In this document: piece after piece, positions 1 through 64,000 of the stretch
Position numbering within the stretch: the stretch's first letter is position 1
Layout of the letters: each line of letters begins with the position of its first letter
Assembly: GCA_041946735.1 (NCBI GenBank)
Contig: JBHGAY010000001.1
Location: 96,001-160,000, forward strand
Direction: 5' to 3'
Length of the DNA stretch: 64,000 bases
From: Candidatus Eiseniibacteriota bacterium
GTDB taxonomy: Bacteria > Eisenbacteria > RBG-16-71-46 > CAIMUX01 > VGJL01
Notes under the pieces: generated by a model
Seen by the model: only the letters and a program-made list of their open reading frames with translations
The model's database searches: none
What the model was told of the DNA's origin: nothing
Position numbers and translations under genes: made by a program

Positions 1-587
1 GTGGGAATCACCATCCCCTCGTTCCCCACCTGGCGCGGGCCGCAGGTGTTGAAGCACCGGATGATCGTGACCGGCACGCCGTGATCGAGGTACGCGCGCC
101 GCGCGAGCCTCTCGCCGAGCGCCTTTCCCGCGGCATACGACCAGCGGGCGACCCGCGGACTGCCGATCCGCGGAGGATCGTCCTCGTGCAGCGGCCCCTC
201 GGTCGTCGGCCCGTACACCTCGGATGAAGAGAACAGGACGAGCGAGCCGGGCTTCGTGCGGCGCGCCGCCGCGAGGATCGACGAGGTTCCGGCGACGTTG
301 TTCGCGAGACCGCCGATCGGGTCGGAGAGCACCCGGCGCACGCCGACGGTCGCGGCCAGGTGGAAGATCCGCTCGCACCCGCGCGCCGCCGCCTCGGCCG
401 TGGCCGGATCGGCCACCGTGTCGACGATCAGCTCCGCGCGGCCGGTCGCGAGCGCCGCTTCCACGTTCCGGCGGGATCCGGTCGAGAGGTCGTCCAGGAT
501 CCGGACGGTCTCCCCCTGGGAGAGAAGGGCATCGACCAGGTGGGACCCGATGAATCCCGCCCCTCCGGTCACCAGAACCTGGGCCAA
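1..587 (-). CDS. NAD-dependent epimerase/dehydratase (extended SDR), truncated by window start
   Basis: Read manually (absent from ORF track): TTG start after GGAAGGAG, MAQVLVTGGAGFIGSHLVDALL; later FHLAATVGV and YAAGK (YxxxK). Confidence 0.85.
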   Translation of the reverse strand, partial: MAQVLVTGGAGFIGSHLVDALLSQGETVRILDDLSTGSRRNVEAALATGRAELIVDTVADPATAEAAARGCERIFHLAATVGVRRVLSDPIGGLANNVAGTSSILAAARRTKPGSLVLFSSSEVYGPTTEGPLHEDDPPRIGSPRVARWSYAAGKALGERLARRAYLDHGVPVTIIRCFNTCGPRQVGNEGMVIP

Positions 588-615
588 GCTCTCTCCTTCC
601 GCTCGATCCCGCGCT

Positions 616-1704
616 TCAGCGCTTTCCGCCTTCGTCGAGAAAGACGTAGTTGCGCTTGTAGTACTCGAGGAACTCCCCGCTCTTCAGGGGCCGCCACCAC
701 TCCGGATGCTCCTCGTACCACTGCACCGTCTCGCGGAGCCCCTCCTCGAAGTCGCGGCGCGGCGCCCATCCGGTCCTCTCGCGCAGCTTCTCCCAGGCGA
801 CCGCGTAGCGCCGGTCGTGCCCGGGACGGTCGACGACGTGGCGGACGAGACCGGCCGGGCGCCCGAGACATTCCAGGATCCGCGAAGCGATCGTCAACAC
901 GTCGCGCTCGTTGTACGCCCCGATGTTGAACAACTCCCCCTCGCATCCCGGAGTCGCGAGAATCGAGTCGAGCGCCAGCACGTGGTCCTCGACGTGGATC
1001 CAGTCGCGCACGTTCTTGCCGGTCCCGTAGACCGGCAGCGGCTGCTCCTCGATCGCGTTGGTCACGAACAGCGGAATCAGCTTCTCCGGGTACTGGTACG
1101 GCCCGTAGTTGTTGCTGCACCGGGTGATCACGACCGGCAGGCCGTAGGTGGCGTGATAGGAGTAGGCGAGGCGATCCCCCCCCGCCTTGCTCGCCGCGTA
1201 GGGATTGCGGGGAAGAAGCGGCGCCGACTCGTTCACCGGGTCGCCGAAGACCTCCCCGTACACCTCGTCCGTCGAGATCTGGATGAAGAGGGTCACCGGA
1301 TGGCGGCGCACCGCCTCCAGAAGGACGTAGACGCCGTAGACGTCGGTGCGGACGAAGCTCCCCGGATCGCCGATCGAGCGGTCCACGTGCGTCTCGGCCG
1401 CGAAGTTGACGATGAAGTCGAACCCCTCGGCGATCAGCGGCTCGACCACCGAGGCTTCGGCGATGTCGCCGCGCACGAAGCGGAAGTTCTCGCTCCCCTC
1501 GAACTCGGCCAGGTTCGCCGGATTCCCGGCGTAGGTGAGCTTGTCGAGGACGGTGATGCGGCAGCCCGGATGGTTCCGGCGCAGCATCCGGACGAAGTTC
1601 GTCCCGATGAACCCGGCGCCGCCGGTCACGAGGAAGCGCCCGCCCTCGAGCTTCTCCTTCCTCTCCTCCCGCGCGGCGCGCGCGGCGCGCCCCGTCGACT
1701 CCAT
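616..1704 (-). CDS. rfbB: dTDP-glucose 4,6-dehydratase
   Basis: GGAGFIG, DKLTYAGN, FAAETHVDRSI, STDEVYG, YAASK, NNYGPYQYPEKLIP, RPGHDRRY; start moved to MESTG. Confidence 0.93.
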   Translation of the reverse strand: MESTGRAARAAREERKEKLEGGRFLVTGGAGFIGTNFVRMLRRNHPGCRITVLDKLTYAGNPANLAEFEGSENFRFVRGDIAEASVVEPLIAEGFDFIVNFAAETHVDRSIGDPGSFVRTDVYGVYVLLEAVRRHPVTLFIQISTDEVYGEVFGDPVNESAPLLPRNPYAASKAGGDRLAYSYHATYGLPVVITRCSNNYGPYQYPEKLIPLFVTNAIEEQPLPVYGTGKNVRDWIHVEDHVLALDSILATPGCEGELFNIGAYNERDVLTIASRILECLGRPAGLVRHVVDRPGHDRRYAVAWEKLRERTGWAPRRDFEEGLRETVQWYEEHPEWWRPLKSGEFLEYYKRNYVFLDEGGKR

Positions 1705-1708
1705 CCCG

Positions 1709-2164
1709 CTAGCCGTCCTTGCGCTCCCAGGAGTACGGAACCTCGTTGTCATGCGGGGCGACGCGGTACTCGTCTGGGCCGTCGTACTTGTACATCTCGC
1801 TGGGAACGTTCAGGAGCAGGGCCGGCTCGACGCCGATCCCCTTCATCCCGTGCAGGACGCCGTTGGGGATGCGGAGCAGCATCTGGTTCTTCTCGCCCAT
1901 GAAGAACTCGTTCACCTCTCCGTGCGTGGGAGAACCCTCGCGGCCGTCGTAGAGCACGACCTTCGCCATCCCCTTGACGACGCAGAAGTGGTCGACCTGC
2001 ACCTTGTGGTAGTGCCATCCCTTGACGACGCCGGGATAGACGGCGGTCAGATACGCCTGCCCGAACTTCTCGAAGAACGGATCGTCGGCCCGGAAGATCT
2101 CCATCAGCCATCCCCGCTCGTCGGCGAGGACTTTCAGCGGCTTGACGACCGCTCCGGAGATCAT
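1709..2164 (-). CDS. rfbC: dTDP-4-dehydrorhamnose 3,5-epimerase family cupin
   Basis: DERG, PGVVKGWHYH, DGREGSPT, IPNGVLHG; adjacent to rfbB. Confidence 0.8.
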   Translation of the reverse strand: MISGAVVKPLKVLADERGWLMEIFRADDPFFEKFGQAYLTAVYPGVVKGWHYHKVQVDHFCVVKGMAKVVLYDGREGSPTHGEVNEFFMGEKNQMLLRIPNGVLHGMKGIGVEPALLLNVPSEMYKYDGPDEYRVAPHDNEVPYSWERKDG

Positions 2165-3549
2165 CGCGCCCTCGCGACGGTCGAGCGGCGGGCGGCCACC
2201 TTCCCCCGCGGGGCCGACGGCGTCGCGACCGGCGCGGCGCCATCACCGCGGCCGACGCAGGCATACCGGAAGCCGAGGCTCGCCATCATCTTCGGGTCGT
2301 AGATGTTGCGGCAGTCGACGACGACCGGCTCGCGCATGATCCGGCGGATCTTCGCGAGATCGAGCATGCGGAACTCGTTCCACTCCGTCGCGATCACCAG
2401 GACGTCCGCCCCTTTCGCCACCTCGTAGGCGTTGTCGCAGAAGGTGGCGCCGTTGCCCAGCTCGCGCGCCGCCGTCTCCATCGCGACCGGATCGAAGGCG
2501 CGGATCTGCGCGCCGCGGCGCTTCAGCCCCCGTATCAGGTCGATCGCGACCGACTCGCGCACGTCGTCGGTCTGCGGCTTGAACGCGAGCCCCAGGATCC
2601 CGATCTCCTTGCCGCGCAGATTGCCGGTCATCGCCAGGATCTTCTCGAGCATCCGCTCCCGCTGCCGCTTGTTCACGTCGATCGTCGCCTCGACGATCTT
2701 GCACGGGCTCCCGGCGGCGCGCGACAGCGCGGCGAGAGCGAGCGTGTCCTTCGGGAAGCAGGAGCCGCCATAGCCGGCGCCGGCATGGAGGAACTTCGGG
2801 CCGATCCTCTTGTCGAGCCCCATCCCGCGCGCCACGACCTTGACGTCGCCGCCGACCGCCTCGCAGAGGTTCGCCATTTCGTTCACGAAGGAGATCTTCG
2901 CGGCGAGGAACGCGTTCGACGCGTACTTGATCAGCTCCGCGGTCGGCACGTTCGTCTTCACCATCGGCGTCTCGTTCAAGTAGAGCGGGCGGTAGATCTC
3001 GGCGAGCAGGTCCTCGGCCTTCTTCGACCAGGTCCCGATCACGACGCGGTCGGGGCGCATGAAGTCCTCGACGGCCGATCCCTCGCGGAGAAACTCGGGG
3101 TTCGACGCCACGTCGAAGGCGACCTTCTTCACCCGGTTCTCCTGGATGATCCGCCAGACCTTCTCCCCCGTTCCGACCGGAACGGTGCTCTTCTGCACGA
3201 TCAGCTTGTAGCCGTTCAGGTTCTGCGCGATCGTCTTGGCCGCCGCCCAGACCTGCGAGAGATCCGCCTCTCCGGTCTCCGACTGCGGGGTCCCGACCGC
3301 GATGAAGACGACGCGGTTATCGCGGATCGCCCGGGGCAGATCGCTCGTGAAGGAGAGGCGGCCTTCGCGAACGTTGCGCCGGACCACCTCCTCCAGGGCG
3401 AACTCGTAGAACGGCATCTTGCCCGCGCGCAGCAGCTCGATCTTCGCCTCGTCGGTGTCGACGCAGGTGACGCTGTTGCCGAAGTCCGCGAGACAGGTGC
3501 CCGTCACCAGCCCGACGTAGCCGGTGCCGATCATGCAGATCTTTTGCAT
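2161..3549 (-). CDS. ugd: UDP-glucose/GDP-mannose 6-dehydrogenase
   Basis: GTGYVGL, KSTVPVGT, SNPEFLREG, GYGGSCFPKD, GLAFKPQTDD. Confidence 0.92.
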   Translation of the reverse strand: MQKICMIGTGYVGLVTGTCLADFGNSVTCVDTDEAKIELLRAGKMPFYEFALEEVVRRNVREGRLSFTSDLPRAIRDNRVVFIAVGTPQSETGEADLSQVWAAAKTIAQNLNGYKLIVQKSTVPVGTGEKVWRIIQENRVKKVAFDVASNPEFLREGSAVEDFMRPDRVVIGTWSKKAEDLLAEIYRPLYLNETPMVKTNVPTAELIKYASNAFLAAKISFVNEMANLCEAVGGDVKVVARGMGLDKRIGPKFLHAGAGYGGSCFPKDTLALAALSRAAGSPCKIVEATIDVNKRQRERMLEKILAMTGNLRGKEIGILGLAFKPQTDDVRESVAIDLIRGLKRRGAQIRAFDPVAMETAARELGNGATFCDNAYEVAKGADVLVIATEWNEFRMLDLAKIRRIMREPVVVDCRNIYDPKMMASLGFRYACVGRGDGAAPVATPSAPRGKVAARRSTVARAR

Positions 3550-3614
3550 CCATCCTCCCTGGTCCGGGGTCGGAACCTACGAAAGAAGGAGACTACCGTT
3601 CCGGAGCGGGGCCG

Positions 3615-4340
3615 TCAAACCTTGCGGCGCCGTTGCCCTTCCGCGATCTCCTCGAGGATTTCCCGCACCGCGCTCGCGGGATCCGCCGCCCGCGTCACGG
3701 GACGCCCGACGACGATCCAGTCGGCGCCCGAGGCGATCGCTCCTGCGGGCGTCGCCACCTGCGCCTGATCGTTGCGATCCGATCCGGCGGGACGGATCCC
3801 GGGACAGACGAGCGCGAGCCGGTCTCCGAAGCGCGCCCGCAGCCGCGGGGCCGCCGGGGCCGGACAAACGACCCCGAAGAGGCCCGCCTCCGCCGCGCGC
3901 TCCGCCGCCGCCTCGACGTCGGCGAAGTCGCTCCCGCCCTCGACGAGGCTCGTGAGCCTCGTGACGGCGAGCAGGCCGAGCGGTCCCCGCGCCGCCGCCG
4001 CCTCGCGGGCCGCGTCGCGCGCCGCCTCCATCGCCGCCGGCCCGGCCGCGGCATGCAGATTCATGAGCCCGACCGGAAGGCGCGCGGCCGAGCGCACCGC
4101 TCCGGCGACCGTGTTCGGGATGTCGTGGAACTTCAGGTCGAGGAAGATCCGCCTGCCGGTCGCGGCGACCCGCTGGACGATCGAAGGACCTTCGGCGACG
4201 TACAGCTCGAGGCCGATCTTGACCCAGACGCCCTCGGGTCCCAGGCGCGCCGCCATCGCGACCGCCTCCCCGGCGCTCGGAAAGTCGAGCGCGACGATCA
4301 GCCTCTCCTCGGGACGGCTCGGAAGCAGCGCGCTACTCAT
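3615..4340 (-). CDS. pyrF: orotidine-5'-phosphate decarboxylase
   Basis: LIVALD, FLDLKFHDIPNTV, CPGIR, IVVGRPV; start MSSALL overlaps pyrD stop. Confidence 0.95.
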   Translation of the reverse strand: MSSALLPSRPEERLIVALDFPSAGEAVAMAARLGPEGVWVKIGLELYVAEGPSIVQRVAATGRRIFLDLKFHDIPNTVAGAVRSAARLPVGLMNLHAAAGPAAMEAARDAAREAAAARGPLGLLAVTRLTSLVEGGSDFADVEAAAERAAEAGLFGVVCPAPAAPRLRARFGDRLALVCPGIRPAGSDRNDQAQVATPAGAIASGADWIVVGRPVTRAADPASAVREILEEIAEGQRRRKV

Positions 4341-5287
4341 CGATCCCCCTCCTGCAACGTTCCGATCCACGCTTCGACTCCCGCGATTCCCTCGGCCGCG
4401 AGGAAGCGACGGATCTCCTCCGCGGCGACGCTCCCCTGGTCCGGCCGCAGGAAGTGCGCCGTCCCGATCTGGACGGCGCGTGCCCCGACCAGCAGGAACT
4501 CGAGCGCGTCCCGGCCCGTCACGATCCCGCCGACCGCGACGATCGGGATCGACACCGATCGCACCACCTCGCGCACTCGCGCGAGCGCGAGCGGCCGGAT
4601 CGCGGGGCCCGAGAGCCCGCCGGTCACGCCGGGGAGGACCGGCCGCCGCGTGCGGAGATCGACCGCCATCCCGACGAAGGTGTTGATCGCGGTCAGGGCG
4701 TCCGCCCCCGACTCGGCGCAGGCGCGCGCCAGCGTGCCGATCGAGGTGACGTTCGGCGACAGCTTCGCCCAGAGCGGGCGAGAGGTGCGCTTGCGCGCGC
4801 GCGCGATCACCGCGGCCGCCGCGCTCGGAACCTGGCAGAACTCGATCCCTCCCTCTTTCACATTCGGGCAGGAAACGTTCAGCTCGTAGGCGTCGATCCC
4901 CTCCGCCTCGTCGAGGCGGGCGACGACCGCGTCGAAGTCCTCCTCGCTGCGCCCGCCGACGGAAACGACGAGCGGCACCCCCAGCGCGCGCAGGCCGGGG
5001 AGCTTCTCGGCGAGGAACCGCTCGACGCCGACGTTCTGCAGGCCGATCGAGTTCAGCATCCCCGACGGGGTCTCGACGATCCGCGGCGGAGCGTTTCCGG
5101 CGCGCGGCTCGCGCGTAATCGTCTTCGTCACGATCCCGCCGAGGCGCGCCGCCGCCTCCGGGTTCTCCGTGCCGTAGCCGAAGGTCCCCGAGGCGCAGAG
5201 GATCGGGTTGGGCAGGCGCAGGCGGCCCACGCGGACCGCGAGGTCCGGCCCGAGCGGATCGCCGGCTGGCGGCCGCGCCGCGCTCAT
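4337..5287 (-). CDS. pyrD: dihydroorotate dehydrogenase (class 1B) catalytic subunit
   Basis: ASGTFGYG, NSIGLQN, ELNVSCPN, KLSPNVT, GGLSGPAIRP. Confidence 0.95.
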   Translation of the reverse strand: MSAARPPAGDPLGPDLAVRVGRLRLPNPILCASGTFGYGTENPEAAARLGGIVTKTITREPRAGNAPPRIVETPSGMLNSIGLQNVGVERFLAEKLPGLRALGVPLVVSVGGRSEEDFDAVVARLDEAEGIDAYELNVSCPNVKEGGIEFCQVPSAAAAVIARARKRTSRPLWAKLSPNVTSIGTLARACAESGADALTAINTFVGMAVDLRTRRPVLPGVTGGLSGPAIRPLALARVREVVRSVSIPIVAVGGIVTGRDALEFLLVGARAVQIGTAHFLRPDQGSVAAEEIRRFLAAEGIAGVEAWIGTLQEGDR

Positions 5288-6165
5288 TCCCGCAGCCCCT
5301 CCCAGTCGACCCGCGCGCCATCGAAGACCGGCCCGTCGGTGCACGCGAACGCGTAGCGATCGAAGGCCGTCGGCGCCGCCGCGCCGCTCGCCGGAGCCGC
5401 GGCGGGCTTCAGTGGCACCGCGCAGCCGGCGCAGATCCCGGTCCCGCATCCGAAGACCGTCTCGAGCGAGAGCTGCGAGGGGATTCCGGCGCGCTCCGCC
5501 CACTCGCCCAGCGCCCGCAGCATCGCCATCGGGCCGCAGGCGTAGAGGGTCGCGGCATCGCCGCGCACCGCTCCGCTCGCCACCATCTGCGTCAGCAGGC
5601 TCACGACCGTCCCTGCATGGCCCGCCGAGCCGTCGATCGTCGCGAGGTGGACCGGGTACGGCGAGCTTTCGGTCGGAAGGAGGGAAGCGGCGTCCCGCGC
5701 TCCGTAGAGCAAAACGCCGCCGGGCATCCGCTCCGCGATCTCGTCGGCGAGGAGCAGCATCGGCGCCACTCCCCGGCCCCCGCCGATCAGGATCGGCGCA
5801 CGGCCCGGGACCGGCTGGAATCCGCGGCCCAGCGGGCCGAGCAGGTCGACGCTGTCCCCTTCCCGGCGCCCATCGAGCCACCGGCTCCCCTCGCCCACGA
5901 CGGAGAAGAGGATTCCGATCTCGTTCCGGGAGGGACTCCAGCTGCAGAGGCTGAACGGACGCGGAAGCCGGAACGCCGATCCCTCGCCGCAGGCGATCTC
6001 GACGAACTGCCCCGCGTGCGGCGGCGGGAACGATTGCGGCATTGCCAAGTCGATCCAGGTCCCCGCCTCGCCGATCCTCCGGATGCGGGAGACGCGAGCG
6101 CGGACGAGACGGGACGGCCGGTCGCTCCGGCGATCGGTCGCGCCTCCGCCCGAACGCCCACTCAT
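5284..6165 (-). CDS. pyrK: dihydroorotate dehydrogenase electron-transfer subunit
   Basis: RPFS, GPLGRGF, GGGRGVAP, YACGP, CGTGICAGC...CTDGPVF (2Fe-2S). Confidence 0.92.
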   Translation of the reverse strand: MSGRSGGGATDRRSDRPSRLVRARVSRIRRIGEAGTWIDLAMPQSFPPPHAGQFVEIACGEGSAFRLPRPFSLCSWSPSRNEIGILFSVVGEGSRWLDGRREGDSVDLLGPLGRGFQPVPGRAPILIGGGRGVAPMLLLADEIAERMPGGVLLYGARDAASLLPTESSPYPVHLATIDGSAGHAGTVVSLLTQMVASGAVRGDAATLYACGPMAMLRALGEWAERAGIPSQLSLETVFGCGTGICAGCAVPLKPAAAPASGAAAPTAFDRYAFACTDGPVFDGARVDWEGLRE

Positions 6166-8063
6166 GGCTGCTTCGGTCCTCGATCCGCGGGAGCCGGCGG
6201 CACGGGAGGCGGCGCGCCGTCCGGCACGATCCGTTCCGCCGGCTCGGCCGGATCGGCGGGAGGCCCCACGACCTCTTCCGGACCGGGCACAGGCGGCTCG
6301 GGCCCCGGCGGCGCGACCCCTTCGCCCTGCACCCCGCGGCGCGGGCGCGGCGCGTGATGCACGCTGTCGGCCGGCATCGAGTCGGGAAGGGAGAGGCCGC
6401 CGAGCGAATCCGGGGCGGGGACGGCGCGCAGCGAATCGCGGCGCGAGACGGCGCGGATCGAGTCGCGAGGAAAGAGCGTGCGGAGCGAGTCCCGGGGGGC
6501 CAGGCTGTCGATCGCGGTCGCGACGACCGCCCCGCTGTCGCCGAGGGCCGCCATGCTGTCGGGCATCGCGGCGGCCAGGCTCTCGGCCATCGCGGCGCTG
6601 TCGGGAACGATCTCCTGCAGCAGCGAGAAGAGGCCGCTCGTGTCGGCCCCCTGTCCGGCGAGCAGCTCGATCGCCCCGCGCGCCTGCGTCGACGCGGGGT
6701 ACCGCGCCACCAGATCCCGAAACTCCTGCTGCGCTCCGAGGCTGTCGGCCTGCTTCTTCCACTTGATGTAGGCCAAAGCGTAGGCGGCGCGCGGAGCGGC
6801 GCGCGTGTCGGGGAACTCCTGCTCCACCTTCTGATACTGAGCGACGGCGTCGTCGACCATGTTGCGGTCCAAGAGCAGGATCTCCGCGACCCGGAGCGCC
6901 GCCTCCGCGCGGGCCTCCTCGGCGGCGTCCCCCTCGGTCGCGCGCTGCTGCATCTCGATCAGCGACTTCAAGGACGTGGAGCGCTGCGCCGCCTGCTCCT
7001 TGAAGATCGATTGGCCGATCATGAGGCTCGCCGCGTCGTACTCGCGGCGCGCGGCCTCGAGCGAGTCGAGCTGCGCCTCGTAGGTGTAGCCGATCTGGAA
7101 CTGGGCCTCGACCGCGAGATTGCTCGCCGGGTAGCGGGTCGTGACGCCGCGCAGCGTCTCGAGCGCGTCGAGCGGCCGGTCGAGCGAGTTCAGCGCCGCC
7201 GCCCGCTGCAGGCGCACGCGGACGATCTGATCGACGATGTCGCCGGTGTTCGTGATCGCGCCGGAGCGCGACTCGCTCGGATCGTCAGGCTCCACCTGGT
7301 CGAGGAGCGCGAGCGCCTCGGCGGCCTTGCCGAGACGGGTCAAGGTCTCGGCCTGGCGCACCGCCGCCTCGATCCGGGTGTCCTCGTCGCGGGTGCGGCG
7401 GAGCAGCCGGTCGAAGAAGATCGACGCGGAGTCGAAGCGGCCCGCCTCGAAGTAGATCTCGCCGATCCGATCGAGCGCATCCTCCGCCCGGGCGCTCTTC
7501 GGATACTCCCGGACCAGCTCCTCGTAGCCGCGGATCGCCTCCTCGCGCTTGCGCTGGCTCGCAGCCGACTCGGCGAGCGTGAAGAGGATCTCGTCGCGCT
7601 TCTCGAACTTCGGATAGTCCGCGATCACCTTCTCGAAGAGCTGCTTCGCCTCATCGTGCTCCCGCTTCTTGTTCTTCGCCATCGCGGTCAGGAACAGGGC
7701 GTCGTCGCGGAACTCGCTCTTGGGGAACATCTCGGGTATCTGCGCGAGACGCACGAGCGCGCTGTCGTAGTCCCCCTTGCCGTAATAGGAGGCGCCCATC
7801 AGGTAGAGCGCGTCGTCCGCCCACTTGCTCTTGTGATGGCTCGCGAGGACCTTGCGGCACTGCTGGAGCGTCAGGTCGTAGTTGCGCTCCGCATCGGAGG
7901 GAAGCTTGTCGGTCTTGCTCTCGGCGACCGACCGCTCGGCGGCGTGGAAGCTCTTCTTCGCCAGGAAGAAGGTGTTGTAGTAGACGCACGAGGCTGCGAG
8001 CGGGAGCAGGAGCCACAGAAGCCCCGCCCGCGGATCGACCCGGCGCCACCACCGGCTCCTCAT
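6162..8063 (-). CDS. TPR-repeat lipoprotein (BamD/YfiO-like repeats) with low-complexity DS- and Pro-rich tail
   Basis: Signal with lipobox LAASC then VYYNTFF; many (Y/F)P.S...(D/E)A TPR units; alternative start 8120. Confidence 0.75.
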   Translation of the reverse strand: MRSRWWRRVDPRAGLLWLLLPLAASCVYYNTFFLAKKSFHAAERSVAESKTDKLPSDAERNYDLTLQQCRKVLASHHKSKWADDALYLMGASYYGKGDYDSALVRLAQIPEMFPKSEFRDDALFLTAMAKNKKREHDEAKQLFEKVIADYPKFEKRDEILFTLAESAASQRKREEAIRGYEELVREYPKSARAEDALDRIGEIYFEAGRFDSASIFFDRLLRRTRDEDTRIEAAVRQAETLTRLGKAAEALALLDQVEPDDPSESRSGAITNTGDIVDQIVRVRLQRAAALNSLDRPLDALETLRGVTTRYPASNLAVEAQFQIGYTYEAQLDSLEAARREYDAASLMIGQSIFKEQAAQRSTSLKSLIEMQQRATEGDAAEEARAEAALRVAEILLLDRNMVDDAVAQYQKVEQEFPDTRAAPRAAYALAYIKWKKQADSLGAQQEFRDLVARYPASTQARGAIELLAGQGADTSGLFSLLQEIVPDSAAMAESLAAAMPDSMAALGDSGAVVATAIDSLAPRDSLRTLFPRDSIRAVSRRDSLRAVPAPDSLGGLSLPDSMPADSVHHAPRPRRGVQGEGVAPPGPEPPVPGPEEVVGPPADPAEPAERIVPDGAPPPVPPAPADRGPKQP

Positions 8064-8176
8064 CCCCGGAGCCCCTCCTCGCGGAGCCGCCGGCGGCCCG
8101 TCCCGGCCTTCCTCCTCCACCGTCTCATCCGCGCCCGTTCCTCCTCCCCGCTACCATCCTCGCACGATCCTCCCCG

Positions 8177-9483
8177 TCATCCTCGCAACTCCTCGGCGGC
8201 CCACGTGGTCCGTCCCTCGGCCGAGGTCCAGAGCACGCGCGCCGGCAGCGTCTCCCCCTCGAACGGGGTGTTGCGCGAGAGCGAGGCGAACTCCGAGGCG
8301 CGGACCGTCCAGCTCGCGCCCGGATCGATCACGGTGAAGTCGGCCGGCCGCCCGGCGAGCAGGCGCCCGCCTCCCCAACCGAGGAGCGAGGCCGCCCGCG
8401 CCGACATCGCGAGGAAGAGATCGGTCCAGGACAGGACGCCCGGCTCGATCAGCTCCCGCACGCAGACCGACAGCGAGGTCTCGAGCCCGATCACGCCGAA
8501 CGGCGCCTGGTCGATCTCGACCTCCTTTGCTTCCACCGGATGCGGAGCGTGGTCCGTCGCTATCAGGTCGATCGTACCGTCGCGGAGGCCCGCATGAAGC
8601 GCCTTCCGATCCTCCTCGGTGCGCAGGGGAGGATTCATCTTGTATCGGGAGTCGTAGGAGCGAAGCGCCTCGTCGGTCAGGGCGAGATAGTGCGGAGCGG
8701 TCTCGGCGCTGACCGGGATGCCGGACGCCTTCGCCCGGCGGATCAGATCGACGCCCCCCGCCGTGCTGACGTGCGCGACGTGGAGGCGGCAGCCGGTGAG
8801 CCGGCAGAGATCGATGTCGCGGGCGATCGCGATCGTCTCGCTCTCGGCCGGGATCCCCCGCAGTCCCAGGACGGTCGACCAGTACCCCTCGTGCATCACC
8901 CCCGAGCCGCGCAGCGTGCGGTCCTCCGCGTGGGAGATCAGGAGCATCCCCGCCGCCTTCGCGTACTCCATCCCGCGGCGCATCACCTCGGACGATTCGA
9001 CAGGGCGGCCGTCGTCGGTCACGGCGAGCGCTCCCGCCTCCCTCATCTCGAACATCTCGGTGATTTCCTGCCCCGCGGAGCCCTTCGTGATCGCTCCCGC
9101 CGGCAGGACGACCGTGCCGTTCGCCTCGCGCCCGCGCTGGACGACCAGCTCGACGACGCTGCGCTGGTCGACGATCGGGCTCGTGTTCGGCATGGTGAGG
9201 ACGTGGGTGAATCCTCCTCGGGCGGCGGCCTCGGCGCCGGTGCGGATCGTCTCGGCATCCTCGTAGCCCGGCTCGCGAAAGTGGACGTGCACGTCTTGAA
9301 GGCCGGGGGCGAGGATCCAGGGGGTGGCGTCGATCTCCCGGGCATCCACCCCACCCGGTAGGGTCGGTTCCATCCCTTCGAGCAGCCCGTCGCGCACGAG
9401 GACGTCGCGCTTGCCGTCGACCCCGGATTCCGGATCGACGACCCGGATCCCGCGCAGGAGCACCCGTCCCAGGTTCGCCTCGC

Positions 9484-9487
<4 letters not shown>
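8177..9487 (-). CDS. pyrC: dihydroorotase
   Basis: [36 protein letters not shown]. Confidence 0.95.
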
Positions 9488-11330
<1,843 letters not shown>

Positions 11331-11392
11331 CTAGCATGTTCCGTTCCCCTCTCCCAAGCGGGAAAAGAAAACAGGAAGGAGAGCCTTGAGCG

Positions 11393-12115
11393 ATGACCGA
11401 TTCGATCGAGAACGTGGCCTCGCGGAGGCGCGATCGCCTCTCCGCAGCGATTCGCGGGCAGCTCCCGCCCTCGCTTCTCTTGCTGATGGCCGGAGCCCTC
11501 GCCGCCGCTCTCGGTGGCGCGAGCGGCCCGGCGCGCGCCGAGGACCCCGTCCTCTCCGCGCGGACGCCGGAGAAGGCGGCCACCGCCGAGGCGAGCGCGA
11601 CCGAGGGTCTCCTCGAGCCCGGCACCGCCGCTCCGGACTTCACCCTCCCCGACGCCTCGGGCAAGCCGGTCCGCCTCGCCGATCTGCTCGAGCAGCCGCT
11701 GCTGCTCTACTTCTATCCGAAGGACAATTCGCCCGGATGCACGAAGGAAGCCTGCGCGTTCCGCGATGACTACGGCGCCTTCGAGAAGGCCGGCGTGCGG
11801 GTCGCCGGCGTCTCGACCGACAGCCCCTCCTCGCACGTCGCGTTCGCGGCGAAGTACAACCTGCCGTTCACGCTCCTCTCCGACGAGTCGGGGGATGTGT
11901 CGCGCGCCTACGGCGTCGCCTTCGAGATGAAGCGGGGCGACGTCCCGGCGGCCGTCATCGCGAAGCGGACGACCTACCTGATCGGGACGGACGGCAAGAT
12001 CCTCCACGTGTGGCCCAAGGTCGAGCCGGCCGGCCACAGCGCCGAGATCCTGAGCGAGCTGCCCTCGATCCTGAAGCCGGCGGGCGCGGCGCCGGCGGAC
12101 GAAGGGAAGAAGTAG
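11393..12115 (+). CDS. bcp: peroxiredoxin Q / BCP with N-terminal signal-like extension
   Basis: APDFTLPD, YFYPKDNSPGCTKEACAFRD, KRTTYLIG. Confidence 0.85.
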   Translation: MTDSIENVASRRRDRLSAAIRGQLPPSLLLLMAGALAAALGGASGPARAEDPVLSARTPEKAATAEASATEGLLEPGTAAPDFTLPDASGKPVRLADLLEQPLLLYFYPKDNSPGCTKEACAFRDDYGAFEKAGVRVAGVSTDSPSSHVAFAAKYNLPFTLLSDESGDVSRAYGVAFEMKRGDVPAAVIAKRTTYLIGTDGKILHVWPKVEPAGHSAEILSELPSILKPAGAAPADEGKK

Positions 12116-12131
12116 CGGGCGGCGCGGCGGA

Positions 12132-12887
12132 TCAGCTTCGCGGGATCTCGACCCCCTCGGGCGGGATCCGCAGCGACCGCAGCCCGCGATAGCGATCGAT
12201 GTGGTAGGCGAGGAACGCCTCGACGATCCTCTCCATCTCGCGGCACGCCGGATTGGACGGCTGCCGCGGCAGACTCCCGCGCAGGAGGCTCTGCAGGAGA
12301 GCGATCGTCTCCTCGCCGGCCGGCAGCGCCCCCGGCGAGGTCTCGACGCAGTGGAGGCAGAGCAGCCCTCCTTCCGCAGGCGCGAAGAACGGGGCGACCG
12401 GCGCGTCGCAGATCGCGCACCCCTCGAGGCGCGGGGCGTAGCCGAGCCAGGCGGCCGTGCGGAACTGGAAGGAGCGGAGCAGATAGCCGAGCCGCCCGAG
12501 CGGCGAGGTCTCGAGCAGCGCGAGGGCGCGCAGCGAAAGGTCGTAGACCTCCGGGACCGACGCCTCCTCTTCGAGCACGCGATCGAGGAACTCGAGCACC
12601 GCGCAGCCGTGCCGGTAGCGCTCCGCCCCGTCGAGGAGGCCCCGGTGCTCGATCTCGAGCGAGCCGTCGGAGACGAGCTGCAGGTCGCGCCCGGAGCGGA
12701 AGTAGACGACGAGCTCCGCGACGTTGCCGATCTCGAGGCTCGCGCCGATCCGGCTCTTCGGCTCGCGCGCCCCCTTCGCGACCGCGCTCCACTTCCCCAG
12801 CTCCCTCGAAAGGACCGTGACGATCCGGCTCGTGTCCCCCATTCGGAGGTTGCGCAGGACGAGCGCGTGGACCTTGATGAGGCTCAT
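12132..12887 (-). CDS. recO: DNA repair protein RecO
   Basis: GDTSRIVTVLS.ELGK..AVAKGAR; C4 zinc finger GYAPRLEGCAIC...GGLLCLHC. Confidence 0.88.
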   Translation of the reverse strand: MSLIKVHALVLRNLRMGDTSRIVTVLSRELGKWSAVAKGAREPKSRIGASLEIGNVAELVVYFRSGRDLQLVSDGSLEIEHRGLLDGAERYRHGCAVLEFLDRVLEEEASVPEVYDLSLRALALLETSPLGRLGYLLRSFQFRTAAWLGYAPRLEGCAICDAPVAPFFAPAEGGLLCLHCVETSPGALPAGEETIALLQSLLRGSLPRQPSNPACREMERIVEAFLAYHIDRYRGLRSLRIPPEGVEIPRS

Positions 12888-13120
12888 CGGAGGGTGGCGG
12901 CGGGAGCGGCCCGCCCGGCGAGGGCGGCGGCCCGGCGGGCGGGCGCGCTCGAAGTCCCCTGGCGGCGGGCCGACGGGGCCCGGGCGACGGAGCCGCCGGG
13001 GGCGTGGTAGACTGCTCCATCCGCGCCTGCCCCGTGATCCGTGAAAGCCAGGAGAGCCGCGCCGGGGGAGGGATCCATGCACGCAGGATACACCGGTCGC
13101 GACGGCAGAGGAGGACGGCG

Positions 13121-14203
13121 ATGATCGTCTGGTTGCGCAAGGGGCACTCGCAGGACGAGCTGGACGAGGTGATCCGCAGGATCGAGGCGAGCGGATGCCG
13201 CCCCGACGTGAGCCTCGGCGACGAGGTCACGGTGGTCGGCCTCCTCGGAGACACCAAGCGCGTCGACGAGAATGTCTTCCTCGAGCTGCCGTTCGTCGAG
13301 CGCGCGCTCCGCATCTCCCGCCCCTACAAGCTCGTCAGCCGCGAATACCAGAGCCGCTCGCGCGCCGTGCGGGTCGGTGACGTGACCTTCGGCGGCGGCG
13401 AAGTCGCGATCATCGCCGGCCCCTGTTCGGTCGAGGGGATGGAGCAGCTCCTCCCGCTCGCCGAAGCGTGCAAGCAGGCGGGCGCGCAGCTCCTCCGCGG
13501 CGGGGCGTACAAGCCGCGTACCTCGCCGTACTCGTTCCAGGGGCTCGGCCGCGAAGGGATGCGCTGCCTGATGGAAGCGCGGCGCCGGACCGGGCTGCCG
13601 GTCGTCACCGAGGCGACGGGCAACCATCACCATCTTGGGCCCGACGGCGCTCGCGAGGCGCGCACCGTCCTCGACGAGGTGCTCGACGGCTGCGACATGC
13701 TGCAGATCGGCGCGCGGAACATGAAGGCGTACGGGTTCCTCGAGGACGTCGCGCAGCGGACCGGCGAGCGGAAGATCCCGGTGCTGCTGAAGCGCGGGGA
13801 GTCCGCCACGCTCGAAGAGTTCCTGCTCGCCGCGGAGTACCTGGCCCTGCACGGCAACCCGGACGTCGTGCTCTGCCTGCGCGGCGTGCGAAGCGGCGAG
13901 TCGACGCGCTTCCTCCGCTACTCCCCCGACATCGCCGCGATCCCGGTGCTGAAGCACGAGACGAACCTGCCGATCGTCTTCGATCCCTCGCACGCGACCG
14001 GCGATCGCCGCTACGTCCCGGCAGTCGCGCTAGCGGCCGTCGCCGCGGGCGCCGACGGCCTCATGATCGAGACCCACGTGGATCCCGAGCGGGCGTGGAG
14101 CGACGGCAAGGAGTGCGTGACACCCGAGACGCTCGCGCGGATCGTCGAGGAGGTCCGGCAGGTCGAGTCGGTGCGGGTGAGGCAGCCGGCCGTCTCGGGC
14201 TAG
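13121..14203 (+). CDS. aroF: DAHP synthase, type I-beta with N-terminal regulatory domain
   Basis: IAGPCSVE, RGGAYKPRTSPYSFQG, QIGARNM, LLKRG, DPSHATG; GAGGAGG RBS. Confidence 0.92.
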   Translation: MIVWLRKGHSQDELDEVIRRIEASGCRPDVSLGDEVTVVGLLGDTKRVDENVFLELPFVERALRISRPYKLVSREYQSRSRAVRVGDVTFGGGEVAIIAGPCSVEGMEQLLPLAEACKQAGAQLLRGGAYKPRTSPYSFQGLGREGMRCLMEARRRTGLPVVTEATGNHHHLGPDGAREARTVLDEVLDGCDMLQIGARNMKAYGFLEDVAQRTGERKIPVLLKRGESATLEEFLLAAEYLALHGNPDVVLCLRGVRSGESTRFLRYSPDIAAIPVLKHETNLPIVFDPSHATGDRRYVPAVALAAVAAGADGLMIETHVDPERAWSDGKECVTPETLARIVEEVRQVESVRVRQPAVSG

Positions 14204-14446
14204 GCCGGGAGGCCGGCAGTAGCGTTCCCGAACCCCGCCGGCTCCTCGGTCCCCCCGTTCTCCTCGCGGGCGCGCGCCCGGCGCCGCTACCTCCCCCGCC
14301 GCGCCTCGACCGGTCCCTCCGATCACGCACCTCGTCGATCGGCGCGCTGCGCGCCCTCGGGGTCGTCCGCCTTCGATGCTTCGATGGTTGCCGCGCTCGG
14401 CTTTCACATCGAGATGTACAATCATGGTACTTCTTACATTTTGTGC

Positions 14447-14475
14447 TTGACAAATACTGGATTTTGTGCTATAAT
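14447..14475 (+). promoter_or_regulatory. perfect-consensus sigma70 promoter of the HNH gene
   Basis: TTGACA (14447-14452), 17-nt spacer, TATAAT (14470-14475) with extended -10 TG, inside an AT-rich patch. Confidence 0.85.
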
Positions 14476-14497
14476 ACCTTTCTCGGGTCGTGAAGGC

Positions 14498-14523
14498 CGT
14501 CGACCGCCCGCGGGCGGTCGACG
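14498..14523. repeat. perfect 26-bp palindrome in the HNH gene 5' UTR
   Basis: CGTCGACCGCCCGCGGGCGGTCGACG equals its own reverse complement. Confidence 0.9.
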
Positions 14524-14547
14524 AAGGAATCGGAAGCGGGAGGAGCC

Positions 14548-16614
14548 TTGGCGTTCTGGTACCGGTCGCGCGAGGAGTCGGAGGCGGGAGAGCCGGAGGT
14601 CGTGACCGAGGCGGTCGCGGAAGAGCCCCGGTGCCGCTACGACGGGAGCCGCTTCGCTCGCAGCTTCGTCGTGCGCGAGGCGGAGCCGCCCTGCGGCGAG
14701 GCGGGCCGCGCGCGCGAGATCGGCGCTCCGGATCCGGCCGAGGAGCTCTCGGAGCGGCTACTCGCCGCGGCGGCGGCGATGCGGCCGGTCGCCGCGGCGC
14801 TCGAGCGGCTGCAGGCGGCGACGTTCGCGGCGATGCGCGATCGTGGCGCCGTCCGGGCGACGGGACATCTCGACCTGGCGACGATGGTCGAGCGCCACGC
14901 CCCGATGAGCGAGCGGAGCCTCCAGGAGCTGGTGCGGCTGCACCGCGTGCTGGAGAAGTGGCCTGAGCTGGCGCGGGCGTTTGCGGCCGGAGAGATCACC
15001 AAGCACCAGGCGCTGGCGATCGCGCCGATGCTCGAGGCCGAAGGCGCGGACGTTTGCGCCTGGATCGAGCGGGCGAAGGCCTGCGGAGTCCGGGAGCTGA
15101 AGCGGCAGGTGCGGGCCACCCGGCCGGACGTCCCCGATGCCGACCCGGAGGGGCGAACGGTGACGATGTCGGCGCCGCCCGGGGTGTGGCTGCAGTACCG
15201 CGCGTTCGTGGAGACCGGACGGAAGGTGCTCGGCTTCCGGGCTCCGGCATGGCAGATCATCGAGGCGGCTTTGATGGAGTCGGGCTTCGCGGGGAGCGGG
15301 TCGGCGCAAGACGAGCGGCAGGGCTCCCCGCGCGGACGTTTGCGCCACGAACCGGCCGAGGTCGAAGTATCCGGCGTCTGGCTGGAGCGCGCCGAGGCGA
15401 CGATCCGCGAGGTGCGCGAGCACCTCGACGCCGTCCGCGGCCTGATCACACCCGGGATTCCTTGCGATCTCGAAGCGGTGCTGGATCGTGTCGAGCAGAT
15501 CGAACGCCTCCGCCGTCCCCTGCACATTCTCGAGGGAAGGATCCTGAATGCCTTGTGCGGCTGCGGCGCCCTCGAACGCTTCGGCTATCGCGCGATCGGG
15601 GAGCTTGCGCAGGATCGGATGGGGATCTGCGAGAGAACCGCCCACTACCGGATGAACCTCGCGGACATTTGCGGCGATGCTCCGCTCCTCGAGCGCGCGA
15701 TCCTGGACGGCGAGATCGGCGAGACGGCCGCGCGGCTCCTCCGGAGCGTCCGGTCCTCGGCCGTGGACCTGCCGGCCTGGATCGAGCGCGCGAGCCGCAT
15801 CCCGGTCTCCCAGCTCGAGGACGAAATCGAGATCCGGCGGAAGATGCGGCTGGTCGATCCGCTGCTCGTCGGCATCTTCCACGGCCCGTTCCCGCATCCG
15901 GGACTCGAAAAGGCTCTGCATCGCCTGCTTGCCAGGCGAGGACGGCCGGCGCCCGCGGTGGAGGCGTTTCTCCGGAAGAAGGGGATCCCGCTGACCCGCG
16001 AGGGGAACTGGCGCGACCCGGCAGAGCAGCCTTCGATCCTCCGGCGCCTCGAGGCGATGCTCGAGATCCTGCTCGAGAAGGAGTTCGACCTCCTTCCCGA
16101 TCTCGATCCGGCGCAAACGTCCGCGCGCCGGCGGCGCGTCCACGTTCGATTCCGGGCGCCGAACGCCGTCGCCAACGACCTCGAAGCCGCCCTCGCGACG
16201 CTCGACGAGCGCTGGAAGGAGGCGAATCGCCCTCCCGCGCCTCGCTGGCTCTTCTTCTCGCTCTTGATGAAGCATGCGACCGAGGAGTGGCTGCGGGTCG
16301 ATCCGTCCCGCGTGCCCGAGCGCAACGAGATCTACGAGCGCGACGGCTACCAGTGCCAGGCGCCGCACTGCCGGCGCCGCTCGCGGCTCCACAGCCATCA
16401 CATCTGGCCGCTGGGCCTCGGCGGTCCCGACACGCCGTGGAACCAGGTGACCGTCTGCGACGCGCACCACGTGCTGATCCATGCGGGCGTGGTGCACGTT
16501 CGGGGCACGGCGCCGGACGGACTCACCTGGCACATGGGGTGCCGCCCGGGCAGGCCGTCGCTCGAGAGCTTCCGCGGACGCAGGCGGATCGCGCGGCGCG
16601 GGCGGCGGCAGTAG
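14548..16614 (+). CDS. large HNH endonuclease-signature protein (DUF222/13E12-like N-terminus)
   Basis: C-terminal ERDGYQCQAPHC...HSHHI...GGPDTPWNQVTVCDAHHVLIH; two internal 'GEI...WIERA' modules; TTG start after GGAGG. Confidence 0.8.
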   Translation: MAFWYRSREESEAGEPEVVTEAVAEEPRCRYDGSRFARSFVVREAEPPCGEAGRAREIGAPDPAEELSERLLAAAAAMRPVAAALERLQAATFAAMRDRGAVRATGHLDLATMVERHAPMSERSLQELVRLHRVLEKWPELARAFAAGEITKHQALAIAPMLEAEGADVCAWIERAKACGVRELKRQVRATRPDVPDADPEGRTVTMSAPPGVWLQYRAFVETGRKVLGFRAPAWQIIEAALMESGFAGSGSAQDERQGSPRGRLRHEPAEVEVSGVWLERAEATIREVREHLDAVRGLITPGIPCDLEAVLDRVEQIERLRRPLHILEGRILNALCGCGALERFGYRAIGELAQDRMGICERTAHYRMNLADICGDAPLLERAILDGEIGETAARLLRSVRSSAVDLPAWIERASRIPVSQLEDEIEIRRKMRLVDPLLVGIFHGPFPHPGLEKALHRLLARRGRPAPAVEAFLRKKGIPLTREGNWRDPAEQPSILRRLEAMLEILLEKEFDLLPDLDPAQTSARRRRVHVRFRAPNAVANDLEAALATLDERWKEANRPPAPRWLFFSLLMKHATEEWLRVDPSRVPERNEIYERDGYQCQAPHCRRRSRLHSHHIWPLGLGGPDTPWNQVTVCDAHHVLIHAGVVHVRGTAPDGLTWHMGCRPGRPSLESFRGRRRIARRGRRQ

Positions 16615-16686
16615 GCCGGCGCCGAGCGCCCGGAAACGATCGAGGCCGCGGTAGAGCGCGCCGGGTCCCTGCTCTCGCGCGCACAC

Positions 16687-16708
16687 CCGCTCGCGCTCTC
16701 GCGAGCGG
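16687..16708. terminator. GC-rich hairpin between convergent genes
   Basis: CCGCTCGCG-CTCT-CGCGAGCGG; no U-tract. Confidence 0.4.
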
Positions 16709-16711
16709 CCC

Positions 16712-17836
16712 TCAACCTCCCGCCGGCGCCCCTCCCTTCGCCGCCGCCTTCCTGAAGGTGACCCCCAGCGTGCGGATCCTCCGCTCGTCCGCCTCCAGCA
16801 CTTCGAGATGCACGTCCTCGACGTCGAGCTTCTCCCCCGCCTCCGGGATGTGCGTCAGGTGGCTCAGGAACAGCCCGGCCAGCGTCTCGTAGTCGCCTTC
16901 GGGCAGCGCGACGCCGAAGCGCTCCTCGAACTCGTCCAGGCGCAGGGTGGCGTCGACGATCCAGGCGCCGCGCGGGCCCCGCCGCACGCGCAGAGCGGAC
17001 GGCTCGTGCTCCCCCGTCAACCGTCCCACGACGACCTCGAGAAGGTCCTCGACCGTGACCAGCCCGGCCGTCCCGCCGAACTCGTCGATGACGATCGCGG
17101 CATCGAAACCGTCGCGTCGCATCCGCTCGAGAAGGTCGTCGCAGCCCATCGTCTCGGGGACGACGACCGCAGGCTGCGCGAGATCTCCGGCGGTCCGCGC
17201 GCCGATCGGGCGGAGCAGGTCGGAGAGGTCGACGATCCCCACGAGCTGCTCCACGTCCCCCCGGAAGACCGGATAGCGGGAATGCGGGCGCGCCCGCACC
17301 GTCTCGAGCATCTCCGCCTCGCCGGCCGCAGCCGGGAACCAGGCGACGCGGCTGCGCGGGATCATGACCGACTCCACGGTCGTCTGCGTCAGCTCGAGCA
17401 CCTGCTCGAACGCCTCCGCCTGCTCGGGACTGGGGGTCGGCTCGACGCGCCGGAAGAGCGGCGACAGCGCCCAATCCAGCAGCAGCGCCGCCCCGTCGAG
17501 CGGGGCGAGAAGCGGGGCGACCATGCGGCCCCACGCCGGCTTGCGGCGTCCCGCCATCGCCGCGCCGACCCGCACGACGGCGAGAGCGAGCAGGTAGGCG
17601 GCCGTCGCGGCGGGCGGCAGATCGCGCCCGGCGGCGAGCGGAACGGCGCAGGCGAGAAAGAGCGCGAGATGGATCACGATCCCGCGATGAATCGAGCGAA
17701 GCGCCGCCTCCCCTTTGACCGGCGAGATCGGCCGCGGCAGCCGCACCGGCGCGCGCACCGCCACCGACGCGGCCAGGACGAGCAGGATCCCGGCGAGCGG
17801 GAGCAGCACGCCGCCGCCCAGGCTCACGAGGGTCAC
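16712..17836 (-). CDS. hemolysin/CNNM-family membrane protein (CBS pair + CorC_HlyC)
   Basis: VMIPR, HSRYPV, IDEFGGTAGLVTVEDLLE, YETLAG; N-terminal TM helices. Confidence 0.85.
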   Translation of the reverse strand: MTLVSLGGGVLLPLAGILLVLAASVAVRAPVRLPRPISPVKGEAALRSIHRGIVIHLALFLACAVPLAAGRDLPPAATAAYLLALAVVRVGAAMAGRRKPAWGRMVAPLLAPLDGAALLLDWALSPLFRRVEPTPSPEQAEAFEQVLELTQTTVESVMIPRSRVAWFPAAAGEAEMLETVRARPHSRYPVFRGDVEQLVGIVDLSDLLRPIGARTAGDLAQPAVVVPETMGCDDLLERMRRDGFDAAIVIDEFGGTAGLVTVEDLLEVVVGRLTGEHEPSALRVRRGPRGAWIVDATLRLDEFEERFGVALPEGDYETLAGLFLSHLTHIPEAGEKLDVEDVHLEVLEADERRIRTLGVTFRKAAAKGGAPAGG

Positions 17837-18750
17837 CGCGGCTCTCCTCCGTCCCGGCCCGCTCGGCCCGGCTCGCTGCGGCGCGCGCGCGACGGCTCCT
17901 CGGCGGGCGGCGCAGGCGCCAGCCGCTGGCCGGCCGGCGCGGCGGCGCCCCCGCCTTCCCCGACCAGATGGCGGAAGACGTCGGAGCGGCTGACGAGGCC
18001 GGTCGTCCGGCCGTACTCGTCGACGACGATCGCCAGGTGCGTGCGCTGCGAGCGGAAGATCTCGAGCAGCGCGGCGACGGAGCGGTCGCCCGAGACGAAC
18101 AGGGCGCGCCGCATCACGCTCTTCAGCGGGCGGTCGAGCGCCTGCTCCCCCTGGATGCGCAGCGGCGCGATGTCCTTCGCGTGCACCACTCCGAGGATCC
18201 GGTCGAGCGAGCCGTCCGCCATCGGGATCCGGCGGAATCCCGAGGCGACCATCTTCTCGATCGCTCCGCGGATTCCGCGCGCCCGGTCGGCGGTCACCAT
18301 CCTCTCGCGCGCGACGGCAATCGAGGAGACCTTCAGGGAGCTCAGGCCGAGCAGCCGGTCGAGGATCGCCTGCTCTTTGGGCTCGAGCGCGCCGGCGCTC
18401 TCCTCCTCCTCCTCGGCCGTCCGTGCGGCCTGCTCTTCCGGAGAGCTTCGCCCCTCCTCGGAGGGCGGCGCCGTGTGGATCCCGTTCGCCGCCCGCAGGG
18501 CCAGCCGCCGGCGAATCGAGAGGATCCAGAAGAGGCCGGACCAGATGCCGCCGCTCGCGAGCAGCGCCAGCGCGGCGCGCCCGCCCGACTCGTCCAGGAG
18601 CCGCCGGGCGGCGTAGCTGAAGGCGAGGAGGCAGGCGAGGTGCAGCCAGACGCGCAGCGCGCGCCGCGGCCGGGCGGTATGCGCGGTGACGAGCAGCACC
18701 GGGGAGAGGACGGCCGCCGCGATCGCCGGCCCCCAGACGGCCGCGCTCAC
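17833..18750 (-). CDS. CBS-domain membrane protein (hemolysin-like, no CorC domain)
   Basis: SGFRRIP, GVVHAKD, HLAIVVDEYGRTTGLV; GTG start overlapping ybeY stop. Confidence 0.75.
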   Translation of the reverse strand: MSAAVWGPAIAAAVLSPVLLVTAHTARPRRALRVWLHLACLLAFSYAARRLLDESGGRAALALLASGGIWSGLFWILSIRRRLALRAANGIHTAPPSEEGRSSPEEQAARTAEEEEESAGALEPKEQAILDRLLGLSSLKVSSIAVARERMVTADRARGIRGAIEKMVASGFRRIPMADGSLDRILGVVHAKDIAPLRIQGEQALDRPLKSVMRRALFVSGDRSVAALLEIFRSQRTHLAIVVDEYGRTTGLVSRSDVFRHLVGEGGGAAAPAGQRLAPAPPAEEPSRARRSEPGRAGRDGGEPR

Positions 18751-19313
18751 GCCCGGCTCCTCCCGCCGTGCCGCTGCCGCGCCGGGCGCGCGGCTCCTGC
18801 GGGGCGCGATCGCGGCCCCGCCGCGGCCGCCTCTTCCATCACGCAGAGCCCCTGCCGCCGGTACCACGCCATCGCCCGCCGCTCACGCGGCCGCATCCGC
18901 GCCGCCTGTCGCGCCGTCGCGTGGTCGTAGCCGAGCAGGTGGAGAGTCCCGTGGATCAGCATCCGCGCGATCTCGCGATCGAGCGGGATCCGGCGCGCGG
19001 CCGCGGCCCGCTCGCAGACCGGCACGCAGATGATCACGTCGCCCGCGGGGGTCGCCGCCTCCGGCGGCTCGCCCGGAAGCGGTTCGCCAAAGGGGAACGA
19101 AAGCACGTCGGTCGGCCGGTCCTCCCCCATCCAGTCGCGGTTCAGCCTACGGATCGTCCGCTCGCCGACGAACGCGACCTCCACGGGCCGGCGGTCCCCT
19201 TCCTCGTCGAGGACGTGGTCGAGGAGCGCGCGGACGTCGCGAGGCCTAGGACGCGTTCTTCGCTGGCGGTTCGCGATCCCGTGCGGGCGTCGTGGGGGGT
19301 CGCTTGACATCAT
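18747..19313 (-). CDS. ybeY: rRNA maturation endoribonuclease YbeY
   Basis: PTDVLSF, IHGTLHLLGYDH. Confidence 0.92.
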   Translation of the reverse strand: MMSSDPPRRPHGIANRQRRTRPRPRDVRALLDHVLDEEGDRRPVEVAFVGERTIRRLNRDWMGEDRPTDVLSFPFGEPLPGEPPEAATPAGDVIICVPVCERAAAARRIPLDREIARMLIHGTLHLLGYDHATARQAARMRPRERRAMAWYRRQGLCVMEEAAAAGPRSRPAGAARPARQRHGGRSRA

Positions 19314-21483
19314 CCTCCGGGGGAAGATAGGCGGTCCTCGCGTGGAAGAACGCCGCGAGCATCGGCACGAACGCGTCGCGGATCTTCGCGAGGTCGCTCA
19401 GGGTCAGGTCGCAGTCGTCGAGATCCCCCTCGGCGAGGCGGGTCTCGAGCACCTTCAGCACGACCCCCTTGATCCGGCTTGCGGTCGGATCGTCGAGGGC
19501 GCGCGAAGCGGCGTCGACCTGATCGGCCAGCATCACGAGCGCCGCCTCGCGGAACTGCGGGCGCGGACCCGGATAGCGATAGTCCTCCTCCCTCGCGTTC
19601 GGGTCCTGGCGGCGCGCCTTGTGCCAGAAGAACGCCATCACCGAGCCTCCATGGTGCTGGCGGATCCCGTCCTGGACGATGTGCGGCAGGCGCTCGCGCA
19701 CCGCGAGGCCCACCCCTTCCCGCACGTGCGACTCGAGGATCAGGCGGCTCATCGATGGCGAGAGCCGGTCGTGCGGGTTCTTCCGGCCGCGAATGTTCTC
19801 GATGAAGTAGTCGGGCTTCGCGACCTTCCCGATGTCGTGGTAGTAGCCGATCACCCGCGCGAGCAGCGGGTTGCCGCCGACGACGCGCGCCGCCGTCTCG
19901 GCGAGGGTCCCGACCATCAGGGAATGATGGTAGGTGCCGGGGGCCTCGACCATGAGCCGGCGCAAGAGCGGCCGGTTCAGGTCGGACAGCTCGAGCAGCG
20001 TGATGTCGGAGCACTTGCGGAAGCCGTGCTCGGCGAGCGGCACGAAGAAGATCGCGAGCCCGGCGGTCAGGACCGGATTGGCGACGGCGGCCAGCGCGTC
20101 GCGCAAGAGCTCCGGCAGCATCGTCCCCTGCGCGAGGGCGAGACCGGCCAGCATCAGCAGGTGCGCCGCCGGGACGTACAGGACGAGCCGGTAGAACTGC
20201 CGGCGGTGGCGCAGCCCGCGCACGCAGAAGACCGAGACGACCGCGCCGGCGCCGAGGACGGCGATCACCGGCAGCGGTAGCTCGCCGACCAGGCCGGCGA
20301 GCCCGGTCAGGCCGAGCGCGGCGACGAGCGCGAGGCGCTCGTCGAAGAGCATCGCGATCAGGATCGGCGCGGCGGCGACCGGGGCCATGAGCGGCGGAAG
20401 ATCGAAGACGTGCAGGAACAGCCCCGAGAGCGCGAGGCTCGATCCGGCGGCGAGCGACAGCAGCATCAGGTCGTTGGGCTTGCGGTAAGTGTCGGGGCGC
20501 AGGAAGCGCAGGTAGGCGCCGAAGATGGCGATCGCGAGCAGCAGGACGAGCATCCGCCCGGCCCAGCGCACGGCGCGCGTTGCGACCGTCTCCGACGAGC
20601 GCCGGGCGCGCCACTGCTCGTAGCTCTCGAGCTTCGCCAGGAGGTCGGGGGTCACGCGCTCGCGCGCCTCAACGATCCTCTCGCCGCGCTGCACGCGCAG
20701 CGCGACCGGATCGATCCCCTCGAGCGCCGCGAGGCGCACCTCTTCGGTCCGCTCCGGATCGTAGAGGAGGTTCGGGCGGGCGAAGCGCGTCACCAGCTCG
20801 GCGAAGTGCGCCGGGTGCAGGCCGCGGGCGAGCGCGCGGTTCTTCGCCATCTCCGCGAGCTTCGCCGGCGTCATCACGTCCTCGAGAGGGACTTCCCGCT
20901 CCCCGCCCCCGTCGTGCACGAGCATGCGCGCCGAGCCGCCGCGCAGCGTCTCGATCCGCGGGTCCGCGATTCCGCGCTCGTAGGCTTCCTGCAGGATCGA
21001 CTCGGTCTGCTCGATCGTCGGCATCGGGTCGGGATCGAGCATCAACCAGACGAGCAGGTCCTGGGACAGATCGACCTCCGGCACCTCGCCGCTCTTGCGC
21101 GAGCCGCCGCGCAACCGCTGGACGACGGAGCGGAACTCCCCGAGATCGCGGAACACGCCGGTCGCGACCGAGGGGTCCTGCGCGAGCGCGATCGGTGAGG
21201 ACTCCGCCTGCTCGCGCCGCTCCTGCTCGATCTGCCCCGGATCCTTCAGCACCGGGAACTCGAACTCCGCGATCACCGTGCGCGGCGCCCGCGCGCCGAC
21301 CTTCAGCTTCGAGAAGCTCTCGAACGCGGGCGGGAAGAGCAGGATCGCGCCGAGCAGCACCGGCAGGACGATCAACGCCCGGTGCAGCAGCGGGCGCGCG
21401 CGCAGCAGGCGCGATGCGGCCGGCGCCAGGGCGCGCAGGCCCGTCGGCCCGCGGGGGTGCGTGTCGGCCGGCGTCTCGCGCAT
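19246..21483 (-). CDS. 7TM-HD (HDIG) phosphohydrolase, PgpH-like
   Basis: Extracellular domain, TM bundle, LLELSDLN.PLL..L..EAPGTYHHS, YYHDIGK, QHHG, YPGP.PQ.RE. Confidence 0.88.
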   Translation of the reverse strand: MRETPADTHPRGPTGLRALAPAASRLLRARPLLHRALIVLPVLLGAILLFPPAFESFSKLKVGARAPRTVIAEFEFPVLKDPGQIEQERREQAESSPIALAQDPSVATGVFRDLGEFRSVVQRLRGGSRKSGEVPEVDLSQDLLVWLMLDPDPMPTIEQTESILQEAYERGIADPRIETLRGGSARMLVHDGGGEREVPLEDVMTPAKLAEMAKNRALARGLHPAHFAELVTRFARPNLLYDPERTEEVRLAALEGIDPVALRVQRGERIVEARERVTPDLLAKLESYEQWRARRSSETVATRAVRWAGRMLVLLLAIAIFGAYLRFLRPDTYRKPNDLMLLSLAAGSSLALSGLFLHVFDLPPLMAPVAAAPILIAMLFDERLALVAALGLTGLAGLVGELPLPVIAVLGAGAVVSVFCVRGLRHRRQFYRLVLYVPAAHLLMLAGLALAQGTMLPELLRDALAAVANPVLTAGLAIFFVPLAEHGFRKCSDITLLELSDLNRPLLRRLMVEAPGTYHHSLMVGTLAETAARVVGGNPLLARVIGYYHDIGKVAKPDYFIENIRGRKNPHDRLSPSMSRLILESHVREGVGLAVRERLPHIVQDGIRQHHGGSVMAFFWHKARRQDPNAREEDYRYPGPRPQFREAALVMLADQVDAASRALDDPTASRIKGVVLKVLETRLAEGDLDDCDLTLSDLAKIRDAFVPMLAAFFHARTAYLPPEDDVKRPPTTPARDREPPAKNAS

Positions 21484-22464
21484 CTAGCGCTCCGCCGCCG
21501 GCTCCTGGCCCGCCGCCTCGTGGCGGTCGAAGGCGAGGATGATGTCGCGCACGAGCCGGTGCCGCACGACGTCGCGCTCGGTGAAGTACACGAACCGGAC
21601 CCCGCCGAGCCCGTGCAGGATCTCCTGGATCCGAATCAGCCCGGAGAGCTTCGGGTCGGGAAGGTCGATCTGCGTGATGTCCCCGGTGATCGCCGACTTC
21701 GAGTCGGGGCCGAGACGGGTCAGGAACATCTTCATCTGTCCCAGCGTCGTGTTCTGCGCCTCGTCCAGGATCACGAACGAGCGGCCGAGCGTTCGCCCGC
21801 GCATGTAGGCGAGAGGCGCGATCTCGACGACGCCGAGCTGGATCAGCCTCTGGAGCTTCTCGAAGCTGACCATCTCGTTCAGCGCGTCGTAGAGGGGACG
21901 GAGATACGGGTCGACCTTCTCCTGCAGATCGCCGGGGAGGAACCCCAGGCTCTCCCCCGCCTCCACGGCCGGGCGCGCGAGGACGATGCGGTCGACCGCC
22001 TTCTCGCGCAGCATCCGCACCGCCATCGCCACGGCGAGGTAGGTCTTGCCGGTGCCGGCCGGGCCGATGCCGAAGACGATGTCGTTCGACCGCATCGCCT
22101 CGACGTACTGCGCCTGACCGACCGTCCGCGGGCGGATCACCTTCTTGTCGCCGAAGAGGACGACCGATGCCTCGGGCGCGACGGCGAGATCGCCCCCCTC
22201 GCTCTCGTCCAATGCGCTGAAGACGTAAGCGAGATCCTCCTCGCCGATCACGCCTCCGGCGCGCACCCGCTCGCCGAGGAGCTTCAGGATCTCCAGCGCG
22301 CGGTGGACCGCCCCGTTCTCGCCGCGGACGATCAGCGCGGAGTTGCGCAACAGGATCCGGACGCCGAGACGTCTCTCGAGGGCACGCAGATTCGCGTCCG
22401 CCTGCCCGAGAAGGTGCAGCGGCTCCAGCCCTTCGATCGGAAAGCTCTGGGATTCTTCCGTCAT
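21484..22464 (-). CDS. phoH: PhoH-family ATPase
   Basis: GPAGTGKTYLA, RPAVEAGE.LGFLPG, AYMRGRTL, DEAQN, VVRHRLV. Confidence 0.93.
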   Translation of the reverse strand: MTEESQSFPIEGLEPLHLLGQADANLRALERRLGVRILLRNSALIVRGENGAVHRALEILKLLGERVRAGGVIGEEDLAYVFSALDESEGGDLAVAPEASVVLFGDKKVIRPRTVGQAQYVEAMRSNDIVFGIGPAGTGKTYLAVAMAVRMLREKAVDRIVLARPAVEAGESLGFLPGDLQEKVDPYLRPLYDALNEMVSFEKLQRLIQLGVVEIAPLAYMRGRTLGRSFVILDEAQNTTLGQMKMFLTRLGPDSKSAITGDITQIDLPDPKLSGLIRIQEILHGLGGVRFVYFTERDVVRHRLVRDIILAFDRHEAAGQEPAAER

Positions 22465-22540
22465 CTCTTCTCTCGGGGCCCCCCCGCGGCCGTTGCCCCG
22501 TCGATCCTTGTCGTTTCGCGCCGTACCGGCCGCCTCCTTC

Positions 22541-23059
22541 TCACTTCGAGGGGATCGTCAGCTTCGTCCCCGGCTTCAGCGGAGTCCGCTCTCCGCCGAT
22601 CTGGTCCTTGTTGACCGCGTAGATGTCTTGCCAGCGGCCCGGATCCCCATAGACCGCGGAGGCGATCGACTGCAGCGTGTCGCCCGCCTTCACGATGTAG
22701 GTCGAGACCGCGCGCCGCGCGAGGCGCAGCTGCCGCACCTCGGTGTCGAGATCCCGCATCTGGCTCGACAGCGAGGAGTTCACGACGCGCAGCGACTCGG
22801 CGAGCGCGGAGACCGAATCGGCCTGCGCGAGCAGCTTCTGCGTCTCGCCGCGATAGGATTCGATCTGCGCGTTGAGCGACTCGCAATAGCGGTCGCGCTG
22901 CTCCGGCGTCAGGCCGCGGATCTCGTCGTTCGTGTAGAAGTCCCCCTTGGAGACGTCGGCCACGCGGGTCGTCGTCGCGTGCGGCGCGCAGCCGGCCGCG
23001 AGGGCGACGAGGAGGAGGAGGGCGAGGACCGGCGCGAGGCGAATCCGGGGCGCGCTCAC
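22541..23059 (-). CDS. lipoprotein with coiled coil and C-terminal LysM domain
   Basis: Lipobox LAAGC; YIVKAGDTLQSIA..VYGD...W..IY..N...LKPGTKLTIP; GTG start at 23059. Confidence 0.82.
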   Translation of the reverse strand: MSAPRIRLAPVLALLLLVALAAGCAPHATTTRVADVSKGDFYTNDEIRGLTPEQRDRYCESLNAQIESYRGETQKLLAQADSVSALAESLRVVNSSLSSQMRDLDTEVRQLRLARRAVSTYIVKAGDTLQSIASAVYGDPGRWQDIYAVNKDQIGGERTPLKPGTKLTIPSK

Positions 23060-23367
23060 TTCGCACCTCCGCTGCCGGAAGCGCCGGAAGCGCCGGAACC
23101 CGATCCGCCGACCTCTTGCTTCAGCTGGTCCCGCTCCTCGGTCAGGCGGGCGATCCGCGCCCGGCTCTGCTCGATCGTGATCTTCCACCGGTCGGCGTCC
23201 TTCTGCTTCTCGGTGAGCTTCGCCTGCGCGTCGTCGCGCACGTCCCGCGCCAGCTCGATCTGAGCCGGGATGATCATGCAGGGCTTCGGGCCCTGCGAGC
23301 AGCCGGCGAGGGCCAGGACGGCGAGGCCGCCCAAGACTCCTCCCCACCGCGCGTATCGTCGCAGCAT
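23056..23367 (-). CDS. small coiled-coil lipoprotein, unknown function
   Basis: Lipobox LAGC, heptad-like helix, stop overlaps LysM gene start. Confidence 0.7.
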   Translation of the reverse strand: MLRRYARWGGVLGGLAVLALAGCSQGPKPCMIIPAQIELARDVRDDAQAKLTEKQKDADRWKITIEQSRARIARLTEERDQLKQEVGGSGSGASGASGSGGAK

Positions 23368-23413
23368 CCTCTCTCTCCTCCTCGCGGCCCGTGAGCCGGG
23401 CCGCACCGAGATC

Positions 23414-24181
23414 CTAGCTGAACCGAACCTCCGTCACCACGTAGGTGCCTCCCGAACGAGCGTCGCGCGTCAGCTCGATCAAGCCATGACGGGCGGCGTC
23501 CTCGAGCAGCTCGCTGAACGTCCGATACCCGAACGCGCTCTCGCTGAACGTCGGCTTCTTGCGCTTGATGGTGTCCTTGATCATCGAAGACCAGAGGACC
23601 TCCTTGTTCTCGCGCAGGAGAGCCCCGATCGAGTCGAGGAGCAGATGGAACGCCTCCCGCTTCTTCGCGGGGATGTTGTCGTGCGACGCGGGACCGGTGC
23701 GCGGCGTCGCCTGCTGCTGCGTCAGGTCCTCGTAGTAGAGAAACTCGTCGCAGTTCTCGGCGAGAAGGTCGGACGTCGCCTCGCGCAGCCCGAGCCCGAT
23801 CACCTGCTTGTTGTTCTCCTTCAGCTTCGAGACGAGCGGCGAGAAGTCGCTGTCTCCGGAGACCACGACGAACGTGTCGAGATGCTCCTTCGTGTAGCAG
23901 AGGTCGAGCGCGTCGACGACGAGCCGGATGTCGGCCGAGTTCTTGCCGCTCTGCTGCCGGGCCGGCACCTCGATCAGCTCGATCGCCGCCTCGTGCAGAT
24001 CACGGCGGTACTCGGAGTACCGCGTCCAGTCCGCGTACGCCCTCTTGACGATGATCCTTCCCTTCTCGAGCAGGCGCTCGAGAATCATGTTCACATCGAA
24101 GCTCTTCGCCTTCTTTCCCCGAAGGCCGAGAGCGATGTTCTCGAAATCCATGAACAGCGCGATCCGCGCTTCGTCGTTCAT
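23414..24181 (-). CDS. NYN (LabA/DUF88) domain protein with OST-HTH/LOTUS
   Basis: FMDFEN, GKNSADIRLVVDA, SGDSDF, FSESAFGYRTFSELLE. Confidence 0.88.
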   Translation of the reverse strand: MNDEARIALFMDFENIALGLRGKKAKSFDVNMILERLLEKGRIIVKRAYADWTRYSEYRRDLHEAAIELIEVPARQQSGKNSADIRLVVDALDLCYTKEHLDTFVVVSGDSDFSPLVSKLKENNKQVIGLGLREATSDLLAENCDEFLYYEDLTQQQATPRTGPASHDNIPAKKREAFHLLLDSIGALLRENKEVLWSSMIKDTIKRKKPTFSESAFGYRTFSELLEDAARHGLIELTRDARSGGTYVVTEVRFS

Positions 24182-24212
24182 TCGATTCGCCTCGTGTCCG
24201 GACCCCTGTCGC

Positions 24213-26036
24213 TCAGGCGGACGCATGGCCGCCGTCTTCGATCCGGATGTGCAATTCCCGGAGGTCTCCCGGATCCACGGGAGCAGGCGCCCCGTCCATC
24301 AGGCTCGCGGCGCTGGTCGTCTTCGGAAACGCGATCGTGTCGCGGATCGAGCTGCGGCCGGCCATGAGCATCACCGTCCGGTCGAGGCCGATCGCGATCC
24401 CCCCGTGAGGGGGAGCGCCATACTGGAAGGCGCGGAGCAGGAAGCCGAAGCGCCTCTCCGCATCCTCCCGGTCGATTCCCGCCACCTCCATCACCGCCTC
24501 CTGAACGTCCCTGCGGTGGATCCGGATGCTGCCGCTGGCCAACTCGGTCCCGTTGAGCACCAGGTCGTAGAGCCGGGCGTGGACCGACATCGGGTCGGTC
24601 GCCAGGCGCGCAATGTCCTGCTCCAGCGGCATCGTGAACATGTGGTGAGCCGGGGCGATCCGGCCGGTCGCCTCGTCCCGTTCGAAGAGCGGGAAGCGGT
24701 CGACCCAGAGGAAGCGCCACTGCGTCTTCTCCTCCTCGGTCAGCCGGGCCGTCCCGACCTTCGATCGGAGAGCCCCCAGAGAGCGGTTCGCCGTCGCCCG
24801 GCTGTCCGCCACCACGGCCAGGAGGTCTCCTTCCCGGGCGCCGCTCGCCGCGACGACCGCATGGGCCGTCGCCGCGTCGACGAACTTCGCGAAGCCCCCG
24901 TCCAGTCCACCGTCCGCGGTGACGCGGGCGCGGGCCAGACCCCGGGCGCCGTAGAGCTTCACGTGCGCCTCCAGCTCGTCCTGCTCCCTGCGGGAGAGGC
25001 TGCCCCCCTGCGGGACGACGATCGCTTTCACCGTCCCTCCCGCTTCGAGGGCGTCGCGGAAGACGCGGAAGTCGCTCCCGCGCACCGCCTCGGAGAGGTC
25101 GGCGATCGGCATCGCGAACCGGAGATCCGGCTTGTCGCTGCCGTAGAGATCCATCGCCTCCTCGTAGGAGATCCGCGGGAACGGCGCCTCCAGGCGCTGC
25201 CCGAGGCAGCGCTCGAAGAGACGCAGCATGAGCCCCTCGACGAGGGCGAACACCTGCTCCTCGCCGGCGAAGCTCATCTCGATGTCGATCTGCGTGTGCT
25301 CCGGCTGGCGGTCGGCGCGCAGGTCCTCGTCGCGCAGGCAGCGCGCGATCTGGAAGTAGCGGTCCATGCCGGAGACCATGAGGATCTGCTTGTAGAGCTG
25401 CGGCGACTGCGGCAACGCGTAGAACGTCCCCGGATGGATGCGGCTGGGCACCAGGTAGTCCCGCGCCCCCTCGGGGGTCGGCCGGACGAGCAGCGGCGTC
25501 TCGATCTCCCAGAAGCCCTGCTCGTCGAGATAGCGGCGCGTCTCGAGCGCGACGCGATGGCGCAGGCCGAGGATCGCCTGGAGCGACGGGGCGCGCAGGT
25601 CGAGATAGCGGTACTCGAGACGGAGATCCTCGCTAGCGTTCGTCAGGTCCCCGATCACGAAGGGCGGGACGTCGGAGGTGTTCAGCACGCGGATCTCCTC
25701 CGCCTCGATCTCGACCTCGCCGGTCGGCATCTGGGGGTTGCGCATCTCCTCCGGACGGGGCGACACCTTGCCGCGGACGGCGATCACGTACTCCGGGCGG
25801 AGCTCGCGCGCCTTCTCGACGACGGCGCCGCCGGCCGCCGAGGGACGGCAGACGGTCTGCGTCATGCCGGAACGGTCACGCACGTCGAGGAAGAAAACGC
25901 CGCCGTGGTCGCGCACGCGGTTGACCCATCCCATCAGGATCGCCTCGCGCCCGGCGTCGGCCAGGCGAAGCTCTCCGCAGGTCGCCGTCCTCCTCCAGTC
26001 CCCCAGATGCTCCATCCGTTCCGCTCCTTCCGGCAT
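24213..26036 (-). CDS. aspS: aspartate--tRNA ligase
   Basis: RDHGG, RYRYLDLR, TPEGARDY, PQSPQLYKQ, RDEDLRADRQPE, YGAPPHGG; start may be 26015. Confidence 0.96.
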   Translation of the reverse strand: MPEGAERMEHLGDWRRTATCGELRLADAGREAILMGWVNRVRDHGGVFFLDVRDRSGMTQTVCRPSAAGGAVVEKARELRPEYVIAVRGKVSPRPEEMRNPQMPTGEVEIEAEEIRVLNTSDVPPFVIGDLTNASEDLRLEYRYLDLRAPSLQAILGLRHRVALETRRYLDEQGFWEIETPLLVRPTPEGARDYLVPSRIHPGTFYALPQSPQLYKQILMVSGMDRYFQIARCLRDEDLRADRQPEHTQIDIEMSFAGEEQVFALVEGLMLRLFERCLGQRLEAPFPRISYEEAMDLYGSDKPDLRFAMPIADLSEAVRGSDFRVFRDALEAGGTVKAIVVPQGGSLSRREQDELEAHVKLYGARGLARARVTADGGLDGGFAKFVDAATAHAVVAASGAREGDLLAVVADSRATANRSLGALRSKVGTARLTEEEKTQWRFLWVDRFPLFERDEATGRIAPAHHMFTMPLEQDIARLATDPMSVHARLYDLVLNGTELASGSIRIHRRDVQEAVMEVAGIDREDAERRFGFLLRAFQYGAPPHGGIAIGLDRTVMLMAGRSSIRDTIAFPKTTSAASLMDGAPAPVDPGDLRELHIRIEDGGHASA

Positions 26037-26042
26037 CGCCTG

Positions 26043-26447
26043 CTAACGCCGCTCCGTGGAGGCCTTCGCGTCCGCGCGCTCCCGCCTGCGGGAGGACCAC
26101 CATCCCTGGATCCCGCCGCCCGCGAGCCCGCCGCACAGGTCGGCGAGGCCGTCGAGCGCGCTCGGAAAGCGCCCCGGCACCGTCGACTGATAGAACTCGT
26201 CCGCCGTTCCGATCGCGACCGCGATCCCGCCCGCCAGCAGCCAGGAGCCGAACGTGCGGCGCCCGAGAGCGCGGCGAAGCAGGAACCCGAGCACTCCGTA
26301 TTCGGCCAGGTGCGCCGCCTTGTCCGAGGGACCCCAAGTCGCTGGCGGAGTGAGATGGGGCACCGAAGAGAGCCCGAGGATCACGAGCACGTAGAGCGCG
26401 ACCGGTCCCCAGCGAGAGACCCACCCCTGGCTCCGCGCGCCGGTCAG
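26043..26447 (-). CDS. VanZ-family membrane protein (start uncertain)
   Basis: DKAAHLAEYGVLG, DEFYQSTVPGR...D.LAD..G. Confidence 0.75.
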   Translation of the reverse strand: MTGARSQGWVSRWGPVALYVLVILGLSSVPHLTPPATWGPSDKAAHLAEYGVLGFLLRRALGRRTFGSWLLAGGIAVAIGTADEFYQSTVPGRFPSALDGLADLCGGLAGGGIQGWWSSRRRERADAKASTERR

Positions 26448-26908
26448 ATCCGTAGCTTCTCCTCTTCCTGCCGGATCACCTCGACGACGTCCTCGGGACT
26501 CTTCGCCGTGAGCAAGAACTGCTGCAGGTCGCCCGTGTAGAGCAGCCGCGAGATCCGCGCCAGGATCCGGATGAACCCGCCGCGCTCCTCGGGACCGACG
26601 ATCATGAAGACCAGGCGGACCGGCTTGCCGTCGAGCGCGTCGAACGGCAGATCCTTGTCGACCCGCACGAAGCTGACGGAAAGCTCCTTCACGCCGGGGC
26701 TCTGCGCATGGGGAATCGCCACGCCGCCGCCGATCCCCGTCGACATGACCCGCTCCCGCTCCAACAGCGCGTGCAGGACCGCGGGAGGATCGGTGAGGAG
26801 ATCCGCCTTCTGCAGGATCCCCACCATCTTCCGGATCAGGTCCTCCTTGGAGGAGACAGGGAGGTCGAGCGCGATGGAAGTGGGTCGTAGCAACTCGTAG
26901 AGACTCAT
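26444..26908 (-). CDS. PTS IIA component (Fru/Ntr type)
   Basis: ERERVMSTGIGGGVAIPHA, FDALDGKPV, LARISRLL. Confidence 0.9.
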   Translation of the reverse strand: MSLYELLRPTSIALDLPVSSKEDLIRKMVGILQKADLLTDPPAVLHALLERERVMSTGIGGGVAIPHAQSPGVKELSVSFVRVDKDLPFDALDGKPVRLVFMIVGPEERGGFIRILARISRLLYTGDLQQFLLTAKSPEDVVEVIRQEEEKLRI

Positions 26909-27032
26909 TTCGTCGTGCGCCGGGGCCGCGGCGATACGCGAGAAGGCCGGAGGAATCCTCCCGCCCGTGCCGGAGCGCAAATCGCAATCAGACCTGGCAG
27001 CGGAGAATCGGTTGTCAAGGTGCTGCGGCCGC

Positions 27033-30000
27033 TCACCCGCCCTGCGGGAAACGACGTCCGATCCGGTACCGGGCGATCTTCCCCTTGAGGCCCTTGCGGG
27101 AGAGCCCGAGCATCGCGGCCGCCCGGCTCTTGTTTCCGTCACACGATTCGAGCGCGCGCTCGATCTCGCGCCGCTCGTACATCTCGACGCGCGACTTCAG
27201 ATCCTCGGTCGCCGCCTCCGGCAGCTCGACGGCCGTATCGAGGACCTCCTTGGGGAGCAGGTCGTGGGTGAGGAGCGCTCCTTCGTCGGCCAGTGTCACG
27301 GCGCGCCGGATCGCCTTCTCCAGCTCCCGCACGTTGCCCGGCCAGTCGTGCGCGATCAGCGCCCTGCGGAAGCCGCTCGTCATCCCCGCGATCTTCCGTC
27401 CGGTCTGCGCGGCGAACGTCTCGACGAAGCAGCCGGCGAGCAGCAGGATGTCGGCCCTCCGCTCGCGCAGCGGCGGCACCTGGATCGAGATGTCGTTCAG
27501 GCGGTAGTAGAGGTCTTTCAGGAACCGGCCTTCGGCGACCTCGACCCGAAGGTCCGGGCAGCTCGTCGCGCAGACGATCCGAACGTCGAGCCGCAGGTAG
27601 GTGGTCGATCCGACCGGGCGGACCTCGCCGGAATCGAGCAGGTGGAGGAAGCGCCGCTGCACGGTCAGGCCCGACTTGTCGATCTCGTCGAGGAACACGG
27701 TCCCGCCGGCCGCCTCGGCGAGCAGGCCCGTGCGGTCCTGCGTCGCTCCCGTGAAGGCCCCCTTGCGGTAGCCGAACAGCTCCGCCTCGAGCAGCGTCTC
27801 CGGCAGCGCTGCGCAGTCGACCGTCACGAACGGGCGGTTGCGCCTTCCGCTCGCCCGGTGGATCGCGTGGGCGAGCAGCTTCTTGCCGGTCCCCGTCTCC
27901 CCCTGGAGCAGGACGTTCAGGCCCGTATCCCCGATCCGGCGAATCAGCTCGAGAATCCGCAGCATCCCGGGATCCTGCGTAATCACGTCGGCGAGGGCGA
28001 CGCCGCTCGAGAGCTGCGCCACCTCCTGGTCGGGACTTCCCAGCTCCAGCGCCCGCGCGATCTCTCCCGCAAGGGTGATCGCGTAGTTGCGCTCCGCCCG
28101 GCTCATCGGGCCGCGCCCGGCCGCCGGAGTCCTGCGGATGCAGAGAACGTGCTTCTTGCCGTGCAGCGGCATCGGAATCCAGAAGCGGCTGCCGATCTGC
28201 CCGGCCGCCCCGCCCTCGAGATCGATCCGCGCCCCGGCCCCCTCGAACGATCCGCCGTCGAGTCCGAGGCGGGCGGCGGCCACGACGCGCCGGCCCTGGC
28301 CGGGGTCCTGGCCGGCGAAGGCGAGGATCTCGAACGATGCCTTTGCCGCCTCGCGCGCGAGGAAGATCGTGTCGACGTCGAGCGCCGTGCGGGCGAGAGC
28401 GAGGATCTCCGCGAGCTTCTCCCAAGGAGCGCCCAGCCCGAGCAGGTGCTCGATCCGCTGGTGCGCCTTCAGCCCCTCGGCCGTCTCGCCCCCCTCGCTC
28501 GCGCGCGAACGCAGGAGCGCGTCGGAGAGGCGGGTCAGCTCGGCGCTCAAGAGGGGGAACGGCTCTTCCCCCTCGTCGAAGCTATGGAGGGACTGGATCA
28601 GGTGGAGCGCGTCGACGCCGCGCCCGAGATGGATCAGGCAAGCCGCCCGGCCCGCCTCGTCGAGGGCCGCGCCCCGCGCAAGGCCCATGCGCCGGTGGAG
28701 ATCGGCCGCCTGCTGCAGCAAGGCCAGCGCCGCCTCGTGGTCGCCCCGCACCTCGCAGGCGATCCGCGCCTGATCGCCGAGGATCCGCGCGTAGGCGGGC
28801 CACTCGCCCCGCATCCGGTGCCGTTCGGACAGCGAGCGCAGGCTCTCTTCCGCCTCGGCGAGGCGGCCGCGGCGCGCCCGCGCGATCGCCAGCGACTTCT
28901 GCGCCTCTTCCTCCTGGCCGCGCGCGCGGTCCTCGCGTGCCAGCTCGACCGCCTCGGCTGCACACGCCTCGGCCTGGTCCCAGGCTCCCGAACGGGCGGC
29001 GATCGCGAACTCCAGCAGGAGCGTCTCGATCATGATGTCGCCGCGCGGCGCCATCGCCTCCGCACGCAACCGCAGCTCGCGCGTCACGGCGGCCGCCTTC
29101 TCGGGCTCCGCCTCGCAGAGATGGAGCCACGCGTTCTCGATCTGGAGCAGGCAGCTCTCGCGCTCCGGCAGCTTCTGCTCAGGCACGAGGCAGGATTCGA
29201 GCGTCGCGAACGCGCGCCGCGTGTGGTACTCGAAGCGGTGGAGTTGCACGCGGGCGATCTGCGCGCGGAGGACGCGTGTCGCATCCCCCATCTCCGCCGC
29301 CAGCTTGTGGGCGCGATCGATGTACCCTCGCGCCTCGCCGTATCGGCCGGTGCACGTGAGCAGAATGCCGAGGTTCTGCGCGGCGGCCGCGACGGAGCGC
29401 GAATCGCCCTGCGTGGTCCCCAGGTAGTAGGCGATCTGGTAGTGCTCGGTCGCCCGCTCCCAGTCGCAGCGCAGCTTGTGAAGGTTGCCGAGGTTGCCGT
29501 ACGCGCGGGAGAGGGCCTGCAGGTCGCCCCGCTTGCGCGCCATCTCGAGCGCGGACTCGAACTGCTCGCGCGCCATCTCGGGATTGCCCGAGCGGAAGGC
29601 GACCGTTCCGAGAAGATTGCGCGCGACGATCGCTTCCTCGCACGATTCGTCGTCACCGAGAGCGGCGAGAGCGGCGACCGCTTCGGCTCGGGCGTCGGTC
29701 AGCTGTCCCAGCTCGAAGGCGGCCTTGCCGGCCACGAGCAGGCAGCGCGCCCGCTCGATCGTCGGGACGTCCGGCGACGCTTGCTCGAGGGCGTGACGCG
29801 CGGCCGCCCGCGCCTCCTCGGCTTGGCCGAGGCGTTCCAGGCAAAGCGCCACGCGCCGTTCGATCAGGAAGCTCTCGACCCCTTGCGGGTCGAGCACCTC
29901 TTGGCGGGCAAGCAACAAGCGGTCGAGAGCGCTCGCGTGCGCCTCGACCTCGATGTCGACGTCGGCGAGTTCGAGGATCTGCACAATCGTGCGATCCACG

Positions 30001-30059
30001 GGCTCGAACGCCTCACGCGCTGCGCGAGGAGCGGGCCCCCCCGCCTCTCTCCGTTCCAT
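27033..30059 (-). CDS. sigma54-dependent enhancer-binding protein with long N-terminal TPR region and Fis HTH
   Basis: GETGTGK, ELFGYRKGAFTGA, FLDEID, DLYYRLN, WPGNVREL, NKSRAAAMLGLSR; TPRs such as AYGNLGNLH; no REC domain. Confidence 0.9.
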   Translation of the reverse strand: MERREAGGPAPRAAREAFEPVDRTIVQILELADVDIEVEAHASALDRLLLARQEVLDPQGVESFLIERRVALCLERLGQAEEARAAARHALEQASPDVPTIERARCLLVAGKAAFELGQLTDARAEAVAALAALGDDESCEEAIVARNLLGTVAFRSGNPEMAREQFESALEMARKRGDLQALSRAYGNLGNLHKLRCDWERATEHYQIAYYLGTTQGDSRSVAAAAQNLGILLTCTGRYGEARGYIDRAHKLAAEMGDATRVLRAQIARVQLHRFEYHTRRAFATLESCLVPEQKLPERESCLLQIENAWLHLCEAEPEKAAAVTRELRLRAEAMAPRGDIMIETLLLEFAIAARSGAWDQAEACAAEAVELAREDRARGQEEEAQKSLAIARARRGRLAEAEESLRSLSERHRMRGEWPAYARILGDQARIACEVRGDHEAALALLQQAADLHRRMGLARGAALDEAGRAACLIHLGRGVDALHLIQSLHSFDEGEEPFPLLSAELTRLSDALLRSRASEGGETAEGLKAHQRIEHLLGLGAPWEKLAEILALARTALDVDTIFLAREAAKASFEILAFAGQDPGQGRRVVAAARLGLDGGSFEGAGARIDLEGGAAGQIGSRFWIPMPLHGKKHVLCIRRTPAAGRGPMSRAERNYAITLAGEIARALELGSPDQEVAQLSSGVALADVITQDPGMLRILELIRRIGDTGLNVLLQGETGTGKKLLAHAIHRASGRRNRPFVTVDCAALPETLLEAELFGYRKGAFTGATQDRTGLLAEAAGGTVFLDEIDKSGLTVQRRFLHLLDSGEVRPVGSTTYLRLDVRIVCATSCPDLRVEVAEGRFLKDLYYRLNDISIQVPPLRERRADILLLAGCFVETFAAQTGRKIAGMTSGFRRALIAHDWPGNVRELEKAIRRAVTLADEGALLTHDLLPKEVLDTAVELPEAATEDLKSRVEMYERREIERALESCDGNKSRAAAMLGLSRKGLKGKIARYRIGRRFPQGG

Positions 30060-30096
30060 CAAAACCGCCTTCCGATTCCTGGTCTCGATCGGCCTT

Positions 30097-30435
30097 TTAG
30101 CCCACCAACCTCAAGTACTGAAGCAGCCAGAACCAGGAGGGAAGCAGGTCACGGATCGGGTTCGTGGAGGGCGGAGGAGTCTCCGGCGCCGTCGTGATCT
30201 CTACGCCGTCGGGCGTCTCCATATAGATCACGAAGTCGTCCGGGTCGGTCTGGTCACCACCACCGCCACCCGTAGGCCCGTCCAGCTTGCCCCAGTCTCC
30301 TCCCCCCGGTGTGCCAGGCGCCGGAACCACGCCCATGGCGGGCAGTTGGGCGGCGTGCAGGGGGAGAGATGCGAAAGCGAGCATCAGAACGAGCCCGACG
30401 AGCCGCAGTACCCACGTCATGTTTCGAGGAGCCAT
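30097..30435 (-). CDS. small secreted hypothetical protein / peptide precursor
   Basis: Signal peptide (VLRLVGLVLMLAFASLPLHA), Gly/Pro/Asp-rich core, hydrophobic C-terminal helix; own promoter upstream. Confidence 0.6.
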   Translation of the reverse strand: MAPRNMTWVLRLVGLVLMLAFASLPLHAAQLPAMGVVPAPGTPGGGDWGKLDGPTGGGGGDQTDPDDFVIYMETPDGVEITTAPETPPPSTNPIRDLLPSWFWLLQYLRLVG

Positions 30436-30465
30436 GGTTCGAACCTCGGATGGAACAACCCCGGC

Positions 30466-30524
30466 GGGTTGCAGGGTGCAACCCTTCACGCGATAAGGCT
30501 AGTCCGGCCGGAAGACGGTGTCAA
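30466..30524 (-). promoter_or_regulatory. sigma70-like promoter followed by an 8-bp inverted repeat
   Basis: Minus strand TTGACA (30524-30519), 17 nt, TAGCCT (30501-30496); GGGTTGCA-N3-TGCAACCC at 30466-30484. Confidence 0.65.
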
Positions 30525-30675
30525 TCCGGCAACTTCCCACGCCTGCCGCGACGAAATCGTGCTAGAATTGACCGGAGCGATCCACGCGCGAGGATCACCG
30601 ACCGGGACAGTTCAGGTTGTGACGGGGGCCAGCCGGTTCTGGCGGCGGTTTCCGCGCGCACCTCGGGGCAACACC

Positions 30676-32025
30676 TTGAGCCGTTTGGGGATCAGCTACA
30701 CCGAACTGCTGCGGTACCACCTACCCTCCGAGATCCTCACCGCGCAAGAAAGACGCGAAATCGACGCCGCCCTGGCGGCCGGGCAACCGGCCGAGATCGC
30801 CGCGGTGGCGCAGCGCGTCCTCGCCGCCCTGATCGGAAGGGGAGCCCTGGAGGTCCGCGAGCGCATCCCCTCCCCTCGCGGCCCGATCCTTCGCCTCTTG
30901 GAGCCCCGGTCGCGCCTTCACCTCCGCGTCCTCTTCCCCCCCGTGGAAGGACGGGAGAGTCCCGAGTCGATCCCCCTGCCCCTCGACCCCCGGCCGAGCC
31001 TGCAGCTCGATCCCGGCCTGGTGGAGCAGCTGCTCCGGGCCGGCTCCGCGCTCGTGCTGCCCGATCGCGTCTCCACCCCCCGGGAGGTCATCCAGGAGCT
31101 CGAGGGGCAGATGCGCGCCGCCCTGGGCGTCGACCGGGTCACCCTCCGGGGGATCGATCATCCTCCCGGCGAGTTCTGGCGCACCGCCGCCTCCGCCCCC
31201 CTGGGGCTTCCCGAGGAGCGCCTGCGGGAGCTGGCGCGGGCGAGAGACCACGTGCTCCACGTCCGGGACTTCGCGGCCCTCGATCCCCGGCTCGAGCCGG
31301 CCGCCGACAGCGGCAGCGCGCTCTACGTCGGCATCGGGGACGACGCGGGCGGATGGCGCGCCGTGATCGAGGCGCGGGACCGGCGCACCGGAGTGTTCGA
31401 CCGGGTCCAGGTGGCCCTGGCCCTGCTCCTCGCGGAGCATTTCCAGATGATGCTGGCGAGCGCGGTCCGCTTGCAGTCTCTGATCTTCTTCGACTTCCTG
31501 ACCGGCCTCTACAACCGCCCCTACTTCGAGGACCAGATGGAGAAGCAGGTGGCGATCGCGCAGCGGAGAAAGCAGACTCTCGCCCTCTGCATCATCGACA
31601 TCGACGGCTTCAAGAACTTCAACACGCTCTACGGATACGAAGGGGGCGACCGGGTGCTCGCCACCGTCGCCTGCATCCTGAAGGCGGCGCTGCGCACGAG
31701 CGACACGCTGGCCCGCTACGGAGGCGAGGAGTTCGTGGCGCTGCTCGCGCCTCCGGTCGCGCCCGAAGAGGCGCGGGCGATCGCCGAGCGGCTCCGCCAG
31801 GCGGTCGAAGCGGAGCCGTTCCAGGTGCAGAGCTTGAACGGCGAGTTCCTGCCGGAAAAGATCACCGTGTCGGTCGGAGGCGCGATCCATCCCGACCATG
31901 GATTCACGACGCGTGAGCTGTGGACCGCCGCGAATCGGATGCTCCTCGAAGCGAAGGCGCAGGGGAAGAACTGCGTCCGCTTCGTCGGGGACCCGCCATC
32001 GCCGCAGGAGCCACCTCGGGCTTAG
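30676..32025 (+). CDS. diguanylate cyclase (GAF-like + GGDEF)
   Basis: DFLTGLYNR, DIDGFK, I-site RTSD, RYGGEEF; TTG start at 30676 is tentative. Confidence 0.85.
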   Translation: MSRLGISYTELLRYHLPSEILTAQERREIDAALAAGQPAEIAAVAQRVLAALIGRGALEVRERIPSPRGPILRLLEPRSRLHLRVLFPPVEGRESPESIPLPLDPRPSLQLDPGLVEQLLRAGSALVLPDRVSTPREVIQELEGQMRAALGVDRVTLRGIDHPPGEFWRTAASAPLGLPEERLRELARARDHVLHVRDFAALDPRLEPAADSGSALYVGIGDDAGGWRAVIEARDRRTGVFDRVQVALALLLAEHFQMMLASAVRLQSLIFFDFLTGLYNRPYFEDQMEKQVAIAQRRKQTLALCIIDIDGFKNFNTLYGYEGGDRVLATVACILKAALRTSDTLARYGGEEFVALLAPPVAPEEARAIAERLRQAVEAEPFQVQSLNGEFLPEKITVSVGGAIHPDHGFTTRELWTAANRMLLEAKAQGKNCVRFVGDPPSPQEPPRA

Positions 32026-32038
32026 CGGCGCGGCGGCC

Positions 32039-34642
<2,604 letters not shown>

Positions 34643-34695
34643 CGTCGTCCCTCCGCGCCGCCGGGCGGAGGGAGGCGGTCCCTTCCGGCAGCCGT

Positions 34696-37600
34696 CTATC
34701 GTACGTGGGCCAGCTTCTCGATTTTCTCGAGGCGGCCCTCCGGTCCTTCCACGCTCAGCTTGTAATAGTAAAGCCCATTGGCGACCCGGTCGCCGTCCTC
34801 GTCCCGGCCGTCCCAGTAGACCGGGGGATCGCTCAACCCCTGTCGAACGGGAAGGCCGCGAAGCGTTCGGATGAGCTTGCCGCTCGTCGTATAGATCCGG
34901 ATCGACGCGGAGTGCATCGAGGCGCCGAGGTTGTAGAAGAACCAGGTCTCTTTCTCGAAGGGATTGGGCACGTTGTACAACGCCTCGATCGCGAACGCCC
35001 GATCGGTCTGGATCGTGATCGGCGTCGCCGGGAACTGCGCCCATTCCCCCTCGGGTTGCCGCACGCGCAACGCGAGGGTTCGCGGACTGCCGTTGGCGAT
35101 CGGACCGGACGCGACGAGCGTCCAGTGCCGCGCCTGTCCATCGACCGGCTCGGCGGGGATCGACTCGACCGGGAAGGCGACGCCGTCCAGGAGCATCTCG
35201 ATCGAGGCGGCGTCGAGCGTGCGAGGGGCGTCGACCACGACGCGGATCGAGTCCTCGTCGAGAACCCGCTCCCCGCCCGCGATCGAGACCCACTCCTGTC
35301 CGGGCCGGCGGATCTGGAAGGTCGCGTCGAGACGGACGGGGAACTCGAGGACCGACTCCCGGCCCGTTCCGTCCTCCGCGCGGATCACGACGGAGTAGTT
35401 CCTCGGCAGGACGGTGGTGCGGTAGCGGGCCACGAACCCGCGGTCGCCGACCGTCGTGTCGGGCACGACGACGATCCGGTCGGGCGGCACGGCGCCACCG
35501 GCGTCCTCGATCGTCAGCGAGCGCGCCCAGACCTCGTCGCGCACCGCCATCTCGAAGTCGACCGAGTCGCTGCCGGCGGGAAGGACGAGCGGAGTGCCGC
35601 TCGTGATCGGCGCGCCGTCGAGCGTGACGGCGACGCGCGGCGGCGCCGCGTCGAGGATCATCCCGGGGTCGCCGAGCATCACGTAGGTCATGCACATGCT
35701 CTGGTAGTCGGTCCCCGGCCGCGAGAGAAGGTTCGCCTTGCTCTGCGTGAACACCTCCCCCAGGACCCAGCGCGTGTGCCCGTCGGATTGCGGCGGATTG
35801 CGGAAGAAGGCGTCGGCCATCGTCGTCGCCGCCGCCTGCGTCGTGCTGATCCATTCGTAGCCGGTCGAGGCGATCGAGGCGATCGATCCCCCGGTCGGCG
35901 TGTAGAACATCATGTTCTCGCCGACGCAGTCCCCCTTGCCGAATCGCTTCTCGTCGGCGCCGGAGAACTCGTCGAGATGGCAGCCGTACCCGATGTAGAC
36001 GAAAGGACGGCCGCTGTTCCCGAGCAGGCCGATGTCGAGGAAGCTCGTCCCGTCGTTGTGCCGCAGAATGTACTCGTGCGACATCAGGCGCGCGTTCGCA
36101 TGCCCCGCATAGGTCATCAGCAGGTAGCCGCGGCTCGCGGCGGCGGCGAGGAGCGGGCGGACGACGCGGATGCCGTAGTCCCGGTTGTCCTGCTCGTTGG
36201 TCGGCTGCCCGTTCAGGATCACGCGCCCGGAGATCGGGTCCCGCATGCATCGTCCCGTGTTCTCGTCGATCACGCAGCGGCCGAGGCTCGGGACGGAGTC
36301 CATGTAGGTGTAGACGTAGAAGGAGTCGACGCCGAAGTCCGGGGCCGCGCCGTACTCCCGGAGAATCCGGCGGGTCGCCCGGGCGGAAGAGAGGAACGCG
36401 CTCTCGTAGTCGCGGAAGCGGTAGTCCTCGGAGAAGCTGATGCTCGAAGAGTACTGGTCGTCGCTCACGAGCAGCATCCGGTTGCGCCACACCTGATCGG
36501 GCGCGAAGGACGCGTAGGCGAGGAGCCGGTTCTCGATCGTCTGAAGCTGTTGCAGGCTGCCGGCCGGGAGGCGGCCGACGTGCATGTCGGGCAGGAAGTC
36601 GAGGTCCTCCCCGGTGCCGGTCAGGTTGTCGACGAACCACATGTCGGACGCGACCAGCTCGGGCCCCTGCGCGCCGTCGTAGGAGCTGGAGAAGACCGTC
36701 TGCGTGGGCACCCAGTTGCGGTCCGCCAAGACGAGGGGATTGTCGAACGCGTCGCTCGCGTCACCGACCAGCAGCAGATAGGACGGCCCCGCGCCGCCGC
36801 CGCGCCGGAACATCGCGCGCAGCATCGAGCGGATCGCGTGCGGCCAGTGGTGGCCTCCGGCGAACTGGTCGTAGACGTCCTCGATCGCCGCGGCGAGCAC
36901 GTGGTGCCCCTCCGAGGTGCGCAGGTCGATCAGCGGCTGGAGCGCTTCGAGCCACTCGCGCGGCGCGATCATCACGTAGTCCTCGCCGCCGCCGGCGAGC
37001 AGGTCGACCGGCTGCGCGAGCGCGAGCGTCTCCGGCTTGGGAACGAGAGCGGCTTCGCCCAGCGAGAAGCGGCGCGCGTTGCCGTCCAGCTCCCACTGGA
37101 GGCGCAGCTTCGGGGGACCGCCCTGCACCTGGGTCGGGTCGATCGCCAACGCGCGGGGGTGCAGCGGATCGGTGTACTCGATGCCGACCGGATCGGCCGG
37201 CGGACCGATCAGCCGCCACTCCTCGGCGCCGGTCAGGTCGGCGGTGTCGATGTCGATCCGCCCGTCGACGAACTTCGGCGCCCGGTCGTACTCGACCTCG
37301 AACCAGTCGAGCGCCGCCCCGTAGAGCGTCTCGTCCTGCAGGTGGACGAAGGCGTTGTTTCGCTCGCGCAGCGGGAGGCCGGCCAGGTCGTCCGCCGTGA
37401 AGTCGATCCGCTTCGTCCCCTGGAAGTCGATCGTGTCCGGGTTTCCGGGCAGCGCGACGCGCGGGCCGTCGCCCTGCAGGAACAGCGACACTCGGTGCTC
37501 CCAGCCGCCCGGCGGCTTCCGTGTTCCCTGCATCTGCACCGACATCGCGCGAGCCGAGACGAAGCCGGGAAGATCGAACGGCACGCTGTAGACGTTCGCT

Positions 37601-38976
37601 TCCTCGCCCCCCTGGTTCGTGTACGGATCGCCGCCGAGCCAGTAGGCGTGCTTCGAGCGGACCGCCGCCACGCCGCGTCCGATCTGTCCCTCGAGGTCGA
37701 TCGAGTTGCTCGACCCGGCTCCCATCTTGCCGTAGACCTCCGCCTCCTTCTCGAAATGCTCGCGCCAGGGAGAGGAGACGACAGGGTTCAGATCCTCGCG
37801 GCCGAGCCACGTCGATGCGGACTCCATGCGGGCGTTGTCGCCCCCCGGACGGAGCGCAAGCCAGTAGACGTGGCGGCGCCCGTAGCGCTTGAGATGCCAG
37901 GGGGCCTCCGGATAACGGTCGTAAAGGATCTGGGCGTAGAAGAACAGCTCGTCCCCCGCGCTCCAGGTGCCCGAGCCGTCGTTGTCGCGCAGGAGAACGG
38001 GGATCTCGGTTTCCTGCGCGAGCGGGTCGCTCGCGTCATCGCTGTCGTAGAGGACGTCGTAGAGCCGGAGGTCGGCGAGCGGAGCGCCGGCGCCGCTCCA
38101 TCCCAGCGGGGCGACGTCGTCGTAGGCGATCCGGCGCAGCCCGCTCGACATCACCTCGATCTTGACCTCGTCGCCTTCGGCGCCGGGACGGCGCGCGGCG
38201 GGCGCGACCGCACGGGGCGCTCTCGCCCAGGCCCGCGCCTCGCGCGCGTTGACGAGGAGCGCGTCGTAGGTCCGTTCCCAGGAGGGATCGTCCGCGCTCA
38301 CGGGGACCAAAGACGCCCCGCGCGCCCCGCTGCGCGGAGCCGGGCCGGGGACGAAGGAGACGTGCACGCGGACGCGTCGCGCGACCCGCAGGACGCCGCC
38401 CGAGGGATCCCATCGGGCCGGAAAGATCGTGACCGGCACGGCGCGCAGGTAGCGCATCCCCGCCTCGCGCCCGGCGACGGCTGTGGCGGGCGGGAAGGGC
38501 GAGCGGTACGCCTCCTCCGACTCCTCGAGGGATTGGGAGTAGACCGCCTCCCCCGTCGGCCCTGTGTCCCAGCGAGGCGTCGGGACCGGCATCGGGCGGA
38601 TGCCGTCCCACTCGTCCTCCTCGAGCGGCTGGGCGTCGACCTGCACGCTCGCTCCAGGAGGCACGCCGACCCAGAAGCTGAGCGCCGGAAGCGCCGGGAC
38701 GCCGTATTCCGCGGCGGGGACGCCACCGTCGATCCGGATCTCGTGGTATCCGGGGTGGTCCGGGTCGGCGAGGACCGAAGCGGGCGGAATCTCCATCTCC
38801 GCCTCGAGCCCCCGTTCACTGGAAGAGAGGATCTGGATGCCGGGGGCGGCCCGGCAGACGCCGGCGAACAGGGTGAGGATAGCGAACAGAACGGCCAGTC
38901 GAACCGAAACGCGGCCAACGCCTCTCAGCGTTGCGCCTCTCTCTCCACCGTCTCCCGGCACGCGAAGCATCCGCAT
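34696..38976 (-). CDS. C25-family (gingipain/PorU-like) cysteine peptidase with C-terminal FlgD-like/T9SS-type domain
   Basis: Signal, propeptide, YVMIAP, YLLLVGD, VGRLPA, catalytic GH(AN) and GC(H), Y.MLGDP, PNPF...IYT.SGKLIR...WDGRD..G...ANGLYYYK; start uncertain. Confidence 0.82.
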
Positions 38977-39254
38977 TGCCTCCGCAGATAGTCCCAGGGA
39001 TAGATCCCGGTACTATGCCCATCGCCCCACACGATCTGGATCGCGTACCGCCCGACCGGCGTGATCCGCACGATCCGGTTCGATTGCTCCGAGTTCCCGC
39101 CATGGGAGCGGAGCCGTCCTTCCTGATGCTCGGGACCGCGGCAATCGGCGCAGGGACAGCTGCGCCTCAGTTCCTCGAACGCGTAGCGGGTCTGATGTCC
39201 GTCGGGCCAGTCGATCAACAATCCGTCGTCCATGACTGCGATCTTCGGGTCCAT
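38925..39254 (-). CDS. DUF971 (GBBH N-terminal-like) protein
   Basis: IDWPDGH, LRRSCPCADC, VGRYAIQIVWGDGHSTGIYPWDYLR. Confidence 0.85.
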   Translation of the reverse strand: MDPKIAVMDDGLLIDWPDGHQTRYAFEELRRSCPCADCRGPEHQEGRLRSHGGNSEQSNRIVRITPVGRYAIQIVWGDGHSTGIYPWDYLRRQCGCFACRETVEREAQR

Positions 39255-39392
39255 CGATACGCTCCTTCGGTTCGTGATGGTCCCCCCGCCCATGCCGAAT
39301 GATCGCATCCCCGCCGGAAGGGGGTCAACGACGGCGCCCGGGCGGAGCGGCGCCCCGAGCTTCTCCGTGGTCGCAGTCAGTCCCCGCAGCGA

Positions 39393-41309
39393 TCACGATC
39401 CCTCGACCCTGCCCCTCGCGAGAAAGACTTTGCTGTCGAACGGCATCGAGTGGATCGCCTGCCGGTCGACCCACACCTCCGCCGTGGCCTGGGAGGCCAG
39501 GATCGAATCCACCTCCCTGCGCTCGCGCTCCTCGAGGATCGACCGCAGCAGCTCCCCTCGGGCGTCCTCGAACGTGCGCGCGTGGGCCGGAGAGATCTCG
39601 TCGACACGCGCGACCGTGAACCCGCCTCGATCCGCGACCGGCTCGCTGACCTCGCCGGCTTTCAGCGAGAAGACGACCGGGTCGTAGACGGACTGGCGGC
39701 GAGGCACCAGGCCATACCCGCTATCGGGGGTGACGCTGATCGTCAGGCCGGGACCGCGCAGCTCCTGGGCGATCTCCACCGGGCCCCGCCCCTCGCGCAG
39801 GGCGGCCGCCGCCTTCGCGGCCAGGTCGGTCGTCGGGAGATTGATCATCACGTAGCGCCGGCGCTCCGGCAGCGAGTGCAGGCTCGGGGTTCGGGCCCAG
39901 AGGGAAAGCAGCTCCTCCTCGGTCGGAGTGATCTTCGGGAGGATTCGCTCCCGCCGGTAGGCGCGCCACTGCACCCAGCGCCGGAAGTTGAGAAGCTGTC
40001 GCACCACCTCGGGCCGCTTGTCGATTCCGCGGTGGAAGGCCTCCCGGACCTGCACCCGGTAATACATCGCCTCGTCGCATAGATCGATCACGTTCTGCCG
40101 GTCCTGGAAGAGGGGCCAGACCAGCGTCGGCTTGAACACCAGCTGGTCGATCACCCCGAGAGCCGTCAACGTGTCGCCGTCGATCCAGGCGACCGGGCGG
40201 GCCGCCTCCTCTCCCTGCAGGGGCGCCTCCGACCAGAAGGGCCCCTCGTGCGGATCGCCGAGCCGGACCTCGGACTTGTCGAGCTTCGGGTCATAGGTGC
40301 GCCGGGCGCTCGCCGTCTCGCGCTCGAGGAAGGCTCGCAACCACTCGGCCGCCTCATCGTCCCATCCGAAGCCGTACCGGGCCATCAGATCGTCATGCAT
40401 CTCGCGCCCCACGCGGCCGAGCTCCAGCATCGCCAGGGAGCGGAGGATCGTGTCGCGCGACTCCTCGAAGGCCGGGACCGTTTCGACGGGCCGCTCGCCG
40501 AGGATCTTGTAGAGGACGTGGAAGTTGGGCTCGGGGAGCACCGGGGAGACAGCGCCGGACGGCAGATTCCAGAGGGCGCGCTGATGGGACAGCGGGAGCT
40601 TCGTCGCAGGAACCCAGCCGAGATCGCCGCCCATGCCCGCGGTTCGCAGGTCCTTCGAGAAGCGGCGCGCCACGGCGCCGAACTGCGCGCCGTTCGCGAG
40701 CGCCGTCTGAACCGAATCGATGTCGACGAGCGTCGGCACCTTGATCACGGCGAGGTGAAGCTCGCGCCCCAGGCGCTCGTGGATCTCGCGCAGCGTCGCG
40801 TCGTCGGTCGGCATGTAGTCGAGCAGCAGCTCCTCGCGAAGCGTGGATTGCAGGAGCATGTCGCGATTCATCTCGATCGAGTAGCGGTCGCCGCCGCTGA
40901 AGACCGAGGTGTCGGGGAGGATCGCGGCGTGAAGGCGGATCGTGCGTAGGTAGCCCCGCAGGAAGCGTTCCACGCTCGCCGAGTCGGGCTGCAGCGTGGA
41001 GGTGTCGGCCTTCGCCTCGTAGTGGAAGTCCCGGGAGAACTCGTCGAGCGTGACCCCGATCGGGCCGACGCGAATGACGACCGGGCTGTCCGGGGATTCC
41101 CCCGGCTTGCCTGCCTGCGCGGCCGCCTGCGCAGCGAGGAACGGCAGCGAAAGCGACAGCGGTAACGGCAGCGGGAGAAGCGGCACGAGGAGCGCCAGCG
41201 ACAGGAGCAGCGGCAGCGGCGGCCGCAGCGGCGGCGCGGCGAGAGTCGAGCGGCGGAAGCGCCGAGCCGCGGCCCGGCCTGCATTGCGGGCTTCCGGGGG
41301 CTCTGTTAG
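39393..41309 (-). CDS. exported parvulin-type peptidyl-prolyl isomerase (SurA/PrsA/PpiD-like); 5' end unresolved
   Basis: FGAVARRFSKD...GGDLGW, GAVSPV, GEVSEPV; Leu/Pro-rich signal region; first in-frame GTG at 41186, ATG at 41426 would overlap the divergent gene. Confidence 0.72.
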   Translation of the reverse strand, partial: LTEPPEARNAGRAAARRFRRSTLAAPPLRPPLPLLLSLALLVPLLPLPLPLSLSLPFLAAQAAAQAGKPGESPDSPVVIRVGPIGVTLDEFSRDFHYEAKADTSTLQPDSASVERFLRGYLRTIRLHAAILPDTSVFSGGDRYSIEMNRDMLLQSTLREELLLDYMPTDDATLREIHERLGRELHLAVIKVPTLVDIDSVQTALANGAQFGAVARRFSKDLRTAGMGGDLGWVPATKLPLSHQRALWNLPSGAVSPVLPEPNFHVLYKILGERPVETVPAFEESRDTILRSLAMLELGRVGREMHDDLMARYGFGWDDEAAEWLRAFLERETASARRTYDPKLDKSEVRLGDPHEGPFWSEAPLQGEEAARPVAWIDGDTLTALGVIDQLVFKPTLVWPLFQDRQNVIDLCDEAMYYRVQVREAFHRGIDKRPEVVRQLLNFRRWVQWRAYRRERILPKITPTEEELLSLWARTPSLHSLPERRRYVMINLPTTDLAAKAAAALREGRGPVEIAQELRGPGLTISVTPDSGYGLVPRRQSVYDPVVFSLKAGEVSEPVADRGGFTVARVDEISPAHARTFEDARGELLRSILEERERREVDSILASQATAEVWVDRQAIHSMPFDSKVFLARGRVEGS

Positions 41310-41400
41310 AGTGCGGTCCTGATGTCCGTCCCCGGGAATCGCCAGACTCGGAGAGCAGGCGGCCGGGGACAGGAGGGACCCGGGCGGACACGGAGTATGG

Positions 41401-42156
41401 ATGCCGCGATCGGATAGTCTTTCCATCTTCTTCCCTGCCTACAACGACTGGGGCACCATCGCGAGTATGGTGGTCCTTGCCCACAGGGTCGCCGCCCGGC
41501 TGACGGACGACTTCGAGGTCCTCGTCGTAAACGACGCGAGCCCCGACCACCTCTCGGAGATCCTAGACGAACTGGCGCCCCGCTTTCCCCGCCTGCGCGT
41601 CGTCACGCACGAGACGAACCGGGGCTACGGCGGCGCCCTCCGCAGCGGGTTCGCCGCATGCTCCAAGACGTTCCTCTTCTACACGGACGGCGATGCCCAG
41701 TACGACGTGCGGGAGTTGGAGAAGCTCTGGGAGCAGCGCGACGCGGCCGATCTGGTCAACGGCTACAAGATCCGGCGCTCCGACCCCTGGTACCGTGCCG
41801 TCATCGGGCGACTGTACCACCATTTCGTGCGTTTCTGGTTCCGGATCCCGATCCGGGACGTCGACTGCGACTTCCGGCTGATCCGCACGGAGGCGCTACG
41901 GGGCGTCCCGCTGACGCAGGACAGCGGCCTGATTTGCGTCGAGCTGCTGACGAAGTGCACCCGTGCGGGCTTTCGGATCCGGGAGGTGCCGGTTCACCAT
42001 TATCATCGGATGCACGGGAAGAGCCAGTTCTTCAACTTCGCGCGTGTCGCCAAGGTGTTCGCCGGCATGGCGGGGCTCTGGTGGTCGATCTTCGTGAAGA
42101 GGAGCAAGCAGCCGGCCGCCGGCGCGGCCGGACGGAAGGAGGCGGGGGGTGGCTGA
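41401..42156 (+). CDS. GT2 polyprenol-phosphate glycosyltransferase (ArnC/DPM1-like)
   Basis: FFPAYND, VNDASPD, NRGYGGALRSG, TDGDAQYD, DVDCDFRL. Confidence 0.88.
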   Translation: MPRSDSLSIFFPAYNDWGTIASMVVLAHRVAARLTDDFEVLVVNDASPDHLSEILDELAPRFPRLRVVTHETNRGYGGALRSGFAACSKTFLFYTDGDAQYDVRELEKLWEQRDAADLVNGYKIRRSDPWYRAVIGRLYHHFVRFWFRIPIRDVDCDFRLIRTEALRGVPLTQDSGLICVELLTKCTRAGFRIREVPVHHYHRMHGKSQFFNFARVAKVFAGMAGLWWSIFVKRSKQPAAGAAGRKEAGGG

Positions 42157-43189
42157 GCGGCCGGGCGCCAAGGGGCCGGTGGCGGAGGGGATCACCGGCT
42201 ACGAAGGGCGCGACGTCCTCGTGACCGGCGGGCTCGGCTTCCTCGGATCGAACCTGTGCCGCGCGTTGGTCGAGCTTGGCGCGCGCGTCACGGTCGTCGA
42301 CTCCCTGCTTCCCGAGTACGGCGGGAACCTCTGGAACGTGCACGGGATCGAGGACCGGATCCAGGTGAACATCGCCGACGTGCGCGACGTCCACTCGATG
42401 CGCTATCTCGTGCGCGGCCGCGAGGTGATCCTGAATCTCGCCGGCCAGGTGAGCCACATCGACAGCATGCGCGATCCGTATACCGACCTCGAGATCAACT
42501 GCCGCAGCCAGCTCTCGCTGCTCGAGGCGTGCCGCGAGAGCAACCGGGACGCAAAGATCGTCTATGCCGGAACGCGGCAGCAGTACGGCCGGCCGCGCTA
42601 CCTCCCGGTCGACGAGAACCACCTCGTGCAGCCGACCGACGTCAACGGAATCAACAAGACGGCCGGCGAGTGGTACCACATCCTCTACGCGAACGTCTAT
42701 GGAATGCGGACGACGAGCCTGCGATTGACCAACTGCTACGGTCCGGGGATGCTGCTGAAGCACGGCCGGCAGGGGTTCATCCCCTGGTTCGTGCGGAAGG
42801 TCCTCTTCGGCGAGGAGATCGAGATCTTCGGCACCGGGGAGCAACGACGCGACATGACCTACGTCGACGACGTGGTTCGGGCGTTCCTGCTCGCGGGGGC
42901 GACCGAGGAGACGAACGGAGAGGTGTACAACCTCGGCGGCCTCGACGTCGTGAGCCTGAAGGAGTTCGTCGAGATCCTGATCGAGGTCGCCGGATCGGGA
43001 AGCTACCGGATCGTCCCGTTCCCGGAGGAGGGAAAGAAGATCGACATCGGCGACTACTACGGCGCGTACGACAAGATCCGGTCCGCCGTCGGATGGCAGC
43101 CGCGGGTCGGCCTGCGGGAAGGCCTCGCCGCCACCCTCGACTACTACCGGCGCCACCTTCGCCACTACGTGCCGGAGACCGCCTCGTGA
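42149..43189 (+). CDS. NAD-dependent nucleotide-sugar epimerase/dehydratase
   Basis: TGGLGFLGSNL, LAGQVSHIDSM, RLTNCYGP, RDMTYVDD. Confidence 0.88.
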   Translation: MAERPGAKGPVAEGITGYEGRDVLVTGGLGFLGSNLCRALVELGARVTVVDSLLPEYGGNLWNVHGIEDRIQVNIADVRDVHSMRYLVRGREVILNLAGQVSHIDSMRDPYTDLEINCRSQLSLLEACRESNRDAKIVYAGTRQQYGRPRYLPVDENHLVQPTDVNGINKTAGEWYHILYANVYGMRTTSLRLTNCYGPGMLLKHGRQGFIPWFVRKVLFGEEIEIFGTGEQRRDMTYVDDVVRAFLLAGATEETNGEVYNLGGLDVVSLKEFVEILIEVAGSGSYRIVPFPEEGKKIDIGDYYGAYDKIRSAVGWQPRVGLREGLAATLDYYRRHLRHYVPETAS

Positions 43190-44307
43190 GCGGCGCCGAC
43201 CGCGTCCCTATCTGCGATTTGACAGCGCAGTACGCGACGATCCGCGAGGAGGTCGACGCGGCGATCGCGCGGGTCGTCTCGCGCGGATGGTTCATCCTCG
43301 GCTCGGAGCTGCAGGCGTTCGAGGAGGCGTTCGCCTCCTTCTGCGGCGCGCGGTTCGCGATCGGCGTCGGCTCGGGGACGGAGGCGCTCCACCTTGCGTT
43401 GATCGCGACCGGCGCCGGCCCGGGCAAGGAGGTCGTCACCGTCGCGAACACGGCGGTTCCGACCCTGTCGGCGATCTCGTTCACCGGCGCGCGCCCCGTC
43501 CTCTGTGACGTCGAGCCGCGCACGGCGACGCTCGATCCCGGCCGGCTCGGACCGCTGCTGAGCGAGCGAACCGCGGCGGTCGTCCCGGTGCATCTCTACG
43601 GGCAGTGCGCCGACATCGACGCGATCCGCGCTCTCTGCGATCCGCTCGGCATCCCGGTCGTCGAAGACGCCGCCCAGGCGCACGGGGCGCTCTACCACGG
43701 GCGGCGCGCCGGGACGCTCGGCCGCGCCGCGGCCTTCAGCTTCTACCCGTCGAAGAATCTCGGAGCCTACGGCGACGCCGGGCTGATCACGACCGACGAC
43801 GAGGAACTGGCGGGCCGGCTCCGCCAGCTCCGCAACTACGGCGAGCGCGACCGCTATCATCACGACGTGGTCGGCTTCAACTCGAGGATGGACGAGATCC
43901 AGGCGGCGATCCTCCGGGCGAAGCTCCCCCATCTCGAGGGCTGGAACGCCGAACGGAGGCGGCTGCACGGCCGCTACGTGCGCGCGCTGGAGGGGCTCCC
44001 GATCGGCTGGAACGAGGAGACGGAGGGGCGCGAGCACATGCGTCACCTCTCGGTCGCGATCGTCGACCGGCGGGACGAGTTCCGGGCGCATCTGGCGGAG
44101 CGCGGGATCCAGACGCAGATCCACTACCCGGTGCCGATCCACGAGCAGCTCGCCTACCGCAGCCTCGGCTACCGGGCGGGAGACTTTCCGGTCAGCGAGT
44201 CGCTCGCGTCGCGGATCGTCAGCCTCCCGCTCTATCCGGAGATGGGCGAGGCGTCGCAGGACCGCGTCATCGAGGAGATCCGGAGATGGTTGCAGCGGAC
44301 CGCCTGA
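43186..44307 (+). CDS. DegT/DnrJ/EryC1/StrS sugar aminotransferase
   Basis: SGTEAL, PVHLYGQ, EDAAQAHGA, SFYPSKNLGAYGDAG, NSRMDEIQAA. Confidence 0.93.
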   Translation: MSGADRVPICDLTAQYATIREEVDAAIARVVSRGWFILGSELQAFEEAFASFCGARFAIGVGSGTEALHLALIATGAGPGKEVVTVANTAVPTLSAISFTGARPVLCDVEPRTATLDPGRLGPLLSERTAAVVPVHLYGQCADIDAIRALCDPLGIPVVEDAAQAHGALYHGRRAGTLGRAAAFSFYPSKNLGAYGDAGLITTDDEELAGRLRQLRNYGERDRYHHDVVGFNSRMDEIQAAILRAKLPHLEGWNAERRRLHGRYVRALEGLPIGWNEETEGREHMRHLSVAIVDRRDEFRAHLAERGIQTQIHYPVPIHEQLAYRSLGYRAGDFPVSESLASRIVSLPLYPEMGEASQDRVIEEIRRWLQRTA

Positions 44308-44663
44308 CCGCGCTCGCTCTCGTCGTCGGGGCCGTCTGCCTCACCGTGACGGGCGAGACCTTCCTGAAGAGCGGGATGAACCGCGTCGGGACGGTGGAGA
44401 TGGGCGCCCTGTCCGCGGCCGCGTCGCGCGCCGCCCGCGTCCCGCAGCTCTGGATCGGCTTCGGCTTCATCGGCGCCGGCGCGATCCTCTGGCTGGCGGC
44501 GCTCTCGCGCGCCCCGCTCTCCTGGGCCTATCCGATCCTTTCGCTCGGCTACGTGCTCGTTCTCTTCTCCGCGCGCTTCATCCTCCACGAGCCGGTGAGC
44601 TGGCAGCGGTGGGCCGGCACCCTCGTGATCGTCGGCGGCCTCTGGCTCGTCTTCCGAAGCTGA
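44286..44663 (+). CDS. small EamA/SMR-type transporter, ArnE/ArnF-like flippase
   Basis: Four TM helices; WLAALSRAPLSWAYPILSLGYV, HEPVS..RW.G. Confidence 0.8.
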   Translation: MVAADRLTALALVVGAVCLTVTGETFLKSGMNRVGTVEMGALSAAASRAARVPQLWIGFGFIGAGAILWLAALSRAPLSWAYPILSLGYVLVLFSARFILHEPVSWQRWAGTLVIVGGLWLVFRS

Positions 44664-44675
44664 GGCTTGCGCTCG

Positions 44676-45404
44676 ATGGAGCCCGAGGAGTACGAGCGGA
44701 CCTCCCTCGCCGAGGAGTCGCACTTCTGGTTCGACGAGATGCGCTCCATCTGGATGGGGCTGCTCGAGTGGACGGGGGAAGCGCCGCGCATCCGCCTCGC
44801 GCTCGACGCGGGATGCGGTACGGGCGGCAACCTCTGTCGCCTCGGGCGGGACCGCGCAGCCGTCGGCATCGACCTGAGCCCCCTCGCCCTCGCCTTCGCC
44901 CGCCGAAAGTGTGCCTCGCCGCTCGCGCGCGGCACGATCCTCTCCCTGCCGTTTCGCTCGGGATGCTTCGACCTCGTCCTCTGCTCCGACGTCCTGTACC
45001 ACCGCGCGGTGCCCGACGACACGGCGGCGCTCTCAGAGATGCGGCGCGTCTTGCGCGCGGGCGGCCTCCTGATCGTCAACGTCCCGGCATTCGACCGGCT
45101 CCGCTCGGCGCACGACCGGGCGATGCACACCGTGCGGCGCTACTCGAAGGACGTCCTGGCCGAGCGGCTGCTGCACGCGGGCCTCGAGCCGCTCCGCATC
45201 GTCTACTGGAACGGGCTGCTGCTGCCGCCCGTCGCCGTCGTGCGGCGGCTGCGGCGCGGGGCGCACGGGTCGGAGATCAGTCCGCTGCCGCCCGCGGTGA
45301 ACCGGATCTTCGGCGCCGTCGCGAAGCTCGATCGCGCCGCCGCGATGCGCGGGATGCTCCCCGCCGGCCTCTCCCTCGCGGCCGTCGCGCGCAGGGTCGG
45401 CTGA
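44676..45404 (+). CDS. class I SAM-dependent methyltransferase
   Basis: EESHFWF, LDAGCGTG, DVLYH, VPAF. Confidence 0.85.
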   Translation: MEPEEYERTSLAEESHFWFDEMRSIWMGLLEWTGEAPRIRLALDAGCGTGGNLCRLGRDRAAVGIDLSPLALAFARRKCASPLARGTILSLPFRSGCFDLVLCSDVLYHRAVPDDTAALSEMRRVLRAGGLLIVNVPAFDRLRSAHDRAMHTVRRYSKDVLAERLLHAGLEPLRIVYWNGLLLPPVAVVRRLRRGAHGSEISPLPPAVNRIFGAVAKLDRAAAMRGMLPAGLSLAAVARRVG

Positions 45405-45408
45405 GGCG

Positions 45409-47088
45409 ATGGCGGCGCCCTCGCTTCCGTCCGGCACGGCGGCCTCCGCCCCTTCGCTGCGGCGGTGGCGGCCTGCCGCCGTACGCCTCGCGCTCTGGAT
45501 CCTGATCGGGCTCGCCCTCCGCACCATCGCGCTTTCCGGCGACGGCCTCTGGATCGACGAGGGATATACCGCGTGGACGGCGCACCTCCCGGCGCGCGAG
45601 CACGAGATCGCGCGGAGCCACGACGACGCGCCGCCGCTCTACTACGCGATTGCGAGGGCCGTCGTCCCCCGCCTGCCTCCGACCGACGCCTCGGTGCGCG
45701 CGCTCTCCGCCGCTGCGGGGGTCGCAGGGACGGTCTGGCTCGCCCTCGCTCCTCCCGTGCCGGGGGCCCGGGAGGCGGCGGTCGCCTTCTTCGCGGCTGG
45801 CACCTACGGCGTGCATTACGGCCGGCAGGCGCGTTCCTACGCAGTGCTGATGCTCTGGACCGTGGTCCTGCTCACCGCCTCCGCCCGCGTGATGCAAGGC
45901 CGATCGCCGTGGTGGTTCGTCGTGGTGGCCGCGTCCGAGGCGCTCGCGCTCTGGACGCACAACGTCGCGGCCGCGCTCGTCGGCGGCGCGAATCTCGCGT
46001 GGCTGCTCGCCGGCCTGCCGCGCCCGCGCGGCTGGTTGCTCGCGCAAGCGGCGGCGTTCCTCGCCTGGCTTCCCTATCTGGTTCGGGCGATGCCACAGCT
46101 CTCCGTCCACGCGACGCTGAACGTCTGGATCGAGAAGTACTGGGAGCGGGTGCCGCTCGCCATCGCTCCGCTCGCAAGCCTCGAGGCGTTCACGAGCGGC
46201 GCGCGCGTCTGGCCGAATCCGCCCGTGCCGCTGTGGATGTGGCGGGGTCCCGGCTCGACCGTCCTCGCGATTCTCGCCTTCGCCGCGGTGGTCCTGCTCG
46301 GCGTGGCGGCGTTGCGGGGCGCGCGGAGGCGCGAGGCGCGGCTCGCGGCGGGCTTCACGCTCGGTCCGCTGGTGGCGATGACGGTCCTCTCGCTCGTGAC
46401 CACGCCGAGCTACATCCTCGGCAGGACGGATGCGGTCGCCTATCCCGGCTTCGTGCTCTGGATGGCGATCGGCGCCGTCTCGGTCGAGCGCCGATGGCTG
46501 CGCAGGGCGGCGGTGGGCGTGCTGGCGCTTTCGACGATCCTCGGGACGGCCAGCGGTCTTCCCCTGGGAGACCGCGGCGCCGACCACGACCGTCAGGTGG
46601 GACGCGCGGTCGCCGGAGAGCTGCGCCCCGGCGACTGGATCGCCTACGTCGGGCTCTCGCGCCCCTCGATCGACTACTACGTCTCGGGCGGACGCCCGGG
46701 CTGCGTCGATCCTGTCCACCACCGCCTCGACTACCCCGCGATCTTCGGCGACAACCCGGCGGCCGTCTATCCGACGCCGGCCGAGAGCCTGGAGGTCTGG
46801 AACGAGGAGGCGCGCGACGTGCGCCGCTCGTTCGAGCGGCAGGCGGCGCCCGGCGCGAAGATCTGGTTCGTCGGGCCGATCCAGCCGGGTGCGCCGCGGG
46901 AAGCGACGGCCGAGGATCTGCCCTACCCGGGCAGCCTGCTCGCCTACGCGCTGAACGGGCTGCGGCCGCTCGATCCGCTGATCCGGCTGCGCGGGGACGC
47001 GGTCGGCGTCGACTGGATCGCTTTCGCGGTGGAGCGAGACTCGCTGATCCCCGAATCGGAGCTGCGCGAGGTGGAGGCGGCGCCGTGA
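45409..47088 (+). CDS. GT-C fold integral-membrane glycosyltransferase (PMT_2/ArnT-like)
   Basis: LWIDEG in first loop, PPLYY, QARSYA, LWTHN, about ten TM helices, soluble C-terminal domain. Confidence 0.75.
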   Translation: MAAPSLPSGTAASAPSLRRWRPAAVRLALWILIGLALRTIALSGDGLWIDEGYTAWTAHLPAREHEIARSHDDAPPLYYAIARAVVPRLPPTDASVRALSAAAGVAGTVWLALAPPVPGAREAAVAFFAAGTYGVHYGRQARSYAVLMLWTVVLLTASARVMQGRSPWWFVVVAASEALALWTHNVAAALVGGANLAWLLAGLPRPRGWLLAQAAAFLAWLPYLVRAMPQLSVHATLNVWIEKYWERVPLAIAPLASLEAFTSGARVWPNPPVPLWMWRGPGSTVLAILAFAAVVLLGVAALRGARRREARLAAGFTLGPLVAMTVLSLVTTPSYILGRTDAVAYPGFVLWMAIGAVSVERRWLRRAAVGVLALSTILGTASGLPLGDRGADHDRQVGRAVAGELRPGDWIAYVGLSRPSIDYYVSGGRPGCVDPVHHRLDYPAIFGDNPAAVYPTPAESLEVWNEEARDVRRSFERQAAPGAKIWFVGPIQPGAPREATAEDLPYPGSLLAYALNGLRPLDPLIRLRGDAVGVDWIAFAVERDSLIPESELREVEAAP

Positions 47089-49166
47089 GCCGGCGACCCG
47101 AGAGCCGCCCGCCGCGCACGGCGCTCGCGCTCCTCGCCATCTTCGCCCTCCTCGCCGCCGCCGTGCTTCCGCACCTCGGCGCGCTGGGCAACGGCTTCGT
47201 CTTCGACGACCGTGGCGTGATCGTCGAGAACTCCGCCGTCACGAGCTTCGATCTCGGCGGCATCTGGAGCCGGCCGTACTGGCCCTCGCTCACAGGCGGC
47301 GCGAACCTCTTCCGTCCCCTGACGACCACGAGCTTCGCGATCGACTGGGCTCTGGGCGGCGGACGCCCGAGCTTCTTCGTCGCCACGAACCTTGCGCTGC
47401 ACGCGATCACCTGCCTGCTCGCCTGGGCCCTGATCCGCCGTCTCTGGCCCGCGCGCGCGGGGCTCGCGCTCGCCGCGACTCTCCTCTTCGCCGTGCATCC
47501 GATCCACGTCGAAGCGGTCGCGGGGATCGTGGGGCGCGGGGAGATCCTCTCGGCCCTTCTCTCGCTGCTCGCCTACCGAGCCTGGCTCGACGACGAGGGG
47601 CGGCGCCTTCGCGCGCGGGCGGGCGGCACGAGCGCGCCGCGCGCGGCGATCGCCTGGGCCCTCGCCGCTCCGGCTCTCTGGCTCCTCGCGCTTCTCGCCA
47701 AGGAGGGCTCGCTCGGCCTTCCGATCCTCCTCGCCGCGCACCGGGTGGGCCTGCTTCGGATCGAGGCGGCGCCGGCGGAGCGCGGCCCACGCGCCCGCGA
47801 CCTCGCGTGGCCGGCCGCGCTCGCCGTCGCGGTCCTGCTGCGCGCGCACGCCCTCGGCCGGCTCGACGCTCCACGTCCCTCGCTCCTCGACAATCCCCTC
47901 GCCCACGTCGGGCCGCTCGCGCGCGCGCTCGGCGCCGGAGGGGTCCTCGGTCGCCAGCTCGCGCAGATCGTCCTGCCGCTGCACCTCTCGGCGGACTACT
48001 CCTACCGGCAGGTCGCTCCGGGTGCGGCGCTCTATGTGCCGGGGGCGCTCGTGCTCGCGGCGTGCGCCGCCGGCGTGATCGCCGCGATCCGTTCCGGACG
48101 GGCGAAGCCGTGGGGATGGGGGATCCTCTTCTTCACGTCCTTCTGGATCGTGACGAGCAACCTCCTCGTGCCGATCGGAACGGCGCAGGCCGACCGGTTG
48201 CTCTATCTGCCCCTGCTCGGCCTTGTCGTCGCCGCTTGCGCGGGGCTCGGGCGCCTGCTCGCGACGGCGCGCCTGCGCGTCCTCGCGCCGTGGCTCGCGG
48301 CCGCGCTCGCCGGAGCGCTCGTCGCCGCCTTCGCCGTCCGCTCCGCCGTTCGCGTCCGCGACTGGCGCGACGACGGGACGCTCTTCGAAGCGGCGGTGCG
48401 CGACGCGCCGCGCAGCATCAAAGCGCGCTCGAACCTGGCCGCGGTCTGGCTTCGCGACCAGCGCCCGGAGACCGCCCGGCGCGTTGCCGCTCTCCTGGCG
48501 CCCGTCGAGCCGGAAGGAAGCGAGTTCGGCTCGTTCCTCCAGAGGAAAGCGAAGGTGGCGATGTTCCTCGGCGAGCGCGAGCGCGCCCGCGATCTCTATC
48601 GTGAGTCGCTCGCGCGCGGCGCCGACTCGTCGGAGGTCTGGATCGAGTTGGGGAATCTCGCGATCGAAGCGGGAGACGGCGCCGAAGCGCTCTCCGCCTT
48701 CGATGCGGCGGCCCGCCGCGGCCGGCTGACGCAGCACGTCGCGATCGGCCGCGCGTCGGCGCTCTCGATCCTCGGCCGCACGAGCGAAGCGGCCGACGCC
48801 TGGCTGCCCATCGTGGCGCAGCTTCCCGACTCGGTGCCGGTGCGGACCGCGACCGCGTGGAATCTGCGCGAGGCGGGGCGGACGGCGGAGGCGGTCGCGA
48901 TCCTGCGGGATGGCATCGCGCGACGCGACGATCCTCGCCTGTGGGACTCGCTCGCGCGCACGCTCCTCGCGTCCGGCCGGGCGGGCGAGGCGGTCGTCGC
49001 GGCGCGTAGGGCGGTCGAGCTGTCGCGATCCGAGGAGAACCGGACGACCCTCGCTCTCGCGCTCGCGGAGTCGGGCGAGCCTGGCGAGGCGCGGGCGATC
49101 CTCTCGGGAATCGACGATCCCGATCTTCGATCGGAGATCGAAGCCGCCCTCAGCTCGCCTCGCTGA
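47085..49166 (+). CDS. TMTC-like (DUF1736 + TPR) GT-C protein glycosyltransferase homologue
   Basis: GFVFDD..VI.EN, FRPL, LFAVHPIHVEAVAGIVGR, LLAKE, LSADYS, ADRLLYLP, WRDD.TLF, C-terminal TPRs; GTG start at 47085. Confidence 0.82.
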   Translation: MSRRPESRPPRTALALLAIFALLAAAVLPHLGALGNGFVFDDRGVIVENSAVTSFDLGGIWSRPYWPSLTGGANLFRPLTTTSFAIDWALGGGRPSFFVATNLALHAITCLLAWALIRRLWPARAGLALAATLLFAVHPIHVEAVAGIVGRGEILSALLSLLAYRAWLDDEGRRLRARAGGTSAPRAAIAWALAAPALWLLALLAKEGSLGLPILLAAHRVGLLRIEAAPAERGPRARDLAWPAALAVAVLLRAHALGRLDAPRPSLLDNPLAHVGPLARALGAGGVLGRQLAQIVLPLHLSADYSYRQVAPGAALYVPGALVLAACAAGVIAAIRSGRAKPWGWGILFFTSFWIVTSNLLVPIGTAQADRLLYLPLLGLVVAACAGLGRLLATARLRVLAPWLAAALAGALVAAFAVRSAVRVRDWRDDGTLFEAAVRDAPRSIKARSNLAAVWLRDQRPETARRVAALLAPVEPEGSEFGSFLQRKAKVAMFLGERERARDLYRESLARGADSSEVWIELGNLAIEAGDGAEALSAFDAAARRGRLTQHVAIGRASALSILGRTSEAADAWLPIVAQLPDSVPVRTATAWNLREAGRTAEAVAILRDGIARRDDPRLWDSLARTLLASGRAGEAVVAARRAVELSRSEENRTTLALALAESGEPGEARAILSGIDDPDLRSEIEAALSSPR

Positions 49167-49211
49167 CCCGTCGAACCGTCTCCGACCGGGTAACCGGCGG
49201 CGGACTCAAAC

Positions 49212-49254
49212 GCGAGGAGCGAGGGAAGAGCCTCGCCCTCCCCTCGCTCCTCGC
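49212..49254. terminator. probable bidirectional terminator between convergent operons
   Basis: 14-bp stem GCGAGGAGCGAGGG / CCCTCGCTCCTCGC with AAA before and TTT after. Confidence 0.65.
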
Positions 49255-49290
49255 TTTCGAAGCGCTTTCGCCCGCCGCTTCGGCGGTCCT

Positions 49291-50256
49291 CTACCGGAAC
49301 AGCGACTTGAGCGCGCCCCAGGTCGACACCCGGGTGGCGGTCTCATTGCAGAACCAGAAGGAGTCCGCGCTCGTCCCGTTTGTCGTGCAGAGGTTCGAGA
49401 TGCCGTTGAACACGCCGCTCCACGTCGGCAGCGGCTGCGTCGGGTCGGCGACCCGTGTCATGCACTCCGCCTCGGTGGTAACGATGCACACCCGGTTCTC
49501 GCCAGAGCTGTAGCAGCAGGCGCTGCAGAGATCGCAGGAGCTGCCGTCGCCGAGATAGACGCCGGAAGAATCGGCGCACACGGTGTAGTCGACCACTTCG
49601 CAGCGAGCGTCGTCCTGGAAGCAGCAACCGCCGAGCAGCGGGGGCTCGGGGCAGTCGTTGGTGCCGGGGCCCTGCCACTCCACGCGCCCGAACTTGAAGA
49701 TCTGATCCTCGACGGGCGGCACGGACAGGTCCGCGACGAGTGCCTTGCCGATGCCGGGATAGACGCCCGTGCCGAAGTAGCTGCCCGGTCCTTGTCCGTA
49801 GGCTGCGAACCAGTAGAACGGAAAGATCGTGTCGGTCATCGGACTGGCGAAGCCGACCAGGTTGCCGGACGGGCTCGTGTCGGGCCAGCCCGCATCGGGA
49901 TTCTCGAGGACGCCGCAAGAGCTGTACTGCGGGACGTACCCCTGGCCGGGGGGAAGATTGTGGTCGACGCCGAACTGGAGGCCACCGACCTGGGGGTGGT
50001 GCTGCGGAGTGAACGCGCAGAGGAACCAGATCAAGGCGAGCTGATCGGCGGGCTTGTCCGTGCGCGTGTTCGCCGACGCGCAGTCGGCCGGCGCATGGGC
50101 CTGATAGTCGGCGCCGCAATAGGTTCCGGACGCGGTGAACGTGATGCTGTCGTCGGTGTGCACGATCAGCGCTCCGTTGTTGTTCCTTCCTGCCAGTGCG
50201 GGCCCGGATGCCGCGACCAGCATTGCGAGAGCTGCCAGCAGAATCCTTCTGGACAT
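49291..50256 (-). CDS. secreted Cys-rich repeat protein, paralog A
   Basis: Signal peptide ending PALA, shared G.N..GA.IVHT.D domain, two CC repeats, C-terminus STWGALKSLFR; GGAGG RBS. Confidence 0.85.
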   Translation of the reverse strand: MSRRILLAALAMLVAASGPALAGRNNNGALIVHTDDSITFTASGTYCGADYQAHAPADCASANTRTDKPADQLALIWFLCAFTPQHHPQVGGLQFGVDHNLPPGQGYVPQYSSCGVLENPDAGWPDTSPSGNLVGFASPMTDTIFPFYWFAAYGQGPGSYFGTGVYPGIGKALVADLSVPPVEDQIFKFGRVEWQGPGTNDCPEPPLLGGCCFQDDARCEVVDYTVCADSSGVYLGDGSSCDLCSACCYSSGENRVCIVTTEAECMTRVADPTQPLPTWSGVFNGISNLCTTNGTSADSFWFCNETATRVSTWGALKSLFR

Positions 50257-50344
50257 TTCGAAAGCCTCCTCCTCTCGGCGGGCGCCACGCCGCTCGTTCG
50301 GAGCACCGCCGCGCGTCCTCGGTCTCGATCCATGACGACCAAGA

Positions 50345-50390
50345 CCGACGCTGTTCCCCTCACTCCCAGCGTCGGCAATCCTGAGGGGAA
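50345..50390 (-). promoter_or_regulatory. interleaved inverted repeats (pseudoknot or switch candidate) upstream of paralog A
   Basis: Two perfect 9-bp pairs in A-B-A'-B' order. Confidence 0.5.
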
Positions 50391-50422
50391 GTATCGAGGA
50401 CCCCGCGAGCGGGGCGCAACGG

Positions 50423-50446
50423 AAAAAGCCCGCGTAACGGCGAGCC
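50423..50446 (-). terminator. intrinsic terminator after paralog B
   Basis: Minus strand GGCTCGC-CGTTAC-GCGGGCT followed by TTTT. Confidence 0.5.
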
Positions 50447-50487
50447 TGCGGACCCACCGGACGGCCGGAAGCCTCTTCTGGCTCGGG

Positions 50488-50903
50488 CTATCGGTAGTTC
50501 GCCTTGACCCGCCCCCAGGTCGTCGACTCCGTGGCGACCGGCGGGCACACGACCCCCTCGCAGTTCGGTAGACCCATCCATTCGCCGCCCACGGCAACGC
50601 AGTCCGGCTCCATCATCTCCTCGCAGTCGCCTTCGATGCAGCACGCGCCTGTCTGCGGATCATCGTCTCAACGCCGGGCGGTTTGTTCGATTGCGTCACT
50701 GCCGTCACGCAGTCCGACGGGTTGTAGATGTCGCTGCAGAAGTCGGCTCCCGTCGGTGTGTAGTTCACCGCGTCGTTCGTGTGCACGATCATCGCCCCGC
50801 CCGCGTTCTTCCCCGCCAGCGCCGGAGTGGCAGCCAGGGGCAGAAAAGAGAGGGCGCCGAAGAGAGTGAGCAAGAAGGCAGGCGAGTAGCAGGAGAATCT
50901 CAT
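50488..50903 (-). pseudogene. Cys-rich repeat protein paralog B, internally deleted and frameshifted
   Basis: N-terminus ...PALAGKNAGGAMIVHTNDAVNYT...ETMI joins out of frame at GATC (50658-50661) to DPQTGACCIEGDC...PPVATESTTWGRVKANYR*. Confidence 0.85.
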
Positions 50904-50948
50904 CACGGCACCTCCGTGCGTGAGGAAGGAGATGAGAACTGGAAAGCG

Positions 50949-50978
50949 GTGGGCCCGCCCCAGGAGGGACGGGCCCAC
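50949..50978 (-). terminator. hairpin downstream of paralog C
   Basis: GTGGGCCCG...CGGGCCCAC 9-bp stem, weak T-run. Confidence 0.4.
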
Positions 50979-51013
50979 GCATCGTGACTAGCCGCTAGCT
51001 CTCGGGAAGAGAA

Positions 51014-52150
51014 CTACCGGTAGTTGGCCTTGATCTGGCCCCAGGTGGTGGACTCGGTCGCGACCGGCGGCGGGCACTCGACACCCTCGCAGGTCTCCTG
51101 ATTCATCCACAGACCACCCTGAGCCGTGCAGTCGTCCTCGAGAATCACCGTGCACTCGCCAGCGATGCAGCAAGCACCCGGCGTCGGCGGAATCGGGCAC
51201 TCCGCCACGTCGCAGGTCGGCCACTCGGGGTGGAACGTCCCACCGTTGGCCTCGCACTGCTCGGCCGTGAGGACCTCGCAGCTACCGTCGTCGTAGCAGC
51301 AGGCAGCCGGCGGAGTCGGGCAGACGAACGTATCGCAGTTCGTGCCCTCGCCCTCAGGCGTGCCACCCGCAAGCGTGCAGTCCGCCGCCAGCAGGTTCTG
51401 GCAGGAGCCATCCTCGAAGCAGCAAGCCTGCGGCTGCTCGCAGGGGTTCGGGTCACAGGTCGTGCCCTCGCCCATGAAGTCGCCGGTGCAAGCGGTCTGC
51501 TCGAGAACCTCGCAAGTGCCGTCCGGATAGCAGCAAGCGCCCGTCACCGGAGCGGTCGGGCAGTCGTTGTATCCGGCCTCCATCCAGCGAACCTCGCCAA
51601 ACAGGAAGCAGAGATCCTCGACCGGCGGAACCGAGTCGTCGGCGAACTTTGCGAGTCCGTCGCCCGGGTACACGCCAGAGCCGAAGAAGCTGCCCGCGCC
51701 GTTCTGGTAGGCACCGAACCACGCGAACGTCTGGAAGTTGCCAGCGATCGGAGCCAAGCGACCGATCAGAGTTCCACCCGGGGTATCGGGGAAACCCTGA
51801 TCCGGCAGAACGAGAGCGTCCGTCGGGCAGGCGCTCCAGTGAGGAACGTAGCCCTGCCCCGGCGGCAGGTTGTGACGCACGCCGAACTGGACGCCGGCGA
51901 CGACCGCATCCGCTCCCTCGGGGAAAGCCGCGAGGAACCAAATGAGGGTCTCGGTAGCCGCGTCCTTGTCCGACCGGGTCACTGCAGAAGCACAGTCGGC
52001 CGGCTTGTACTGATCCTGGCAGAAGTCCAGGTTCGTGTAGTTCACGGCGTCGTTCGTGTGAACGATCATCGCGCCGCCTGCGTTCTTTCCTGCCAGTGCC
52101 GGGCTACAGATCAGGGCCAAGATGCCCAGCGCCAGTAGAAGTTTCTTCAT
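51014..52150 (-). CDS. secreted Cys-rich repeat protein, paralog C
   Basis: MKKLLLALG signal, shared N-terminal domain, four 6-Cys ACC..DG.C repeats, C-terminus STTWGQIKANYR. Confidence 0.9.
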   Translation of the reverse strand: MKKLLLALGILALICSPALAGKNAGGAMIVHTNDAVNYTNLDFCQDQYKPADCASAVTRSDKDAATETLIWFLAAFPEGADAVVAGVQFGVRHNLPPGQGYVPHWSACPTDALVLPDQGFPDTPGGTLIGRLAPIAGNFQTFAWFGAYQNGAGSFFGSGVYPGDGLAKFADDSVPPVEDLCFLFGEVRWMEAGYNDCPTAPVTGACCYPDGTCEVLEQTACTGDFMGEGTTCDPNPCEQPQACCFEDGSCQNLLAADCTLAGGTPEGEGTNCDTFVCPTPPAACCYDDGSCEVLTAEQCEANGGTFHPEWPTCDVAECPIPPTPGACCIAGECTVILEDDCTAQGGLWMNQETCEGVECPPPVATESTTWGQIKANYR

Positions 52151-52330
52151 CGCGTTTCGACCTCCCTAGGGTTGTCACGAAATCGAAGTACTCGGAACTC
52201 CCAGCTCGCGCGTTTTGCCGGGAGTCGACTCGAGACGGCGCCTGCCGTCTCGCACCACCTCCACCCCACCCCGAACCCGCTCACCTCGCAACCCGGGCCC
52301 GGCGAAACCCGGATCGCCACACGTCCTGCG

Positions 52331-52945
52331 TCAGGGCGTGCAGTCGCGGGTCGTCGAAAGCCAGGACTGACCGAAGACCGTGAAGTCGGTCAGGGTCATC
52401 AGTCCATCATTGTTGTAGTCGTGGCAGCTCGGGTTGTTGGGGTTGCCGAACGCCGCGGAAAGAGCCGTGAAGTCCGCGAGGGTGATCGACAAGCTCCAGA
52501 GACCGGGAAGACCGGCGTTGTCCGATCCACCGTAGTCCGGGCTGACCGCCGCGTTGAAGTTGCGGATCTCGACGCCGTTCGCACGGATGACGATCGCGTT
52601 CGGGCCCTTGTAGCAACCACCGCCGCCCAGGTTGATCGTGGCCTGGCCAGCGACGTTGGTCGTATAGGACGTCGTCTCCGACGCGCACAGCTTGGTCTTG
52701 TTGTCGGCGATGCCGCCGATCAAGATCTCGACGATCGCGTTGTTGATCGGATTGTTCGCGGCGTTCTTCACCGTGACGGTGAAGGTCGCCTGGCTGACCG
52801 GCGACGTCCCGTTCTCATCGGGGATGAGAAGAACGCGCTGCGGTCCGTCGAGGCTCGTCGAGCAGTTCGAAGGATCGGGTACGTCTGCGTTGGCCACCGT
52901 AGCGACCAGTGCAAGCGCACAGAAGGCGAAGAACAACCTCTTCAT
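52331..52945 (-). CDS. secreted protein with Ig-like region and dockerin/EF-hand-like Ca-binding motifs
   Basis: Signal MKRLFFAFCALALVATVANA; FTVTVKNAANNPINNA.V; TTNVAGQA; ITLADF and DYNNDGLMTLTDF. Confidence 0.75.
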   Translation of the reverse strand: MKRLFFAFCALALVATVANADVPDPSNCSTSLDGPQRVLLIPDENGTSPVSQATFTVTVKNAANNPINNAIVEILIGGIADNKTKLCASETTSYTTNVAGQATINLGGGGCYKGPNAIVIRANGVEIRNFNAAVSPDYGGSDNAGLPGLWSLSITLADFTALSAAFGNPNNPSCHDYNNDGLMTLTDFTVFGQSWLSTTRDCTP

Positions 52946-53112
52946 TCGTTTGACCTCCACGAAGTCAGTTGACCAGCTAGCCTACAAAGATCGTTGCTTG
53001 GTCGGAACAGGAAGCACCCTCGTGCGCGGGCCCCGAAGGGCTTCAGCAGGCGGATTCGTAGTTGCCGCACCTCCTTCTGAAGCATGCTCCGCTGTTAGGC
53101 TTGCACGGGAAT

Positions 53113-53141
53113 AGTGTACCGCCCACCCCAGAGTCGGTCAA
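53113..53141 (-). promoter_or_regulatory. sigma70-like promoter of the secreted-protein cluster
   Basis: Minus strand TTGACC, 17 nt, TACACT. Confidence 0.6.
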
Positions 53142-53456
53142 GCCGCAGTTTTTTCCTAACGACTCCGAGATCGTCGGTTACGAGGAAGGTCGTTCGCTCC
53201 TCCCCCCTGATACACTCCCGTGCCCGCCGTCCGACGAGGCGCCGCCCCCTCCGGCAGATCGGGGGCGATCGATCCTTGCGGCCGGTCCCTTCTTCGTTCG
53301 GCATGGGAGGCGAGGATCCCCAGCAAAACCCTGAAACGGCGCAAGCAGGATTCCTGCAAGACGATGGGGTGGCAGGCGGGGGGAGATCGAGGAGGCCGCC
53401 ACGAGGCGGGCCGTAGGAGGACGGGCGGCTCGAACACGGCCAGGGGGCAGCGCGGC

Positions 53457-53531
53457 TGGTGGGCGAGACAGGGGTCGAACCTGTGACCTCCTGCTTGTAA
53501 GGCAGGCGCTCTACCGTTGAGCTACTCGCCC
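53457..53531 (-). tRNA. tRNA-Val(TAC)
   Basis: GGGCGAGTAGCTCAACGGTAGAGCGCCTGCCTTACAAGCAGGAGGTCACAGGTTCGACCCCTGTCTCGCCCACCA: cloverleaf, TAC anticodon, encoded CCA. Confidence 0.97.
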
Positions 53532-53538
53532 ATTATGT

Positions 53539-53868
53539 TCAATCGTTCGTCCCGGGCGAGCTTGTACGTCCCCCCGTGGCTCCGCGGCCGGATCGATCCC
53601 CTCGGGCGACGATCCCCCAGGGAATGAGGACGATGTAGCCTCCGACCAGGAGCAGAGGGGCGAAGGTGATGTCTCCGAGCGCGAGAAGGACGAAGCCGAT
53701 CAGGATGGCCGCTCCGCCGGCTCCGAGCAGAAGGAAGTTCTTGCGCGACCAGTCGAGATGGCTCTCCTCGCCGGTCTCCGGCGCCGCGCGGCGCGGGGCC
53801 TCCGCCGGGGGCTTGCGAATCCCCCGTCCCGCCTGCGTCCCTGCCTTGCGACCCCTGCTCGTGGACAT
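53539..53868 (-). CDS. DUF3098-like small membrane protein
   Basis: RKNFLLLG.G...ILIGF.LL...APLLLVGGYIVLIPWGI, two TM helices. Confidence 0.7.
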   Translation of the reverse strand: MSTSRGRKAGTQAGRGIRKPPAEAPRRAAPETGEESHLDWSRKNFLLLGAGGAAILIGFVLLALGDITFAPLLLVGGYIVLIPWGIVARGDRSGRGATGGRTSSPGTND

Positions 53869-53955
53869 TGCCGTAGCTCCTTTCTTCCCTTCGTCTCCCG
53901 GCGGCCGCATCCGCGCCCCGATGCCCGGCGCGCGGGAGCGATCGTCGTCGCCGGG

Positions 53956-54873
53956 TCAGTCCCCGCTCGCTCCGGCCGGATCCCCCTTCGACAGGCGCTC
54001 GCAGGGAGCGCGGTCGCAGGAACTGCCGTCCCCCGCCCAGGTCCCTCCCTCGCGCACGCAGTCGCGCTGCTGGACCATCCGGCAGGAACCGTCGGGCAGG
54101 CAGCAGGCCGCGACGGGAGCGCGGATCGTGCAGATGCGCGAGGTGCAGAAAGAGCCTTCCCCGAGGAACTCCGCGCCCTGGTAATAGCCCGCCTGAGTCC
54201 GAGTGAGCATGACGCAGAGCGAATCCTGGACGCAGGTTGCGCCCATCTCCGGTCCGGGGAAGATCGGGGCCGGGGCGTTGCCCGGGCGGCCGAAGCCGAT
54301 CGCGCCGAAGCCTGCGAGCGAGGTCTCGACCGGCTCCGCCGTGCTGATCTTCCCGCCGAAGCGGGGATCGGGATGCGGGATCAGCTCCAGGGTCCCTTCC
54401 TTGGCCGCCTGCACGGCGAGCCATCCCAGCTCGACCACGCGCGAGGTGTCGGGATGGGTCGTGAAGCCTAGGAGGATCCCTTCGTCGCTCGCAGGCCAAT
54501 CGCTGGTCGGCAGCTCGAGGCATTCCCTGCAGCGTCCCGTGCGCAGGACTTTGACCCCTTCGCTATAGCGGATGCCGAAGCATGCGCCGGCCAGCTCGGG
54601 CTTCGCGCTGTCCGGGAAGGCGGCCAGGATGTAGACGACGCGCGGCTGCGAAGAGGGGGAGATCGTGACGATGGCCTGCTCGGGGGACGGGGTGGCGGAG
54701 AGGCCGGTGTACTTGCCAGCCGGGTCGTAGGGAATCTCCGGGGCGAGGGACAGATAGAGGACGGCGCCCGAATTGTCGCCGACCGCACGCGCCTGCTGCG
54801 CGAAACCCAGCCCGAGCACTCCGGCCGCGAACAGGACGGCCGCGCTCCAGCGCCGCGCTCGACCCCTCTTCAT
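53956..54873 (-). CDS. secreted Cys-rich repeat protein, divergent paralog D (no TWG tail)
   Basis: Signal; GDNSGAVL, VYILAAFP, GACFGIRY, ELPTSDWP align to paralogs A and C; ACCLPDGSC repeat; alternative start 54894. Confidence 0.75.
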   Translation of the reverse strand: MKRGRARRWSAAVLFAAGVLGLGFAQQARAVGDNSGAVLYLSLAPEIPYDPAGKYTGLSATPSPEQAIVTISPSSQPRVVYILAAFPDSAKPELAGACFGIRYSEGVKVLRTGRCRECLELPTSDWPASDEGILLGFTTHPDTSRVVELGWLAVQAAKEGTLELIPHPDPRFGGKISTAEPVETSLAGFGAIGFGRPGNAPAPIFPGPEMGATCVQDSLCVMLTRTQAGYYQGAEFLGEGSFCTSRICTIRAPVAACCLPDGSCRMVQQRDCVREGGTWAGDGSSCDRAPCERLSKGDPAGASGD

Positions 54874-54923
54874 CGCTCCATCCTCATTGCTCACTCCTCA
54901 TGGCTCATTCCTCATCGCTCACT
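54868..54923. repeat. 7-bp tandem repeat, 8 units
   Basis: cttcatc gctccat cctcatt gctcact cctcatg gctcatt cctcatc gctcact. Confidence 0.8.
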
Positions 54924-55941
54924 CACTCCTCCTGGCGGCGCGGATCTCGCGTCGCGCCCGCTCGTGTTCCGCCAGCGTCCTGGAGAAGTGGTGCTCTCCA
55001 TTCCCCTTGGCGACGAAGAACATCATCCGGCTCGTCGAATCGGGCCAGAGCACCGCGCGGATCGCATCCTCCCCGGGGTTGTCGATCGGGCCGGGTGGAA
55101 GCCCGGTCACGCGGTACGTGTTGTAGGGAGATGCGATGTCGAGATCCTCGATTCGCAGCGGCCCGGTCGAACGCTCGTGAGCATACAGGACGGTCGGATC
55201 GGCATCCAGCCGCCAGCCCAGGCGCAACCGGTTGTGGAAGACGGCCGCGATGCTCGGCATCTCGCTCGAGCGGGCCGCCTCCGCCTGGACGATCGAGGCG
55301 AGGATCAGGACCGAGTCGCGCGTCCAGCCGATGCGGCGGGCGCGCGCTTGCATCTCGGGTGTGAAGCGTTCCGTCCCTTCGCGCACGATCTTCTCGATCG
55401 CCTGGCGCGGGGAGTACTCCTTCGGGAACAGATAGGTCTCGGGGAAGAGGTAGCCCTCCAGGCGCGCGCGCGGCAGTCCGAGAGAGGAGCGCAGGAAGAG
55501 CGTGTCGCGCGCGACGGCGAGGACGGCGAGGGAGTCGACCTCGAGCGAGTCGGCCAGGAGATCGAGGATCTGTTTCTCCTTCCATCCTTCCGGGATCGTC
55601 ACGCGAGTGCGTTCGACGTCGCCCGAAGCGATCCGCAGGATCACCTGGCGGGGCGAGGCGCCTCGCGGGATCCGATAGCGGCCGGGAAGGACACGGCGGT
55701 CGAGCCCCTCGAAGCGCGCCCAGGCGCGGAGCAGAGCGGGAGCGCGCACCCATCCCGAGTCGGCGAGCGCGGCGGTGACGGTGCGCAGCGGGGACCCGGC
55801 CGCGACACGGACGATGCCGCCGCGGGAGAGGGCGCGGGGCGTCGGCCGATCGAGAGTCGAGCGGACGGCGAGGGCCGCCGCGAAGGCGAGAGTGATCGCG
55901 CCCCCTGCCGCCGCCGCGAGGAGCCACGTGCGGGGCCTCAT
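54919..55941 (-). CDS. mltG: endolytic transglycosylase MltG
   Basis: VTIPEG, LEGYLFPETY, LASIVQAE, FHNRL, DPTV.Y, SPYNTY...GLPPGPI.NPG. Confidence 0.93.
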   Translation of the reverse strand: MRPRTWLLAAAAGGAITLAFAAALAVRSTLDRPTPRALSRGGIVRVAAGSPLRTVTAALADSGWVRAPALLRAWARFEGLDRRVLPGRYRIPRGASPRQVILRIASGDVERTRVTIPEGWKEKQILDLLADSLEVDSLAVLAVARDTLFLRSSLGLPRARLEGYLFPETYLFPKEYSPRQAIEKIVREGTERFTPEMQARARRIGWTRDSVLILASIVQAEAARSSEMPSIAAVFHNRLRLGWRLDADPTVLYAHERSTGPLRIEDLDIASPYNTYRVTGLPPGPIDNPGEDAIRAVLWPDSTSRMMFFVAKGNGEHHFSRTLAEHERARREIRAARRSE

Positions 55942-55960
55942 GCGTGTCGCCGGGCGCCGG

Positions 55961-56410
55961 TCACGGCCGGCTCCTCGCCCGCTCGTCGAGGTAGGACTGC
56001 AGGAGCACCGCGGCGGCCGCGGCGTCGGTCTCCCCCTTCGCCCGAGAGGCCTTCCGGCGAGACCCGGGGGCAGCGGCGTCGAGCCGCCGCTGCGCTTCCC
56101 AGCTCGTCAATCCCTCGTCCCATAGGATGACCTCCCAGCCTCGCCGGCGCAGGCGCTCCGCGAGATCCTCGATCTCCGGGGAGAGATCGCCCGGCCGCCC
56201 GCTGGCGTGACGCGGATCGCCGAGAACGATGGCGGCAGCTCCGGCGGCTGCCGCCTTCTCGTGCACGCGGGCGGCAAGGTCCTCCAACCCGCGTGTCGTC
56301 ACGAACCCGGAAGGAGAAGCGAGGATCCCGTCCGGATCGCTGGTCGCGAAGCCGGTGCGGCGGCGGCCGTAGTCGACGCCCAGCAGGGGGGCGCGCGGGC
56401 GCGAGGACAC
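55961..56410 (-). CDS. ruvX: RuvX/YqgF pre-16S rRNA nuclease
   Basis: GVDYGRRRTGFA.SD, WDEGLTSWEA, D..AA.VLLQSYLD. Confidence 0.88.
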   Translation of the reverse strand: MSSRPRAPLLGVDYGRRRTGFATSDPDGILASPSGFVTTRGLEDLAARVHEKAAAAGAAAIVLGDPRHASGRPGDLSPEIEDLAERLRRRGWEVILWDEGLTSWEAQRRLDAAAPGSRRKASRAKGETDAAAAAVLLQSYLDERARSRP

Positions 56411-56413
56411 GAT

Positions 56414-56866
56414 CTAGCGGGGTGAGGAGCCGTTGCTCCGCTTGAGCTTCACGAGCTGCACCTTCGTCCCCTGCTGCGGGCGGATCTCGAACTCCACGCT
56501 GTCCATCAGCGCCCGCATGATGAAGATCCCGCGCCCGCAGCTCTTCAGGAGGTCTTCGGGACGGGTTGGATCCTTCGAGAGAACGGCGGAGACGTCGAAG
56601 CCCGGGCCGGAGTCGCGAACCGTGACGAGGAGGTGATCGGGGAACATGTCGAAGCGGAACTCGACCATCTTCGAGGGATCCTGCCGGTGGCCGTGCTGGA
56701 TGGCGTTCGTCCCCGCCTCGATCACCGACATCGCCACATCCCCCGCCTGGTCCTCGTCGAACTCCATCTGCTCGGTGATCCCCTGAACGAGGCGGTCGAG
56801 GACCGGGAGGAGCTCCAGACGGCTGGGAATCGAGAGGGTGATGATTTCGGATCCCGCTGGGTCCAT
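56414..56866 (-). CDS. anti-sigma factor / Ser kinase (RsbW-like)
   Basis: EAGTNAIQHG, VRDSGPGFD, GRGIFIM..LMD.V. Confidence 0.88.
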   Translation of the reverse strand: MDPAGSEIITLSIPSRLELLPVLDRLVQGITEQMEFDEDQAGDVAMSVIEAGTNAIQHGHRQDPSKMVEFRFDMFPDHLLVTVRDSGPGFDVSAVLSKDPTRPEDLLKSCGRGIFIMRALMDSVEFEIRPQQGTKVQLVKLKRSNGSSPR

Positions 56867-56909
56867 CTAGACCGTTCTCCCCTTGCCCGCGCTCACCGCC
56901 GGCCTCACT

Positions 56910-57266
56910 TCACGTTCCGGAGATCGGCGAGGCCGAGACGCCCGGGGGCGGCCCGTCGCCCGGCTGGATCTCGAAGACGGTGTTCAGACGGGTGACCGAG
57001 AGGATCGCTTCGATCCTCTTCGAGACGTGGAAGAACTTCAGATGCCCCCCCGCCTTGCGAAGCGCCAAGTGCGCCGCGATCAGGATGCCGAGCCCGGCGG
57101 AGTTGACCCAGGGCACCTCGCCCATGTCGATGTGGATCTCGCGCACGCCGCGATCGATCGCGCTCAGGATCGCCTCGCGCAACCCCTCCGCCTCGAGCCC
57201 TCCCATGAGCTGGCCGCTCAAATGGAAGGCGACCACCCCGTCGCGCGTCTCCTGAGAGAACCTCAT
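56910..57266 (-). CDS. STAS-domain anti-anti-sigma factor
   Basis: IDMGEVPWVNSAGLGILI, ILSVTRL.TVF. Confidence 0.88.
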   Translation of the reverse strand: MRFSQETRDGVVAFHLSGQLMGGLEAEGLREAILSAIDRGVREIHIDMGEVPWVNSAGLGILIAAHLALRKAGGHLKFFHVSKRIEAILSVTRLNTVFEIQPGDGPPPGVSASPISGT

Positions 57267-58267
57267 CCGCCTTCCCCGATCGCCCCCGTGGATTCCCGGG
57301 ACAGGTCCTGCAACAGCTCCTCCAGGTCGTCCGGAAGAGGGGATTCGAAGATCCAACGACGATCGTTCCCTGGGTGCCGGACCGTCAGATGATAGGCATG
57401 CAGCGCCTGGCGGTTCAAGCGGCGCAACCTGCGCGCCCAGGCCGGACGCTCGGCCGGAGAGAGGCGCGAGAGGAACGAGCCGGCTCCCCCGTAGGAGGGA
57501 TCCCCGAACACCGGGAAGCCGGCGTGCTCCATGTGGACGCGGATCTGATGCGTGCGACCGGTGTCGAGAGCGATCTCGAGCAGGCTCGCCGCCGCGCCGA
57601 AGGAGCGGAGCAGGCGGTAGCGGGTGCGGGCGGGCCGGCCTCCGCGCGGGACGACCGCCATCTTCGTGCGCGCCCGCGGGTCGCGTCCGATCGGCGCCTC
57701 GATCGAACCGTCCTTCGCTTCGGGAATTCCCCAGACCAGCGCGACGTAGCGACGCTGCGCCTCGCGCCGCGAGATCTGCTGCTGCAGGGAGAGATAGGCG
57801 CGGTCGGTGCGGGCGATGACGAGAAGCCCGCTGGTGTCGCGATCGAGTCGATGGACGATTCCCGGCCTCTCCGGGGAGCCGGGCCAACGGTGATCCGGCT
57901 CGCGGTAGATCAGTCCCTGGACGAGGGTCGGCTGCCGCCGTCCCGCTCCCGGATGCACGGAGATTCCCGGCTGCTTGGAGACGACCATCATCTCGTCGTC
58001 CTCGTGCACGACGTGCACCGGCACCGGGGCGGGCTCGAGGACCGGCTCCATCGCTTCGGGCACGTCGAGGACGATGGTCCATCCCTCCTTCAGGAGCAGC
58101 GACGCCTTCGGCTCGGGAGCCGCGCCTTCGGACGGATCGATGCGTGCGCGGCCCTCCTCGAGCCAGCGCTGAATGCGGCTGCGCGAGACTCCGGCGAGGC
58201 GGGAGGCGAGGAAGCGATCGATCCTCTCGCCCGCGGCTTCCGGCGGGACGGGGATCGAGAGAGGCAT
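57263..58267 (-). CDS. rluD: RluA-family pseudouridine synthase with S4 domain
   Basis: RIDRFL...SRSRIQ, GIVHRLDRDTSG, TGRTHQIRVH, RQALHA. Confidence 0.88.
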   Translation of the reverse strand: MPLSIPVPPEAAGERIDRFLASRLAGVSRSRIQRWLEEGRARIDPSEGAAPEPKASLLLKEGWTIVLDVPEAMEPVLEPAPVPVHVVHEDDEMMVVSKQPGISVHPGAGRRQPTLVQGLIYREPDHRWPGSPERPGIVHRLDRDTSGLLVIARTDRAYLSLQQQISRREAQRRYVALVWGIPEAKDGSIEAPIGRDPRARTKMAVVPRGGRPARTRYRLLRSFGAAASLLEIALDTGRTHQIRVHMEHAGFPVFGDPSYGGAGSFLSRLSPAERPAWARRLRRLNRQALHAYHLTVRHPGNDRRWIFESPLPDDLEELLQDLSRESTGAIGEGG

Positions 58268-58836
58268 CAGGCGGGGCCCGTCCCTTCGCCGGGGGTGCCG
58301 ATCTGCATCGCGTCCCCGCGCTCGTGCGGCTCGGATGCCGGGCCGGCGCCGGCGGGCTTCGCAGGAGGGTCGGACGCGCTGTCGTAGGAAGGTCCCGCCA
58401 GCATCTTCCCCGCGAGGATGAGGACGCCGAGGGTCACGCCGATGTCGGCGACGTTGAAGGTCGGCCAGCGGTGGCGGCCGAGGCCGACGTCGATCCAGTC
58501 GGTGACCGCGCCGTAGAGGATGCGGTCGACGAGATTGCCGAGCGCGCCGCCGAGGATCATCCCGAGGGCGATCGCGTAGCCGCGCACCCGATAGCGCGGG
58601 GAGCGCGCGAGCATCAGGATCAGCGCGAGCGAGACCAAGCTGAAGCCGATGAAGAAGAAGCGGCCTCCCTGGAAGAGCCCGAACGCCGATCCCTGGTTCT
58701 GCACGTACGTCCAGCGGAGGAGATCGCCGAGCACCCGGACCGAGATGCCATGGACCGGGAGCGACTGCGTCACGATCCACTTCGTGACGAGGTCGAGGAA
58801 CAGGACGATCGAGGCGACGAGGTAGATACGGCGCAA
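58267..58836 (-). CDS. lspA: lipoprotein signal peptidase II
   Basis: DLVTK, NQGSAFG, GGALGNLVDR, VTDWID, FNVAD; TTG start after GGGAG. Confidence 0.93.
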   Translation of the reverse strand: MRRIYLVASIVLFLDLVTKWIVTQSLPVHGISVRVLGDLLRWTYVQNQGSAFGLFQGGRFFFIGFSLVSLALILMLARSPRYRVRGYAIALGMILGGALGNLVDRILYGAVTDWIDVGLGRHRWPTFNVADIGVTLGVLILAGKMLAGPSYDSASDPPAKPAGAGPASEPHERGDAMQIGTPGEGTGPA

Positions 58837-58850
58837 AGAGAACTCCCTGC

Positions 58851-59228
58851 CTAGAGGGGCAGCTTCTCGGCTCGTTCCTGGCACTTCAGGCAGAGCCGCA
58901 CCTGCGGGAGCACCTCGAGCCGCTTCTTGCCGATCTCCTTCCCGCACGACTCACAGGTGCCGTACGTGCCGTCCTCCAGACGGGCGATCGCCGCGTCGAT
59001 CTCGCGCAGCTGCCGCCCTTCGGCCGAGGCGATGTAGAGGTCCTTCTCGCGGTCGATCGCGTCGGTGCCGAGATCGGCTGGATGGATCGAATAGGCGGAG
59101 AGATCCCCCGCGGAATCACGTTGGGTCCGCTTCAGGACGGAGTTCTCGAGCTTGTCGAGCGTCTGGGCGAGATTCTCCCGCTCCTCGCGCAGCTTCTTCT
59201 CGAAGTACTTCAGGTCCTTCTTGTTCAA
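58851..59228 (-). CDS. TraR/DksA C4 zinc-finger protein
   Basis: HPADLGTD, GTYGTCESCGKEI..RLEVLP...LCLKC. Confidence 0.9.
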   Translation of the reverse strand: MNKKDLKYFEKKLREERENLAQTLDKLENSVLKRTQRDSAGDLSAYSIHPADLGTDAIDREKDLYIASAEGRQLREIDAAIARLEDGTYGTCESCGKEIGKKRLEVLPQVRLCLKCQERAEKLPL

Positions 59229-59289
59229 GAACTCCTCCTGCCGGACCGCGTGACGCGGACGACTGGATGGCGCCTGTGCCGCAGGATAC

Positions 59290-60162
59290 CTACGCCGGGC
59301 TCGGCCCCTCCTCCGGGAGCCGCTCGAGCAATCCGGTGATCAGCCGGGAAACCTGAGGCGCTGCGCTCGCGGCCGCCGCGAGGATCTTCGAAACGTCGGC
59401 CGGCTCGAGCGCATCCGGCAAGCATAGATCGGTGACGACGCTGAGCGCAGCAACCTTCATACCGCCGTGCACCGCGACCAGGTTCTCCGGCACGATCGAC
59501 ATGCCGACAACGTCCGCTCCGCACCATCGCAGGAAGCGGTACTCGGCCCTCGTCTCGAGATTCGGGCCGGCAACCGCGATGAGCACCCCGGTCGACAGAG
59601 GGATTGCCTGCTCGAGGGCGATCTGCTGGAGGGTTCGACGAAGGCCACGGTCGTACGGCTCCGACATGTCCGGGAAGCGTGGGCCGAGCGATTCGTCGTT
59701 GGGGCCGATGAGAGGATTGTCCCCCATCAAATTGATGTGATCGGCGACGAGGACGATCTCCCCAAGGGAATAGAGCGGGTTCATTCCGCCGACGGCGCCG
59801 GAGATCACGAGGGTGCTCGCCCCCAGGCCGCGCAGGACGCGGATCGGGAACGTCACCTCCTGCATCGAGAACCCTTCGTAGTAGTGGATCCGCCCGCGCA
59901 TGAAGGCGACCGGGACCTCGCCGAGCCGGCCGAGGACCAGCTCGTTCGCATGGCTCTCTACTTCGGAGCAGGGGAAGTGGGGGATCTTCTCGTAGGGCAC
60001 CACCGTTTCGGCGTCGAAACCGCTCGGGAGCGAGCCAAGGCCGGTGCCGAGGACCACGCCGGCGCGAGGGACGAGGCCCGTTTGGCGGCGAAGATAGGCG
60101 ACCGCCTCTCGGATCCGTTCCCCCTCCCCTGCCCGGCCGCTGTTCGCGGCGCCTGACGCCAT
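59290..60162 (-). CDS. punA: purine-nucleoside phosphorylase (trimeric type)
   Basis: VLGTGLG, GRIHYYEG, DHIN, RFPDMSEPYD, GPNLETRAE, VGMS.VPE. Confidence 0.9.
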   Translation of the reverse strand: MASGAANSGRAGEGERIREAVAYLRRQTGLVPRAGVVLGTGLGSLPSGFDAETVVPYEKIPHFPCSEVESHANELVLGRLGEVPVAFMRGRIHYYEGFSMQEVTFPIRVLRGLGASTLVISGAVGGMNPLYSLGEIVLVADHINLMGDNPLIGPNDESLGPRFPDMSEPYDRGLRRTLQQIALEQAIPLSTGVLIAVAGPNLETRAEYRFLRWCGADVVGMSIVPENLVAVHGGMKVAALSVVTDLCLPDALEPADVSKILAAAASAAPQVSRLITGLLERLPEEGPSPA

Positions 60163-60179
60163 CCCGCCTCCTCCTTCGT

Positions 60180-60250
60180 CGGTCGTCGTTTCTCGGTCGT
60201 CTGTCCTACCGGCCGTCTGTCCTATCGGTCGTCGATCCTATCGGTCGTCG
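60180..60250. repeat. about 16-bp intergenic tandem repeat, about 4.5 units
   Basis: cggtcgtcgtttct / cggtcgtctgtcctac / cggccgtctgtcctat / cggtcgtcgatcctat / cggtcgtcg. Confidence 0.8.
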
Positions 60251-60331
60251 CTCTCCGTACGTCCGCCGCGCGCCAGCGCCCTGGTTCTGCTGCCGGCGAT
60301 CGCCTTTCGTTCGTCCATCCGGCTCCGTCTC

Positions 60332-61363
60332 TCAAGGACGAGGATGCTCGTCCTCCTCGGCGGAAAGCTCGAAGAACCCCTCCGCGCGCTCCGAGTCGTC
60401 CTCGTCGTAGGGCAGGGGCGCGGGCGCGGGGGCGCGCGGCGCCGGAGCCGGAGCCGCCGGCGCGGGGGCGGGGACCTGCCCGGGCGCCGGAGCGGCGCCC
60501 CGGGCGGCGCGGTTGGCATCCGGCGGCGGGACGATGCGCGGGTCGGGGCGCGTATCGCGCGACAGCCCGCGGCCGCTCGGTCCCACCGTCCCGGCCGGCG
60601 AAGCGGACGGACGCGATGGGTAGCCCTCACGGCTCGGGGGAACCGGAGCGGCACCGCCGCGAGACGATGGCGCCCGCTCGGCGCCTCCGTTCTCGTAGAC
60701 ATTGCCGCCGGGATGCGCGGGAGCCGAAGCAGCGGACGCCGACGCGGCCGGCGCGCCTGGACCGGAGGCCGCGGAGGCGGCTGCGCCGGGGGCGGCGGAG
60801 ACGCCCGAGGTGCCCGGCGCGACTCCCGGTGACGGGACGGCGGGCCGCGGCTCGCCTCGCCGCGCCCGCGCGGAGAGCATCGATGCCTCTTCCGCGAGCC
60901 TGTCGACCCCTTCGAGGTACTCGTCGCCACGTCCGAGGAGGTCGAGCTGGGCCTCGAGGAAGCTGCGCATGTGCTGCGCGTAGGCGTCCTTCTTCGCCTG
61001 GAGCTGGCGGATCTCCTCGGTCAACCGGCTCAACCTCTCGCGCGCATCGTCGAGCATCTGCTTCGCGCGCCATTCGGCTTCCTGGATCAGGAGTCCCGCC
61101 TCTCGCTTGGAGGACTCGCGCGCCTCGGCGGTCAGACGCTCCGCGGTGAGAAGCGAGCTGCGCAAGGTGGCGTCCATCTCGCGGTACTCCTCGAGGCGGT
61201 CCTCCGCGTGACGCAGGCGGTCGGCGAGGTTCCCGTTCTCCTGGAGCAGGCTCTCGTACTCGATCGCCACGAGATCGAGAAAGGTGCGGACCTCCTCGCT
61301 GTCGGCGCCGCGGAACACCGTCCGGAAGGTCTGATTGCGAATATCGAGGGGAGATATCTTCAA
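60332..61363 (-). CDS. DivIVA-domain protein with Pro/Ala-rich tail
   Basis: ISPLDIRNQTF...FRG.D.EEV..FL, coiled coil; TTG start after GGAGG. Confidence 0.88.
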   Translation of the reverse strand: MKISPLDIRNQTFRTVFRGADSEEVRTFLDLVAIEYESLLQENGNLADRLRHAEDRLEEYREMDATLRSSLLTAERLTAEARESSKREAGLLIQEAEWRAKQMLDDARERLSRLTEEIRQLQAKKDAYAQHMRSFLEAQLDLLGRGDEYLEGVDRLAEEASMLSARARRGEPRPAVPSPGVAPGTSGVSAAPGAAASAASGPGAPAASASAASAPAHPGGNVYENGGAERAPSSRGGAAPVPPSREGYPSRPSASPAGTVGPSGRGLSRDTRPDPRIVPPPDANRAARGAAPAPGQVPAPAPAAPAPAPRAPAPAPLPYDEDDSERAEGFFELSAEEDEHPRP

Positions 61364-61720
61364 GGTCGCCGTCCTCCCTTCCCCTTTCGGCCCCATTCTC
61401 AGGGGCATGCGGCGCGGAGGCGGCCGTCGTCACGCCTTCGCGGCTCTCGCTCCCCGTGTCCGTCCCCGGGGCGCCGACGGCGCAGCGGGTGGCGGTTTCC
61501 CGAAGGGCGATACTATAGGAAGCGCTTCCGGAGGGGGCAAGGGCAAAATGGGCGATCCTTCCGCACCTCGTAATGCTTCCCGTATACTGCGCGGACCGAA
61601 TCTCGCCCGATCGGGACCGATCGGTCCTTGCGGGCGACCGGCCGCGCCTCCTTCGCCCGCGATCCACCGCGGCGGGCGGCGGACCCCGGCTCGCCGGACA
61701 CAGGAAGGGACGAAGACCGC

Positions 61721-62743
61721 ATGACCGACGGAAGCAGGCAGATCGGGATCACGTTCAGCCAGCACGTGGCGGAGCGGCAGAAGCGGCACCCCGAGGCGAC
61801 CGGCGCTTTCACCGCCTTGCTGCAGGAGATCATGGTCGCCGCCAAGATCATCTCGCGCGAGGTGCGGAAGGCGGGACTTGTCGACGTCCTGGGCCTGACC
61901 GGGCGCACGAACGTGCAGGGAGAGGCGGTGCAGATCCTCGACGAGTTCGCCAACGAGACGCTGATCCGCAACGTCTGCCATACCGGGCACCTCTGCGTGA
62001 TGTCGTCGGAGGAGAACGAGGACCCGATTCCGATCCCGAGCCAGTACCCGACCGGCCCGTACGCGATGACGTTCGATCCGCTCGACGGGTCGAGCAACAT
62101 CGACGGCAACGTCTCGATCGGGACGATCTTCTCGATCCATCGCAAGAGATCCCGGGGACGGGACGGAACGCTCGCCGACCTGCTCCAACCGGGGCGCGAC
62201 CAGGTGGCGGCCGGCTACATCGTTTATGGGACCTCGACGATCCTCGTCTACTCGACCGGCCAGGACGTCCACGGCTTCACGCTCGATCCATCGGTGGGAG
62301 AGTTCCTGCTCTCCCATCCGTCGATCCGGATCCCGGAGAGCGGGAGGATCTACAGCGTCAACGAGGGACGCTCGGCAGCCTGGGACGAGACGACGCGGCG
62401 CATCGTGGACGGGCTCAAGTCGGGGGACAACCCGCGCGGCGCGCCCTACTCGACGCGCTACATCGGATCGCTGGTGGCGGACTTCCATCGGAACCTGCTC
62501 TACGGCGGCGTCTTCCTCTATCCCGCCGACCGCGAGCATCCGAAGGGGAAGCTGCGGCTGCTCTCCGAAGTGGCCCCGATCGCGTTCCTCGCGGAGGCGG
62601 CCGGCGGGCGCGCAACGACAGGGCGCGAGAGGGTGCTCGACGTCATCCCGGCGGAGCTGCACGAGCGGGTGCCGCTGATCGTGGGGAGCCCGCGCGAGGT
62701 CGCCTGGGCGGAATCGTTCTACCGGAACGCGCGCTCCGGCTGA
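61721..62743 (+). CDS. fbp: fructose-1,6-bisphosphatase class 1
   Basis: [43 protein letters not shown]. Confidence 0.95.
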
Positions 62744-62749
62744 GAGGGC

Positions 62750-62819
62750 GAGTTCCGAGCGGCGCGCGGCGCAGAGTTCCGAGCGGCGCGGCGCAGAGAG
62801 TTCCGAGCGGCGCGCGGCG
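62750..62819. repeat. 24-bp intergenic tandem repeat, 3 units
   Basis: GAGTTCCGAGCGGCGCG(C)GGCG.. starting at 62750, 62774 and 62798. Confidence 0.85.
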
Positions 62820-62848
62820 AAGACCGAGGGACCGAGGAAGGGAGGAAC

Positions 62849-63418
62849 GTGGCGATGGACAGGGCGGACGACAGAGAGGCGAGCCCCGCAGGGCCTCCGC
62901 GGATCCCGCGACTCGGGGTCGAGCAGGCGCAGGGAGAGACGCGGGCGATCTTCGAGCAGTACCAGAGGGAGCGCGGGAACGTCCCGAACATGTTCCGGAC
63001 GATGGCGCACCGGCCCGAGCTGTTGCGGACGATGATCGCGCACTTCCGCGCCGTGATGGCGCCGGGCGCGGTGGACGTGCGGCTGAAGGAGCTGCTCGCC
63101 GTCGCCGTTTCCGGAATCAATCGCTGCGAGTACTGACTCGCCTCACACTCCGTCCTGGCAGGGCGGGCGGGAGCGAGCGAGGAGGAGATCCGGGCGGCCT
63201 GCGAGGGCCGTTACGAGCGGTTCGGCGATCGGGAGCGGATCGCGCTCGAGTTCGGGGCGGCGGTGACACGCGATGCCCATGGCGTCGGCGACGCGCATTA
63301 CGCGGCGCTCGAGGCGCGATTCGGAATCGAGGAGATCGTCGAGCTGACTGCGGTGATCGGGCTCTTCAACTACTTCAACCGCTTCAACGACGCGCTGCGC
63401 GTCGAACCGACGAAGTGA
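62849..63418 (+). CDS. AhpD/carboxymuconolactone-decarboxylase family peroxidase-like selenoprotein (CxxU)
   Basis: ORF reads ...VSGINRCEY-TGA(63134-63136)-LASH...EEIVELTAVIGLFNYFNRFNDALRVEPTK*; the family motif N.C.YC..H continues across the UGA. Confidence 0.85.
63137..63177 (+). promoter_or_regulatory. bacterial SECIS-like stem-loop
   Basis: Lower stem CTCGC/GCGAG, upper stem CCGTCCT/AGGGCGG, G-initiated apical loop 20 nt after the UGA. Confidence 0.7.
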
Positions 63419-63428
63419 CGGGAGAGGC

Positions 63429-64000
63429 GTGGCGCGTCTGATCGAGAGGCTGGCCGAGGATCCCCGCGCGTTCACATGGCTGCGCAAGGTCGCCGAGGCG
63501 AACTTCACCGCCGTGCGGCGCGCCGCCGCGGCGGAGCTGCCGCTCGAGCAGCCCGCGCGCGTCCTCGATCTCGGCTGTGGAACCGGCGAGATCGCTCCCT
63601 TCTTCGCGGGACAACGCTACCTCGGGATCGACGTAAGTCCCCGCTACCTGGCCTACGCGCGGCGCCGCTTCCCTCGCCTGGCCTTCTGCGCATCGGACGG
63701 CTCCCGCCTGCCGTTGCGCGACGCGTCGTTCGACTGGGTCTGGATCTTCGGCGTCCTGCACCACATGCCGGACGATCTCGCGCGCGCCGTCCTCACGGAA
63801 GCGGCGCGGGTGCTGGCGGGCGGCGGACGTTTGCTGCTGATCGAGGACAGCCGCGAGGTACCCGGGTGGAACGTCCCCGGGAGGATCGTGCATGCGCTCG
63901 ACGCGGGAGAGAACATCCGCAGGCAGGAGGAGTACGAATCGCTGCTGCCGGCCGGCGCATTCGATCTGGCGAAGCGGTTCTCGTTCACGAGCGGCATCTG
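63429..64000 (+). CDS. class I SAM-dependent methyltransferase, truncated by window end
   Basis: Read manually: GTG start, RVLDLGCGTGE, YLGIDVS, SFDWV..FGVLHH, RVL..GGRLLLIED. Confidence 0.85.
   Translation, partial: MARLIERLAEDPRAFTWLRKVAEANFTAVRRAAAAELPLEQPARVLDLGCGTGEIAPFFAGQRYLGIDVSPRYLAYARRRFPRLAFCASDGSRLPLRDASFDWVWIFGVLHHMPDDLARAVLTEAARVLAGGGRLLLIEDSREVPGWNVPGRIVHALDAGENIRRQEEYESLLPAGAFDLAKRFSFTSGI

Follow-up and report, generated by a model that had tools for sequence, protein, structure and literature searches.

The locus described here raises the question of whether the short C-terminal tail shared by a tandem family of secreted, Cys-rich proteins is an address label and, if it is, which pathway reads it. 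The family lies within a 64,000-nucleotide stretch of DNA, which was analysed as a whole (the window), and the features that bear on the question are these:

34696..38976, minus strand: C25 peptidase ending in an FlgD-type domain; a C25 paralogue distinct from the PorU orthologue
49291..50256, minus strand: gene A, 321 aa; signal peptide, N-domain, one Cys repeat plus an extra Cys-rich stretch, tail
49291..49344, minus strand: tail of A, final 17 codons and stop (motif search)
50488..50903, minus strand: gene B, a C paralogue that has lost an internal segment and is frameshifted; tail intact in the downstream frame
50488..50541, minus strand: tail of B, out of frame relative to the start of B (motif search)
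51014..52150, minus strand: gene C, 378 aa; signal peptide, predicted cohesin-fold domain, four Cys repeats, tail
51014..51067, minus strand: tail of C, modelled as an extended linker and then helix 370-377 (AF2 model, motif search)
51074..51535, minus strand: four Cys-rich repeats of C, residues 206-359 (sequence comparison and model)
51578..52096, minus strand: predicted cohesin-fold beta-sandwich of C, residues 19-191 (AF2 model and structural search)
52331..52945, minus strand: gene E, 204 aa; secreted protein without the tail, ending in two dockerin-like repeats
53457..53531, minus strand: tRNA-Val(TAC), between E and D (tRNA prediction)
53956..54873, minus strand: gene D, 305 aa; distant paralogue with one Cys repeat and neither the tail nor a T9SS-type domain

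The sequence-only reading had described A to D as four paralogues with signal-peptide-like starts and one to four Cys repeats. The repeat counts bear this out (A, 1; B, 1; C, 4; D, 1), and A, C and D are open minus-strand frames with signal-peptide-like N-termini. Across 241 columns A and C show 50% identity, and they share, as quoted, the identical 11-residue string HNLPPGQGYVP; D is only 25-27% identical to A and to C. The common N-terminal start G-x-N-x-x-G-A stands except in D, which reads G-D-N-S-G-A and is one residue shorter. Gene B had been called broken, and it is, residue 81 of its N-domain being joined to the last Cys repeat in a different frame at about 50661-50664; since a contig from an independent study crosses this junction with 0 differences, the deletion is genuine and not an assembly slip. 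Between C and D lie a fifth secreted gene, E, and the tRNA-Val gene, both absent from the earlier description. No Pfam family matched A, C or D at E values up to 1, sequence searches against solved structures gave no match to either the tail or the C family, promoter and terminator scans remained at chance level, and PADLOC returned nothing.

In an AF2 model of C, residues 19-191 have a pLDDT of 93, and all of the top 18 structural matches to this N-domain belong to cohesin-type modules (Z up to 11.7; for the best, rmsd 2.8 with 130 aligned). As modelled, the N-terminal domain of C has a cohesin fold. It shares this fold with known cohesin modules (PF00963; non-cellulosomal 2vo8, 2w1n and 2xdh; Z 9.0-11.7) and has a dockerin-like gene adjoining, but it is only 6-14% identical to cohesins, matches no Pfam model and is about 40 residues longer; Atlas structural leads for cohesin in C fall below their bar. 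From the identity between A and C we infer that the N-domain of A is a cohesin-fold homologue. Gene E gave a weak Big_1 match (PF02369, E 2e-5, below cut-off), and its homologue in a genome of the same order, which likewise adjoins a tail-bearing relative of C, gave a PF00404 match (E 0.0011, below cut-off). The cohesin-fold domain of A-C, carried on its Cys-repeat stalk, may keep E or similar dockerin-like partners at the surface.

The tails of A, B and C read as first quoted (STWGALKSLFR, TTWGRVKANYR and TTWGQIKANYR), and D has none. That the three share a short, conserved tail was correct as to conservation and not as to length, the unit being about 17 residues and not 10, with the consensus P-[VT]-A-[TV]-E-x-x-[ST]-W-G-x-[VIL]-[KR]-x-x-[YF]-R-stop, in which Trp-Gly and the final Arg are near-invariant. 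A six-frame search of the 4.89-Mb source genome returned 48 copies of the motif; in 39 the distance to a stop is exactly 10 residues and in 44 at most 14, and this clustering ahead of stop codons exceeds chance. A looser pattern gave 93 matches, from which eight judged to be shadow-frame ORFs were removed (a chance hit without a stop, L019, was dropped separately), leaving 85 tail-bearing ORFs on 38 contigs, most with a signal peptide. These form 31 sequence clusters of mostly unrelated exported proteins, and the tail is therefore family-independent; confinement to one family, which the sequence-only reading had said would refute it, did not occur. Under the same permissive rule, a signal peptide was scored in 63 of 75 tail ORFs compared with 736 of 2021 control ORFs (and in 66 of the 78 tail ORFs of at least 100 aa), which agrees with the expectation that the tail sits on exported proteins with otherwise unrelated domains.

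The tail had further been proposed to be amphipathic and distinct from LPXTG, PEP-CTERM and GlyGly-CTERM signals, and it is. All 85 tails carry a net charge of +1 to +4, with a mean hydrophobic moment of 0.45, and the highest 17-residue hydropathy in any of them is 1.5, with no transmembrane helix. When A, C and 60 other tail proteins were scanned against NCBIfam, no curated model matched the tail (the sole PEP-CTERM family hit covers cargo residues 4-102 and is far below cut-off), nor does any Pfam model match it. Like those three signals, it is a short C-terminal tag on unrelated exported proteins, with similar kinds of cargo, the motif first and basic residues last; unlike them, it has no transmembrane helix, no NCBIfam match and no neighbouring sortase-type gene. 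No description of the motif turned up in open-licence papers and preprints.

Might the window itself encode what reads the tail? A sorting and glycosylation system made up of the C25 peptidase, a PPIase, a TPR protein and two GT-C enzymes had been proposed to handle it; the genes do lie within 15 kb of A-C, and the C25 peptidase retains its His and Cys motifs. However, it is one of 16 C25 peptidases, and its 185.5 bits fall short of the NF033707 cut-off of 420; the PorU orthologue, at 596 bits, lies on another contig. Homologues of the two glycosyltransferase-like genes and the PPIase occur at 0 of 120 tail loci elsewhere, and a distant C25 at 1 of 120 (flanks of 2-5 kb). A TPR lipoprotein was not located; the TPR repeats that were located form the end of the membrane protein whose gene ends at 49166. 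With the tail genes dispersed over so many contigs, we conclude that the C25 peptidase and glycosyltransferases neighbouring A-C are not a dedicated system, and we attach next to no credence to the idea that they handle the tail.

The relatives of tail-bearing proteins point elsewhere. A homologue ending in an FlgD/T9SS-type domain was found in the same genome for 29 of 80 tail cargos, and 20 pairs could be aligned up to the junction; among 119 homologues of C, one (P0502) ends in such a domain. In one case of 123 (L310) the tail peptide sits directly between a cleavage-like motif and a full T9SS C-terminal domain (CTD), and among 250 CTD matches in the source genome none had a tail in front of the CTD. 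For the FN3 domain that precedes the tail in Bacteroidota, 7 of 10 Atlas rows place its structural neighbours in Por_Secre_tail clusters. No Ig-like beta-sandwich (PF18962, PF13860, TIGR04183) was found at the C-terminus of A, C or 75 other tail proteins. The earlier statement that the tail is unrelated to the T9SS CTD thus stands as regards the fold but is too strong, as the tail and the T9SS-type domain take each other's place, and the tail is found along with T9SS genes. Because it often ends exported proteins just where their relatives carry a T9SS signal, the tail is probably an undescribed address label for T9SS, and we put the probability that it is a minimal T9SS-routed signal at roughly 0.5.

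Upstream of the helix, a small residue paired with an aliphatic one is found in 68 of 84, 117-120 of 120 and 103 of 115 tails (the pair was no part of the search pattern for the last set), in three lineage variants with differing spacing. PorU sites follow X/(GSA)(VLI), including EPT/ATEQ for HBP35 (PMC4560394), and a PT/GI site of PorU type is also described (PMC11969387). The putative cut position holds Ala, Ser or Gly in 70 of 85 tails in the source genome and 117 of 120 in Bacteroidota, and Pro in 55 of 124 across phyla (residue after the putative cut, Pro 55 and Gly 4), while in the Pro-rich group 19 of 28 CTD linkers, taken from five genomes, have Gly there. A related motif is present in 66 of 241 linkers before CTDs in the source genome, the corresponding counts being 14-15 for control windows and 19 +/- 4 for shuffles; a position-weight comparison of the tail with CTD linkers gave a weak result (1.53, versus 1.10 +/- 0.18 with a maximum of 1.60).

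Pro in place of Gly at the putative cut would suit an uncleaved docking peptide. On this reading a receptor or scaffold outside T9SS, located in the outer membrane or the periplasm, would bind the tail and so retain lipoproteins and small binding proteins, repeated copies adding avidity. The tail ends true lipoproteins (the CTD set has only four weak lipobox matches among 246 proteins), the cargo includes a thioredoxin-fold AhpC/TSA protein that could be periplasmic, and the helix is near-invariant in the single-copy Bacteroidota protein. On the concern that the motif might occur internally or on cytoplasmic proteins, two to four copies, in tandem, internal or near the N-terminus, were found in 9 of the best 150 database hits, and these too would fit docking. 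If the tail arose from the linker before a T9SS domain, its likeness to T9SS would be explained. Against this, the small-aliphatic pair persists at three different spacings, which is what one would expect of a site read on its own; cargo domains of the same kinds elsewhere end in a T9SS-type domain; and no conserved scaffold gene lies by the tail gene in 34 loci. We consider docking unlikely.

In the AF2 model of C, the tail forms an extended linker and then helix 370-377 at pLDDT 61-65, apart in confidence from the repeats, and does not fold as an integral part of the last repeat, a possibility raised previously; a short helix was modelled in two models. Membrane-targeting helices such as those of MinD and FtsA are likewise short, basic, amphipathic and C-terminal, on cytoplasmic proteins of one family, whereas the tail is on exported proteins and has an invariant Trp-Gly. 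A tail helix that bound membrane lipid or LPS directly, like that of MinD, would need no protein reader; the charge, the moment and the modelled helices are consistent with this, and repeats would raise affinity. We judge it improbable, as the Trp-Gly pair and the terminal Arg hardly vary and the length is fixed (exactly ten residues in 75 of 85 source-genome tails and 120 of 120 in the Bacteroidota set), position 7 is often polar, which leaves three hydrophobic residues on the helix, and the distribution follows T9SS lineages. A protease that processes C-termini in the periplasm, or a chaperone acting there (Tsp/CtpA-like, or with a PDZ or TPR domain), that controlled maturation or turnover and not location would account for the fixed distance to the C-terminus and the terminal Arg (79 of 85). 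Such a reader is very improbable given that the helix of a lower-GC variant ends 6-13 residues past Thr with no fixed last residue, that internal copies are well kept and that the tail interchanges with an export domain.

As the sequence-only reading had advised, co-occurrence with T9SS genes was profiled. PorV-family and PorU-family genes are present in 47 of the 47 tail-positive genomes among 201 Bacteroidota, and none of the 39 PorV-less or 48 PorU-less genomes has the tail; a strict tail match is absent from 115 of the 162 PorV-positive genomes, the co-occurrence being nested only and related genomes not independent. In a wide scan, 46 of 50 tail-bearing genomes have SprA over cut-off and the remaining four, all MAGs, have no SprA hit. 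The source genome carries SprA, two PorV-family genes and the PorU orthologue. GldM and GldN gave no match in this genome (94.8% complete) or in three other tail-bearing genomes, where divergent forms may escape the search; matches to both are present in Adhaeribacter.

A database scan yielded 1,584 tail representatives at 50% identity. In Bacteroidota the tail ends one conserved single-copy FN3 protein, including that of the cultured Adhaeribacter terrigena (WP_200504148.1), and when the C family and the FN3 family were compared as profiles only the signal peptides aligned. The gene does not adjoin T9SS genes in 34 loci; its neighbours are housekeeping genes, most often (18 of 34 loci) one that we take to be Maf-like. 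No single core cargo is common to the tails of low-copy relatives. Four relatives without a strict match were tried as negative controls and were unusable because all had looser-pattern tails, SprA and PorV. An M6-like inactive protease beside PorV (NF052323) was rejected as an obligate partner, being found in only 39 of 47 tail-positive genomes. GWxTD proteins, candidate partners that fit as well as the PorV family does, are present in all 47, but in 128 of 201 genomes overall.

With the T9SS type A CTD (TIGR04183/PF18962; here FlgD_ig-like PF13860) the tail shares a signal peptide and an extreme C-terminal position, the same-junction cargo pairs, a putative PorU-like upstream motif and SprA/PorV/PorU hosts. 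It differs in being about 17 residues long and modelled as a helix, as opposed to a beta-sandwich of 70-100, in its smaller cargo (median 260 aa compared with 703 aa) and in occurring on lipoproteins and in tandem. T9SS signals shorter than the standard domain are known: CTDs as short as 43-55 residues in Prevotella intermedia (PMC11969387) and HBP35, whose last 22 residues suffice as a signal (PMC3120885), with a PT/GI-type site kept. These retain beta-strands and motifs B, D and E or D and E, which PorV is reported to read (PMC11969387); by comparison with the description in that paper, motifs B, D and E are absent from the tail logo.

If the tail is a T9SS-routed signal, its sequence suggests that Sec would export the cargo, small and mostly binding modules, to the periplasm, where it would fold. 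The last ten residues are modelled as a basic amphipathic helix on a flexible linker, one side of the helix presenting Trp, the aliphatic position and Tyr/Phe. A T9SS-pathway protein, most likely a PorV-family barrel as putative reader, would bind this helix and carry the cargo to the surface. A PorU-family C25 enzyme might then cut at P-[TV]/A-[TV]-E and attach or release the cargo, a step that we hold tentatively and at clearly less than even odds; otherwise the tail would stay on as a docking tag. A fuller picture, which we rate a little short of an even chance, would make the tail a further class of T9SS signal, in which a sortase site is followed by a helix of ten residues and no folded domain is needed. 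The T9SS that it serves would possess the translocon, the shuttle and the sortase while lacking a recognisable GldM motor or GldN ring. The tail would persist on a single conserved FN3 protein in Bacteroidota and related phyla, would have expanded in Eisenbacteria, Krumholzibacteria and Poribacteria to dozens of small surface proteins in a genome, and would here display cohesin-fold scaffolds for dockerin-like partners.

The T9SS signals known to date, of types A, B and C (PMC10202324), are folded domains. A 17-residue signal, if that is what the tail is, would show how little the T9SS pathway requires and would offer a very small surface-display tag. If the tail is independent of T9SS, it would imply a receptor in the envelope that is widely conserved and new to science, a result of no less interest. 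The carrier in Adhaeribacter terrigena makes the tail, otherwise seen in uncultured lineages, testable in the laboratory, and a T9SS-routed signal would indicate where thousands of proteins of uncultured phyla, as yet unannotated, are located.

The sequence-only reading had placed four paralogues, A to D, in this region, and its positions held on reanalysis, as did its range of one to four Cys repeats and its assignment of the C-terminal tail, a peptide of some 17 residues, to A, B and C.

49291-50256, minus strand: A, 321 aa, one Cys repeat, tail present
50488-50903, minus strand: B, broken, one Cys repeat, tail present
51014-52150, minus strand: C, 378 aa, four Cys repeats, tail present
52331-52945, minus strand: E, between C and D, secreted, no tail, a C-terminal pair of dockerin-like repeats
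53956-54873, minus strand: D, 305 aa, one Cys repeat, tail absent
53457-53531: tRNA-Val(TAC), within the paralogue cluster
45409-47088 and about 47085-49166, plus strand: two membrane proteins resembling GT-C glycosyltransferases

A, C and D are intact genes; A and C share 50% identity over 241 columns, and D shares 25-27% with either. In B, residue 81 of the N-domain is joined out of frame to the last Cys repeat; since a contig from an independent study spans 50566-50919 with zero differences, this deletion is real. For the GT-C-like pair, the first protein gave a weak Agl23-like match and the second TPR repeats, and nothing further was found.

Across the six frames of the 4.89-Mb genome there are 48 instances of the motif [ST]W[GS]x[ILVM]K, with a stop exactly ten residues on in 39 cases and within 14 in 44. 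A weight matrix gave 85 matches above 12 bits, 83 of them with a stop no more than 15 residues away, and a loose pattern gave 93 ORFs, of which 85, spread over 38 contigs, were left after removal of eight shadow-frame ORFs. The tails share the consensus P-[VT]-A-[TV]-[EQ]-x-x-[TS]-W-G-x-[VIL]-[KR]-x-x-[YF]-R, with exactly ten residues from the Ser/Thr to the C-terminus in 75/85 tails, the Gly in 84/85 and the final Arg in 79/85. The last ten residues carry a net charge of +1 to +4 and no transmembrane stretch was detected in any of the 85 tails. Neither Pfam nor NCBIfam holds a model of the tail.

The sequence-only reading had asked whether tail proteins carry signal peptides and otherwise unrelated domains; most have a signal peptide, and the domains are mostly unrelated. 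A permissive signal-peptide rule was positive for 63/75 tail ORFs against 736/2021 control ORFs, several of the misses being contig-end fragments, frameshifts or ORFs with in-frame TGA codons. Separately, the tail-bearing frames at C16:31218, C45:59734 and C18:57339 of this genome start directly after an in-frame TGA that extends an upstream coding-like frame. The 80 comparable cargos, that is, the protein bodies ahead of the tail, fall into 31 clusters, the largest of which has 40 members joined via shared repeats, and the Pfam domains found among 75 of them include beta-helix, PPC, CHRD, spondin, lamin-tail, cupredoxin and AhpC/TSA.

In the structural model of C the tail is an extended linker followed by a helix (370-377) at pLDDT 61-65, and the body exceeds 90, so the tail lies outside the last repeat and is not an integral part of it. 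A structure search of 48,161 chains with residues 19-191 of C returned cohesin-type modules as its 18 highest-ranking matches (best match Z 11.7, rmsd 2.8, 130 residues aligned). E has a homologue (L250:1983-2621) in a genome of the same order but a different family; it gives a sub-threshold Dockerin_1 match and has mltG on one side and a C relative with the tail on the other, the arrangement mltG, E, C-like gene being shared by the two genomes. That the tail displays a cohesin-dockerin-like pair is a reasonable candidate reading. The tail ends 109 of 119 C homologues, with one ending in a T9SS-type domain (the FlgD-like C-terminal domain of type IX secretion cargo) and nine in neither; D and one other of the genome's 11 family members retain the family's cohesin-fold domain and have no C-terminal signal of any kind. 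For both C and the PorV-like protein of this genome, the nearest homologues with a name carry the label Candidatus Eisenbacteria.

Beyond this genome, a strict DNA pattern was positive in 57/61 related genomes with zero control matches, and a looser one in 148/151 genomes of the phylum. Among the matches listed from a species-genome scan of at least 127 stretches, the tail is found on varied cargo in Eisenbacteria, Krumholzibacteriia, Latescibacterota and Effluviviaceae, and on one protein of 130-150 residues in Kapaibacterium, Melioribacter, KSB1, a Chlorobiaceae bin and the cultured Adhaeribacter terrigena. Residues 21-120 of this protein form an FN3 fold (Z up to 11.0), behind which comes a separate helix, and all 120 homologues listed end in the tail, in every case with exactly ten residues from the Ser/Thr to the C-terminus. 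The strict pattern was positive in 47 of 201 Bacteroidota genomes, in single copy except for one with two (5 control matches), and the FN3 protein was present at 20/20 Bacteroidota loci fetched (L207-L226). There and at L069:2004-2405 it is secreted, single-copy and unannotated, with a near-invariant tail; the gene most often adjoining it in Bacteroidota is presumably Maf-like. A tail profile matched 1,584 representatives with E no higher than 0.001; of the best 150, all but one have their last copy no more than 19 residues from the C-terminus, and a lower-GC variant has a stop within 16 residues in 120/123 metagenome matches. Proteins with the tail are also encoded on four IMG/VR viral contigs (L227-L230), and one of these proteins has a LamG domain.

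The genome encodes 246 proteins with a terminal T9SS-type domain, together with SprA, two PorV-family genes and a PorU orthologue (596 bits). GldM and GldN gave no match in this genome or three other tail-bearing genomes (G062, G063, G064); the T9SS of these genomes possibly lacks the known motor and ring. A homologue ending in a T9SS-type domain was found for 29/80 tail cargos, with the alignment reaching the junction in 20, and in paired proteins tail and domain share one starting position behind beta-helix, cupredoxin, CHRD or Cys-repeat cargo. One metagenome protein (L310, minus strand, 599-codon frame) has the tail immediately ahead of a whole T9SS-type domain, an arrangement with no case in this genome. 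PorV-family and PorU-family genes are present in 47/47 tail-positive Bacteroidota genomes, the tail in 0/39 and 0/48 of those lacking PorV-family and PorU-family genes, respectively, and SprA in 46/50 tail-bearing genomes of a wide scan, a co-occurrence that is nested, equally seen for GWxTD proteins and confounded by kinship.

Measured PorU sites follow X/(GSA)(VLI), with EPT/ATEQ in HBP35 (PMC4560394) and PT/GI in Prevotella intermedia (PMC11969387); the tail is similar to these sites in its first half. The cleavage-like residue pair is conserved at three spacings in three lineages (68/84, 117-120/120 and 103/115, the pair being absent from the search pattern of the last set), and a related motif is enriched in linkers before the genome's T9SS-type domains (66/241 against 14-15 in controls and 19 +/- 4 in shuffles). 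The leading explanation, at a probability of roughly one in two, is that the tail serves the T9SS machinery of the outer membrane as a minimal signal. The sequence features, the tail/domain interchange and the co-occurrence are observed; on this reading tail proteins would be exported by Sec, the helix would be recognised by a conserved T9SS-pathway protein, and cargo would be carried to the surface, where the sortase may cleave the tail or the tail may be retained.

Several results weigh against this reading, among them that the tail lacks the fold and motifs of known T9SS signals (below). Tail-bearing proteins include lipoproteins, which are rare among proteins with the genome's T9SS-type domain (four weak matches in 246); 9 of the best 150 profile matches have two to four tails, arranged in tandem, sitting between duplicated domains or lying close to the N-terminus. 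Following the putative cut, 124 tails have Pro 55 times and Gly 4 times, and domain linkers in five genomes of the Pro-rich group have Gly in 19/28; in this genome Ala is commonest in tails and linkers alike. A weight-matrix test of tails against domain linkers was weak, and median cargo size is 260 aa for the tail versus 703 aa for the domain. Of the rival accounts, an uncleaved peptide docking to a partner outside the T9SS is possible but clearly less probable than a T9SS signal, a helix that binds lipid is unlikely, and a tag for a protease or chaperone is very improbable. A mostly-lipoprotein family without Pfam match carries one to four tails (P0241, P0242, P0246, P0247, P0268, P0270, P0287, P0325, P0385); of its members in this genome (C7:10674-11300, C12:138364-139044) one has a tail and one has none.

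The sequence-only reading had also raised dedicated machinery within the window. Within flanks of 2-5 kb, none of 120 tail loci from other genomes contains a homologue of the glycosyltransferase-like genes or the PPIase, and one contains a distant C25; the window's C25 gene has 15 paralogues in the genome and falls under the PorU cut-off; a local dedicated system therefore fails, and we regard it as scarcely credible. C25 genes lie at 16 places in the genome, many with a FlgD-type domain and one above that cut-off. On contig C11 (L203:3411-19864) a PorV-like gene stands in a run with genes for a multi-Big_1 protein, an M6-like inactive protease, an NHL protein, a 1,200-aa protein without family match, an Omp85 protein and a SurA-like PPIase.

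Compared with known T9SS signals as described in PMC11969387, PMC11285876 and PMC10202324, the tail has neither their fold nor motifs B, D and E. It does not belong with type A T9SS domains or with tripartite sorting signals, although it is like both in position and context, and no published description of it was found in open-licence papers and preprints. This analysis adds a three-lineage test of the cleavage-like motif, counter-evidence included, a conserved FN3 carrier in a cultured species, and the cohesin fold of the A-D family.
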